Source of the DNA: Massalongia carnosa
Lineage: Eukaryota
Direction: 5' to 3'
Assembly (NCBI GenBank): GCA_965645245.1
Contig: OZ287077.1
Location: forward strand, 1,364,001-1,428,000
Length of the DNA: 64,000 nt
The notes below the pieces were generated by a model. That model saw only the letters and a list, made by a program, of their open reading frames with translations, was not told the DNA's origin and searched no databases. The position numbers were made by a program, and so were the translations under genes. Within the stretch, counting starts at the first letter, position 1. Each line of letters starts with the position of its first letter. Shown piece after piece: positions 1 through 64,000 of the stretch.

Positions 1-1270
1 CATTTGAGACAGCGCGTAACCGACCTTTTCGTTCTCATCGGCGTAGAGGGGTGCGTCTGTCTTCAGTTTATTGCGGACGGAGTACGCCCAAGGGCTATAC
101 TCCTCCGAGTCCTCACCTTTAAGTGGCTTGCTAGGGTTTATACCACGGGGTCGCCAATTCTGGGGGTTGGTGTTGGTGCTTCGGGTAGTAACGGTATCTT
201 CTCGTTGATGACGTGGTGTTTCCCGTGTTTCCGCTAACTGGCGGACCAGGGAGTCTATGTCTTTCTGTAATCTCTCTTTTGCTATAGTCATTGCCTTCAA
301 TTCGATATCTCTATGCGATAGTTCTTCTTGCGCGAGAAGGGCCTCTCGTTCGGCATCGTCTTTTTCCGTGATGAGACGTTCATGTACTTGTTTGTAACGT
401 CTGTTGATCTTTTTGGCCTCGCCAAGCTTCTCCAGGTCGCCCTGCAAGGAGATGTATTTGTTGAATAGGGTCTTGTCGTATTCGAGCGCTCTCGCGAGGA
501 AGTCATACCATCGGGGTCCTTCTTTCTCGTCTCGCAAGATGCTCTGCAATTCCTTCAAATTGTGTGCTGCAACGTGGGACGGATGTTCCGCGGCATCCTT
601 CTCGTAATATGGATGATCGGAGACATCGATCTTCTGAAAAAACTTCTTTCCTTTTTCACGTCCTGCTCTTGGGGTTTTTCCCACGTCCCCTCCGTGGTTT
701 CTTTAATCTGTTCGTTCTGAGGTAATTCGGAGTCTTCAAACGTTCCCGGCATGCTGCTATCCGAGCGAGACGAATGATGGGAGACGGAACGAGCGCGGGT
801 GTTAGTTAAATGCTGGGCCGGTCTGGGCCTCTGCGGGAGGGGCTACGGCCTTTCTCGCCATCATGGGCGTTTTTGAGCTCATGACTGGATTCTGACAATG
901 GGAAAGCTTGCTTCCCTGATTCTAAAAGTTCTGGAAGTTCTGGAATTTGGATCGGTTTGGATTCGCACAAACGATCAGTCTGGAAAGTTACTGGAACGGG
1001 TTTTCACCCTATCTGGAAGAAAGTTGCTGGAACGGGACCTCGTCCCTACTGGAAGTTCTGGAAGAAAGAATACTAATAGGTAGATAAATTGTGTAAGGAA
1101 GCTGTCGTCGATTCTAATCAACCGCTATTAAACCAAAATTTATCTACAAAAGAAGAAAAGAATCATTGTGCGCGACTCGCTAGAAATATCTGCACCGAGT
1201 GTCGCGATAGCCTCGTGTGCTCGCGTGCTCCCCTTCCATCTCAGCCTTATGTCAGGCTAGGACCCTGACA
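1..1270 (-). mobile_element. 5' part of a Ty3/Gypsy LTR retrotransposon (degenerate gag plus 5' LTR); continues beyond the window start
   Basis: Minus-strand gag begins MSSKTPMMARKA at 882 and includes MPGTFEDSEL and KVGYALSQM, homologous to the gag at 12000 (MSSKTPLTARKA, MPGTFEDSEL, KVSYALSQM). The frame is broken. The LTR ends in GGACCCTGACA like the LTRs at 2297 and 12403. Confidence 0.85.
1092..1270 (-). repeat. 5' LTR (179 bp, TG...CA) of the first Gypsy element
   Basis: TGTAAGG...CCCTGACA termini; shares its terminus with the 207-bp LTRs; adjacent self-complementary PBS at 1080-1090. Confidence 0.8.
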
Positions 1271-1323
1271 GTCGTGCCGTGTAGAATCGTGACACCAAGT
1301 ATCTATACGCGTTCTATTGATTT

Positions 1324-1462
1324 CAGCTGATAACTGCATAGGGAGACTTGAACTCTTAGGAGCTAGAACGCGTGTCGACTGTGCCCGGGTGGGGGATGAT
1401 GCGGCTCCTTTAATTCATATCTTCTTCCAGCTGATAACTGCAAAAAGGGACTTGAACCCTTA
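1324..1462. repeat. Imperfect direct repeat (~35 bp, two copies ~104 bp apart), probably part of an old repeat element
   Basis: CAGCTGATAACTGCA...GACTTGAAC(T/C)CTTA at 1324 and 1428. Confidence 0.55.
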
Positions 1463-1968
1463 TAAGTATAGTGCAGGGACGCGCGCATGCGACCCGCCTG
1501 CGGTAAGCCTTCGAATCTTCTTCCGTACATACGTCTGCGAAGTGTATAAAAGTGTTAAATTAGCGTCTTCATGTTAAGGACCAATAGTGTAGAATGAGGA
1601 AGACCGATAGTGACGATAATCAATCAAACGAGTTTGAACAGTTTGTTAAGAATACAAAGCAGATTGTTGCAAAATCAAATTTTATCGACTTTGAATTAAA
1701 GTTATTCGCAAAAGAAGAAATGATAAATTTTTACACAAAGCAATCTCTCGCAAAAGAATAAGATCTACTTATTCGAAGACGTTAGAATTCACAAAAGAGA
1801 ACACAGAACGAATTATATTCGAAAAACAAGAAAAAGAAAAAAGAAAAAGCACAACAATTGCATGAGAATCTGACGAATAAAACGTAATGTTATACACATC
1901 AAGAGAATTGTTACGCGAAAAAATAAAAGAATTCGACAAAAGCAAGTGAAAAAACTTAACAAACAAGA

Positions 1969-2090
1969 TGTCACGATTCATCCGCATCCACTCAAGGCCA
2001 ATCAAGGGAAATTACGGCATCCGCCGGCCTACTAACCGCTTCCATTAATCAACCCTTTTAGCAATCATAGGAGCAATTAACGGAGGTCTG
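1969..2090 (+). repeat. LTR family B, left part (split by the Gypsy insertion; continues at 12409-12550)
   Basis: Starts TGTCACGATTC. 1969-2090 joined to 12409-12550 aligns colinearly with the solo LTR at 21168-21540, which shows the empty site GGAGGTCTGAAAG. Confidence 0.85.
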
Positions 2091-2297
2091 TTTCAGGCAG
2101 CTTGCTCTGATATTATTCAGTAGCTATGAACTAGAATTTAACTACAAGGAAGGAAAGAAAAGAATAATCATCGCTGAACTCCAAAACATAATCTACCGTG
2201 GGTGCGCTAGCCAGTCAAGCGACACGCGCTACTGCTTAGGCGAGTCACGCTGTCCCGTGACCACCAGAGCATGTCGGGTCAGGCCAGGACCCTGACA
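2091..2297 (-). repeat. 3' LTR of the Gypsy element
   Basis: Near-identical to 12197-12403; plus-strand terminal TG mutated to TT. Confidence 0.95.
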
Positions 2298-2394
2298 CTA
2301 CCCCCCCTTCTATGGACGACGTCTCGGAGTCGTGAATAATCCGCTCCGTTCATCCAGTTCTTAACTAAAGAAACGAATAATCCCTTATTCGAAG

Positions 2395-5300
2395 CTAAGC
2401 CTCATCGGGTCCATCTACGGTTTCCGTAGATGGTCTGACGTTATCGATCGTCTGATCCATCCCTGTGAGGTCCTCTGGCGCCTTCGGTTTTCGAGGATGT
2501 TCTCTATGATATTGCAGAACCTTTTCGATAGACTTTCTGAAGTCGGTCCATGGTTGCCAAGGTGGGTCAGCGTTCTATTCATCCCAATTTCCAATATATG
2601 TAGCCTTATACTGTACCCCAAATTTCCTTGTCTCTCGACAGTCCACTATCTCTAAGATTTCCCACTCTTCATGTGTTGCCTCCTCATCGTTCTCGGTGAT
2701 CAAGACAGGTGGGCCGGGAGGCAGTACTTGCCCTGGGAACGGACTGGACGGAGCGAGATGCAACTTCCATGCATGAAATATTGGGGTGAGTCCCACATTC
2801 TTTAAATGCTGTGGTATGTCAAGCTCATATGCCTTGTTATCGATTATCCTAAAAATTTTCCAGGGACCAACGTTTTTAAACCCGAGGGAACGACTTGGAC
2901 GCTCTGATGCGAAATGTTTAGCATTAACGTACACTAAATCGCCCACTTTGTATTCTGGGTGCAGTTAACGATCTTTGTTAGCATGTCGTGTTTGTTCTTC
3001 CTGGGCCCATGTTAGCTGATTTCTTAACCATTCTCGCATTGCTTCCTGGCGAGCGACTATTTTGTCAGCATGAAGTATCTCGGCTTTTCCCTTTTCTTCA
3101 TATGTTCCTGGAGGCTCTATTCCCGAACGAGGATGAAAGCCGTGATCTGCGAAGAATGGTGTCATTCCTGTCGAAACGTTAACATGATTGTTAACGGCGA
3201 ACTCGGCATCTGAAAGATAGTCGACCCAGTTGTCCTGAGCATAATTGATGTATGATCGAAGGTAGTTCTTCATTACTTTATTTGCATTCTCAGTTTGACC
3301 ATTCGTTTCTGGATGATGCGCTGAAGAGAACTTTATCTTTACTCCGTATCTTTCACAAATTCTTTTCCACAGACGAGCAGTCAGCTGACTGCCTCGATCG
3401 TTTGCCGTTGACAATGGAAAGCCATACGAGGAGAAGAGTCGTCGAGACATGGCGTCCATTAATTCGTCGGTGGAGAGTGACGTAAGCGGTTCGTATAATC
3501 GTCTTTTTGTTAGACGGTCTACTATCACTAATATGTGTTGATACACTCTATTCCTTCGCCGACATTCCGGCAAAAACTCCACAAAATCTAAAGAGACGTC
3601 TGTCCATTTTCTGTTCGGTATGGGTAGAGGATTCAATAAGCCCTGTTTCTTGACATTATATGATTTTGACCTTCGACAAATGGAGCAGTTCACTGCGTAT
3701 CTTTTGCAGTGATCCTTCATGTCGAACCAGAAGGAGTTTTCCATCAGTGACTGATACATGCTTTTATATCCCGGGTGTCCTTGCAGAGGAGGTTCGTGAT
3801 GTTTCTGCAACAGGCATAATTGAAGGGGTTCATGATCTGGGACATACAGCCTTTCTTTGACATACAGTCTTTCATCTTTCACTTTGAGATCTCCCATGGC
3901 TAATTTGATCCCTTTCTTTATAAGATGCGATGGAAGCTTGCGAAGTTCTCGTGTTTTGGCAGCGATTATGTCTTGAACTACTTCATCTTTTTCATAAGCT
4001 TCTTCTAGAGGTTTCGCTGCTGGATCTTCTTCCGAATCGTCGCCTAGTTCTTTCACCGGATTTTCATTTAAAATCTGACTCTGAGCCTCTTCATCGTCCT
4101 CGATGGCCTGAGGTTCCTCAGCTTCTTCGTCAGTGTCATTTGTTCTTGTGTTTGCACAGAAGATCACTGATAAAGCCTTCTTTACGTCATCGTCTAGTTG
4201 ATGCTCCTGTAGCAATGTCTGGAATTGATGTTGTTGTCGAGAGTCGTCAAACCCTTTTGGAAGATCTTGAGAACGTCGAGTAAGTGTGTCCGGCTTTTCG
4301 CCTTGTCTGCCCGGTCGATACATGATTTTGAAATTGAACTCCGAAAGGAATTCAGCCCATCGGGCTTGTCTGCGGTTCAGTTGCTTTGTCGTCATAAAGT
4401 GTTCCAGGTTTTTATGATCAGTATAAACTTTTATTGGCTGGTCAGGTGCAGCACTTGCTGCCTCGGGCCGCCAGACCTCGAAGCTCTTTATGATAGCGAG
4501 GAGTTCCTTATCATATATCATGTAATTACATTCGGCCGGTGTCATCTTCTTGGAGAAATATGCTACCGGTTTGAGCACTCCGTCATGCATCTGAGATAAG
4601 ACTCCGGCAGTGACGAAATCCGAAGAGTCTGTTTCTATCCATGTCTCTAGAGAAGGATCATAGTGCGCTAACACTGGTGCAGTAGTGAAGGCCTCTTTCA
4701 AATCTTCGAAAGCTTTTTTACAATCTTCGGTCCAGATGAACACGTTATATCGGGTTCTCTTCTTGCCCGACTTGGTCGTTATTTGTTTCCCTTTTGTTAA
4801 TTCCGTCAGAGACCTTGTACGCTGAGAGAGCTTTGATATGAATCGTCGATAGAAGTTTGCAAAGCCTAAAAAGCTTGCACGTCCTTCACGGACTCCGGAG
4901 TTTCCCATTTCAAAATCGCTTCAATCTTCTCGGAATCCATTTGTTTCGGTGGTGACTATAAGTCCGAGGTACTTTACTTTAGTCACCGAGAATTCACATT
5001 TGTCAATGTCAACTTGGAGTCCTCGTTCCCCCAAGCGTTTAAGAACCTTCAAGGCGTGATCTGAATGTTCTTCCTCATTATCACTGTAGATCAAGACGTC
5101 ATCCAGATAAGCAGTACAAAAGACGTCTAAATATTCCCGAACAGAATTATTTATATAACTCTGCAAAGTCCCTGGAGCATTGCATAAACCGAAAGGCATG
5201 ACCAGATATTCGAACTGGCCATATCTTGTGTTAAAAGCGGTAAGCCATTCATGTCCTTCTTTTACTCGAAGACGATTGAATGCCGTAATAACGTCTAGTT

Positions 5301-6450
5301 TCGTGAAGCGTTTTGCCTGCGAGAGTTTTCCGAGCGTCTCGTTAATTAGGGGAATAGGATATCGATTCTTTACTGTGATGGCATTCAAGGCTCGATAGTC
5401 CACACAAAATCTCAGTCCACCACCTGGTTTTCGAACTAGAAGGACTGGAGCTGCTGCTGTCGACGAACTGGGACGAATGAATCCCTTTCCCATATGTTCG
5501 TCAATATACTTCTTGACAGCTTCCAACTCCTGTTCTGACATAGGCTTATAGTTCCTGACATAAGGGGGTTCTTTTCCGTCCATGAGGTTGATCTCGTGAT
5601 CCTCCTTACGATGTTCCGGTAGTTCGTCTGCTTTATGCTTCATAAAGACTTCTATCATGCTATGATACTCTGAGGGAATTTTCTTCAACAATTCTTCGCG
5701 GGAGTACTCGGGTTTGCCTTTCATAAACTTGTCGTAATCCTTTGAGGTGACGGCCCCAGTGGTTGTGGCACAGAAGGTCTTATGTTCTCGGGGAGTCCAT
5801 AAGTATCCCTCGTGATGTTTCTTCCTAACTATCCGAAAGAAATGTTTCGCATTGACCGGAAGGACTTCGATATCGTCTTTTGTTCCGATCCTATTCTTTG
5901 CCCTACTTCCAACAGCAAATTCGGTGCAGGTTATTCCACGCGAAAGGCATCCCATTTCCAAGCAATCGGCAGAGTTAAACTTCATAATTCGCTCTTTCCA
6001 GTCAATGCTGGGGTTGTGAGTTTGTAGCCACCCATCTCCTAGAATAATCGCGTACACGTCCAGTTTTGCTACATAGCAAAGGACTTGTTCTTGATGATCC
6101 CCGATTTTGACGTCGACTAGGGCGGTCCTCGTGAGAAGTTGGGCAACCTCTCCGTTTCCAAGGGTTAGTTTAACCCCCGTTTCTAATTTAGAGGTGTTCA
6201 GTTTATTTACACGCGCGAAGGATTCATCAATGAGCTCAGCCTCACTTCCATTATCAACAAGTAAACGAGTTTTAATTCCAGCTATGCTAGTTTTAAATAC
6301 TAGATGCTTGCCCTCGATCTTCTTTTCAGTATCGAGAACAGCACAACTAGAGACCCTTACTGTCTTCATTTCAGCGCTACCAATTTCACAAATGACATCT
6401 TTCTTAAGACGTCCTTGATCGCGATTTTGATCAAGGACTAAGCTTTTCCC
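2395..6450 (-). pseudogene. pol: Gypsy pol (protease, RT, RNase H, integrase, chromodomain), disrupted
   Basis: LLVDNGSE (protease); RFCVDYRALN and YLDDVLIY (RT); ETDSSDF and DHKNL (RNase H); HHCC zinc finger plus SLDFV and DRGSQ (integrase); GPW motif; EWEILEIVD chromodomain. Frameshifts near 4880-4945 and stops at 2965 and 2575. Confidence 0.93.
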
Positions 6451-6991
6451 GACTCGGAGTCAGAGTCTATCTCAACAATTCTTGTAGTGTTAAGCTTTTT
6501 TTCTTTAAATTGAGGGCAGATCGAGTCGTTTCCTCGATGACCTGACCCCCGACATGCCCAATAGCGTCCCTTACGCGACAATGTCTCTCGCTCTTCCTTC
6601 TCCAACTTTTTGGGGTTGGGGTCAGATCGTACCAAACCCCTATCCAACCAGCGGGTTTGAATATCGTGGCGCTGAACTTGGAGTTTGGATGATCACCCGA
6701 CTTCTTCTCTTTTGCACTCGATTGACGAGAATCGGAAATGGAGGTTTGTCCACTCGAGGACTTGCCTTCGCGACCAGAGTTCTTTGACGGACCAGACTTC
6801 TCTGGCCGAGGAAAGTAGTGAGCGACATCCTTGCGTCGATCTTCGATTCTCCTAGCTTCGTCGAGCAAGGGACGAAAGTCGGTGAAAACTGAACCCATCA
6901 GTGAATTAGAGATGCTTGGCTTCAATGTTACAAGAAACTTCTCTATCCTCTCGTCGATGGGGGTTTTGGCCTTTTGCCAAAGCTTCAAAAT

Positions 6992-9689
6992 GGGAGGCTG
7001 TAAAACTCAGAGGTTTTCTATTTTCCATACCATTTAGCTGCCGCAGCCAATTAGTAAGCTAGCACATGACCAAATCTCGTAAATATTAATGTCGCGTCTT
7101 CCAACCGTAATTCTCATCCCCCTTATTATCACTTTTCTCATACCTCGCTGCTCTCATTTATTGAGGCTATTCAAGATGTCTTCGTACTTAGATACCACCA
7201 AGCCCGAAAGCCACGTCAACAGTCAGCTAGATAGTCAGCTGGATAGTCAGCTCACCGTCGCCAGAGAATCTTCTCGCTCCGCTTCGACCCCTATTTCCAC
7301 TATCTTGGCTCTACCTTCTCATCTGGTCTCGATGCGTCAGCTTGTCTTTGCATTAGATGCATCAATAACTTGGACTGCGGATAATTATGCTTCATACTGG
7401 CCGTTTATGGACAACATCTGGGTGCATAATCACACGGAGCCTATTACCAAGAAGAGAACTCAAAAATCATATTGGTTTTGCAGACTTTGAAAGCAAGATG
7501 CTGACATTAAAAGTCAAGGTTCAGGACGACGTGCTAAACGAATGCGGTTAACTGATGCTTGCTCTATAAAGCTGGCTATGATCAAACAATTTGATGAGAT
7601 CAATGAATTGTTGACGGTGACTTTGAGTCGTCACGTCAACAAGAAGCTTGACGACTCAGTTAATCAGCTGCAACATAATCACATTTTGGAGGTTGTGGAC
7701 AATATCAAAATCAACTCCGCCATCAGACTGACGGCTGGTAAAGAGGTGGCAAAAGGATATACCCCGGGAGACGTCAATCGAAACATGCAGGGCGTTAGAT
7801 GGGAAGGGAATCTTGAAGCTTTGAAACAGGCCGGGGGGTCGAATTTCAACTTTCAAACCGTATACAATGCTGGAAGAAGCTTTAAAAAGCAGAATCCTGA
7901 TGCACGAATTCAGGGAGCTAGGGAGTCATGGATTAATCAATTGAATAGCTGTTTTGATGCATTGCAGGCATTGGGTGAAGATGTTCTAGCTGCAAAGCTT
8001 GAAATAACTCGTCTCATTGATAGAGAAAGATCACATGCAATAGCATTTGCAAAAAGATCTCGGTTATCAGTATTGATGAACAGTACTCATAACACCAATC
8101 AGCTAAAATGGAAGTTATTTACATTGATGATTCGTGACGAATGTGGAAGCTGGATTCCCGGAGCCCACATGCTGAGTAGTAACGAGGACGGTGACATTAT
8201 AGGAGAGTTTCTTCGTCAGATTAAGCGATGGTCTAGAGCTTGGAGACTTCGATACATTATCACCGACGATTCTGCAGCTGAACAGCGAGGGGTCAGTCTT
8301 GCATTTCGAGGGTTGATCGACGGGGAGATGGAGGTTACTCATCTACTTTGTCGGACTCACTCCGAGCGTACCCTGAATCGAAAATTGGTCGGTCCCAATT
8401 GCAAAAATGCAAAAAAGCATTTGTATGATGCTCTATATTTCAGAAAAACGGAGCTCGGATGCGATGATAGTCTCAAAAAGGCATTGGCAGCTGCCCCTGA
8501 AGAAAAACGTCAATATATAGATCGAGAATGGGTGCAGACTAAATCCAAATGGGCTAATTACGCACGTCAGCATTCATGCATTTTACTGCAGTGCATGACG
8601 ACTAATGCGGTAGAATCCTGGCACGCATCTATTAAAAAGCATGCTGACGGTGAGACTATTTCTTGAGCTTCATTCGTCATACTAATTAGTACTGTAGGTA
8701 AAGCGCATTTCATGACTTTTTCTCTGATCGGGGCTGCAAGCCATGTGATTCGAATCGGGGATCAATGGGAAAATCGAGCCCGCAGCGAAGAGGCAAATTT
8801 TCGTACTACTATGACTCCCGAATGTCAGGAATGCCCATATCTTCGAAAATTTCCCTATCCCGTGCAAATGCTCATAGTTGATCAATGGAAGCTAGCCGCT
8901 AGAAGTTTAGCAGACGGTGATGAGCCGGCAGGTGAGCTGCCTGATGAGCTAATCTGTCCTGTAGACTGTCTATTTTGGCGTCAGTATCAACTCCCATGCA
9001 GACACTTGTGGCACTATAACATCGTTTTCGACGCGTTTCAGGAAGTCAATTGGACAGTCTGGGCGGAGATGTTTGAGGATAGCGGCTTCGAGGTGTATGA
9101 AACGTCGACTAGGCTGGATTTTGATCATCACGAGGAGGTAGAAAGATCGGATCGACATATGCTACAGATGAGAGAGGTTTTGGACGCAATTAAAGACAAA
9201 TACTACGAAATAGCCGAGTACACCGCCGAATGGACTGCCGAGGAAAGAAATCCACAAATAAAGCGATGGCTAGACTGGTTGGAGAAGTTGACTGGACCAA
9301 TCAGAAGACGGGGGGTGGAGGAGGCCTTGCAGGAGTTGGAAGATGAGGAGACGACGACGCTGGCGATGACGATGGCGGCGGAGGAGAGTAGGAATCGTCG
9401 GCGGGATGATGACGAATAAAGAGGGAAATAGGGGGGATTTTATTAGGGGCCGCGGGGAAATATTTTTATGTGGGCAGCGGCGGGAATTTTTATGTGGGCG
9501 CCGGGGGGGCGCCGGGGGAGGGTTCTATGTCGGCGAGTTGAATAACTTCAAAACTTGGCGACAGCAGGGTGAGTTGGTATGTAGGGAGATGTAGGTAGGG
9601 AGGGGTAGGTAGGGGTAGGATGCTTATTAAGCGGCTGCGGCAGCTAAAAGATAGGAAAATTACAAAACCTCTGAGTTATACAGTCACCC
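6992..9689 (+). mobile_element. Mutator (MULE) DNA transposon with ~68-bp imperfect TIRs
   Basis: Left GGGAGGCTGTAAAACTCAGAGGTTTT...TTTAGCTGCCGCAGCC versus right (reverse complement) GGGTGACTGTATAACTCAGAGGTTTT...TTTAGCTGCCGCAGCC; no TSD detectable. Confidence 0.88.
7176..9419 (+). pseudogene. MULE transposase with SWIM zinc finger
   Basis: (N)STHNTN, ITDDSAAE, LCRTH, TTNAVESWH, CxxxCx9CRH (SWIM). Intron ~8650-8697; premature TGA at 7488; first catalytic D appears as N. Confidence 0.85.
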
Positions 9690-9809
9690 GGAGATGTATG
9701 CCCATATAATGTTCGATCTCGTCGAACAGAACGTCAATGGTGAGAGAGTCGCCCATGTCGACGACCCAGGAGTGCATAGCCCCAAAGATAGGCGCTTCCA
9801 TTTGCGATA

Positions 9810-11146
9810 CAGTACTAGGCCAAAAGTCTGCGGCCCCGCACCCCACCAACATTTCAATCATTCTATTCAATCAACAATCAACCACGTCACGATTGCTGAA
9901 ATGTCTTGAAACTTTACATAATGATTACATACATACTAAACAAGAATTCCCCCAAAAATTGATTTTTAATATTTAGTATACCATCCCTCCGACGCTATAC
10001 ACGCTTTTATCCTCCTATTCATGCTCTCTATTAACCTCCTCATCATTTTCACATCTATCAACGTCCAGGCTTCTTCTAACGCTTTCCAAAGTACCTCACG
10101 AACAGTTTCATCACTGCCGCTCACCAAATCTATGTTCGGGTTGACTTGATAGACGAGCTTTTTGAGCACATACCAAACGTGCTCGATGGGATTTAAATCA
10201 GGTGAATAGGAGGGCCAATCGATGACCTCTATGCCGTTCTCATTGAACCATTCCATCACCTTTTTAGCCTTATGTATAGGTGCGTTATCCTGCATGAAAA
10301 TGAGGCCCGGTTGCCAAATTCCAAGCAGATTATCGTTTAATAATTCCATATATGAGTTCGCCGAGTACCCCATCTTCTTCGCAGCAAAATCACGAGCCAA
10401 TTTGTAAAGATCTGACCTGTCATCTCCCCAAAAAGCTGCCCAGACCATGACACTGACTTCTTTGCCTTTGGGGACAGGTTGTATCATCTCTTTATTCCAT
10501 TTTTCTTTCGGCAATCTGAACACCCACTGACGCTGTTTTCCTGACCCCTTTTCCACCGAGCACTCATCTGACCATATAACTCTTGACCACTGCTCAAAAG
10601 TCCACTCACGCCGCAGCAAGCACCAATCCAATCGTTTCTTGGCCACCTCAGCCGTCAATAAAGGTCGTTTTTTAGCCACCCAGTTGGTTAAACCATACAG
10701 TTTGAGTGCCCGATAAATAGTCGTACGACTGCAGCCGAGCCCCACTTCTAGTTTGATTTGTGCATAAGTGATTCGTGGATTGATTCGTGCATGCTTGATG
10801 ATATAACGTCGATCGCGTTCTGACAGCACTTCAGGCCGTCCAGAACGTGATTTAGACACGCCGTCGTTGCGAATTGAGTGCTTCTGAATGGTGCTCTGCA
10901 CGGTCGATTTAGTGAAATTAAGAGTCTTCCCAATCTCGGTCGGTGTGTGCCCCAACGCCTGGGCCCCAACAATCATACCACGTTGATATGGCGTCAATTC
11001 AGTGTTACGAGGCCGATTACCACTTATGGGGTCAAAGAAGCACGAAGCATGGTGAAATGATGAGGTGGAAGATGGGGGGTTGATGAGTTGAAAACGCGTA
11101 ATCACGAAAATTACGGGTTGGGCCGCAGACTTTTGGCACGGGACTG
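9810..11146 (-). mobile_element. Tc1-family DNA transposon (1337 bp)
   Basis: TA TSD (9808-9 / 11147-8); TIRs CAGT...GCCAAAAGTCTGCGGCCC; removal restores the gag reading frame. Confidence 0.95.
9966..11050 (-). CDS. Tc1 transposase, DD34E (open frame, but the likely ATG at 11050 is out of frame by 1 nt)
   Basis: HTH N-terminus, WSDE, QDNAPIH...SPDLNPIE with 34 residues between D and E, ends GWYTKY. Confidence 0.85.
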
Positions 11147-12196
11147 TAGAGCATAACTGACCTTTTCGCCCTCGTTGGCGTAAAGCGGAGAATCGGTCTT
11201 AAGCGTGTTTCGGAGTGAGTATTGCCAAGGACTATATTCCTCAGCGTCTTCGCCTTTCAGAGGCTTGCTGGGGTGAATGCCACGTGGACGCCAGTTCTGG
11301 GGATTTATAGTGGTGCTCTGGGTTGTAGCAGTGTCCTCCCGTTGGCCACGAGAGGAGTCGGGAGCTGCTAGCCGTCGCTCAAGTTTCTCCTTCTCTTTCT
11401 GTAAGCCTGTTGGGCCTGGAGGGCTTCTTCCAACTCAATTTCTTTATGCGAAAGCTCTTCCTGAGCAAGAAGGATTTGGCGTTCATCTTCATCCTTTTCG
11501 TCAGCGAAACGGTCATTAATCTGCTTATATTGTTCTAAATGCTTCTTGGTCTTGATAAGCTTCTCATGAAGCCCGAAGCTTTTTTCGTACAGTGTTTTAT
11601 CATAGGGAATTGCTCTGGACAAAAACTCATACCAACGAGGACCTTCGTTCTCGTCTAGGACGGCATTTCGGAAGTCTTCTAGGTTGCGAATTTTGTATCG
11701 TGCGGGATGTTTCCGAGTTTCTCATTCGTAGTATGGATGTTCCGAGATGTCAATCTCGCGAGCCCCTTCCTTCTCATTTCCTGACCCAGCCTTCGGGGTC
11801 TTTTCTAGTGTGCATTCTGTCTCGTCTCCCATCTGCTCACCGGGTGTAAGCTCCGAGTCTTCGAACGTCCCTGGCATACTATCAGAGCGAGCCGAATGAC
11901 GGGACATGGAACGGGCGCGAGTGTTAAAAGCAGGGCCTGCTTGAGCGTCTTCGCGAGGAGCGCCGGCCTTTCGAGCAGTCAGGGGAGTTTTCGAACTCAT
12001 GACTGTGTTCTGGAGGTGAAAGAGCTCTGTCTTTCGATTCTGGAAGTTCTAAAGGTTCTGGAGTGAGGACCAGCTCGGATTCTCACGAGTGGTCGTTCTG
12101 GAAAGCTAAAGGAGCAGGTCGTTGTCCCTTTCTAAATGTACTGAAAGTTCTAGAAGACTGGAAGAGTACTAATAAGCATTAAAGGTAGTTAAATTA

Positions 12197-12403
12197 TGTC
12201 AGGCAGCTTGCCCTGATATTATTCAGTAGCTATGAACTAGAATTTAACTACAAGGAAGGAAAGAAAAGAATAATCATCGCTGAACTCCTAAACATAATCT
12301 ACCGTGGGTGCGCTAGCCAGTCAAGCGACGCGCGCTACTGCTTAGGCGAGTCACGCTGTCTCGTGACCACCAGAGCATGTCGGGTCAGGCCAGGACCCTG
12401 ACA
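12197..12403 (-). repeat. 5' LTR of the Gypsy element
   Basis: TGTCAGGC...CCCTGACA; matches 2091-2297. Confidence 0.95.
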
Positions 12404-12408
12404 GTCTG

Positions 12409-12550
12409 AAAGGACTAAAGGGATGCATCGGAACAACTTTCTAAAGCAAACACAAATAGATAAAAGGGACAAAGTACAGAAAAACTGTTTGACTAAACTG
12501 TTCACTTATTAATAGAGACATAAACAGCTAGATCGGGCAAAGCGATTATC
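12409..12550 (+). repeat. LTR family B, continuation; truncated by an inverted LTR-C at 12551
   Basis: Aligns with 21282-21424, differing mostly by C>T / G>A changes. Confidence 0.85.
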
Positions 12551-12636
12551 TGTGACGAAGCGAGATTATAACGGTTCGGCCATGCGTGGTGCGGACGGCA
12601 GGACCTATAGCGAATATAACAGGAGTCCCACTTATA

Positions 12637-14900
12637 CAGTCAAACCTTCCTATAACGATAGGGTTTGTCCACGCCGGCCAATCGTTATAGCCAGAATATA
12701 TTATTTATAAGTTAAACATAACGGTTATGTGTGATGATGAGATTCATAGACCTAAGAATCTATATAGCATGAAAATAAGTCTGAATAGACTGTTGCTGCA
12801 ACTCCTGTGTGCCTCTGCCTCTGATATCCCGTCGATAAAGTGTCAAACATCGCAAAACCTCGCTGTTACCGTTGTCTTGTTGCTCCTCGTAGAGACAGAG
12901 TCTATTCAAAGCAGTAATAGCTTCTGCACTGCTCACTTTTGCCATCATCTCTTGCTCCTCATCTGTCTCATGGTCTCGTTCAATCAAAGGGTGACTATAA
13001 CTGTCCAGAATCTGTTCAAATATCTCCTCCTCGTTGTCTTCCACCACCTCATCCACGAGATCAAAGAAATGATCTATCTTCATCGCCTCTGTGATGTGAT
13101 TTTTGTCTTGTAGAGTCCGTATTGTAGCGTCCATCTGCTTGATCATCTCTCGCTGCTTGACATCATCTGCATCAGACTACTCCTTCCACCCCAATTGTAT
13201 AGCCACACTTTCCGAAACAGGTCCGTACTTTGGACCCAAAACTTTGGATTTCAACCAGCAATTGGCAATTGTAGTAGAAGAAACGTCTTCTTGCCAAGCA
13301 GCTACACTCCATCGAAGAGCTTGTAGAATATGAATTGACTTTAACGGATCGCGATCCAAATCATATTCCGAACAGATGTAATTCAACCAATGCCGACGAT
13401 AATGAGCTTTAAAGGCCTTGATGATGCCTTGATCAAGAGGTTGACAGACGCTTGTGGCGTTGGCAGGTAAGAAAAGTACCTAAAAAGTTGATTAATCGAC
13501 GCTCTTGAAAATACACATCAGTCTAACGTACCTTGACGTTGTTCAGAGCAGTTTCATCTGCTTCTAAAAGCTTCAATCCGGCGTGATGGGATGAAAACCC
13601 ATCTACTAGAAGCACTACATTGCGATCTGCGGTCAAAGCGTTGAACCATAGAAGATACTCTTTGAATATCTTGCCTGTCATCCATGCTTTTTTGTTATGA
13701 CGCCAAGTCATCGGTAGGTTTTCTATCTTGACGCCAGATCGAGCAAAACAGCAAGGCTTTGCTGCCGTTCCAATAAACCAGGGATCCATCTTGTGACCCA
13801 CGACATTACAACAAAGATTGATGGTGATTCTAGACTTATTCAACTTAACACCAGCTGAATCAGACACTGCCAAGGTACGATCCGGCGTCATTTTCCAGTA
13901 TAGAGCTGATTCGTCCATGTTATAGATGTCTTCATTAGGATACGACTTTAGTTCTTCCCTGAGATTCACGAGTTCAAGCTCCACTGTTGCTTGATCTACC
14001 GCAGCAGCTTCACCATGACGAACTACTCTATGAATCTTATACCGCTTCTTGAAGCCGTCCAACCAGCCTGTTGAGAATTTGGGCTCCTCAACGCCTTGAT
14101 ATTGCGGCATTCGAGCCCAGAATCTTTTGGCCATGGCCTTCAATATATCACCTGTTATGGTGGCATGCTTGAGCTCCTGTTTCTGCTGCCATTCGTACAA
14201 CGCCATCTCCAGATCTTCCCAATTTGCTGGCTGTCTCTTCTTTGATTGCGGATGAATGAGTCTTGAATCATCCAGATGATCATACTGATGAGACAAACAG
14301 ACAGAAACCGTGGATTGAGACAGCTTACGACCAAACTGATTTAGAAACCAGGCTATTAAGGAGTTGGAATTGGGCTTGGGATGATCCGCCTGATTATAGT
14401 GAGCTCGCAAGGCCTTTCTCTCAGCGTCAGTAATAGCTCGTCGTCGCTTGACGCCGGCGGAGGAGCTAATAGGTCTATTCAAGATGGACGACATGATGTT
14501 GTGAATACTCGGCGAATATCTTGGAAGTAGGAGGCTAGGTTATCAAATGGTAATACAACAAACGGGAACGACTTGGCTAATCAGCTTAACCAGAGCTTGA
14601 TTTGTGACTGCTTCTATTACTACCTCTAGTAAAGAGTGATTCTATGAAAATATAGCAGAATAGGCTCCCTATATATATACCTATCAAAAAACTACACTGC
14701 ATTATTTAAGCAGGAAGTTCGGTCGAGGTGCAACCTGGCTTCTATGTATAACGATACCCTACAAAAATTTTGAGATTTACTAACGATATCGTAATAGGGA
14801 GATTATCGTTATTTTGCACCTAAAATTGCCGGATTTCTCCAACGAATCGTTGTGGAGCGATTATCGTTATAACCAAAATCGTTATAGGAAGGTTTGACTG
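12637..14900 (-). mobile_element. pogo/Tigger (CENP-B-like) DNA transposon, 2264 bp
   Basis: Perfect 23-bp TIR CAGTCAAACCTTCCTATAACGAT; TA on both sides; subterminal ATCGTTA repeats. Confidence 0.95.
12760..14494 (-). pseudogene. pogo-type transposase (CENP-B HTH plus DDE_1 domain), one premature stop
   Basis: FSTGWLDGFKKR, NMDESAL, LVDGFSSH, QPLDQGII; intron 13480-13531; TAG at 13177. Confidence 0.88.
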
Positions 14901-14902
14901 TA

Positions 14903-17252
14903 TTACTTAAGCATGTCAAATTTATCTTTCTCATAGATCAATACCTGAAATTACTAGACATTTCTACCTAATTTGAGGTACCTTCCTATTATCTCGATAC
15001 ATACATTGATCATGTCTCGACAATCTGGACATTCTGGCGGTCGACCGAAAAATGCATTGGTAGATGAGAATTTCGTTGATGTCATCATTGAAGGCATGAA
15101 ATACCCTCAGCATCGTTGTACGCATTGCGGATATCAGTCTGCCAAAGTTGCTACCAGGGGTCAGCAGCATTTGCAGACATGCAATGCCTTTCAAGAAGTG
15201 CAAGAAAGAAGACAGCAAGAGACGTCTTCTAGGAGCAGCAAATCTTTAATTCAATTGCCCATCACCCCTTTGATTCGTCCCTTAAATCAAGCCCAAGTTG
15301 CGCATGCTCATCGCGCTGCTGCAATGTCCGTCTTTATGACCAATCTTCCGTTTAACCACTTCAAAAATCCCTATGTGATTGCTCATCATCAAGCACTGCA
15401 TCCTGGATATAAACCTCCACATCATAAGCTCGTTGGCGGGAAATTATTGGACGACGCCTATGAGACGGTTAAACTGAAAGTAAATCTGCAGTTAGATGCC
15501 TGCAGTTATCTCAACTTCTTTACCGACGAAACGGCCAACATTAAGAAGGAACGGGTTATTAATCTCTGTTGTCATGTCCCTTCATCAGCTACCTCTCGAG
15601 GGGGGGGCTTTCATTTAAAAGCAATGGCCGGCATCGCTGAGACGATGACTGCAGCTGTTCAAGCTGAGTGGATGATAAAAGGCTGTAGAGAAGCGACCAA
15701 TAATCAGCTCTGGAGAGTCAATTGTATAGGAACAGATACTTGCTCTACTATGAAGGCCATGTGGTCTGAAATTCGAAATTTTCCTGAGATGAGACACGTC
15801 TTTTTCGTTCCTTGCGACAGTCACGGTTCACAGCTTCTTTTGGGAGACATTTTGAAGCTTCCTTTTTTTGCAGACATCATGCAAAAAGCTCTGTCGATAG
15901 TGATAGCTTTTCGTGGATCGAATAAAGAATTGGCCATTCTATGGAATTTTCAGATGAAGGTAAGTAGGAATGAAATTTCAATGCGGCATCAAAACGTCAT
16001 TGCTAATTTATAACTTTCAAAGGCATACAATCAACGTCAATCACTGATTCTCAACGTTTTGACCAGATGGGGTACGACTGTAGGCCTTTTGAACTCGGTG
16101 CTAAAAAGCAAGCAGGCAATTTTGGATTATTTTCAGCAAAATGCTTCGGGCATTGCTCAGGGCAGAAGTCATCCTTTAGGAACATTCGTCAACGACTTCT
16201 CGTTTTGGAAAAAGCTGGCCATCGTACAGAAAATTCTTGATCCCATACATAAAGCACAATACATGTCCGAGGCCGAGGGGCATAAACTGTACGCGGTGAC
16301 TGCCAATTGGAACAGGCTTCGATCTCATCTATATACAATGGCCAAAGAGGATGAAGATTCTGAGATGGATTTGCATCACATTGCAGAGATAGTTTGGGAA
16401 GATCGATATCTCAGTCAAATAACTGAACTTCATGTGGTAGCAGCTCTGTTGGTTCCTCAGAATCATAACATTCAGGTGATTGGAGTATCCACGTCGCAGG
16501 CATTTTTCTCTATTATGCATAGATTCTTTGCTGAATATCTGAACGTTGAAGAAGCAAAGTCGGCAATGAAGCAATGGCTTTCTTTTCGAAATCAAGAAGA
16601 CGGTTTTTATCCTGCCTCCGAATGCAGGACATATCAAACGGATTCGGAGCTGTTTTGGAACTTTTCCAGAAGCTTTGCTTTTGATCTCAGCAACATAGCT
16701 AGAAAGGTAATAATGCTGCCTGCTAATTCGGTGCTGGCAGAAAGAAATTGGTCGGTCATGAATTTGATCATGACCAAAAGTCGGAACTCTCTACATTCCA
16801 TCAATGTCGATAAACTCATGTTTATTTACATGAATGAGCGTACTCTTAATCGGCCAACAGATTTCAAAAGCAAGCTTCAGTTTGCTGGCATCGACATAAA
16901 TGAGACGGATCTTTGTGAGATGGAGGATAGACTACTGCAAGAAGAGATCTCTTTATCTGATACGTCCATGTCATCATCGAAAAGACCGGCGAGTCAAACG
17001 ATATTTGGTGATGCGACGAGAGCTTGGATAAACACCTAGCTAGTAGAGTAGGAGATACATAAAATTGTACGCAAATTGCTAACAAAATAAAGTATCTTTT
17101 CCCCACTTTCTATCTTCCCGCTTCTTCCGCCCCCCCCCCCCCTCCCCCCCTGTAGCTAATCCCTGTGTCTGTCAGTTGGGCCAACTGACACGTATTAAAC
17201 ACTTCCCGATCGGGTTAGTCAATAAACATGTTTAATACATATCCTAGCCCTA
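14903..17252 (+). mobile_element. hAT transposon lacking its left end
   Basis: hAT transposase; right end reads TAGGGCTAGG on the minus strand and abuts resumed LTR-C sequence at 17253; subterminal palindrome TGTCAGTTGG-G-CCAACTGACA; no matching left TIR. Confidence 0.8.
15012..17039 (+). CDS. hAT transposase (BED-type zinc finger, DUF659-like core, dimerisation domain), apparently intact
   Basis: CTHC...QQHLQTC, FTDET, GTDTC, CDSH, TRW, PANSVLAERNWS; phase-0 intron 15960-16022 joins the two ORFs in frame. Confidence 0.88.
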
Positions 17253-17734
17253 GCTGTGCCTTTTGGTCGGGAGGACAGGTGGCGCAATGGTAGAAATCTA
17301 TTTACTATTTCGCTTCGTCACAGAATACTTAGTTATCAATCGGTGTACATACTAAGTTATTCGTGAGTTCGATTCCTGACCTGAGTTCCTCGCTTTTTCG
17401 CCTTGCTTCGACGGACTGAAGCTAGGACGAACGGGAAAGCGTTGGATGAAAACTCTCTAAGTCGGATCGGCAAGGGCTGTACGCTAAGAAGAGCCCATCC
17501 TTCGTGGCTAACTATAACTGGAAGCGGCAAGGGAGGGACTAGCCGCAGCTAGACGGGCGGTATTGTAACGGTTCTACCATGCGTGGTGCGGACGGCAGGA
17601 CCTATAGCGAACATAGCAGGAGTCCCAGTTATAGTAGAATAGAGCTTAGTCTGCGGACTAAGTATTGTGCCTTTTGGTCGGGAAGGACAGGTGGCGCAGT
17701 GGTAGAAATCTATTCACTATCTCGCTTCGTCACA

Positions 17735-17829
17735 GAGATTAGTTGATAGATTTCTATTATTGCGCCACCTGTCCTCCCGACCAAAAGGCACAATACTTAG
17801 TCCGCAGACCAAGCTCTATTCTACTATAA
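17735..17829 (-). repeat. Inverted copy of LTR-C (other piece at 12551-12566) that served as the TRIM's target
   Basis: 12551-12566 joined to 17740-17829 is the reverse complement of 17629-17734. Confidence 0.85.
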
Positions 17830-18080
17830 ATGTGTATAACCCCTCTCCCGCCTCCTATTCATCCACTGACAGTCCCACGACCTTACCGGCGGCTCGGAGC
17901 ATGCTTACCGCCGATGCGCATCACATACTACTTGGAGATTTCAACCTGCATCATCCCTTTTGGAATTGTCCCTCAAGACCCGCACAACACGCTGCTGCTG
18001 ATCAATTACTAGAAATAATCGATGATCATAATCTTTCGTTGACACTGCCGAAAGGCACCGTAAAATGGGAAGCAAGAACA

Positions 18081-18420
18081 CGTTGGGGTGGGGCGACAAG
18101 TGTCATCTATGGTCAGGTGACATGGCAGGCCTGTGTGGGGATAAAACGGGTTTTTTGCTGGCGTTTTCTTCATCATCTCCGGACATCATCTTCTATCACC
18201 TACGCTGTCATCATCATCGTCGTGTCACGTAGTTATCGACACACGTTCATTTCGTGCATCAACTAGTCGTTCAGTCGTTCAGTCGTCGAGTTCTTTTCAT
18301 GTCTATGCAGTCGTAGGTCCATTCAGACGTTTGTGTGTGTGTGTGTTCACTGCTCAGTTCGCCATCTATCATCACGTACCACCACCTTCCATTAGCACGC
18401 ACGACTACCCTTCTTCAACG
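18081..18420. mobile_element. 340-bp non-coding insertion in the LINE endonuclease domain; unclassified
   Basis: Excision rejoins WEART|SSTIDLVF in frame; short inverted termini (A)CGTTG...CAACG(T); no TSD seen. Confidence 0.6.
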
Positions 18421-19521
18421 TCTAGCACGATAGATTTGGTTTTCATGTCAGAATATCTAGCATGTCCAGACCAGAATTAAATCAATCGACCGATCACGTG
18501 CCGATATCAACCCGCATCCTACTCGGAAGCGAGCCGCAACCGAAAATCAAACGCAGAGCATGGAGACTTCTAAACCTGGAAAAATTAAGGGAGGCCGAAT
18601 GACACGCCCCTATACCAGAGTCTCCCCGCACCACTGCCGAGATTGATGCGTACACGGAATCGATTCAAAATTTTCTACAAAATGTTGTCAACGAAGCAGT
18701 TCCAAGGGCAAAATCTAGCGAATATGCTAAGCAATTCTTGACAGAAGAATGCAGCATTGCTACCAAAGCCACACGGAAACTACGCCGCATATAGTCTAGC
18801 ACGTTAGAACTAATGGACTAGTCTAACTATATAAAATCCAATGATAAAAAACAGAAAATCATTCAAAAGGCAAAGAGAACAAACTTTCGTCAAGAAATCA
18901 ATAAGGCCATCGAAACGCCTCAGGGACTATGGCGGCTAGCGAAATGGGCCAAAGACAAAAGTCATCAATCTAGAGAAGTATCCAAAATGCCGATGCTAAA
19001 ATTCAATGACCAAGTAGCAGACATGTTTGACCAAAAAGCCGAAATGCTGAAAGGTGTCTTCTTTCCCGCACAACCACCGGCCGACCTAAGCGACATAGAA
19101 GGATCCTTCTATCCTACATCGCCGCACTGCCCAATAATCATCACCAAGTCAGAATTATCGACGGCCCTGAGTCGGCTCAAGTCCGATAAGGCACCGGGCC
19201 CAGACGGCATATCTAACAGAATACTCAAAGCATGTAGCGAAAAACTTGTCGAACTACTATCACCTCTGTTTCAGGCGTGCGTCACACACTCGTACCACCT
19301 GCGGGCCTTCAAAATGGCAAACACAATAGCGCGGAAAAAAATATGCAAAGGAGACTATACCACGCCGAAAGCCTACCGACCAATTGCACTGCTTAACACG
19401 CTCAGTAAATTTATGGAATCTATCATTGGATCGAAAATAACCTATCTAGCGGAAACATACCGGCTCTTACCCGACACACAGATGGGAGCAAGGAAGGGCA
19501 GATCCACAGAGTCAGCACTGG

Positions 19522-19673
19522 TATGCCGCGCAACGGGTTGGGTTTTCGCCACAAATTTTCTTTTTCGCCACCGGGTTTTTCTTTCAACACCCAACCCGGA
19601 CACCAAAAATCATAGGGTTCACCACAAACGGGTTGGGTTTTCATAAGAGAAACCCGACCCGTTGCGCGGCGTA
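19522..19673. mobile_element. hAT-type MITE (152 bp)
   Basis: 24-bp TIR TA(T/C)GCCGCGCAACGGGT(T/C)GGGTTT; 8-bp TSD AGCACTGG; removal restores the RT frame STESALELLTEQVH. Confidence 0.93.
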
Positions 19674-21167
19674 AGCACTGGAACTGCTAACTGAACAGGT
19701 TCACACGATTTGGGGACAGGGAAAAGACAAAGTAGCCACACTGCTAAGCATGGACGTCGCCGGCGCGTTCGATATGGTATCACATCAACGACTAACGCAC
19801 AACCTACGGAAAAGAAAAATTCCAAAATGGATCACCGACTGGTTAAACAGCTTTCTGAGCGATCGAAGCACCACTTTAGCAATAAACCGAAAAGTCACCG
19901 GGCGGTTTGCGGTAAGAACGGGTATCCCGCAGGGCTCTCCCCTGTCATCCATTCTTTACCTATTTTACATTGCAGATCTATTGGAAATATGTGATTGACT
20001 AGGCAAAAACACAAGTGCCATAGGATTCGTAGACGACGCAAAAATTTTGGCATATGGAAAAAGCACCGAGGAAAACTGCAAAACTCTAGAGGCAATACGC
20101 AGACAATGTGAGACGTGGGCTTCCCGGCACGGGTCCGTATTCGCTCCGACGAAGTACGAACTCATACACTTGTCCAAAAATCCCAAAAGATTCACATGAC
20201 TGCATCCATCAATATTGCTAGCACCGAAATTGAACCAAAAACGGACATCAGAGTATTAGGCCTACAAATTGACACCAAATTGAAATGGGGACCGCACGTT
20301 CGCAAAACGCAAGAGAAAATGGTCAAACAATCCATGGCATTGACAAAAATTTCCACATCAACCTGGGGTGCCACCTTCGCCAAAGCAAGGCAGGTTTACA
20401 GTGCCGTGGTGCGTCCAGCCATGACATATGGGTCCACCGTATGGCACATGCCCAAAGAAGTCAAAAAGTCAAAAACGTCAACGAGCAAGCTCTCCGTCAT
20501 GCAAAACACTTGCCTTCGCACCATAGCCGGTGCCTTTAAAGCCACTCCCATCTCAGTACTAGAAGCAGAGACATTCATAGCGCCCATAGACACGCATCTT
20601 GACATGCTACAAGCACAGGCAAGGCACCGGCTCCGAGCCGGAGGCCAATTGAAGATCATCTCCGCATGCAACAAAATAGCTGACAAACTTCGAGGCAAGG
20701 CAGGTCGCAAACGACTTCAAAAGCCCACACCGGGAAAGCTAAACCACATCTGGGCCAAAAGCCTACTAATCGACTCAAAAATAGTTCAACCACCCAAAGG
20801 CACACCCACCATGGTTCGAAGTCTACCCGGCGTGGCACCGCGAAGCTACCGTTGCGGCAACGGCCCGACACAAGCAGATGCAAACAATCAAAGCACGACA
20901 AATGAAGGTCTGGAACGACTCGTGGTGCGCATATCAAAAATCGCGTCATTGAACCCTCCATAGCACAATCAGTCCCACTGAGCAAAAAACGGCTGAAAAT
21001 ACACACGCAGCTAAAAAAGGCTGAAAGCGCTCTAACAACACAAATCCGCACTGGCAAGATCGGGTTAGCTGACTTCCTCTACAAGCAACGGGTGCCCTCC
21101 GTCACCTCACCGGCCTGCTCATGTGGCTGGTACAGACAAACTCCAGAACATGTAATCATGTTCTGCA

Positions 21168-21540
21168 TGTCACGGTTCTACCACATCCACCCAAGGCCAA
21201 TCAAAGGAAAGTACGGCATCTGCCGGCGCACTAACCGCTTCCGTTACTCAAGCAATCATAGGGGCAATCAACGGAGGTCTGAAAGAACTGAAAGGGACGC
21301 ATCGGAACGACCTTCTAAAGCAAACACAAATGGATAAAAGGGACAAAGGACAGAAAGACTGTTTGACCAAACTGTTCACTTATTGATAAAGACACAAGCA
21401 GCTGGATCGGGCCAAGCGATTATCTATATAGACTCCTAGAGAGAGCATCCTTTGCTTGTTTCCTTTCTGCATCTTTGATATTTTCTAGTGCATAGCTTCC
21501 CAGTAGATAGTCAATTCCACATCCTGGTTGAACCGTCACG
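21168..21540 (+). repeat. Solo LTR (family B, 373 bp) inserted in the LINE
   Basis: TGTCACGGTTC...GAACCGTCACG; 5-bp TSD CTGCA; removal rejoins HVIMFC|RLIDNRE. Confidence 0.92.
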
Positions 21541-22524
21541 CTGCAGACTTATTGACAATAGAGAACAGATGTTTCGCGCCGCCGGCACGAGCGACTATCA
21601 GCAGCTGACCGAATCATCAAAAACTCTGAAGATACTAACTGCTTGGCTAATGAAAACAGGCTTATTGAATCAATTCTCACTAGCATCAACATTATTGTAC
21701 AATCAACAATAGTTGAACCTTTCTTTCTTTCTTCTCTTTTCACAAGGCATTACAGTTCCCACACGTCTTTTGCACTGCGTCTCCCGCGCGACGTCGACCC
21801 GTAGTCACATCGGACGGGTATCAAGGGATATGGTTTTTACACCTGTGAAAAGTTTTCCATGTAACATATCTTAGATAGCTTTGCCCGCATGGGCCGGCCT
21901 ATGGCCGGTGTCATCATCATCATCATCATAACAGTTAACGATCGTAGATTGCGGTCGAGAAGTATCGCAAAAAGCTGCAAAATAGATGATAAAATGAATG
22001 AATTTGAGACAAATCCTGAAATTAAAACTATGCAGATCGCTTGCCTACGCAGACCGCTTTCCCCGACTAGAGGTGGTACACCTCGTATGGAGGCAGCTAA
22101 ACGAGGCCGAAGATTATTTATTGTATTAACGTAAAGAATACGACTAGTTTTCAAATTTATCATTGATTATTAATCATGATTACGAAGCGCGATTCTATTA
22201 GTTTAGTCATTGATGACTAATATCTTCAATCAACAATTCACCAGACTATATTCTCTGAATACTGCTCTGGGGTTATCTTTGGGTTGTATTACATTTCTAA
22301 CATCAAGAGCAGCTTTCATCAGATCCATCCTCGAAGCTCCTTGAATCTTTTAGGTTTTGTGCGTCCAACCGTGGCATGTCCGCCTCTGCAACAGCAGCAC
22401 AACATTCTCCATAAATCCGAGACCTGCGATTCGAAAAACCGAATTTCTGAAACATTATTGGGGAGAGAAGGAACTCGAGAGTTGAAGTAGTCAACAAATA
22501 CCGCATCAAACTGAGCCCATAAAG

Positions 22525-23556
22525 ATGCAGCCAACTCTTGCGCCAGCACCGCTCTCCATGCGGACAACAGGACCGGTAAGCCAGAAGTTAAGAGCACTGC
22601 GACCAGTTGACTAACGGTGGAGAACAGGAAAACGCAGCAGATCAATGTGAGTAATCAACAAGCTGCTTATCGCGGATGGCGAACGGTTAGACTGTGCTGA
22701 CATATCACTCCACTTAGCCCTTAGAGAGCACCTGCTCGCCCAAGTGCATAGCACCCATCCCTCCCATAAAGCTGAAAGCTTGCAAACTTCCAGTTCGGCG
22801 AGTCCACACGACCAGAATATCGATCCTGCCATCGCGGGTACGGGGATGATGAGCACGAGTGCAGGTGAAAGCGGGGGCGACGATAATGGAAGCGATGGCA
22901 AGAAAGGTGGCAAACGCGAATTATCAACATCTAAACGGGCAGCGCAAAATCGTGCAGCTCAAGTACGCAATTCCCTCTGAACTTCATTCCCGTTTGACGT
23001 TGTGATGTTAGCATTGGTTTAATACCTAAATATTTGTACCCTGAGGATGCTTGTTATACGGCTTACTAACTGATGACTACAGCGCGCATTCAGACAACGG
23101 AAAGAAGGCCACATTAAGCATCTCGAAGCACAAGTAAAAGACTACAGCAGTTTGAGTGAAAGCTTCAAGGCTGTGCAGGCCGAGAACTATCAGCTACGCG
23201 ACTACATTATCAGTTTGCAATCTCGCCTCATCGAGTCACAGGGCGAATTCCCCCAACCACCATCGAATATTGAGCTTCACCACCCACGACCCTCAGCCTC
23301 TCAATCTCAACATGTACCCGCTCCCACGGCTCCCATGGGTTCCTCGTCCGTCAGTCAGCTGCAAGCTTCTGCTGCTCAAGCTGTAGCGGATTTAGGAGGC
23401 AACAAGCATCAACATGATGAGGCTACCTTCATTACTGGAAATTCACAGTCCAAACGAATGAGGCTGAATGAAAACGGTGACATGCGCTCATCGATGAAAT
23501 CTCAATTCGTCCCGCCGAATACTGATCCAAGTAATCGTCCAGTCATCGCTTCATAG
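22525..23556 (+). CDS. kapC: bZIP transcription factor, KapC-like (4 exons)
   Basis: Starts MQPTLAPAP; NIDPAI; KRELSTSKRAAQNRAAQ|RAFRQRKE; ENYQLRDYIISLQSRL; three GT-AG introns. Confidence 0.82.
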
Positions 23557-24356
23557 AATGGTGCGATTTCCTTGCCTCGATTTTCCTTTGCGCCAACTCC
23601 TAATTGCATAGTTAACATAACCTTTGTGATAGGGTTCTTGCGTGTTCGCGAGTACCCATTCGAGCAACTTCATTTTGATGGCCTGGATGAAAAACACATT
23701 CTCGGGTGGCTGGCGCTGCTTTGGATGGCGTTCATTGCTGTCATATCTTATGCATGGAGTTAGGCAGTGAGGGTAAACGGTAGCCTGATTGATGCTTGTG
23801 CTTCATCATATTCCTGCCTGATTTCTCTGATGTTATTAATTGTGAGATTGTCATTCGGTTTGGTTTCGCGAGGGTATAGCATGGAAGCAATATCATCCTC
23901 TTTACCGAAAGGACTTTATGCTTTGACCTATGCCACTTTGCAACGGTTGTGGAGAACCCAAACATCAGCCGTTACGGTAGTTTGGCACTTTACCAATATA
24001 TTCCCCTCTTCACAGGCTAGCTGGATGATCCATGGCTACTCCCTGATGTCTGGCAAAGGACCCTAAATGCTTCAAGATCGTTAGTGTTCGTAGGGTGCAT
24101 GGCGAATCTACTGAGCTAGATGTTGAGTTGCCGCTTATTTGTATCATACATGATGTAGAAACAACAGTGCGAACGGTTTCTACCTTCTTAACCATGCGAG
24201 GGACCACTATGTGGGGTTACCATCCATCTCACGGAAGCGCTCTTCCCACGTCCTACAGAATAATAACGAAATATGCTCTTTACCAACCAATAGTATGGCT
24301 GAGAGAAAGCCATCATGCAAGATCGGGAGCTCCGGTCCTATTCAAGGGCTAATCTG

Positions 24357-26837
24357 TTAAAGCATGGTTGCGTTGCCTAGGTTATGTTCCTGTGGACCCA
24401 TGCAGTAAGTTTGGGTAACCTTGTCACTTACAATAAAAATTTAGGCTTACCTTGAAATATTCTGAACCTTTCTCATAGTACTCCTCCCTTGTCACTCTAC
24501 AGTTTAGATATGATCGTTCTCTCGACCATTCGGCTGCGCCTTTCCAAGCATCGAGTAACGGATTGGTCGCCTTACGTATTCCCAGCAAGGTATTGGTGGG
24601 TAAGACAGCTCGGAGTTCCTTTGTGAGACGATCTTCAAAGCCGGCGAACAAGGTGTTTCCTCCGGTCAGAAAAACATCTTTCAGGGTGTTTTTACGATCT
24701 TGAACCTTGGCTAGTCCTTGATTTACGATGTCGGCAGCAATTTCTACTATACCAGCCTGATCTAAACCTGCGATGGCAGGTTGAAAGATAACCTCAGGCA
24801 CTCGTATTCGTTCCACATTGAGATGTATCTGATGTATTTCTTGCTGATTCTCCATATTGAAAGGCCGAGGACCCCGCAAAAAGGCATGAATCAGACTTTT
24901 GGTCCAGTCCGACTGAGCCTCCATAGTATTGTTCTCATTGAACCGGGGATCATATTTCAGAAGCTGCGCTTCTATATTTTTCAAGCCTGCGCCAAGATCT
25001 TCCTCCTCTTCGTCTTCACTCTGTTCTCCAGTTGCTACAGTTCGATAGACTCCCCAATCATCATCATTAGCGCCAAAGTTATCATCATCGCCACCACGTC
25101 TCCGTTTACGTCCCGGCGCGTCGGACGCTAGGTTTGCTAAAGTCTTCATTCTCATTTGACTCGCAAGAGATTTGCGATTTCCAAGGTCTGCTTTGAGTCT
25201 GCTCCGATCTTTCATCTTCTGAATTAAGGCCTGCATCTTGGGCGTCAGCGGAATAATATTGGTGAAATCGATACTTCCGACATACCAGCCTTGCAGTTCT
25301 TCTCTCCTCAAGCCACCCTTCGATGTCATGTTCCCGACGCTCATTATCAACTCGTTCTTCTTCTACAACACGAGCCTTCTGCTGCTCCTTTTCTAGTTTG
25401 GCTCTTGCTCGAGCGTCCACATTCGCCTTCATCAATCGCTGATGTCTTTTTTGCTTCAACCCTGATTCATCCAAATCTTCGTCAGGCACATCGAGCAGCG
25501 GAAATGTTGCTTCCTCTTCTTCCTCAACATTTTCCGATCCACCAACATCTTTATTTCTTGCTTTACGCACAGACTTATCGAGGTCTTTGATGACCTTGTC
25601 CAATTGTGTCTCGTCCTTGAACTCATCCTCGTCTAAAAGACGCTTCACTTCCTTCTTTGTTTGATTACCAAGCCTTTGCTGAAGCTGCTTGTAGTATTCG
25701 AGTTCCTCTTCTTTTCGGATCAGTTTCTCTAATCTCATTTTTGCGGCTTGTTCTTGTAGTCTTCGACCTCCTTCTCGCTTCCGTTCCGCAATCCTAGCGA
25801 GCTCCTCTTCGCTCTTTTCAATGATAATATGTTCTGTAAATGGATACTGCATAACATGGTCTCTGTCCTCTAAGCCACTCCAATCCAAGAACATTTTTAT
25901 TTCTGTGTCATAATCTTTCGCCACATAGCAGTGTTCTCGAACCATATGTTCAGCCTGAGTGTCCGTAATTTTTCCTGGAAACGTGGGGTATTTTAACTTG
26001 AGTAATTTGTGTAAATACTCGGCGCTTTGGAAGCCACCCCAGTTTAACCGTGTAACGCTTGTCATGATAGCCTTGGAATTCAAGATTGGGATCACATGGG
26101 TAGAGGTATGCGAGGAAGAGATAATCAAACCCGTACTTCCGTTGTTATGCTTGTACGAGAAAAGCGAGTCGATGCCGTAAGCCAATGATGTAGCAGAGTA
26201 GCACTCAAATAAAAGCTCGGTCATCGCTATAGAAAGGTTAGCAGCGCTTCGACAGAGAGACAGATATCCAACTTTTCCGCGAATATCCCAAGTTGGCCAA
26301 GGGCTCCGTCATGAGAACTGGTCTATCAATTCCTCCATTCGCTCCGTCGATACCAAGGTTGACGAAGGTGGAGTCAAGGACACCTTCCATTACATCCCAA
26401 TTGCCAACTATACTGCTTCCCGGCTCAAAAGCATTCCGTATCTGGCCCCGGGTTGTTGCGTCTGCGTAAGCATCATATCCCACGTAAGAGCATGTTCTAT
26501 TGAGCTTTCGATCTCTATACCGAGCCACATTGGCGGGAAATGAGACTCGAGGTTCTGTATCAAAGGACCACCCCGCTCGAAGTAGGCTTGCACCTGGGGA
26601 CTAGGAGTCAGACACGTCTCATATAGCCCACGGAGGTATGAAACTTATACCATTGTCAATCACTATCGCAGTCTCGCTGGAGCTCTGGTCAAAACCGTCA
26701 GATGGAGGTGGCTGGTGTCCCTTAAAAGGAGGCTCTGTAGCATGCCATAATTTCCCAGGGGATATTGGAGCAACGACGTCCTGGGTGGGTTGTGACCTTG
26801 AAAGAGAGTCCACATAATGGGAATATGTGATGGTCAT
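24357..26837 (-). CDS. ARP5: Actin-related protein 5 (INO80 complex), multi-exon
   Basis: AIVIDNG, MTEPLANL, ELLFECY, long charged insertion, HLNVERIRVPE, FLTGG, EYYEKGSEYFK|EHNLGN. Confidence 0.92.
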
Positions 26838-28148
26838 GTTTGAGGTTATAGTTGATTTTTTGAATCGTTAGATTTGAATCGTTAGATAACTTTGTGGCGC
26901 TAAGGGCTTTCATGATAAGTGCCACTACAGCGAGGATCTGTTGGCTTTATGTAGCGTTATTGTGATTAGATGACTGGCTCCGTGGAAGATGCAAGGGATG
27001 GACTCATATTCCAAACGAAATCTATGATAATTGACGAAGTGCATATTGCATTACTCAAAAACAGAAGAGTGCGATTACCAGTTCAAGTTTTGGAGGTGTA
27101 TATCTCTACGGAGTACATACATGTTATGTGATATAAAATCCTCCAACCTCCTAGGGCATCGCGACACTAAACCTCCAATATACGACCAATAATAAAGCTA
27201 TCGTTGAAGTCTCATAATATGGTCCCATGATACTCCTTCAACGTTGATGAAGATATACAAGGTGTTCGACAAAACTACACAAGCATTGCTCCTCTCTATT
27301 GAATGGAAATTTAACTTCATCAACCCATAATTAAAAACAATTGCTGCTTTAGTAACGATTGCCATCCAGAACGGAATGCCATGTACCTTGGAGCTGACTT
27401 GATTTCTATACTCCGTAGGTAAATGCTTAGGAAGGATAGTGAAGATTTTCGGTAGCTAAAGACAAGGATGATTCAGTTGGCGTCCGCCTTGAATGTCTGA
27501 AAATGATGTAACAAGAACTGACCCTCAAGATGGAAGAGGACATTGGATCGATAATTCTTGAACATCTGCGCAACTAGCTCCACGTCCATATTCTGAATGT
27601 TGATCCTCTACTCCTTCCAACATTTGGTACCTGCATTAGTGCCATCTTAAGGAGCCGCAACCTTACAGTCAAATAGAGACACCAACCTGGAGGTTTTTGT
27701 TCAACGCCATAACGGCCTCGTTAAGTTTCTCCTGCGAATATCAATAAATAGTGTGAATGAATGAAAAAGGATGCTCCATACCACATTAGCCACTATGCGT
27801 GATAGGAGAAGACTTTGCTGATGCTCATGTGGACTCTCCTGAATAACGTTCAGCTCATGTAATAGCATCCATACAAAGAAGCAAACCATTATTTAAATCA
27901 TGGGAATACTTGTCTGTTGTTGTGTTCGATAAAGTATTGTTATTCGTTTTCCTTCTTTCAAATATCTACTCTGTATTACGTATAAATTACAATATACCTA
28001 CACTATAATTTGAAACAATTTAGTATACCTATTTCTTTACCTGTACAACCTTCTCTTAGCTTGGTTACTCATTTATCTGCCAGGGGGTACCCAACAACAT
28101 TGTTCCTCACCAGACTATTTTCCTAGACCTCCTTACTATACTTACATC

Positions 28149-28721
28149 ATGGCTCCTGCGACGCCTACGGCGGACGACTCTCATCAGCAGCTGCTTGACC
28201 AGCTCGACCTTACCCTTAAACAACGCCCTTTCCGCAACCCCCGTTGGAAACCATCACAGCGTCGCAACAAAAACATAAAACAGATTATAGCTGAGGCATC
28301 TAGGAAAGAAGCTTCTGTTTTGGCGACACAGAACAATAGCGGTTCTTCCACGCCACTACCGCAAGGCTCCACAGTTGTGACCGGTGCCGCTACCCCAGTC
28401 CCTGTTAACGGCGCTACCGTCCATTCCAATATAGCACAAGCAGCGCGAAACCTGTCATCCATGGTGCTAGAGCGAAACCTTCAGGCTTCAATATCTTCGG
28501 GTCCAGCAGCTACATATACCAACATTGAATCGGCACCGTCGCTCCATCCAGCGCACCAGAAACATTATTGTGACATAACTGGCTTGCCAGCTCCTTATAC
28601 CGACCCCAAGACTCGGCTTCGTTATCACAACAAAGAGGTCTTTGATGTAGCCCGAACTCTCTCTCAAGGCATGGTGGAGAATTATCTCGAAGCGCGCGGC
28701 GCCCACGTGGTGCTTAAGTGA
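28149..28721 (+). CDS. IES6: INO80 subunit Ies6 (YL1 C-terminal domain)
   Basis: RPFRNP...RRNKNIKQI; YTNIESAPS; YCDITGLPAPYTDPKTRLRY; YLEARGAHVVLK. Confidence 0.92.
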   Translation: MAPATPTADDSHQQLLDQLDLTLKQRPFRNPRWKPSQRRNKNIKQIIAEASRKEASVLATQNNSGSSTPLPQGSTVVTGAATPVPVNGATVHSNIAQAARNLSSMVLERNLQASISSGPAATYTNIESAPSLHPAHQKHYCDITGLPAPYTDPKTRLRYHNKEVFDVARTLSQGMVENYLEARGAHVVLK

Positions 28722-29650
28722 ACCTAGAAACTAGGTTTTCTGAACAAGGGCCTCGTACATTTTGTGCTCTCTTAGAAAAGGTTATGCAATGCATAGGTTG
28801 AAAAATGCAGTACAATGTACTCAGCCTTGTTCAGGACCGCATCTATCAATACTTTGAATTGAGCCGTCTTGAGACCTAACGTTCAAATCCCCAATGATTG
28901 AACTTCGAAAATGTACGGCCACAGAAGTCAAACTCCCCCCACCCACCTTGTACCTTTCGGTACCAGGTTCAGGAAGGTGCTCCGGCTTAATCGTGACCTT
29001 TGCTGTTGTACGCCAATCTGACAAGTTACTGAAAGGACCCATGGAGAATTGGGGATCAGGCACAGCGTCAATTGAGCACTGCTTGTCATGGCACATTGAT
29101 GGCTGGGTTCCTGGAGCCAACTTCAATTTAGACATTTTGCTTTGATTTGATCAGTCCAAAAAGAGACCCAAGGTCGAGATCAAAGAGCCCAGATTCAATA
29201 GTTTGCTCTGGTATGTAAGTTGAGACTTTAGAGATGGTGTTGGAAGTGCAAGATACACTTCGAGTGTGTGAATAACATGTATTGAGACTATCAGGATTTC
29301 TGAATAACATCGAACCCCCCATCATGGTGACCTTATCACGGATCAGATACGGGATGTACTATGTAAAGTATTGGACAGTAGAGGATGGAATATGTTTGGC
29401 GTGACCGCATTAGACAGGGATACAATGCTCGTCAACCGACCGTACAATATTTCTATTATTATTATACTAATTTCACGTGATTGGATCATGTACATTCGAT
29501 CTAACCTTATACAGAGTAATTTCCAACGTGTCCACGCGATTGCGCAAGTCTGCAGAAGAAACTCTCTGTCTATTCTGTACAAAGCTCATCTACCTTGCCA
29601 CCAAACCCTTTTCGACTCTCAGAGCATCACCACCCACACGGCGACCCAAT

Positions 29651-30388
29651 ATGCCGACAATGTGGCTTTCGGATTTGCAGAGTACGCATAACCCCACCCC
29701 CAAAATCCGCAGCAGTTCAAATCTGTGACGACAAATCTAAATAGCTGCTAACTATTTGCCCTCGGTGGGATATTTTTTTTCAGAGATCGGGGTGGCCTTG
29801 TGTTCAGGTGGTGGGTATGATCATGATACGAGATCCGGAAGCATGTGTCAGGTTTCGTAATAAGTGGTTTTTCTAGGGGGGGTTTTCTTGATCGGAGGCG
29901 TCATTATGTTTTTTGATAGGTCTATGTGAGTTGTGATTTTTTTTCCGGTTGGAGTTTTCCCGCTTCATTTGTTTTACTCTTTTGACGTCACTGTTGCTCA
30001 TGAGATTTAGGTTGGCTATGGGCAATGTATACTCCCAACCTTTCTTGCATCCATTTGATGGTTCCGGTTCCTGAGATAGGATCGATGACAGATTCTGTTT
30101 CTCCTCGGGCTCACCCTTATCATCGGGGTTAAGAAAACCGCGCTGTTTTTCGCCAGGCGGCAGAAGCTAAAAGGCACGGCAGCGTTCGCGGCTGGAATAA
30201 TACTCATACTACTAAGATGGCCCTTGGTTGGGTTTCTGGTGGAGCTTTATGGAATATTTGTGCTGTTTGGCGACTTCTTCGCCACTGTTGTCTCGTTCGC
30301 TGGCAATATTCCTGTGGTAGGCCCATATCTCCAGCAAATTTTAAACAAAGCATGGAGCGGCCGAAGGAATGCAGATTTGCCTGTATAG
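29651..30388 (+). CDS. GOT1: Got1/Sft2-family Golgi transport membrane protein (multi-exon, absent from the ORF track)
   Basis: Spliced MPTMWLSDLQ|KIGVA..., GVIMFFDR, LAMGN|ILFLLGLTLIIG...RRQKLKGT...ELYGIFVLFGDF...NIPVVGPY...NADLPV*. Confidence 0.88.
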
Positions 30389-30699
30389 GAGACCCAAAGA
30401 GGGGGCAGACACAGGGCACATGATTACATATCAAGGAAAGGCGCAGGGGGTTTAGCCTCTGGATCTGCGCTGAATCCTCCCACTTTGGCGGTGTTCCTGG
30501 AAGAAGACACCACATCACGTGCAGACCATTGGGACGCAGTACGCTTCTAGGTCGCGTCATGGGGGACAAGCAAAAAACAAGGTTGGCAGCGAGATTGTGT
30601 CGAATTCGCCCGGTCTATGTATCAATTTCCTCCTCCAAGAGGTACCTATTCAGATACAGTATAAAATCGGAAACGTGTTAGACTTCCATATTCAAATAC

Positions 30700-31406
30700 T
30701 CAATAGCCAACACTGATGAAATAATCGCCAAGCTTCTCCACGGTTTGCGCCGCCGATCCTGGTTGCACATTTTCCGGATAGTGCGCAACGAGAATCGACT
30801 GGCTTGTTTTGACGACGATTACGCCTTCCTTTCCCTGCGAAATCGTTAGAACTGCTCATCACTGGCAAGAGCACTCATAAAATACCTTCTTTCCGTATAG
30901 ACTTCGATCCTCAGCTTTTATTGTGAAATAGCGGGCCCCTGCGATGTAGAAACCAGATATTTGAACCTTCTTTGGGTCGCCTTTGTCTGCGTAAGACTTG
31001 ACGACCTCTTGTATCTCATTCGGTGAGACCTGGGCCTGATTATCAGCCTGACCAGCATCAAGGACAACGGCTGCTTTTCAGTTCCAAAGTTATAATCAGG
31101 AGTTCCGTAACTCGATTGGTGGAAGAAGTGAATCAACCCCTGAAACTCAAGGGTGGAAAGCATTCATACCGCAAAGCCAGTAGAAGCGGCCCAGACGCTG
31201 GTGCCCTCAACGTTGAAGATTGCGGCAGCGTCAATATCACCGGTACCGATTAGGCTATGTTTGTACGTTAGGCTTCATCGACGATGCGTTGAATGATGAC
31301 ATGCAAGTACCTCGTATCGACATACGCTGAGCACCGCTGTTTAGCAGGCGGGAGGGGCACAAGCAAAGAAGTTGGGGCGAAAAGGTCACATACCTTGCCA
31401 CGACAT
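30700..31406 (-). CDS. PFY1: Profilin (5 exons, absent from the ORF track)
   Basis: Spliced [23 protein letters not shown]...SVWAAS...|...[42 protein letters not shown]...[13 protein letters not shown]. Confidence 0.93.
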
Positions 31407-32532
31407 CGCAGGTAGGTCAGCAGTAGGGCAGATCACTGAGAAGGTATCGATGTACGGAAAGAAAGTCTTATGCTCAGCAGTTACTCTGTAGATGTGTGAG
31501 AGTTGTTGTCGAGGAGTTGCGGACAATTTGTGGTGGCATAGGCATAACTAAGCCACGCTGGCGGGGTCACGATGAAACCGTTGAATATTACATACACAGT
31601 ACAATACAACCGAGTCAGTACTCTGTACATGATTATTAGCTAGTTATTCTTCGCCTGGCGCAATTGCCCCACTATGCGTCCGCCACATTGTGCCATAACA
31701 CGTGCCTAGTCCTCTGATGTGCAGAGAAGTACGGAGTCACGTTACAAAGGTACATATCTTGAAATTCAATGATGGCTTACTGACTACAGAAGCAGAAGGT
31801 ACTTGCACATAATGATGGAAAACAAAAATTCAGGGGCATTTGTGGGATTTCTGAGTACAGAGTACTTAGACTGTAGCATATACCAAGTGCTCACACGTAC
31901 CTTCTATCGTCACCTATGTGAATAGTTGATGTAAATCGACAGGTGTAAGTTGACAGGTGTAAGTCGACAGGTGTGTCGATCACGGAACCACGAAAGGATG
32001 TACAGAGTACGGTGTTTTCGTTATTCATCCTCGAAATATCTTGTCGTGCTGCTCATACCTGTTGCGTTTGACGTATCGTGTGTGTGTGTATGCCGTGTTA
32101 GCCGCACTGAATCCCCCCAAGTCGCGTTTCAGCATTTCGATCCTTGATCCTATCATCTCTGTGATGAGATGCCAATCCTACACCCAGCATCACCCCGCGT
32201 TCCCGTCGTAGTTAACATGAACTACAGGATCTCATCTTCCTTTGGCTCCGGTTCTTTCATGTTTGATTTTACACGTTCCTTATTGTCATACTGCCCAGCG
32301 CATACTTCCAATCTTTCGGGTTGCTTGGTGAGAATGGCAATGTTCTTTTGAGGTATTCCATCTATCCAGCTAGCGACCTTAGCCGTTTGAGGTGACGCCT
32401 ACGACTGATACCTGCCCAGTGGTGGTTTTCTTGAGTCAAGTTGATCTTGGTTTCTCTTTTCAGTTGCAATTTCTCAAGCGCTAGGACGAGGCTCAATGCT
32501 ACCTGCAATATTTGGTGGTCATTTCGATCGAT

Positions 32533-34363
32533 CATGCCAGGAGCTGGACTTATCGAACGAGCGAAGTCATTACGATTTAAGAGGACGGCCTCAAGACACA
32601 GTGATCGGGATGAAACTGCTACGGTAGGGTTTCTAGCACGCGGCGCAAATTCCTGCAGTAATGAACGCAAATATCGACACCGTCAAGAGCGTTCATCATC
32701 TCCAGAAGCTTCATTTGAACCGTCGCAGGATGGCAAAATAAAGGGTACCCTTATTTTTACCGACCAACGTCAACACGAGTGGGACCGACTTATTACGAGC
32801 TCTGTTGTGTCCAGTTCAACAGCGGAGACCCCAGGAGGCTTAAATATTGGGCTTGCCCTGGGCGCTCCCCATGAAAAGTCTTTGCCATGCCTGCCGCCTG
32901 AATATGTGACCCACAAAGTATCGAATGCACGAAACTCTATTGACAATCCCATACCTGTCCAACGACGCACTCATGGCCATCCTGTAGCGCAAAGGGGACG
33001 CAGCTGGAGGGCTTTGGTTAAATTATTCAACAAGAACTGCCCATCTTCCGCTGAGCTGGTATTTCCCGTGTATTGGCATAGATACAGTGCTCCTGAAGAT
33101 CCGTCTTGCCAGTCCGGCTCGTTTCAAGGAAAGTCTCCAACGGAGACTTCGCCACCACAAAACCCGCAGCTTTCTTGTCATGATGACGGTGCATGCCCAA
33201 TTCGACCATCTCCAGCTACGGATCGAACGCCAGAGCCAACTCGGAGTCTAGGGTGGCCAGGGGAAGAAAGTATGCCACCAAAACAGCGTAACTGGCACAA
33301 CCCCCCCTTCCGAAAAAATTGTGGGAAGCAAGCAAGCAACCATGCCGTCAACAAGTCGCCGACCTGGCCTTTGGCTCACTCTGCTCAATATATCCCTGAG
33401 CCGCCGCTGCCAACAAGTCAAGATGCAAGTGATAGTACTTCACCAATGAAATTGCGTCAAAACTCTCTACTACAGGTGGAGATACCGCACATCGAGATGG
33501 AGCGTTACAGCATAATGTTCTCAACCTTGCTGCAACCAAGCCGCACTTTACCATTGCTAGCCAGACGACATGGTCATTTGGCAGAGATTAAATTGCCATA
33601 TCGGGAAGACAAGGAGGTAGGGCTCGTTGGTGTCCTCCAGCGTAAATAACGCTGACCATGGAAGTTTTCCCTGCAGAATCCAACAAGTTCGACGCTTGAT
33701 TCGCCTACACAGCCTGGTCAACGAATACCATCATTTACTCCATCATCTTTATCTCGATGCCCCAAATCGCCCCGCGCGTCGATTAGGAGTGCAACAACAA
33801 GCCTAGAAAACCAGCCCGATCCGTTCGCCCAACTCAATATTGGCCCTATCCCTCATTCGCCTCTTCATGTCAAGACAACGGTTACCAAGCCTCAGCAACA
33901 AAATCAAGTCACGGTCATCGTGCATAGTCCGGCTGAAGATGAGACAACCGGAGAGTACGCGCTCACGAGGGACCCCGAACCGGATGCGTTAGCCGACAAC
34001 CTTCTCCAAACTCCCGACTCGCTCGTCAGGAGAGCCTGGTCGGCTGGTTCGATAGAGTCGAACTCAGAAGGCCCGTCACCACCGTTAATGAGCCTACCCA
34101 GTAGCCGAGAGCCGTCTGCAAGAGACGGAGGCAGCACGCCGCAGCACGTCCCACAGCCTCGCGCATTCCTCACGGAACCCACCGCCCAGGACGCCGTGGA
34201 GATCTCCATCGCGCGGCAAGTTTCGGTCTCGAGGCGACAGCGGCAGATGCTCGTGCCGATTGTCCCTCGTCAGGTCCGTCCGCCGAAGCGGCCAAGGCTC
34301 GTGGCCGGAGAGCAAGAGGCAGAATCGCGGAAATCGAGTTATTTGACCGTGGAACATGTTTAA
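32533..34363 (+). CDS. Hypothetical Pro/Ser-rich protein (2 exons; start uncertain)
   Basis: Long ORFs joined by an intron at ~33617-33663; motif-like blocks LLQVEIPHIEMERYSIMF and EISIARQVSVSRRQ. Confidence 0.6.
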
Positions 34364-34846
34364 GCGAGGATCGTGGTGGGGGGTTCATGGTTTATGGTTC
34401 ATCCCCGAGATGAGGTTTGGGTGGTGGGGGGGCTGCTGGTCATACACACATCGGTCGGGGTTGCAAGCTGCTTTCTTTCCGCATTCCCTTCCTTCGGGAT
34501 CCAGGCACCGCGCTGGCCCGCGCGTTTTGTAGCATCATGTGTAAATATATCATACGTTTGAAAAGCATGGGACGAGCCTAACAGCCTCTCGATGTAAATT
34601 CTGTAAACACCCCCGAACTACGCTCCCCACGTCCTGATATGTACCGATAACACCCGATGCCGATATCGATGGGTGAACGGGGAACATTTCTCCTCATCTT
34701 CTACGTCATTTTTGAGCTCCACACGAAAAACTTCTGTATCACATATATCACGTATCCCGTTTTCTTCATCTCACAAGTCATTGAATGTAAAGGTGGCCAA
34801 AAACCGCGTAAGATCATATCATATGTACAACCCCTTCCAACCCCCA

Positions 34847-37800
34847 TCATGATTTGTCCTCCCCATGGTCATGGTCTACAACTGGCGGGCCTGGCGCCTC
34901 GATTGCCTCGGCCCTCCAAGTCATCCCGACGTAGGCATCGCTCACGACGAGCACCTCGACCCTCCTCCCGCCCCCGGTCGGCGCTAACCTGAACACAGTC
35001 CTGGAGGTGTGATGGCCTCCTGCCCTTCTGCCGCCGCCACCTTGGCTCCTCCCAGCCCCCGCCGCGGACTGCTGCCATCCGATGCGCCGCAAGGCCAGAA
35101 CTTCGTCCCTGGCCAGGTCGGCGACGACCACGAAGAAGCCTTCCGACTGGGGTTTGGGGAACTTGGGAGCCCATATGCGGTGGTCGGGCTGCGTTGCCGA
35201 GTTTAGGCGAGCGACGGACACAGTGAGGCCGAGCGTGCTCATGTTCGTGACGGTGACCTTGAGGTCGGGCAACGTGTCGGCAACTTTGTGGGCCTGTGCG
35301 TAGACATCACGAGGGAATCCAAGGCGCTGGTATAAATCGCTCAATGCGGTTCTGGAAAGGCCGGGTATGTCTGTGAGCGAGTGGGGAGATGAAGTCCCAA
35401 GCCCGACCCGCTGTCTTTCCTTCTCGACGTCCACGCCGGGGAAAATAGACATGGGTCCATCGTCCGGCCAGCGAGCCGATTTGATGCATTGGAGCAGGGT
35501 CATCATCATGGTGCAGCTGGAGAGATAGCCTAGCTCGGTGAGAATGTCAATGGAGGCTTGGATGATGCGGATGCTTTGGTCCAGTACCGAGTTTTGGTCG
35601 CCAACGTAATCCGTGATGGGAAGATCGATGCGCGACATGTACGCTTGCAGCAGCAGGAACGCTTTAATGTGGGGATCCCACATCGGAAGGCCGAGTTTGT
35701 CGGCGCTTATGGGCAGATTTTTAGACAGTTCTGAGTTGATGAGGTCCTCATTGTGTCGGACGGGAAGCTCGTCGAATTCAGTGGCGCTGCACATCCACGA
35801 TAGGACGTCTTCGAAGCTTGCGTTTCGCTTGGCGTGCTTGATCAAATGGCGAATAGTCTTATGCGATAGATAGTAATAACTCATTATCTTTCCGAACGGT
35901 GTAGAGTCGATATCTCCATTCGAGTGAAATGTAATGCAACTAGATTGGGCCAACTCTCCCAGTGACCTGTCTACGATTTCAATCATATACTCATTAGCGA
36001 GCGCTTGCGCGGCAACCGTGTTGTGCTCTTCCGCTGATATCTCGAGGCCGTAGTAGGAAGGGTTCTTGTGGAGCCGCCGGAAGAAGAATGTCCAAGTTAG
36101 ATAATCAAGGGCGTCTTGCTTAGTACCAATAGTCTTTGCTGAAACCTCCGCTCCCAAGTGATTATCAAGGACGTTATGTAATGAAGATTCTACCGGAAAC
36201 CCCGTATGTAGAAAGTGCTTGTAAAATGCCTTCTTGGAATCTTGGGTGAATATACGAGCAATGCCTGAAGAGTCAAACTGGGGTCGTCCAGCTCGGCCTA
36301 ACATCTGCAACACGTCTGTCAAATCCATATCTTTGTATCCTTCGATCTTCGCATCAAAGTATTGTGTGCCTTTGACGACAACCAAGTGTGCCGGTAAATT
36401 CACACCCCATGCGAGTGTACTCGTGGCAACTAGTACCTGGATCTTGTTATTCGCAAAGAGCTCCTCTGCGAGCTGTCTATCACTTTCCACGAGGCCGGCA
36501 TGATGAAGTCCAATGCCGAAGCTCAATGCTTCTCGGAGGGATTCATCCTTTACTCTAGAGAGATGCAGCTGTAGATCGTCCTCCGACATGCGTACGAAGC
36601 GGCGAGGATTGTCTTCCATGCCGCAATAGTTGATCAAATCCTTCGCCGTTAAACGAGTTTGTCTTCGGGAAGCAACAAATACAATGACCGGCTTCTCAGG
36701 CGAGTGAGTCTTAATAGCTAAGAACGTCGGACGGTTCATCGACTGCATCAACGGGCAGAATCCTCGCTGTTCGGGAAAGCCATCTATAAAGATTTGTAAA
36801 GGTACCGGACGAACTGAGTGGCGAAAATTGAACAAACCCTCTTTCACACCAAGCCAATTGCCCAAATCCGTAGCGTTGGCGCAAGCCGTTGACATTCCTA
36901 CTAGTCTTACTGAGCCCTCCGTCTGTGAAGCAATATAATTCATCCGAGATACTATAATCTCTAGAATAGGTCCTCGATCTCCACCAAGAAGGTGAATCTC
37001 GTCGATGATAACCAGACTGACCTGTCGAACATAGCTTCGGGTTTGCCAACTTCGGCTTATACCATCCCATTTTTCTGGGGTGGTAATAATGATGTCGGCA
37101 TCCCTGATCGTATGTGTATCTGGCGTGTTATCTCCTGTCAACTCGACGAGCTTGAGTCCCATTTGCCGTGTGAGCCGCTTACGCCAGTCTTGTACTCGCT
37201 CCCGCACAAGCGCTTTCATGGGGGCAATATACACAACCTTTGAGCCTGGCTTTTCCCGAAAAGCCCACCACATTGCAAGCTCCGCCGCAACGGTTTTGCC
37301 GCTTCCAGTTGGTGAGCCCAGTAGCACGTTCGCCGGGGTATGATATAGTGTGTGGAAGATCTGAGTCTGCATAGGATTGAAAAATTGAAATCTTTGGGCG
37401 TAGATATCCACGAGTAATGGGTTCTTGAGAGCAGCGATAGGCAGTGGCTGGAGATCAAGCAAGTCGGTATACACACTCTCTGTGTCCGGTCTAATAAGGT
37501 GCTGAAACGATATTGGTGTTACAGTCTCAGCACCTAGCCATCGGTCTGAAATAGCCCGAACGTATATCTGAGTTGGCAAAGGGACTGATAGAGGAATTGT
37601 GAAATTAAGTTCGTGATCATCATAAAGCCTTTTTTTCGTCAAAATGAAGTATTCCTGATGGTAAATTTCAGAGGTCTCGGAGTTTTCCACCCAAATCCAA
37701 TAGGATTCAGAGGTCCCATTATGCTTATCGTTCCAGCGAAAATCAGCAGTAAGGTATAAATGAATCCGGAGAACATCTCGGTTCAGGGGAGCAATCTCCG

Positions 37801-40800
37801 CCTCGACAGTCAAAGTTGGAAAATTGTCAAGGAGTTTGGAGATGGTCTTTCCCATATGATTATTATGAACTAGTTGGCCAATCTCAGAAGAATCCATATC
37901 CCTCATCGATTCAATTGACGACAAGCTCGACTTCTCATCGAGATTCCTTAAAATAGGCTGAGGAAGATCAAATTGATGGAAAGGATGCTGGAATGGCCAA
38001 ATCTGCTTTTCAATTGACTTGCAAAGAGAGAGCAATACTAGGCACTGGTAGCCCCATCTCCTATTGAGCGCTATCATGAAAAGCGCCCTACAAATCCTAG
38101 CCGCATTTTGAGCTACATATGCAGAATCCGATACAAGGGTAAAATCTTCAATGCGGGCTCGAGAAATGTAAGACTGAAGCAAAATGTTCGTCTTGGCATG
38201 AGCATCGTCATGTCTCCTTGCTACCGCATTTTGAATTACCTTGTCATCTCTTCTGGCTACCTCGGTTTTAACCGCCTCATCCTTCAGCCTAGCCAGTTCC
38301 TGAGACTCGCTATCGCGGGACTGTATGTTGTCAAACTCGCCGCTCATACTGATCATTTGTAGCACATCAGCTTCTGTCGCCCTAGGCTGCATCATGGTGT
38401 TGAAAACCTCAATGCTCGTCTGCAGAACATAAAATTGACTAGCAATCCTTCCAACATCCTTGGCTCTAAGCTCTTCGGTAGTCTCATTGAATATGATCAT
38501 TTGGCTTTTCTGCAAAATTCGTGCTGCATCAATCGCCAACTTTCGTCTTCTTTGAACTAGTTGTGGATCATCTCGGATTTCTGCCCAGTCAATACCATAA
38601 GTGAGCGGATTCTGTTGCATTCGTACAAAGAGGTACGAGTATCCAAGCCATTGAACCGCTTCCGGAACTGACGTGACTGTGCCCAGGGCTATCTCTGCAT
38701 TCAAGTTATCCACTAATTTCCGTGAAAACTTAGATTCGATTGGCTGCTGCTGGGTCACAGCAGACAGGTAGTGATCTAACCTGTCATGTGTTGTACATAT
38801 GAATCCTATACCAGTGGCTTGAAACTGAGGACGGCCAGCACGACCGAAAATCTGCAAGACATCTAATATGCCAAGATCTATGAATTTTCCCTCTTGTGCG
38901 CTGTAGAGCTGGGTACCCTTGATGATCACTGCCGCAGCAGGCAAATTGACACCCCAAGCTAGCGTTGCTGTGCAGCAAAGGACGTTGATAAGCCCTTGGG
39001 CAAAGAGTTGTTCAACTCTATTTCGATCTGACCGTGGCATTCCCGCATGATGGGTTCCGATTCCTTTGGGGACAATCTCCCTTAATTCCCTCCCTTTCGT
39101 GTTTTTTAGATCTTTCATGGCCGCCGCAAATCCTCCAACCTCGCGACAGTCAAGAAGATCAAGACACTGCTGGTCTGCTGCCATTTGAATGAACGTTCTC
39201 GCTGTGTTGACCGTATCCTTGCGAGAGTGAACAAAAACCATCACTTGATGACCAAGCTCGAGCATGCTTTTCACCTTCTCAAATGCGGTTTGATCGATGT
39301 TGTCTCTAGAATATTTAGTTCCTACTTTCCCTTTCACGCCAATAAAGTGCTGCTCAAGGGGTACAGGTCGGAATGATGCATCAAAATAAAAAAGTCCAAC
39401 CATACGGTTGACCTTAAGGAAATCAGCCACGTCAATATAATTAGGCAGCGTTGCCGAAAGCCCAATTATCCTAATCAAAGACTGAGTGCTCTCCACCTGC
39501 CGCTCAGTCCGAGCAACGAGGGATTCAATCACCGCACCTCGCTCATCGTGAAGCATATGCACTTCATCGATAATCAGCAGTCTGACCTTCTGCACAAGCT
39601 CAGTGTCTCCGGTGCTCTTGCGAGTGACAACATCCCATTTCTCAGGGGTGGTCACAATGATCTGCGTATGGACAACTTCATTTTTTGTTAGGTGCATATC
39701 TCCAGTGAGTTCCCGAACCTGAATGCCTAGCCACGCCAAACGCTTTCCAAGCTTTTCGGTAATCTCAGCAGCCAGTGCTTTCATGGGAGCGACGTATACA
39801 ATCTTAAAATCCTCAGTGTTGACAGCAAAACTCGTTGCATTGGGGTTTTCGCGAGGACTTGGCTTAACGTTATCACTGATGGTATTCAATATGGCCAACA
39901 TTGCAGCGTCTGTCTTACCAGCACCCGTGGGAGCACAGATTAACATATTCTCATTTGATTTGTAGGCCACTGGATATACCAAACTCTGCATTCGATTCAA
40001 GGCCTTGTATCCGTGAAAGGTTTTTTGGCAAAGCCCATCCATGTCGGCAATCTCGATCAGTTTCCTTCCCACACCAAGGGTGCCAACCTTCGTTGCAGGT
40101 ATGGTAAACTCCTCGTACTTCTCATATTCAATCCTCTCGCTTCCCAGGGGCAGTCCATATTTACGACCCCCAGCAGTAAGGGTGTTACCAACGCCATGAG
40201 CTTTGTACACGTGCGGATATTGAGGTCCATCACGGTCCTCGGCAGGAGCAAGTATTGCAGATTTGTGTTCGTAATCTTGGCGCTGTAGCGCCAACAAACG
40301 TTCTTCCTTCGTTGGAAGCTTTCCTTGGACGCCGTTTAGATATCTCTGTGTCTGAGAAATGGTAGCCAAAATTTCTTTACGATGCGCTATAAGCTCTATC
40401 ACAAAATCTAGGTCGTCATAGCCTGTGATTTCAGTCAAAGACATCTGCAACTCACCGTCTCCACAACACCATATCAGCAGAGTTTAAAAATCCGAAAGGC
40501 AACATAAAGCCCACCTTGAGCATCTGAACCTAGAAGTGCCGATAATTGTTCTTGTAAATCGCCAGCATCCAGTCCCAGTTTCCTTTTTGTGATAGCAGTG
40601 CACTGCCTCTTCAGCCAATCCACATTGTAGTTCAAGACTCCGCCGCCTAGTTCCTGCCGAGTATCTTCTCGGCTATTTGAGGTAGTACTGCTATAGTCAT
40701 CCTCCTCGCTGTTGCTAGATATATCCCAGATACTCTCGGGGTGTCTGTCAGTTACATCTTGATTGTCTACGACAATGTCATGGCCGTATCCTTGCTCGTT

Positions 40801-40902
40801 GTCTCTGGGCAGGTCTAACTTGAGCTCCGAGATAGCTTGGCGCATAGCAGCAACTTGAGCCAGCCATTGCGATGCCATTATGTCCACCTTTGAGGGTGAC
40901 AT
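34847..40902 (-). CDS. SLH1: Ski2-like tandem RNA helicase Slh1/ASCC3 (ribosome quality control)
   Basis: Two DExH cassettes (APTGAGKT/DEVH, SPTGSGKT/DEIH), each followed by a Sec63 domain; one 5' intron near 40459-40514. Confidence 0.93.
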
Positions 40903-41362
40903 ACTGATTGGTTAGACGTAAGACTCAAAAGAGAGAGAGAGAATTGTTCAAGAACCAAAATTACGGGTATCAGTCTTGAGAAGAAGTCTAAAAAAAGTAT
41001 GACCAGTAACTGACAGTACTCTGTACGAGAGTACTTACCATATTAGTAGAGTACGTATCAAAGAAACGGGGACTTTGGACTTCACGGTAGTACGAATCCA
41101 GTTCCACAGTGAACTTCACCTCTTACAGATTTCACGTGGTGTACATACACAGTAGGTATTTCGTAGCGAATCGGGGCGCAAGCCACGCCGAGCTTAGATT
41201 GTGGCTATCCTGCATGACGCTAACGGTGCGTTTGTTGCTCGACTTCATTCTTTGATCAATCAGTCTTTATCATCGACAACTCTCCCTTGCTTTCCTAGAA
41301 CCTAGGTCCCCAACCTCTGCCCTTCCCTCCCCAATTCTCATACATATTTATTCAAACTCGAA

Positions 41363-42214
41363 ATGAAGCTTTACTACATTGGCGTAAGTGCTTGATGCCA
41401 GAATCAAAGAGGCCCTTTTTGCTGATGCCTGGCGAACAGATTTTGAAAAACGAACAAAAGCCAGCGCATGAGCTGTGCGTGGAGAAGGATCTAAGCAGTT
41501 ATTCGCGATTCACGAGGGATAAGTATGGCTTTTCTTACGGGCAGTCTGTAGAAGAAGCCCTCTTTGGCTAACGCTTTGGGTTGCGATCGCTTCAAGCTAT
41601 GGGCAATTTATGACGGTCTTCAGCCAGACAGTGGCTGAACGGACAAAGCCCGGCCAACGGCAAGACATCGAAGAGAAATGTACCGACCGTTCCCACAGCT
41701 TGCCCCTCCCCGTACAAGTATTTATGCTAATAGCAGCTTCAAAGCCTATACCTTCCACGCTTATGGCCGCACGGAAGGCGTTGCTGGCATCATTATCAGC
41801 GATCCCGATTACCCAGCTCTGGTAGCCCATCAACTCCTCTCGAAAGTGATTGACGAGTTTCTGTCTCAATACCCCCGCACCGCGTTCGCGAATTCGTCTC
41901 CCAAGCTCGACTTCCCGCAGCTGAAGGAATACATTGTGAAATACCAGGACCCGCAGCAAGCCGATAGCATTATGAAGATTCAAAAAGAGCTGGACGAGAC
42001 CAAGATCGTGCTCCATAAGACGATTGAGAGCGTGCTAGAGCGGGGGGAGAAGATTGATAGTCTGGTGGAGAAAAGCGACGGTCTGAGCGCGCAGAGCAAG
42101 ATGTTTTACAAGCAGGTACGTTGGTCAGAATCTAAGGACACGGTTTGCAGATTGACTAACGTGCTTTTCATACGCCAGGCAAAGAAACAGAACTCTTGTT
42201 GTCTAATAATGTAA
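41363..42214 (+). CDS. YKT6: Longin R-SNARE Ykt6 (multi-exon)
   Basis: MKLYYIG..., QKELDETKIVLHKTIESVLERGEKIDSLV, C-terminal CCLIM prenylation motif. Confidence 0.95.
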
Positions 42215-42610
42215 TATATCAAGCGTTGGTTCAGTCGGTTTTTGAAGGCGTTTTTGTTCAGGTATCCAAAGTATGATATCATGAATGATAAGTTACTTGG
42301 TCTTTACGGACTCGCAAAGGTCTCATTATGTGTCTCCTACACCGGCTTCCCATGATAACAGAGTATCCAAAAGAAATCCAGGGTATAATACCATCCCCAA
42401 CTCCTAGTTCGCCAGGAGAAGCAGGAAGGTCGTTCGTCAAAATAGAACTGGAACGATGAATGGCGTTATAAACCAAGGCATCATATACACGGTAAGACCA
42501 GATTAAGGCATCGGCTGGGCGTCCTCAGAATAGAACCCCTAAACTATAAGGTTGATGCTCGAATGTGGTACATCAGGCTTGCCTTATAAATCAGCGTAGT
42601 AACAATTATC

Positions 42611-44422
42611 TTAAACCTCTTCCACATTTCTACCAACAAGATTAATATCGAAATCCTCGCTGTGCGCCGCGCTTCGGCCCACCAAACAATTCATCCGGTA
42701 AAGAACTTCTCCCGTAGGTAGATGGTCATTATGTCCTTGCAGGTGAGTAATGAAGCTTTTAATACCGCCAAAGATGGGGGTCCCTCTGCCTTCGACGCAA
42801 CAAAATATGCAACCGTAGCAGGCATGTGACGGGTCCGAGGTGCTTTCCTTTGACTCAATGTGGCTCTTGAAGAGAAATTCCCAGCGGAACCGAACTCCTC
42901 CCTCAGTAATAACTCGAGTGTCAAAACCTTTGTTCTTCCTATCGTGGACAATCATACGACCCTCAAACTTGCACTTCGAACACTGCCAATATGGCTTAGC
43001 ACTGTACATCCTATCAGGCCGCTGCCTTTCCTCCATAGCTTTCTTCTTGTCCCCTATTTGCAACCTCCATGCACCTTTACAGAACCCCGCGAACTTATTT
43101 GCCTCCCCGGGTAAAAGATCCTTGGAGCTTACGGATAAGTCACTGTTAGTCATGACCACTTCCAGTGTACTCGTAGGGATTCGCCGCCGTGACCCGGACG
43201 AAAACGAAACATGGGATCCTTGCGAGGGGCTCGGGGACCTTTGAACCACCCATGGATTAAAGTCTGGAGTTTCCGGCTCAAACGTCCCGCTGGTGGGAGT
43301 GGCGATGGAAATGGGCCGCGAAGATGGATCGAGCAACTCCAAGGATATGTAGGGTCCAGGGTTAAGCTCTTTGAAGATGCCCATATCTTGGCTCTCAGAG
43401 TTGGCCCGTGAAGCCACATCTAGCACTTCCAAGGCTGGTAAGGGGCTGTGTTTGAAGTCTTTGATGATGCTCACATCTTGGCTTGGAGCATTAGGCCGTG
43501 AAATGGGGTCGAGCGCCTCTATGGCTAGGTCAGGTTGGTGGTTCAAGGCTTGCATCATGCCCACGTCTCTTCTACGGGTTTTCTGGTCTCTATGGTGGTT
43601 TTGCAAAGGAGACATGATGAATTTAGAATTAACAGAGCCATCCAAGGACTTTTTCGCGGTGTTTAATCGTCTCCCGAAGAAAGCAATTCTGGTTACCGAG
43701 GCAAAATGGCTTTTCTTCTCTGCAACAACATCCCCAGTCGACGAGTACTTGAGTGGTGCAGAGGGGCGGTAAACCGGAGGCGCTGGAAGCGCTATAGATG
43801 GAATATCGAAACGCTGCGGGGATGAGGGGGTTGAAGGTGAAGTAATCTGAGGAAGAGGTCGCTGTGGTGTATGATTATTCAGCGGCTTGGGAGAAGAGAC
43901 GAGGAACGGAGGTTCTAGTTCCTCGATAGGCGCTGAAGTAATAATACGCTGCTGAAGTTGCATCAAGACCAGGATTGCTCGGTCTTGACTTTCATCCGAG
44001 ACATCCTGGAGGACGTTGAAATCCACGAACGTGTCTTGCTGCCACTGAATCTTGAGATTGGATATCACTTGCCCTTGGAGATGAATGATGATATCTTTCA
44101 AGGCGTCTCTTGCAGTTTCTAAGCCGAGGTGAGTTAAGATATTCAAATAGCTACAAGGCAAGAGCTTACGGTCACCATTGGCAAAAGTAGCTCCATAGCG
44201 TCTGAAGTCACGATCATATTGACTTCTTACTACTCCTCCCCCCCGCTTCAGTGATAACTCCAACTCTGTGGTCGATGAATATTCTGATAAAACTTCTTGC
44301 TGAAGAGCCTTTCTTGCTTTTCTTTTGGCCTTGATCTGACTCACGAGTTCCGCTCCATCACGATAAGCCGAGCACACAGCGGCTACACAAGCAACAACGG
44401 CCAACAGCTCTAAACCGGACAT
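42611..44422 (-). CDS. Hypothetical protein with hydrophobic helical N-terminus and Cys/His-rich C-terminal domain
   Basis: 603-codon ORF (probable in-frame intron ~44121-44170); FCKGAW, CSKC, FKSH, CIFC, HLQGH. Confidence 0.75.
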   Translation of the reverse strand: MSGLELLAVVACVAAVCSAYRDGAELVSQIKAKRKARKALQQEVLSEYSSTTELELSLKRGGGVVRSQYDRDFRRYGATFANGDRKLLPCSYLNILTHLGLETARDALKDIIIHLQGQVISNLKIQWQQDTFVDFNVLQDVSDESQDRAILVLMQLQQRIITSAPIEELEPPFLVSSPKPLNNHTPQRPLPQITSPSTPSSPQRFDIPSIALPAPPVYRPSAPLKYSSTGDVVAEKKSHFASVTRIAFFGRRLNTAKKSLDGSVNSKFIMSPLQNHHRDQKTRRRDVGMMQALNHQPDLAIEALDPISRPNAPSQDVSIIKDFKHSPLPALEVLDVASRANSESQDMGIFKELNPGPYISLELLDPSSRPISIATPTSGTFEPETPDFNPWVVQRSPSPSQGSHVSFSSGSRRRIPTSTLEVVMTNSDLSVSSKDLLPGEANKFAGFCKGAWRLQIGDKKKAMEERQRPDRMYSAKPYWQCSKCKFEGRMIVHDRKNKGFDTRVITEGGVRFRWEFLFKSHIESKESTSDPSHACYGCIFCCVEGRGTPIFGGIKSFITHLQGHNDHLPTGEVLYRMNCLVGRSAAHSEDFDINLVGRNVEEV

Positions 44423-45444
44423 TGATATCTGAGAATGCTCTGCGAGCGTAGTTCCGTGATTATCGGTGTAGAGAGGTATAGGATAAGTTTCTCGGGTTGA
44501 AGGAATTAGAGTAGGATAAGTGCAAATGTAACACGGGACTGGGTAGGAGAGAGACGGGAGAACGATGGAAGGGGTCGCACCCCTCAGTCATCAAATCGCT
44601 GTGGGAGGTTAAACTCTCAATCCAACAATCATGCAGCCTTACTGAAAAAGCATCTCGCAGCCAAGAGAGCACAGCCGATGCAGGAGGCGTGCAGTTTTCC
44701 AGGTTGTGCAAGATGGCAGCCTCAATGTTTTTCAGAAACATGATAACTGCAGGGTGGTGTACTCTGTATGAGTAAGCTGCAGCTACAGTTTGGCTGTTTC
44801 ATGGCCTTCGGAGTCATCTTTTATCCGTTCCCATGGTCATTTGAGGGTCTTTCAGGGTCTTAATCTGAACTTCGCGTGGTCGGGAAGCATCGAATGAATC
44901 CTCATTGCGCGTACATTTTGAGCAATGCCGATAGTTACCCTTGTGAGTGCCGCCTTTCTAAGACTGTAATCCTGGATTTTACAGCTTGTTCTGCAGGGCA
45001 ACATAAGGCTGTGGAACCGAGTGGGATGCGTCTGTCATCCTTAGATTCTATCCTATAGGATAAGGCAGGCAAAGCCACAAGGCATACTGGCCTAGATTAT
45101 GTCTTCAGAAATATGCCTTGAGAGAAAATGTTACCTGAGCAGGGCTAGAACATTGCAGGGGTTACTTTGCTAGCGGTAAGAATGTTGCAAATATCTGAAT
45201 GAGAACGGGTCTTCGGTCTTGAACTGTCGTTTTGGGGAAATGGTTTATGAAGACATTAACCGGATTAGTTAGTACTTACGCTTTGTACTTATTGCAGGTC
45301 TAAATAAATAGGTACTCTTTAGAAAAAAACCCATGCCCATATGCACCTATCTTTTGTATCATGGATTCTAAATGAATCAAACCACAAACATAACTTTGAC
45401 TTGTTGAGCCGTGCACGGCCTGAAAAATCCATTCGACCTGGATA

Positions 45445-46372
45445 TCAACAACATCTTCCACGGTGTCCCTTGGCGCTGGCTTCAACGCTGCTAAGTCTTT
45501 CCTCCCTGATACCGATGTTTGGTGTTGGAAAGCCCAGCCAACTTATTCTCTTGTCCCCGAGTCCCAATCGAAAGCTCCCTCGGCCATCTGTTCCATACAT
45601 ATCAAAATACCCTTCTTGGCCCCTCTCAGTACCCGGTGTGGCACTAGCTTCTAGCGCCAGATCTTGCGCAGCCCTCTTGTGATTTTGCTCCACCAGTTTT
45701 CGTGTGATAACCCGGAAGACTTCCTCAATCCCTTCTCCATCCTTGGCACTAATCTCGTGACAGCAATCCCAGCCAATTTCCTGCCCCCAAAAGCCACTGC
45801 TGCGTTTGCTATCAAGGCTCTGCACGTTACTAGTACCGCCAGCGGTGATAGGGGGCGTGCTGATCTGTTGATGAAGATTCTCGGCGACATAAGCAATGCA
45901 CTTTTCGAAAGGCACCTTTCTCAAGCTCGGGTCCTGCGCAACAACGTCACTCTTGGTACCCACTACATGTACAACAATATCATCGCGAAGGTTATCCTTA
46001 AGCTCCATGAGCCAGCGTCCCATCTCTTCAAAGCTCTGCTCGTCAACGATACTGTAAACGAGCAACACTGCAGAAGCTCCCCTATAGTAGAGTTTTGAGA
46101 TACTGCGGAAACGTTCTTGGCCTGCAGTATCCCATATCTGCAAACGAACTGTGGCTCCACTGTCAATATCGAGCACTCGTTTGGTGAGAAATGATGCTCC
46201 TATGGTCGAAGTGATAGACGAGGGGGTGAAGGTGCCTTTGATATAACGATGTACGAGGGACGTCTTTCCAACGCCTGGTACGAGTCAGTGTCGGTAGGTG
46301 TTTGATCAGCATTGATGATAAAAGACCTTGAGCGCCGAGCACGCATATCTTGGCTTCTAAACTATTAGACAT
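45445..46372 (-). CDS. Rab-family small GTPase (Rab5/Rab21-like), 2 exons
   Basis: LGAQG|VGKTS, STIGASF, WDTAGQERF, GTKSD, EISAK, C-terminal CC. Confidence 0.9.
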
Positions 46373-47011
46373 TGAGACAGATTCGTTTCTCATATGTCAG
46401 GTTATGGTCCATGATGGGCGGATATACGTGCAGACATTGTCGCAGGTCGAACCGGCTTAACTTAAAATAACTGGGGGTTCTACCTTCGTGATGAGATAGT
46501 AGTGTACATGGAAGACTGAACGATGTCTTAATGCTAGTACGAGAATGTATTCGGTATAATCCGTACAGAGCGGGACGATAGGTATGTAGGAAGTAGGTAG
46601 ATATAAAACAGGTGGTCTGTCCCCTTTAGGGCACAGCCCCACCTATCAGGACATCATATGACTGAACTACATTATCATTGGAAATAAGCAAAAAACACTG
46701 GGGAATGAGAAGGGTGCACAATGATAGATGGCGAAAACAAGCCCTGGGTTAGGAATACTAGGAACCATCGTGGTTATCTTATTGGCCGTGAATTTAGGAC
46801 CCGTTGCCATGGAATCCATTGAACGACTAGTTAGTTACGGCGGCGGGTACGTAATGTTAGGACGAAAACAGGAAATCAACCATTTTTGAAGGGGATCTAA
46901 TCAAATAACGTGCGTTTCTCGTAAATCTGTTCTCCTTGCCTTAGTTCTCTAGGTAGAGATTCTCTGTACGTCTGTATGCAGGACAGCTGCCTGTTCGTCG
47001 GTTTACCTAAC

Positions 47012-48326
47012 CACGCCCCTGGAAAAAAAACTGGCAACGTGTAGGCGACTTTACCCCATTAAAATTCCCCCCTTTTCATCAACCATCCACACCAACATGC
47101 CTCGTAAGCAACGTGCAACTCACTACGATACTCCCATTCGAGCTAAACTTCAAGGAATTCATGAATATCTTCTTGATGAAGGCATCGTACATGATCCACG
47201 AAATCTTTGCAAGAAGTATGGCGTTTCGGAACGAGCTGGCTACAGAATTATTCGCAAAGGAGCTTCGACACGTACTCGTCATCATACAGAGCTTATAGAA
47301 ACGCGAGGAAGACGATCAAAAATCACAGGCGAGCAAGTACGAGAGGCTGATCGGTTGCTTCAGGAAGATGAGCTACAACTCGAAGGAAAACGCTTGACAT
47401 GGGAACAAGTTGCGATGGAAGTTGGAGCAGATGTTGTGGGTCGTACAATGCATAACGTGCTACGTGCTGCATTGAATTACGAGAAATGTCTAGCCTGCGT
47501 CAAAGGATGGCTGGCCGACCCTCCTATGCAAAAACGGGTGGAATACGCTCATATAATGCTGGCCAAATATCCTAAACCAGAAGATTGGTATCGAGTACGA
47601 TTTAGTGACGAAGTTCATTTCTCCTACGGGCCCGATGGCAAATTACGCATCATACGTCAGCCATGCACACGCTATAGATGGGATTGTATACAACATCGTG
47701 ATGCGCCAGCGGAGAAAGATCGAAAAGACTGCATTGTTGGGCGGCTGTAGGCTACAACTTCAAGTCGGATATTATATTCTACGAAGTGCCGGGCAACAGC
47801 AATGGCAAGACGACGCATCAAGTATACATTAACTCAATACTTGAGCCCGTTGTCAAGCCGTGGCCAGAGCGAGGGGATGATTTTGTGCTCGAAGAAGATG
47901 GTGATTCCGGGCATGGCACAGGCAGGACGAGAAACGCAGTCAAGAAATGGAAGGAGGATCATCGTTTAGAGCATTATTTCAACTGCTCTTCTTCACCTGA
48001 TTTGGCTCCTATTGAAAACAGCTGGCAGCCCACAAAGCAGCATATTAAAAAGTATCCTCATTGGGACGAAGCGAGCTTAAAAGCATTGATTTGTGAGGGC
48101 TGGGCGACAGTCAGTCAGGAGTTTCTTAATGAGAGAGTACGATCAATGCCTCAACGGCTAAAGGACGTCATCTCAGCTGAGGGGGCCATGACTGGTCATT
48201 AATTTGATGTAAATAGCTTTCAATTGACTGGTTATCGCAATGTAAAGGTGAAATGTTGATAAAAAGGGGTAAAATTTAGTGGGGTAAGCTCGCTTACACG
48301 TTGCCGGTTTTTTTTTCAAGGGCGTG
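47012..48326 (+). mobile_element. IS630-Tc1-mariner-type transposon (DD38E), 1315 bp, 5-bp TSD
   Basis: ~70-bp imperfect TIRs starting CACGCCC; CTAAC on both flanks (47007-11 / 48327-31). Confidence 0.92.
47097..48202 (+). pseudogene. DD38E transposase, frameshifted near 47725
   Basis: FSDEVHF; EEDGDSGH...SPDLAPIE with 38 residues between D and E; split into two ORFs. Confidence 0.88.
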
Positions 48327-48647
48327 CTAACTCAACTCGGTATCTACGAAACTACCACACGTTTTCCCACACCAGGGGTAGCGTTACCCATCCGTTAGTT
48401 TACTTCGGCGGTTTCTATTATTTGAGCATCATTCTAGTATTGTGCTTTCCATAGAAGAGAGCCAAAAGTATTTTCGCGGAGCGTAATAACGGGTTTTTTT
48501 CTGTCAGCAAGGCAGAACCACCGCTTTATGTATCGTGCTATCAAGTCTGATCTATTGCGAAACTCGTCCGATGGGCCTAGGTGTCCAACTCCACCTTTAA
48601 GAGCCATTTTAGCTCCTACTGTCTCAATCCAGCAATTCCGAGCAAGA

Positions 48648-50211
48648 TGAATCGAGAAACAAGCCGACAGTCGCAGAAGGAGAAGCTCAAGGGCGAAGAA
48701 GTTGCAAAGCACAATAGTGACAGGGACTGCTGGGTAATAATCCATGGGCGAGCGTACGATGTCACCGATTTCAAAGAAGAGCATCCGGGAGGCAAAAATA
48801 TCATTATGAAGTGGGCCGGGAAGGATGCCACCGAGACATACGAACCGATTCACCCGCCAGATACCCTTGATAAATACCTTGATCAGTCCAAGCACTTGGG
48901 TGAGGTGGATGTGAGTACGATACGACAGGAGCAAGTCCTAGAAGATCCTGATGAGCAAGAGAGGCAAGAAAGGATCAAGCTGATGCCAATTCTGGAACAA
49001 TGCTACAATCTCATGGACTTTGAGGCTGTAGCACGTAGGGTGATGAAGAAAACAGCCTGGGCGTACTACTCGAGCGGCGCAGACGATGAGATTGTGAGTC
49101 GTCCCGACAGACTTTCTGAAGACACTCTTACAAAATATGTTAGACCATGCGGGAAAATCATTCAGCGTTTCATAAGATTTGGTTCCGACCAAGAATATTG
49201 ATAGATGTGGAAAAAATAGACTTATCGACCACAATGCTTGGCATGAAAGTAGATATTCCTTTTTATGTTACTGCCACGGCTCTTGGGAAACTTGGGCATC
49301 CAGAAGGAGAGGTCCTTCTAACAAGGGGCGCAGCAAAGCATAATGTTATCCAAATGATTCCGACGCTGGCAAGCTGCTCCTTTGATGAGATTATGGACGC
49401 AAGTCACAATCAGACGCAATGGCTTCAACTTTACGTTAATAAAGACCGCGCTATTACTAAACGTATCGTTGAGCACGCCGAAGAACGAGGTTGCAAAGGT
49501 CTTTTTATAACTGTTGATGCCCCCCAGCTTGGTCGGCGGGAGAAAGACATGCGAAGCAAGTTCTCCGACGTTGGCTCGAGCGTGCAAGATAAGGGTGGTA
49601 GTAGCGTTGATCGGTCTCAGGGCGCAGCGCGGGCTATTTCGTCGTTTATTGACCCCTCCCTAAGCTGGAAAGATATCTTATGGTTTCTAAGCATAACGAA
49701 AATGCCCATCATTCTTAAAGGGGTTCAAAGAGTCGAAGATGTCATTAAAGCTATAGAAGCTGGCGTTCAAGGTGTTGTCTTGTCAAACCATGGAGGCCGA
49801 CAACTCGATTTTGCAAGATCTGGTATTGAAGTGCTATCGGAGGTCATGCCCGTCTTACGAGAGCGCGGCCTAGAGAACCGAATTGAGATTTATATTGATG
49901 GTGGTATTCGACGGGCCACTGATATAATCAAAGCCTTGTGTTTGGGGGCTAAAGGAGTAGGGATTGGCCGACCTTTCTTGTTTGCGATGAGTGCTTACGG
50001 CCTACCCGGCGTGGACCGAGCGATGCAGCTACTAAAGGATGAGATGGAAATGAATATGAGACTCATTGGATGCTCAAGCGTGGACCAGCTGAACCCATCC
50101 CTGGTTGATCATCGGGCCTTAAGCCAGCACTCGACAATAGTGCCGTTAGATACGCTGGGGACGGGTGTGTACGATCCGCTAGTCTCGCCGGGGGAGAAGG
50201 CAAAACTTTGA
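48648..50211 (+). CDS. CYB2: Flavocytochrome b2-like FMN-dependent alpha-hydroxy acid dehydrogenase
   Basis: Cytochrome b5 domain (HPGG), YYSSGADDE, intron 49094-49143, SNHGGRQLD, DGGIRR, GIGRPFL; ends AKL. Confidence 0.9.
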
Positions 50212-50288
50212 CCAAACGTACCTCTTCTTTTGTTGCGTGTTTTCTATATCTGTACATATCCCTTTTTTGGTTTGATCGTAACACAGAA

Positions 50289-51257
50289 TCAGATATCCAG
50301 TAGTTGTGGCGAGTTTCCAATCTTGCCTGTGCTCCTGTATGTCAATGACGCATTGATCATTACACCTCCTCTAGCATCTCCCCCCCAGACTCGACCCCAC
50401 AAGATCCCTAGCAGTCCATGCCATAACAACATTGCAATGTTGACCCATAGGTGGGGAGATATCAAGTTCCGCAAAAGCTTTAAGTCGTCGTGCGTACAAA
50501 GCCTCTCAAAGGCCTCTTGACACCTGTCCCAAAATACATATTCTCTACCATATCCTGCATGAACATGACCGAAAATATGCACCTGCGGACGAACCTTCCA
50601 TGTTTCTCTAAGCAAGAATTTGCAGCCCAGTCCGCCAGGGAGATCCAGGTGATGCCTAGGGGGTGAATGTGTTACCAAAACATCTGTCTCGCGCGGAATT
50701 GTTCCAGTCCACGCGTCATCGTTCCGCTGATACTGAAAAGCAAACTCCCTACCTCCACATTCTGGGATCTGGGGAGCGCCATAGAAATTCAGTTGGCGGC
50801 CCCCTTGACTTGGGAATTGCAACCGAACGGTGGAATGCTGCAGATAGTGGACATCACCCCACCGAATTGATTTGCCTGCATCCTCTTCATGCCGCGATCT
50901 CGGATCAAAGAAGCTGTCATGATTGCCAGCTATAGCTATCTTATGAGGATGAGGCAGGGAGGACAGCCAATCAACATGCTCCTGAACCTCAGCAATCGTG
51001 CCAAGGTTGGTGAGATCACCGGCATGGATCAAGACGTCCCCTATAGGAATAGAATCAACCTTGTAGGTGTGCGTATCGGAAATGCAAACGAGGCGGATGC
51101 GTAAGGATGGTGGAGGGGCATGGAATGCAGGGCCACGGAGGAACAGAAGAAGAGCGTAAAGATATTGTACGAAAGTTCTGATAGGGTAAAAGATAATCTG
51201 ATGAAGGAGAGATGGAGGCTCAAAGGGTGAATTGGGTGCTTGTAGAATTGAGGGCAT
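50289..51257 (-). CDS. Calcineurin-like metallophosphoesterase (MPPED-like)
   Basis: SDTH, HAGDLT, AGNHD, THSPP, FGHVH motifs. Confidence 0.88.
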   Translation of the reverse strand: MPSILQAPNSPFEPPSLLHQIIFYPIRTFVQYLYALLLFLRGPAFHAPPPSLRIRLVCISDTHTYKVDSIPIGDVLIHAGDLTNLGTIAEVQEHVDWLSSLPHPHKIAIAGNHDSFFDPRSRHEEDAGKSIRWGDVHYLQHSTVRLQFPSQGGRQLNFYGAPQIPECGGREFAFQYQRNDDAWTGTIPRETDVLVTHSPPRHHLDLPGGLGCKFLLRETWKVRPQVHIFGHVHAGYGREYVFWDRCQEAFERLCTHDDLKLLRNLISPHLWVNIAMLLWHGLLGILWGRVWGGDARGGVMINASLTYRSTGKIGNSPQLLDI

Positions 51258-51353
51258 AGTTGCGTGTATGGGACACGCAGCATCCACAAACTGAGAACTA
51301 ATATAGTGTTTGTGTAATGATTCTACCCCCAACTCTAGATACTTTAAAGAGTA

Positions 51354-51431
51354 CAACCATCATCGGATAGAGTTATTCAGAGAAAGATGCAACCATCATC
51401 GGATAGAGTTATTCAGAGAAAGATGCAACCA
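51354..51431. repeat. Perfect 36-bp tandem duplication
   Basis: CAACCATCATCGGATAGAGTTATTCAGAGAAAGATG twice, plus CAACCA. Confidence 0.9.
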
Positions 51432-52480
51432 AACCGTACCGGGTTTATTCAAACTATGAGGTAAATAGAGCAGACGCTCATGAAAGCCCAAGCTACCAGT
51501 GTTATTTACACACAGCTTACTAACTCTACATCCTCAAAAGTGGTTAACTATTGAAGTTTGACTACCATAGCACATGCATAGCTAGCCGAAAGCAGCCAAA
51601 GTAACTGTGCCATGCACCCATGCACGCGGGTGACAAAATAAATTTTACACCAAAATTTCTACCTCACCAAAATCATCAGACTTTTCATCCATTATTGTAA
51701 CGTCTATTCAGTTCATTTGATGATGTTTGAATTTCATTTGCTACAACTAATAACCAGTCATTCTACCTTCATCATCAATCACCGCTTGCAGTCGTTTGGG
51801 TATCGTGGCCACCTGTTCGTTGACAAATCGCTGAGAAACATGACTCCATCCCTCATAAATCTTGCCTCAGTACCTCAGACCTGCCTTGCCCTCACCACAG
51901 CTAAACCTATTTAGATTAGTATATTATTTGTCTAAAACTAAGCTAGTTTAGTGAATAGATTAACTATTTTGGGTTAAGACTCTGTTTAGCTTACTACGCA
52001 TGCTTCGGGCGGCAGGTCTGAGTTCAAAACTCTGTAATTTTGCCAGGTTCGCGTTATTTTGGTGACAACACATGTAAATTTCGTGCTTAAGATAAAAAAT
52101 CATCGTTTTTCACGTTCAGGACAGGATCAACGACAACACATGATAATTGTTATATAATACTTCATTGTCGCCGCTACTTTCAGATATGCTTTATTCAATG
52201 TCCTAAAATTTAAACGCCCTGCATGCGTTGCGCGAATATCTTCCTCGTCGAGCAACATCGACTCAAATTGTTTCTCAAATCCCGACAACAGCACGACAAT
52301 ATCAAACTGAGTCTTGCTCTTCAAATCAACGGTCGGCGCTTATATTCATCATATTGCCTTGACGGATCAAGTTATTGTAGTCCTTCAGGGCTCCGAACTC
52401 GAAAACCTAGTCGTCGTCCTTGCTAGCGTGCTTTTTGACAGTTCGAAACTCGATCAAGATTGTAGCGCTATTACATCAAT

Positions 52481-53655
52481 ATGAACGACGCGATACAGAT
52501 GTTGACTCTTGAGAAGATCGAGAGCGTTGTTGATCGTTATTTCGGGTTTCGTCTAAAGAGGGCGCAGGTGGATGCACTTCATCATCTGTTGTGCGATAAG
52601 ATGGATTTGATTTTGATAGCAAAAACAGGCTTCGGAAAAAGCATACTATTTCAAGCTGCTCCTTTGATGTTTTCGCCTTGCAAGTCAGTGTGGATAATCA
52701 TGCCTTTGATTGCACTGGAAGAAGAGCAATGTGAAAAACTTACTCTCATCGACAACTGTCGACCCATAGTGTTGAACGGAGATAATAACAACTCGTCTAC
52801 CTTGACTGCTATTCGTCATAGTCGTACACTCATGATAAGTCGAATAAATCTGTTTGTATACAAGTCAGCGCTCTAATTGTTACTTACAGTATTCACGAGT
52901 CCAGAAATAGCAACGTCGAAATTGTTTAACGAAATGGTTCTCAGTCATTCATCTTATTTCTCAAATCTTTGTCTGTTGGCTATCGACGGGCTGCATCTGG
53001 TATCTGAATGGCGTGATTTTCGACCTGAATACTTCAATCTTGGGGTGCTTCGTGTTACGACCCAAGTAGGGATAGGACATCCTACTATGGATCGAACAGT
53101 TAAACCGTTCTAGGTTTAAACCCAGCGGAAAGCTCACCTGGCTCACTTGTGAGCAGGGCGAGCTAGAGAGTTCACCGAGCTCACGGGCGAGCAGGGCGAG
53201 CAGATGCTCCCCGGGCTCACGGGCGAGCAGAGTGAGCAAGGACTATATAGGTAGCGAAGATTCCCTTATGGAAACTTCGTGTTCAACCTTCCCTACCATC
53301 TTAACTTCATAGTTACAATCTACTGCATTGACGATTGTTCCCATCTATGTGAAGCTATTCCCGTTGCACCTGACGAACACTACAGACCGCTCTATATAAG
53401 ACCAAACACCCCTCGCGCCTGAGGCACCGAAGAAGACGCGTAGCACTTCGAACCCGATTACCAGATGGAATACCATTTTTAGGAGTTTCTGCAACGTTGG
53501 ATGAAGAAACCTTGAACTGCGTCAGAAGTCAATGTGGGTTTCATGATGAAACTCGACTTATCAAAACACCTATTGATCGACTAGAGATTTACATTCAAGT
53601 CAGTTCTTTGTTGAAATCACAAGCTGAAATGCTTGATCTTCAACAGTTGTGCTTT
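52481..53655 (+). pseudogene. RecQ-like SF2 helicase, N-terminal lobe only
   Basis: AKTGFGKS, MPLIALEEEQ, TSPE, AIDGLH (DExH mutated), WRDFRPEY, VSATLD; interrupted by a solo LTR; truncated near 53655. Confidence 0.85.
53053..53445. repeat. Solo LTR (393 bp) in the helicase gene
   Basis: TGTTACG...CGTAGCA; 5-bp TSD CTTCG; removal rejoins GVLR|TRLPDGIPFLGVSAT; internal GGGCGAGCA repeats. Confidence 0.88.
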
Positions 53656-54787
53656 CGTCTTTCATAACCGGCTTCAACGGATGATACTTCGTTTGAAGGC
53701 GATCCAGTCTTTTCAACACAGGCATGGATGTAACCCGAGGAAACTTGAAGTCGCTGAATTTAGCAGTGTAAAAGGCTTGAATTGCCGACTCGACATGATG
53801 AATTTGAATCTTCGTCCACATTTCATCAGTTTCAAGTAAGCCGCTTAGAAAAGTGGTCGATGCTTACCTGTGCGTCTATGTCATTTAGTTACAATCTTAG
53901 TGCGAGTCCTATGGCGGACAAAGGATAATTCTCAGGTTGCCACATATTCTGTCTCAAGACCGTTACCCCAAGGCCCTGTCCTTCAAATATCAAAGCGGTC
54001 GTAATTGATCGAAACTCTCTTACGTCACCGATTCTCTCGCCTCTTCGGCCTTCCGCAAAAACAAAATTATCTTAGGTTACAACAGTAGTTGAAGCTCGCC
54101 CTATCGTCCTTATTTTTCGCCTCGCTTCGTCACTTAGGCTTGACATGCGCCGTTGAAGAGTGGAATACGACATTGACAAGCCAAGTTCACATAAAGTATC
54201 CAGAACTCTGCGCCTGGCGCCACCCTGATAGATATAAAGGCCCATGATGCTCTGAAATTTTTTTGACGTATTCGGGCGCAACATGTGACAAAAGAGGGAC
54301 AATATAGTTGACTGCCGCCCGACCGGAATAGCGCGCTGAGGATGAGTGGACTCGTCTCGGTGGGCATCACTACAGACGCGCTGAATAGGATCTAGCCATC
54401 GTGGCGCCTTACTCATGATGACCGATGCGGCACCCTTGAAGCTATTTAAGGTGCCCAGCTCGTCAGTCTCCGACGGTGGGTGGAAAACCCCAAATGCGGC
54501 CGTTGCAACCAGTGCATTGAGCTCCGCTCGAAGGGCCTCCGCGACCCAGGTCCAACCCTGTTCATAAAGGATGATTGCCGCTCGATCCTAGCTTTGCCGT
54601 ACATAGTCTAGCTATAGAGATGACAAGTTAATTATGAATCAATGACCGCTTGCAGCTGTCATTCTCTTACTATTTTCGTGACTCAACTAGACGTCCATTT
54701 TAGACTGAGATCCGGGCCTTTTGTCTAACTTGCATCGAGGTTAAAAAGCGCGCTCATTGTTCCTTGATGGCGTTCTACAGCGCGCAT
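53645..54787 (-). pseudogene. Putative Academ-type (DUF6589-like) transposase, N-terminal part
   Basis: LRAELNALV...FG, KAPRW, FQSIMGLY...RRVLDTLCELGLSMSY, (*)DNFVF, PLKPVMKDEST; has introns and stops. Family assignment is from motif recall only. Confidence 0.6.
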
Positions 54788-55097
54788 AGTCTGTCGTGTA
54801 GTTGGAAAACACATAAATAACACACATAGAAAACGATGGGATGGTATAACACAATATTTTACGCTTAATCGCGTAAGGCGGCTTGGTATTTTAATATTTT
54901 CTCATTTATAAGGCAAACCTGCCTGTATTATTGAGTTTTGCCCTCAGACGTGCTTGTACAGCGAACTTAGTAAGCAAAGTCTAACTATAAAAAGTTAGAC
55001 TTGTAGGCTAAATAAGTTAGCGCCGAGTTAAGCGGAAAAGGTTAATAAAGGCGCAGGCTGAGCCACAGCACGTCTGAGGTACTTCGTACTGAGGCAA

Positions 55098-56004
55098 CAT
55101 AAATCAACTCTTTAGTAGTAGCATCGTCCCAATGAGGATATTTTCGAAGATGTTGTTTGACAGGCTGCCAGCAATTCTCAATCGGAGACAGATCAGGAGA
55201 TGAGGCACAATTGAAATAATGATTCAACTCATTTTTCTCCTTCCAGGTGCGTACGATATTCGGTTTGCCTAGTCCATGACCTGAATCACCATCTTCTTCT
55301 AAAACGAACCTCTGACCCGTTTGCAGCCATGGAAGAACAATCGGATTCAAAATCTGCTCGATGTAGGCCTTTTGACTCATCTTTCCGTTGGTGTTACCCG
55401 AAACATTGTAAAAAAAGATATCTGATTTAAAACTGTGTCCCATCGCAGCCCAGCAATGATGACGCTTTTTGTCCTTCTCGTCTGGTTCATTCTCTTCTTG
55501 AATACAATTCTGACAATATCTTTCTCCAGGTTTTCGTATGATTCGTAGTTTCCTTTGAGGACCCCAGCCGAAATGAACCTCATCGCTGAATCGTACATGA
55601 TGCCAATCCTCCGGCTCAGGATATTTCTCAAGCATTACAGTTGCCCAACTGACTCGATGCGCTGCTGTTTTCTTATTGACCCAGCCCTTTCTACAAGAAA
55701 CACACTTATGATAATCCATCGTACCCATCGCTCTTTGAACAGTGCGACCACTACAATCCAAGCCCACTTCGTAGCCCAATTGTTCCCAAGTTAAAGCTCG
55801 TGCTTCAATGCCTTCGGTCTCAAGAATACGCTCCATTTCTCGTATTTGTTGAGGTGTTATGATAGATTTTCGACCCCGCTGCTCTGATCTATCAGGATTA
55901 TTATGATGTCTTCGTGAAGATTCGCTGCGTAGATATTTGTAGCCTTGTTGTCTTGAAACATTGAACACACGAAAAACGTCTTCCTTATAATAAGATATTC
56001 CCAT
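55098..56004 (-). pseudogene. DD37E transposase, main part (C-terminus at 51747-51861)
   Basis: FSDEVHF; EEDGDSGH...SPDLSPIE with 37 residues between D and E. Confidence 0.9.
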
Positions 56005-56206
56005 TGCTTCGCAAAATTCTACAGCTCCTTGAATTTTTGCCTTATTAGGTGTAGGAACTTCGCTCCAGGCCCTGTAATTTCAAGAAGTGGAGTGGTGGAT
56101 CGATTCATGATTATTTAATATGATGGTGGATGAAAAGTCTGATGATTTTGGTGGGTAGAAATTTTGGTGTAAATTTTATTTTGTCACCCGCGTGCCATGT
56201 AAGTAC

Positions 56207-56741
56207 CACGCGGTGCGAAAAAAAGTTGACACACCGAAATAAGATTCCCCACTAAATCTTCAATACATGAATTACTTCTATGATTTTTTTGAAAGGTAAA
56301 AAACGAACAGTTACTGCTTAGACTCATGATTTAAATTTAGTTGGTTGACTTTAACGATCGCACAGAAAGAATAGTTTTGTAATTGTGTTTGAGGAGTAAA
56401 TTAATAAAATCCTGATTTAGGTTGCCTCATTACCTCAGACGTGCTGTGGCACAGCCTTCGCCTGCACTAACCTCTTTCGGTTAACTCAGCGCTAACTTAT
56501 CTAGCCTATATGCCTATCCCTTTAGAGTTAGGCTTTGCTTACTAACTTCGTTGTGCCGACACGAAGCATACGTAGTAAGCTAAATAGAATCTTATCCTAA
56601 AACAGTTAAACATTTAACTAATTGACTTAGCTTCTGACTAATTATATACTAATCCAAAAATGCTTAGCTGTGGCGAGGGCAAGGCAGGTCTGAGGTACTG
56701 AGGCAAGATTTAGGTGTGTCAACTTTTTTTCGCACCGCGTG
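56207..56741. mobile_element. Non-autonomous TIR element with CACG...CGTG ends; outer boundary ambiguous (inverted repeat extends to 56198/56750)
   Basis: Perfect inverted repeat CACGCGGTGCGAAAAAAAGTTGACACACC at both ends; AT-rich non-coding interior. Confidence 0.75.
56422..56706. mobile_element. 285-bp MITE derived from the helicase-encoding element, in opposite orientation
   Basis: Same TTGCCTCA(G/T)TACCTCAGAC termini; its halves align to 54955-55097 and 51862-52008; 8-bp TSD GATTTAGG (56414-21 / 56707-14). Confidence 0.92.
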
Positions 56742-56952
56742 GTACTTACAGTAGTTATGGCAGACCCATGTCACTCCTCCACCAATTAATCCTGCATGAT
56801 GACGTCTCGTACTGTAAACGTCTATGTCAGTCTTGCCTGCCAACTTCAGGTTTGAGCTTGGTGGGGTTGATGATAATGCGTACATGAACAGTTTTAAAAT
56901 ATCCAAACCTTTTCTTTTGCAAAGGCCCTCAAGTTTATAATAATTAGTGATC

Positions 56953-59342
56953 ATGGCTTCCCATAAGAACGCTTTGCACGGGAATTTTGATGTTGATTAT
57001 GTTATTACATATCGCTTTACTGACAGTAGTAAGTCTCTATACTTTTTCTACAAGAAGCACACCCTAATCTTGCATCCAAGGCAAACATGAGGCCCAGCAG
57101 GGACTGCAGAAGCTTCTAGAGGCTTTGGCTCGAGTAGGATTTGCGATTGAAGTAAGGAATGGTGACAATTGCTCACTCCTGGTCTTCCTTAAAATCGCCT
57201 CACAGAAACGAATGAACCAAGAGGTTTATAGGTCGAGGTTGGTTTTCAGGTCTTTGAAATAAAATAGATTTGCTTGCTAAAAGTGTTTTGAAGGGTCAAG
57301 GACTGGCTATATGGAATCCGAGCGGCTCAGCCTAATAGAGAAACTGAGAATGCTCTGACCGCCCAGAATATAACGGAGGCGGAGCGATATCGTATCGTGT
57401 ACCACTTGATCACCAGCCCTAAAGGAGATGGTGGTGCCGGCATTATCCCAAAAGAAGGGGTATGGAAGAATGTTGAATCCATTTTTCCGCTGCACGACAG
57501 GGCTTTCGATAAAGAGTGGATCAAGAAATGGAGCACCACAACATTTCTCAAAGTAGAAGACTTGGATGAAATCAGAGATCGGTTGGGTGAAAAGGTGAGT
57601 GGATCATTCGAAATCTAATCGTTGCATCAGCTGATATTTTGAGAAGATCGCTTTCTATTTTGCTTTCACGCAGTCATACTTTGCGTTCCTGATCTTCCCC
57701 GCTGCCTTTGGTTTCTCATCATGGGTTCTGCTTGGCCACTTCTCACCTGTCTATGCTGTCATTAATGGTTTATGGTCTGTAGCTTTCGTCGAATATTGGC
57801 GACGACAGGAAGTGGATCTTGGTGTCCGGTGGGGTGTCAAAGGTGTCTCAGCCATTCAAGCGAAAAGAAGGGAGTTTCGGCACGAAAAAGAGGTCACGGA
57901 TCCAATCACCGGGGAAACTGTACAAGTTTTTCCTGCTACCAAAAGATTAAGAAGGCAGCTGCTTCAGGTACCATTTGCGATCCTCGCAGCCTTGGTTTTA
58001 GGAACATTGATCGCGACTTGCTTTGGCATTGAAATATTTCTATCTGAGATATATAACGGACCGCTGAAAAGCGTTCTAGTAAGTTCCCTAACGTTTGCAA
58101 CAATGGCACAATGCTGATTTTCTCCAGGTATTCCTACCTACCGGATTGCTGACAACTCTAGTCCCTACACTGACGACATTGCTAACTGGCGTCGCTGCTC
58201 GGCTGAACGAATTCGAGAATTGGGAAACAGCTGAAAGTTACGATGCTGCAATGATTCAGAAAATATTTATATTGAATTTTATCACCTCCTACCTGCCAAT
58301 TTTCCTCACTGCGTTTGTCTATGTACCTTTTGGCAGCTTAATTGTGCCCTATCTGGATGTTTTCAGCCTTACTGCTCGGCCATTTGCGGAGAACGAGAAG
58401 CAGCTTACCGCCCCTCAAACTGGGTTCGAAATTAATCCAGCCAGGCTTCGGAAGCAGGTAATATACTTTACGGTTACAGCTCAAATTGTCAATTTTGCAA
58501 TGGAGACAGTTGTACCATACCTCAAGCGCCGAGGTTTCTACAAATATCAGCAGATGAAAAATGAGCGAGCCGCCAAAAAAAGAGGAGCTGCTCCAGGCGC
58601 CAAAGTTAATGACTCTCCCGAGGAGGCAGAATTTCTTGCAAGGGTGCGCAGCGAAGCAGAATTGGATGTCTATGACGTTACTAGTGATCTAAGAGAAATG
58701 GTTATGCAATATGGGTATTTGACTCTATTCTCTGTTGTTTGGCCTTTAACACCAGTTTCGTTCTTGATCAACAACTGGATAGAGCTCCGCGGCGACGCTG
58801 TCAAAATATGCGTGGAGATGCAACGGCCCACCCCCTTGCGCGCTGATACAATCGGCCCGTGGCTGGAAAGTCTTGGCTTTCTTACGTGGCTCGGAAGCAT
58901 TTCCACCGCAGCATTAGTGTATCTCTTCAGCAACGATGGCTTAGGGCCAGACGGTACGCCGGCCACTATCAAAGGGTGGGCTCTGCTTTTAACAATATTT
59001 CTCTCTGAGCATATTTATCTTTTAGTTCGCCTTGGGGTTCGCCTGGCAATGTCGAAAATTGACTCGCCAGGCATGCAAAAGGAGCGGGCGGAGAGGCTCG
59101 TTGTGCGGAAACGATATCTACAAGAGTTATATGGCCAAGACGTGACGGAAGCTCCTCCAAGCCATGTGGTCGACCAGTTCACCCGAGCATCTTTGGAAGA
59201 AGACGCTCGACAAGGCAGCCTTAGAAAGACCACGCCTCAAGATCATTTTTGGTCCAGGCAACGAGGCTGGGAGGAATCGGCAGCAGTTGGCGCTGGTCTG
59301 ATTGAGAAGATGGCACCGACAGAGGACAAAAAGCTACAGTGA
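56953..59342 (+). CDS. IST2: Anoctamin/TMEM16 family scramblase or channel (multi-exon)
   Basis: VDYVITYRF, SIFPLHD, IRDRLGEK|IAFYFAF, FVEYWRRQE, NNWIELRGD, RADTIGPW. Confidence 0.9.
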
Positions 59343-59632
59343 TATTCATGGCCGTAGAACGAGTTCATATTTCCGAACCAAACCTGACTCTTATAAATAT
59401 TCTTTAAAACTCAGAAGGTATGTATCCTTAGGTATATAGCATAAGTTTAACAAGATCATGTACCTATAAAGGATAGTATTCCATTATTCGAGTGTCATTA
59501 TCCTTTTTCCTTAGGGTGACTCGTGGAGCTGCTTCTAGCGATAGCACACGGGAGCCGGTAACCTAGAAATAATACCTACTTCGTGAAACGCGCTTGCTTT
59601 GCGTACAGTAAAGGCTAGCTCTAGAATTCCTC

Positions 59633-60664
59633 CTACTCATCCATCTGCCATGCATAATCCAACTCCTTAAGGTTCCTCCTGCGATTCCGCGCGGCAAAAT
59701 ACTCCTTCTCGAAACCATTCCCCCGGTCCACGCCATCCCACAGATGTCCTGGCCGGATTCCATACCGATTGGGCATCGCCGGCCCTACATACAATGGCTT
59801 CCCCGTCACGCTCTTGCCATCCCTCTTCTTAGTCAAGAACTGGCTCGCCGGATCATTCCAACGTTCGCGCTCCCTCAGCTCGTTGTTCATCTCCATGTCG
59901 TCGGCGTATCGCGCCACCGGCAGGAATTTCGCCTCGGCCAACTCCTCCCTACGCTTCTCCCGCCACGCAAGCTGTGCGTCTCCTTTCTGCGCCTCTACCT
60001 CCGCCGCAGCCTTCGCAGCATCGACTTCTGCCTTCTTGCGCGCCTCCGCGCGCTTCATAGCTACGTTGATAATCCGCCCGCTCGCGTCCCGGTAGATGGT
60101 CTCTTTCCCGCGACCGCTGTGCTCGTCGCCGTCTTGGAGGAACCGCTGCCGCTCCTCGGCCCGTTTGCGCTTCAGCTGGGCGGTGACTTGGTCAGCGGTC
60201 TGGAGCCCTGCGTGCGCGCCGGATTCCATCATTGCCGTGCCAGATGCGTCAACGGCGGGGGCATCTTCGTCGGCCAAGGTGTGAGCTAGAGATTCCGCAG
60301 CCGCGGAGGCGATGATGGCGTCGGCAGCTGCTTGGTCGGATGAGGAGGGCGCCGGTGCGCCGACGGTTTGCCAGTTGTTGCTTTGGGCTTTGCGGAATTC
60401 CGAGCTGTAGCCGCCGACTGGGCATACCGATATATTAGCAGGGTGCAAGGAGAAGGGAGGGGGGAAGGGGGAAATATGAATACCTGTGAGTGGCGCATCT
60501 TCGTCCGCACCACCAGGCCCATTTGCGTTCCAACCTAGAATATCATCGTCCGCAATGATGAGGCCAGATGGCGCACCGTCTTTTCGTTTTCTTTTCTTTG
60601 ACTTATTTCCTGTATTTGAGGTTGCGGTTAGGTAATTCTTGGCTAGGTAATCCGCAAGTGACAT
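59633..60664 (-). CDS. BUD13: Pre-mRNA splicing factor Bud13/Cwc26 (RES complex)
   Basis: MSLADYLAKNY, ETIYRDASGR, RWNDP, PNRYGIRPGHLWDGVDRGNGFE; probable in-frame intron ~60419-60484. Confidence 0.92.
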   Translation of the reverse strand: MSLADYLAKNYLTATSNTGNKSKKRKRKDGAPSGLIIADDDILGWNANGPGGADEDAPLTGIHISPFPPPFSLHPANISVCPVGGYSSEFRKAQSNNWQTVGAPAPSSSDQAAADAIIASAAAESLAHTLADEDAPAVDASGTAMMESGAHAGLQTADQVTAQLKRKRAEERQRFLQDGDEHSGRGKETIYRDASGRIINVAMKRAEARKKAEVDAAKAAAEVEAQKGDAQLAWREKRREELAEAKFLPVARYADDMEMNNELRERERWNDPASQFLTKKRDGKSVTGKPLYVGPAMPNRYGIRPGHLWDGVDRGNGFEKEYFAARNRRRNLKELDYAWQMDE

Positions 60665-62096
60665 ATTGGTAGGAAGATCAAAATAAAAGCCAATATTTAG
60701 ATCTGGAGCTTTGAGCTGAAGCTAGTTAGCTCAAATGTCGGTATTACATACATGCGCTAATGCGGGGTTTAGGGTTTCTTTGAATGAAGCACACACATGA
60801 AGTAACTTGACAACAAATCTTAACGGCAGTTCTCAATTATCCATCAAAAGAGCGTTTAGAAAAAAGACATGGCTTCTGCAAAATGTAACTTCGTACTCAT
60901 TGAAGATGCGCATCTTGTTCGATAAATTGAAAAGTAGTCAAATCTCAAACGCATAACTTTAAGCTCACATATTAATCCTTTTCATTTACTGATCTGTTTG
61001 CTTCTATGTTCACTTTCACCATGTCTGCTTTCATATATGTCATAACTAAGGGTTTCCTATAATATGGCATCAGGAAAGCACTTTGATGCAAGACCACGCC
61101 TGATGCAAAGATTCAGATGAATAGTTCCTCCTATTTTGTTTATTCACCCGAGGCCTTGCATTTTTGCTCACTGAGTCGAATAAGCAAGCAAGGGCTCTAC
61201 GGCTTCTTTATGCTATCAAAGTCATTCAACCATCAATGGCGGGGGGCACTATAAGACTTGCATATCCTTGTTCCCATTTGAACATGCTGATGCACTTATC
61301 TAAAGGACGTAGATATTCTACCAGCGCAAAAGCGCGACGCTAAGGATCGCGGAGCTTCTAGCTTAAGCAAGGGTACATCGCCGCGAGGAGTGACATTATG
61401 ATGCCGCCACTTATTGCTCGAATTGAATCTAGCTGACCAAGGGTTACAATGAGCAAGAGTCAAGTTTGGAGCCTTCGAAGCCCTATATCGTGGACACGTG
61501 GAGCTTTCGGTAGTTCCGAACGCGTACAGAAATCGATGGAAGGCACGATTACTATGTCACCTCGTCAGACCTGCTAAACTATTCAAAAAAGAGAGAGCTC
61601 TGGCAAACGGTACAAGTTGGCCGACGAATCGATTCACAAGGATGTATAAAATGGAAACGAAAGCGAGCTTATGTCTCGGCGAATAGCTATACTAGTACGA
61701 TGATATGAACTAATGGGGCTCATAAGATTCATTCGTGGTATGGTTTTGTATTGTGGGTAAGCAGCATTCCACGAATCAGCTGTGGACAAATGCATGACAC
61801 GGCGAATATCAACAATATTAACTATCCATCATCTTGTCCCTATTAACCTAGCACTTTGTGTAGTTCCACAACGGCACATTATCAGTTGTAAAATTAAAGA
61901 TACATTTATGCCAGCATCGCTTCTCACTCGGCCGCAGAAGACCGGTATAGACGCTTGGGAAAGAGAAATGCCAAGCATCTTGCAAATGCCAGATCTAAGA
62001 CAGGTAGCTATGATGCTGAACCACCGTTGCCGGTCCAAGCTGTAAAACGCCATCCATTACAACCCATAACCAATTCTTGTCGCAGAACCACTCATT

Positions 62097-62133
62097 GAAA
62101 GAAAGAAAGAAAGAAAGAAAGAAAGAAAAAAAA
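62097..62133. repeat. (GAAA)n microsatellite with A-run
   Basis: Direct reading of the sequence. Confidence 0.85.
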
Positions 62134-62214
62134 ATACTTCGAGGTACGTCCTCAGCCGTACAGCGTAGGCACTAGTGAGATTTAAGAATGAATCAAGCTG
62201 ATCAAATAAGCTGA

Positions 62215-62793
62215 TCAAACAAGCTCAAAGTCGTCTTCATCGGCATTATAGCCATCGTGGGACTCGTCCGTCTCCTTCCTGACAATCTCATATTCTTCTT
62301 TGACTAGCTTCTCCGTCGCTTTGATCTCGTATTTCTCTACAGCCTTAGCAAGTGCCACGCTCAGGATGTGTCCGCCTTCCGAAGGGCCATGTAGAGCATC
62401 GAAGGAGTACGAGATGCCAGCGTCAGGCTCGGGTGCAGCGGAGCCTTCTTGAACGTCTTCTTCGGCAGAGGAATCGGAGTTGGACGTGTCGACGTCGAAG
62501 CGTGAATTATGCTTACGAGTGATTTTTGCTATCACAGCGGCAGGATCTGCTTCAAAATCAAGGCCTGCCTTGGGAGCTTTGGTTATGCTAGACAAGGTTA
62601 ATCTAGAAAAGCTCCATGGCTATGTTTCATAAACTTACTGTTGATTGACCAGCTTAGCAGGGCGCCTGCTGGATCGGCCAGGAATGATGGCGGCTTCCCC
62701 ATGGGCCCATTTGTACTTGTGGTCTCTTTCGCGTTTGTGGTCTTGGACCAGCTTCTGATCCTTGGCTATATCGTGGATGAGAACGGTAGACAT
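62215..62793 (-). CDS. Small acidic hypothetical protein (2 exons)
   Basis: MSTVLIHD exon joined in frame to ITKAP...LAKAVEKYE...EEYEIV...DDFELV* through a GT-AG intron at 62588-62638. Confidence 0.7.
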
Positions 62794-64000
62794 AATGAGC
62801 TTGTGGTGTGGTGTTGGCGGTTTTAGGTGGTGGGAGACGACGGCGAGTCGAGGAATAGAAAAACAAAGGAAAGATCGGGTGAAGCGCTGCCTGGAAAGCA
62901 ATGAAGGTAGGGAAGGGATGTGTGCGGTGCAATGAATAAGGCACGTGGTACGGCGGAATATGGTTGTGTTTAAGTAATGGTGGTTGTTGATGCTTCTTTG
63001 TCAGTTGTGACCTAGTGAGTCACGCAACAATGGAAGCAATGAGACAAGGATGGAAACAACGATGAGTAAGAGCTGATGACTCGTACATCGAATCAAAGGT
63101 CAATCCAACTAAGTCCAAGATAAGGGGTGCTCAGGTTTAAGGCAGATGAGCACTCCCTTCGTTCGAATCTAGGTGACACAGCCACCTACCCTTTGCTCCT
63201 TGCCGGGTATGACTCGTATCTCTCCCAAATCTCTCTCTCTTGAAAGCGGGGAGGGGAAAAGCCGCGCGATAAGCAGGGAAGCCACATGTACCGCTCATCT
63301 TGTTTGTTGCACATGGCCAATCTCTACGGCTTATCCGAAATGCGATACAGAGTATACAGAGTATACAGAGTACCTAATGTGTGATATTGGTACTGGTTGG
63401 GATCCATCTATGACCTCAGCCAATGAATGTACGTCATGCTTGGAGCTCATGCTTAGAGCTCGGGCTTGGAGCTCGTCTGGCCCGATGAACCAACTCCAGC
63501 GGTTAAATTACCTACAGTGCTCAGAGTACCCGTGTACAGAGTACAGAATACTCGTAGATATTTAGGTGTCTCAAGGAGTCAAAAACACACACGTAGTAGT
63601 TAGTAGTTACCTACTCCGTACATACGTCACCGAAACCGAAACGCCAAAAACATAATTTTTACCTTCCTTTCTAGATTTGCGAACTGAGAAAATCCGGAGC
63701 GATTGGTTAAACTACTGTTTTCGGAGATTGTATAAGCCCAGTTTCTTTGCAGGCTGCTTAATACAGTATGTTGGCAAGCCTGGTCCGGCTCTCAAGCTTG
63801 CGATCCGACTGACTCGGTCGTTTCAGCCTCTTCGCTGGGCAGTTCGTTGGGGAACCATCCAAATGCCACAAGGTTCACGGTCAACTCCCCTAAAGAGCCC
63901 GTCTCGACAGTGACCCCTTCTCTGCGTAATGCAGCCGCCTGCCTTGTAGCAGCACCAGGGCCTCTGAAATTTCTAGTAGTTAGGCATGCAAACAGACATG

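Follow-up and report, generated by a model that had tools for sequence, protein, structure and literature searches.

The 64,000-nucleotide stretch of Massalongia carnosa DNA analysed here (assembly GCA_965645245.1, contig OZ287077.1, positions 1,364,001 to 1,428,000 of the forward strand; hereafter the window) contains, at 51862-55097, an element that is very probably best explained, taken as a whole, as a dead, non-autonomous deletion derivative of a helicase-bearing cut-and-paste transposon of the Academ superfamily. Academ is among the least studied of the DNA transposon superfamilies. The element belongs to it and works like AcademH, but departs from the target site duplication (TSD) length reported for AcademH, which makes it, in our view, an AcademH-like variant. 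In itself, the copy in the window is an ordinary dead derivative; the value of the find lies in its strict 8-bp TSD, in a young and intact sister family (family A) and in a branch (subfamily B2) that bears a dioxygenase gene.

The element lies where an earlier note on this DNA had placed it, with the 8-mer CATAAATC at both flanks (51854-51861 and 55098-55105, both on the plus strand). It begins with TTGCCTCAGTACCTCAGAC, and its far end is the reverse complement. The left terminal inverted repeat (TIR) is 23 bp long (51862-51884, plus strand) and is common to families A and B and to MITEs with the same ends; the right TIR (55068-55097, minus strand) includes a 7-bp insertion found in one other copy, L146, which has its own TSD. 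Short TIRs of about 23 bp are thus present at both ends, as the note had claimed, but shortness does not hold as a trait of the lineage, since the TIRs of the young family A are 95-96 bp. Further inward, an inverted motif at 52012-52057 (plus strand, GCAGGTCTGAG...) has its partner at 54908-54953, in a layout equal to that of family A, and is likely a transposase binding site.

The length of the TSD can be read from the sequence into which the element inserted. This is a Tc1/mariner element (51622-56195, minus strand; TIRs at 51622-51691 and 56127-56195), whose DDE_3 open reading frame is broken by the insertion. In six of the seven other copies of this Tc1 element the flanks are equal and the 8-mer stands alone at the empty site (with one mismatch in two of the six), and in the seventh the left flank differs. 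A single 8-mer at the empty Tc1 site fixes the TSD at 8 bp. The Tc1/mariner family has seven close copies (92-98%) and, further away at 73%, a group of copies that all score identically, which suggests that it too had a recent burst. Adjoining the Tc1 element is a gene for a calcineurin-like metallophosphoesterase (50289-51359, minus strand), and a perfect 36-bp tandem duplication occupies 51354-51425.

Inside the element are remnants of two convergent genes. On the plus strand, a RecQ-like helicase is represented by exon 1 (52481-52834, with motif I, TGFGKS, identified by Pfam and by alignment to the sister helicase), by an intron with its donor altered to ATAAGT (52835-52889, at the position of a 58-nt intron in family A), and by exon 2 in two parts (52890-53052 and 53451-53645), the first of which has the DExH box as DGLH (DELH in the parent). 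The two parts are separated by a 393-bp solo LTR of Ty3/Gypsy type (53053-53445, TG...CA) flanked by a 5-bp TSD, CTTCG, at 53048-53052 and 53446-53450; a two-LTR relative has its genes in the order gag, protease, RT, RNase H and integrase, which is the Ty3/Gypsy order. The second part is truncated near amino acid 239 by a central deletion. On the minus strand, a transposase is represented by exon 1 (53868-54589, amino acids 127-365; the first catalytic D is kept, in DNF, but the frame has stop codons), a 58-nt intron with donor GTAAGC (53810-53867, at the position of a 63-nt intron in family A) and part of exon 2 (53646-53809, about amino acids 366-423). This remnant has lost the catalytic E together with the H motif and the second D, so the window copy cannot be autonomous. 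The helicase remnant matches Pfam DEAD at E 8e-7 and aligns with amino acids 1-239 of the intact sister protein at 57-59% identity; against the intact sister transposase, the minus-strand remnant is 48-53% identical over amino acids 127-423, and its match to DUF6589 is weak (E 0.004, under the Pfam cut-off).

The anatomy proposed in the earlier note, a plus-strand SF2/RecQ-like helicase remnant fused to a minus-strand, intron-containing remnant by a central deletion near 53650, is borne out by these alignments and by the matching intron position, and the junction now maps to 53645/53646. The note had missed the solo LTR and a second deletion at 54589/54591, which removed the N-terminus of the transposase and ends, at the start of the right subterminal region (54591-55067), at the margin of the GC palindrome bordering the dioxygenase gene in B2. 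The order of events at the locus was the Tc1 element, then the Academ element into its open reading frame, then a Gypsy-type insertion later reduced to the solo LTR.

An intact relative is present in the same genome, where a DUF6589 search gave 54 matches. Family A is a 6.0-kb element of which 24 copies were sampled, with pairwise identities of 98.0-100% (mostly above 99.5%), and it encodes a 705-amino acid helicase and a convergent 871-amino acid transposase. The helicase frames are present in all 24 sampled copies, and all four exon frames are open in ten of them, so that full-length copies have been recovered and the helicase is not the one-off captured cargo that the note had allowed for. 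The family A helicase matches Pfam DEAD and Helicase_C, and its best PDB matches are RecQ and WRN (E 1e-16); its transposase matches DUF6589 at E 3e-62. An 898-amino acid frame found in two copies was considered as the true transposase and set aside, as it reads through the 63-nt intron with a mutated acceptor. Two family A copies at different sites, L045 and L046, have in common a mutated acceptor of the transposase intron and a helicase frameshift, so a damaged copy was mobilised. Substitutions among the copies are skewed towards C>T, with CpA mildly in excess and no strong RIP pattern. No empty allele was seen when the contigs of four runs were compared with one family A copy. Judged by its sequences, family A is a very recent burst of a probably still competent element.

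The ends of the window element are repeated widely in the genome. Its terminal 19-mer has 299 matches with at most one mismatch, and the reversed control has none, so the ends are not chance. Among the fetched loci, which are part of these 299 ends, 67 end pairings could be scored, cross-pairs of nested copies included; 44 of the 67 have an exact 8-bp TSD and 47 have one within a single mismatch (an earlier count was 38 of 59). Exact TSDs of any other length from 4 to 15 bp are absent from the 67, including lengths of 9 or 10. The remaining 20 pairings have no TSD, and many of these, though not all, are cross-pairs of nested copies. From the flanks we could rule out both a 10-bp TSD with fixed A...T ends and a 9-bp TSD with shifted termini. 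The 8-bp TSD put forward in the note is thus real, on the evidence of the empty Tc1 sites as well as of these pairings. Across 46 sites there is no strong target consensus, only a slight tendency for the TSD to begin with G and end with C. Some pairs of copies (L099/L123, L115/L126, L113/L129 and L049/L114) have one or both flanks in common, or lie in one and the same repeated target at positions a single base apart, and copy L112 has inverted flanks; such arrangements point to recombination between copies, duplication or reuse of the same sites.

Both junctions of the window element recur together at 12 places (loci merged by genomic place), so the double-deleted form was itself mobile and multiplied to at least 12 sites. 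Shorter derivatives occur too, as MITEs of 216-844 bp with the same ends. One of them, of 285 bp, lies in the window at 56422-56706 (minus strand) and consists of two B2 ends with the 8-bp TSD GATTTAGG. The note had given the element its own MITE; derived MITEs do exist, but this one matches the B2 ends more closely (92-96%) than it matches the window element (83-84%). It is nested in another MITE, at 56198-56750, which has 43-bp TIRs and stands directly beside the right end of the Tc1 element.

The assignment to Academ rests on the transposase of the intact sister. Its motifs DNFD, WILPGLGLWH and DRLLE align with DNwD, wlvpflgffH and DealE of the published Academ profile (supplement of PMC5751038), and residues D298/D301, H490 and D707/E711 fit profile positions 3-6, 214-223 and 450-454. 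This comparison was made by eye and unscored, against parts 1, 9, 10, 11 and 19 of 94 of that source, and takes in the order and rough spacing of three motif blocks, with the second-D block outside it. Together with the intact sister genes, the three blocks uphold the convergent layout of helicase and Academ-type transposase claimed in the note, and the Pfam check that it proposed, which gave only a weak DUF6589 match in the remnant, gives a strong one in the sister. A structural model of exon 2, built without exon 1, has four transposases as its closest folds, with middling Z scores: the P-element transposase (Z 8.1, borderline for a common fold by the scale of the tool; rmsd 5.0, 242 aligned residues), Hermes (Z 6.3, rmsd 8.0, 242 aligned), ISCth4 (Z 4.4) and Transib (Z 4.2). 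At E values up to 0.001 the transposase has relatives in 1,189 clusters, and the nearest named homologs (58%) are from Icmadophila and Teloschistes, which are lichen-forming ascomycetes; it is by these named homologs that the host is taken to be an ascomycete as well. A metagenome scan found one locus in four assemblies (L160-L163) with a transposase 31% identical and an intron at the equal position; a convergent helicase C-terminus there is weak (E 6e-4), towards its 5' part the helicase gives way to AT-rich sequence, and a search of the locus for TIRs found none. Scans of prokaryote genomes and viral contigs for relatives gave no match.

That the element instead belongs to another superfamily with 8-bp TSDs, such as hAT or Zisupton, or to KolobokH, and has merely borrowed its helicase, is highly improbable. 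The TSD length agrees with hAT and Hermes is a distant fold match, yet Pfam returned no hAT family match for the transposase frame up to E 1. DUF6589 is the sole Pfam match on the 898-amino acid frame, the Academ motif blocks match in order and spacing, and the TSDs are not TTAA and have no fixed sequence.

The closest parents of the window element are the longer copies of subfamily B2, to which it is 83-92% identical over the coding parts. All B2 copies are damaged and belong to helicase-only or transposase-only deletion types, each present at several sites (L117, L131 and L132 as against L041, L101, L114 and L133), and the two types could once have complemented each other in trans. B2 has a third gene, missed in the note's account of a helicase and a transposase. 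It lies between the transposase start and the right end and matches PhyH (E 4e-5), with HxD, the distal H and R intact in one copy (L154), and it occurs inside copies bounded by TIRs and TSDs at several sites. No complete three-gene copy was found among the B2 copies, and the length of about 8.6 kb is the sum of pieces. The protein is about 800 amino acids long; its N-terminus is long and helical, and it has a conserved CxC...CxxH motif, neither of which has a family match; an Atlas search with the N-terminus gave no usable match. It belongs to a family of at least 135 long homologs with Pezizomycotina names. Among 50 of these, H566, D568, H664 and R675/R676 are invariant or nearly so, as are the putative zinc ligands, and Pfam finds PhyH in 20 and TET/JBP in none. 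A model of homolog P0158 (pLDDT 85) is nearest in fold to YbiU (Z 20.1, rmsd 3.2, 279 aligned), followed by GIG2 (Z 18.8), with NgTET1 at Z 9.1. On these sequence and model comparisons, the third gene is predicted to encode a PhyH/YbiU-like 2OG-Fe(II) dioxygenase.

The dioxygenase gene is bracketed by direct repeats of a 20-bp GC palindrome, and another copy of the palindrome lies between helicase and transposase. A Helitron reading of the palindrome was dropped, as CTAG follows only some copies. AAAGCCGCGCNGCGCGGATT has 96 matches with at most one mismatch in G000, and the palindrome, with one change, is also found inside the open reading frame of a multicopy Copia-type retrotransposon (L176-L179, near 4920-5020), which may reflect a shared host binding site or chance. 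In the window subfamily the second deletion spans the dioxygenase region, so that its direct ancestor may or may not have carried the gene.

It is somewhat unlikely that the dioxygenase does nothing for the transposon and is there as a host gene captured passively or as an insertion nested in one subfamily. Such an origin would suit the recent amplification of family A without the gene, the flanking direct repeats, as an inserted module could have, the spread of homologs across Pezizomycotina and a fold nearest to enzymes outside DNA metabolism. Against it, the genome holds no intact dioxygenase outside Academ elements among 20 matches, and across 50 homologs neither the catalytic nor the putative zinc ligands vary. 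The gene also accompanies two divergent subfamilies: in another copy, whose left end and helicase start are like those of family A, the adjoining dioxygenase is 72% identical and in the same orientation, which suggests that family A has lost the gene. On the other side, of four distant dioxygenase remnants in this genome, the two that were checked have no Academ gene within 5 kb.

Other assemblies bear on the same question. Protein records give the longest contig size and no gene context, and five sizes (7,859, 10,167, 11,642, 13,583 and 28,673 bases) are common to 36 transposase and 119 dioxygenase records; under a null made by shifting the sizes by 1 to 1,000, the mean was 0.2 matches and the maximum 3. 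All five records fall within the top 13 dioxygenase matches, and two are also matched by helicase homologs. Going by these equal contig sizes, the dioxygenase and Academ genes seem to lie on the same contig in each of five other assemblies. These five dioxygenases fall together with that of the present genome in one clade of 16 rows with support 96/97, in a tree of 35 of 39 rows from which four homologs without the anchor motif were left out. We conclude that the dioxygenase is most likely stable cargo of the lineage, and quite probably that this is a three-gene Academ lineage of RecQ helicase, transposase and dioxygenase.

Taken together, the TIRs, TSDs and motifs imply that a DDE transposase moves the element by cut and paste and cuts the target with a stagger of 8 nt. 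A transposase supplied in trans by an intact relative would bind the shared 22-bp ends and the inner inverted motifs, excise the element and insert it with the 8-nt stagger that leaves the 8-bp TSD, and the RecQ-like helicase may assist transposition or the repair of intermediates. The lineage would exist in two forms, the two-gene family A of 6.0 kb and the three-gene B2 of about 8.6 kb with the dioxygenase upstream of the transposase; in the window subfamily two internal deletions removed the catalytic core of both genes, after which the deleted form multiplied. By analogy to TET-carrying transposons (PMC12730594), the dioxygenase might counter silencing, a role that we would sooner doubt than accept because family A amplified without the gene and the closest folds are not nucleic-acid enzymes. 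The fullest form of this proposal, a lichen-type ascomycete Academ lineage with 8-bp TSDs and an ancestral three-gene layout, in which a zinc-motif dioxygenase would act on DNA or chromatin against silencing, is rather improbable. Were it true, it would parallel the TET-carrying transposons with an unrelated enzyme family.

How far the lineage is new depends on the record. In the literature searched, which had Repbase Reports and most subscription papers outside its reach, we found neither an Academ family described with 8-bp TSDs nor a dioxygenase described as carried by Academ, and no published test of the helicase role in such elements. The comparison also took in PMC8290104; the consulted portions of PMC9970103, PMC12210899 and PMC4522978 hold nothing relevant, and the available text of one lichen TE preprint does not mention Academ. 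The ascomycete host, which the earlier note had set against the mainly animal and non-ascomycete origin of described families, is not new in itself: AcademH is stated to occur in Basidiomycota, Ascomycota and Mucoromycota (PMC10799480), and Academ is listed at low copy in most fungal taxa, Ascomycota included (Table 1 of PMC5751038). What is new here is the dioxygenase in the closest parent subfamily. In line with the note, AcademH is reported to have TSDs of 9 or 10 bp, as against 3 or 4 bp in AcademX, and this difference has been linked to which accessory enzyme is present, a helicase or a nuclease (PMC10045372). The rule becomes wider with a family that has a helicase and yet a strict 8-bp TSD, and the ten near-identical copies with open frames offer a natural, probably still competent element for testing helicase function.

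As compared through later summaries (PMC10045372, PMC10799480), AcademH resembles the present lineage in its Academ-type DDE transposase and RecQ-like helicase between TIRs, its fungal host and its non-autonomous derivatives. It differs in its TSD of 9 or 10 bp against a strict 8 bp, in being described as 'low-copy' against a high copy number and very recent burst, and in that one branch here has a third gene. That this is nonetheless an ordinary AcademH family, new in its host alone and with 8-bp TSDs that Repbase or the primary paper already covers, appears unlikely, though far from negligibly so. Architecture and motifs fit AcademH, the group is stated in Ascomycota (PMC10799480), and TSD length variants are common within superfamilies, for example hAT5, hAT6 and hAT7 (PMC12730594); however, the AcademH author's own summary gives 9 or 10 bp (PMC10045372), lengths seen in none of the 67 pairings, and we found no paper linking Academ with a dioxygenase. 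KolobokH (PMC9587614) is likewise a fungal DNA transposon encoding a RecQ helicase, but has a TTAA 4-bp TSD in place of the variable 8-bp TSDs seen here.

The AcademH-like variant also invites comparison with fungal DNA transposons that carry TET genes (PMC12730594), whose extra gene likewise encodes a 2OG-Fe(II) dioxygenase bearing the HxD...H triad. By its Z scores of 20.1 to YbiU and 9.1 to NgTET1, the present enzyme is PhyH/YbiU-like and not TET-like. Academ is not among the 11 lineages of that study, whose main text, in the portion available, does not contain the words phytanoyl, AlkB or Academ, and with the present gene fungal transposons may have recruited an oxygenase of a second kind. 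YbiU and GIG2 (DUF1479), with the PhyH-type dioxygenases, are the closest solved folds to the catalytic domain, from which the cargo protein of about 800 amino acids is set apart by its long helical N-terminus and CxC...CxxH; its place in the transposon gives a genomic context to an unannotated fungal protein family of 800-900 amino acids.
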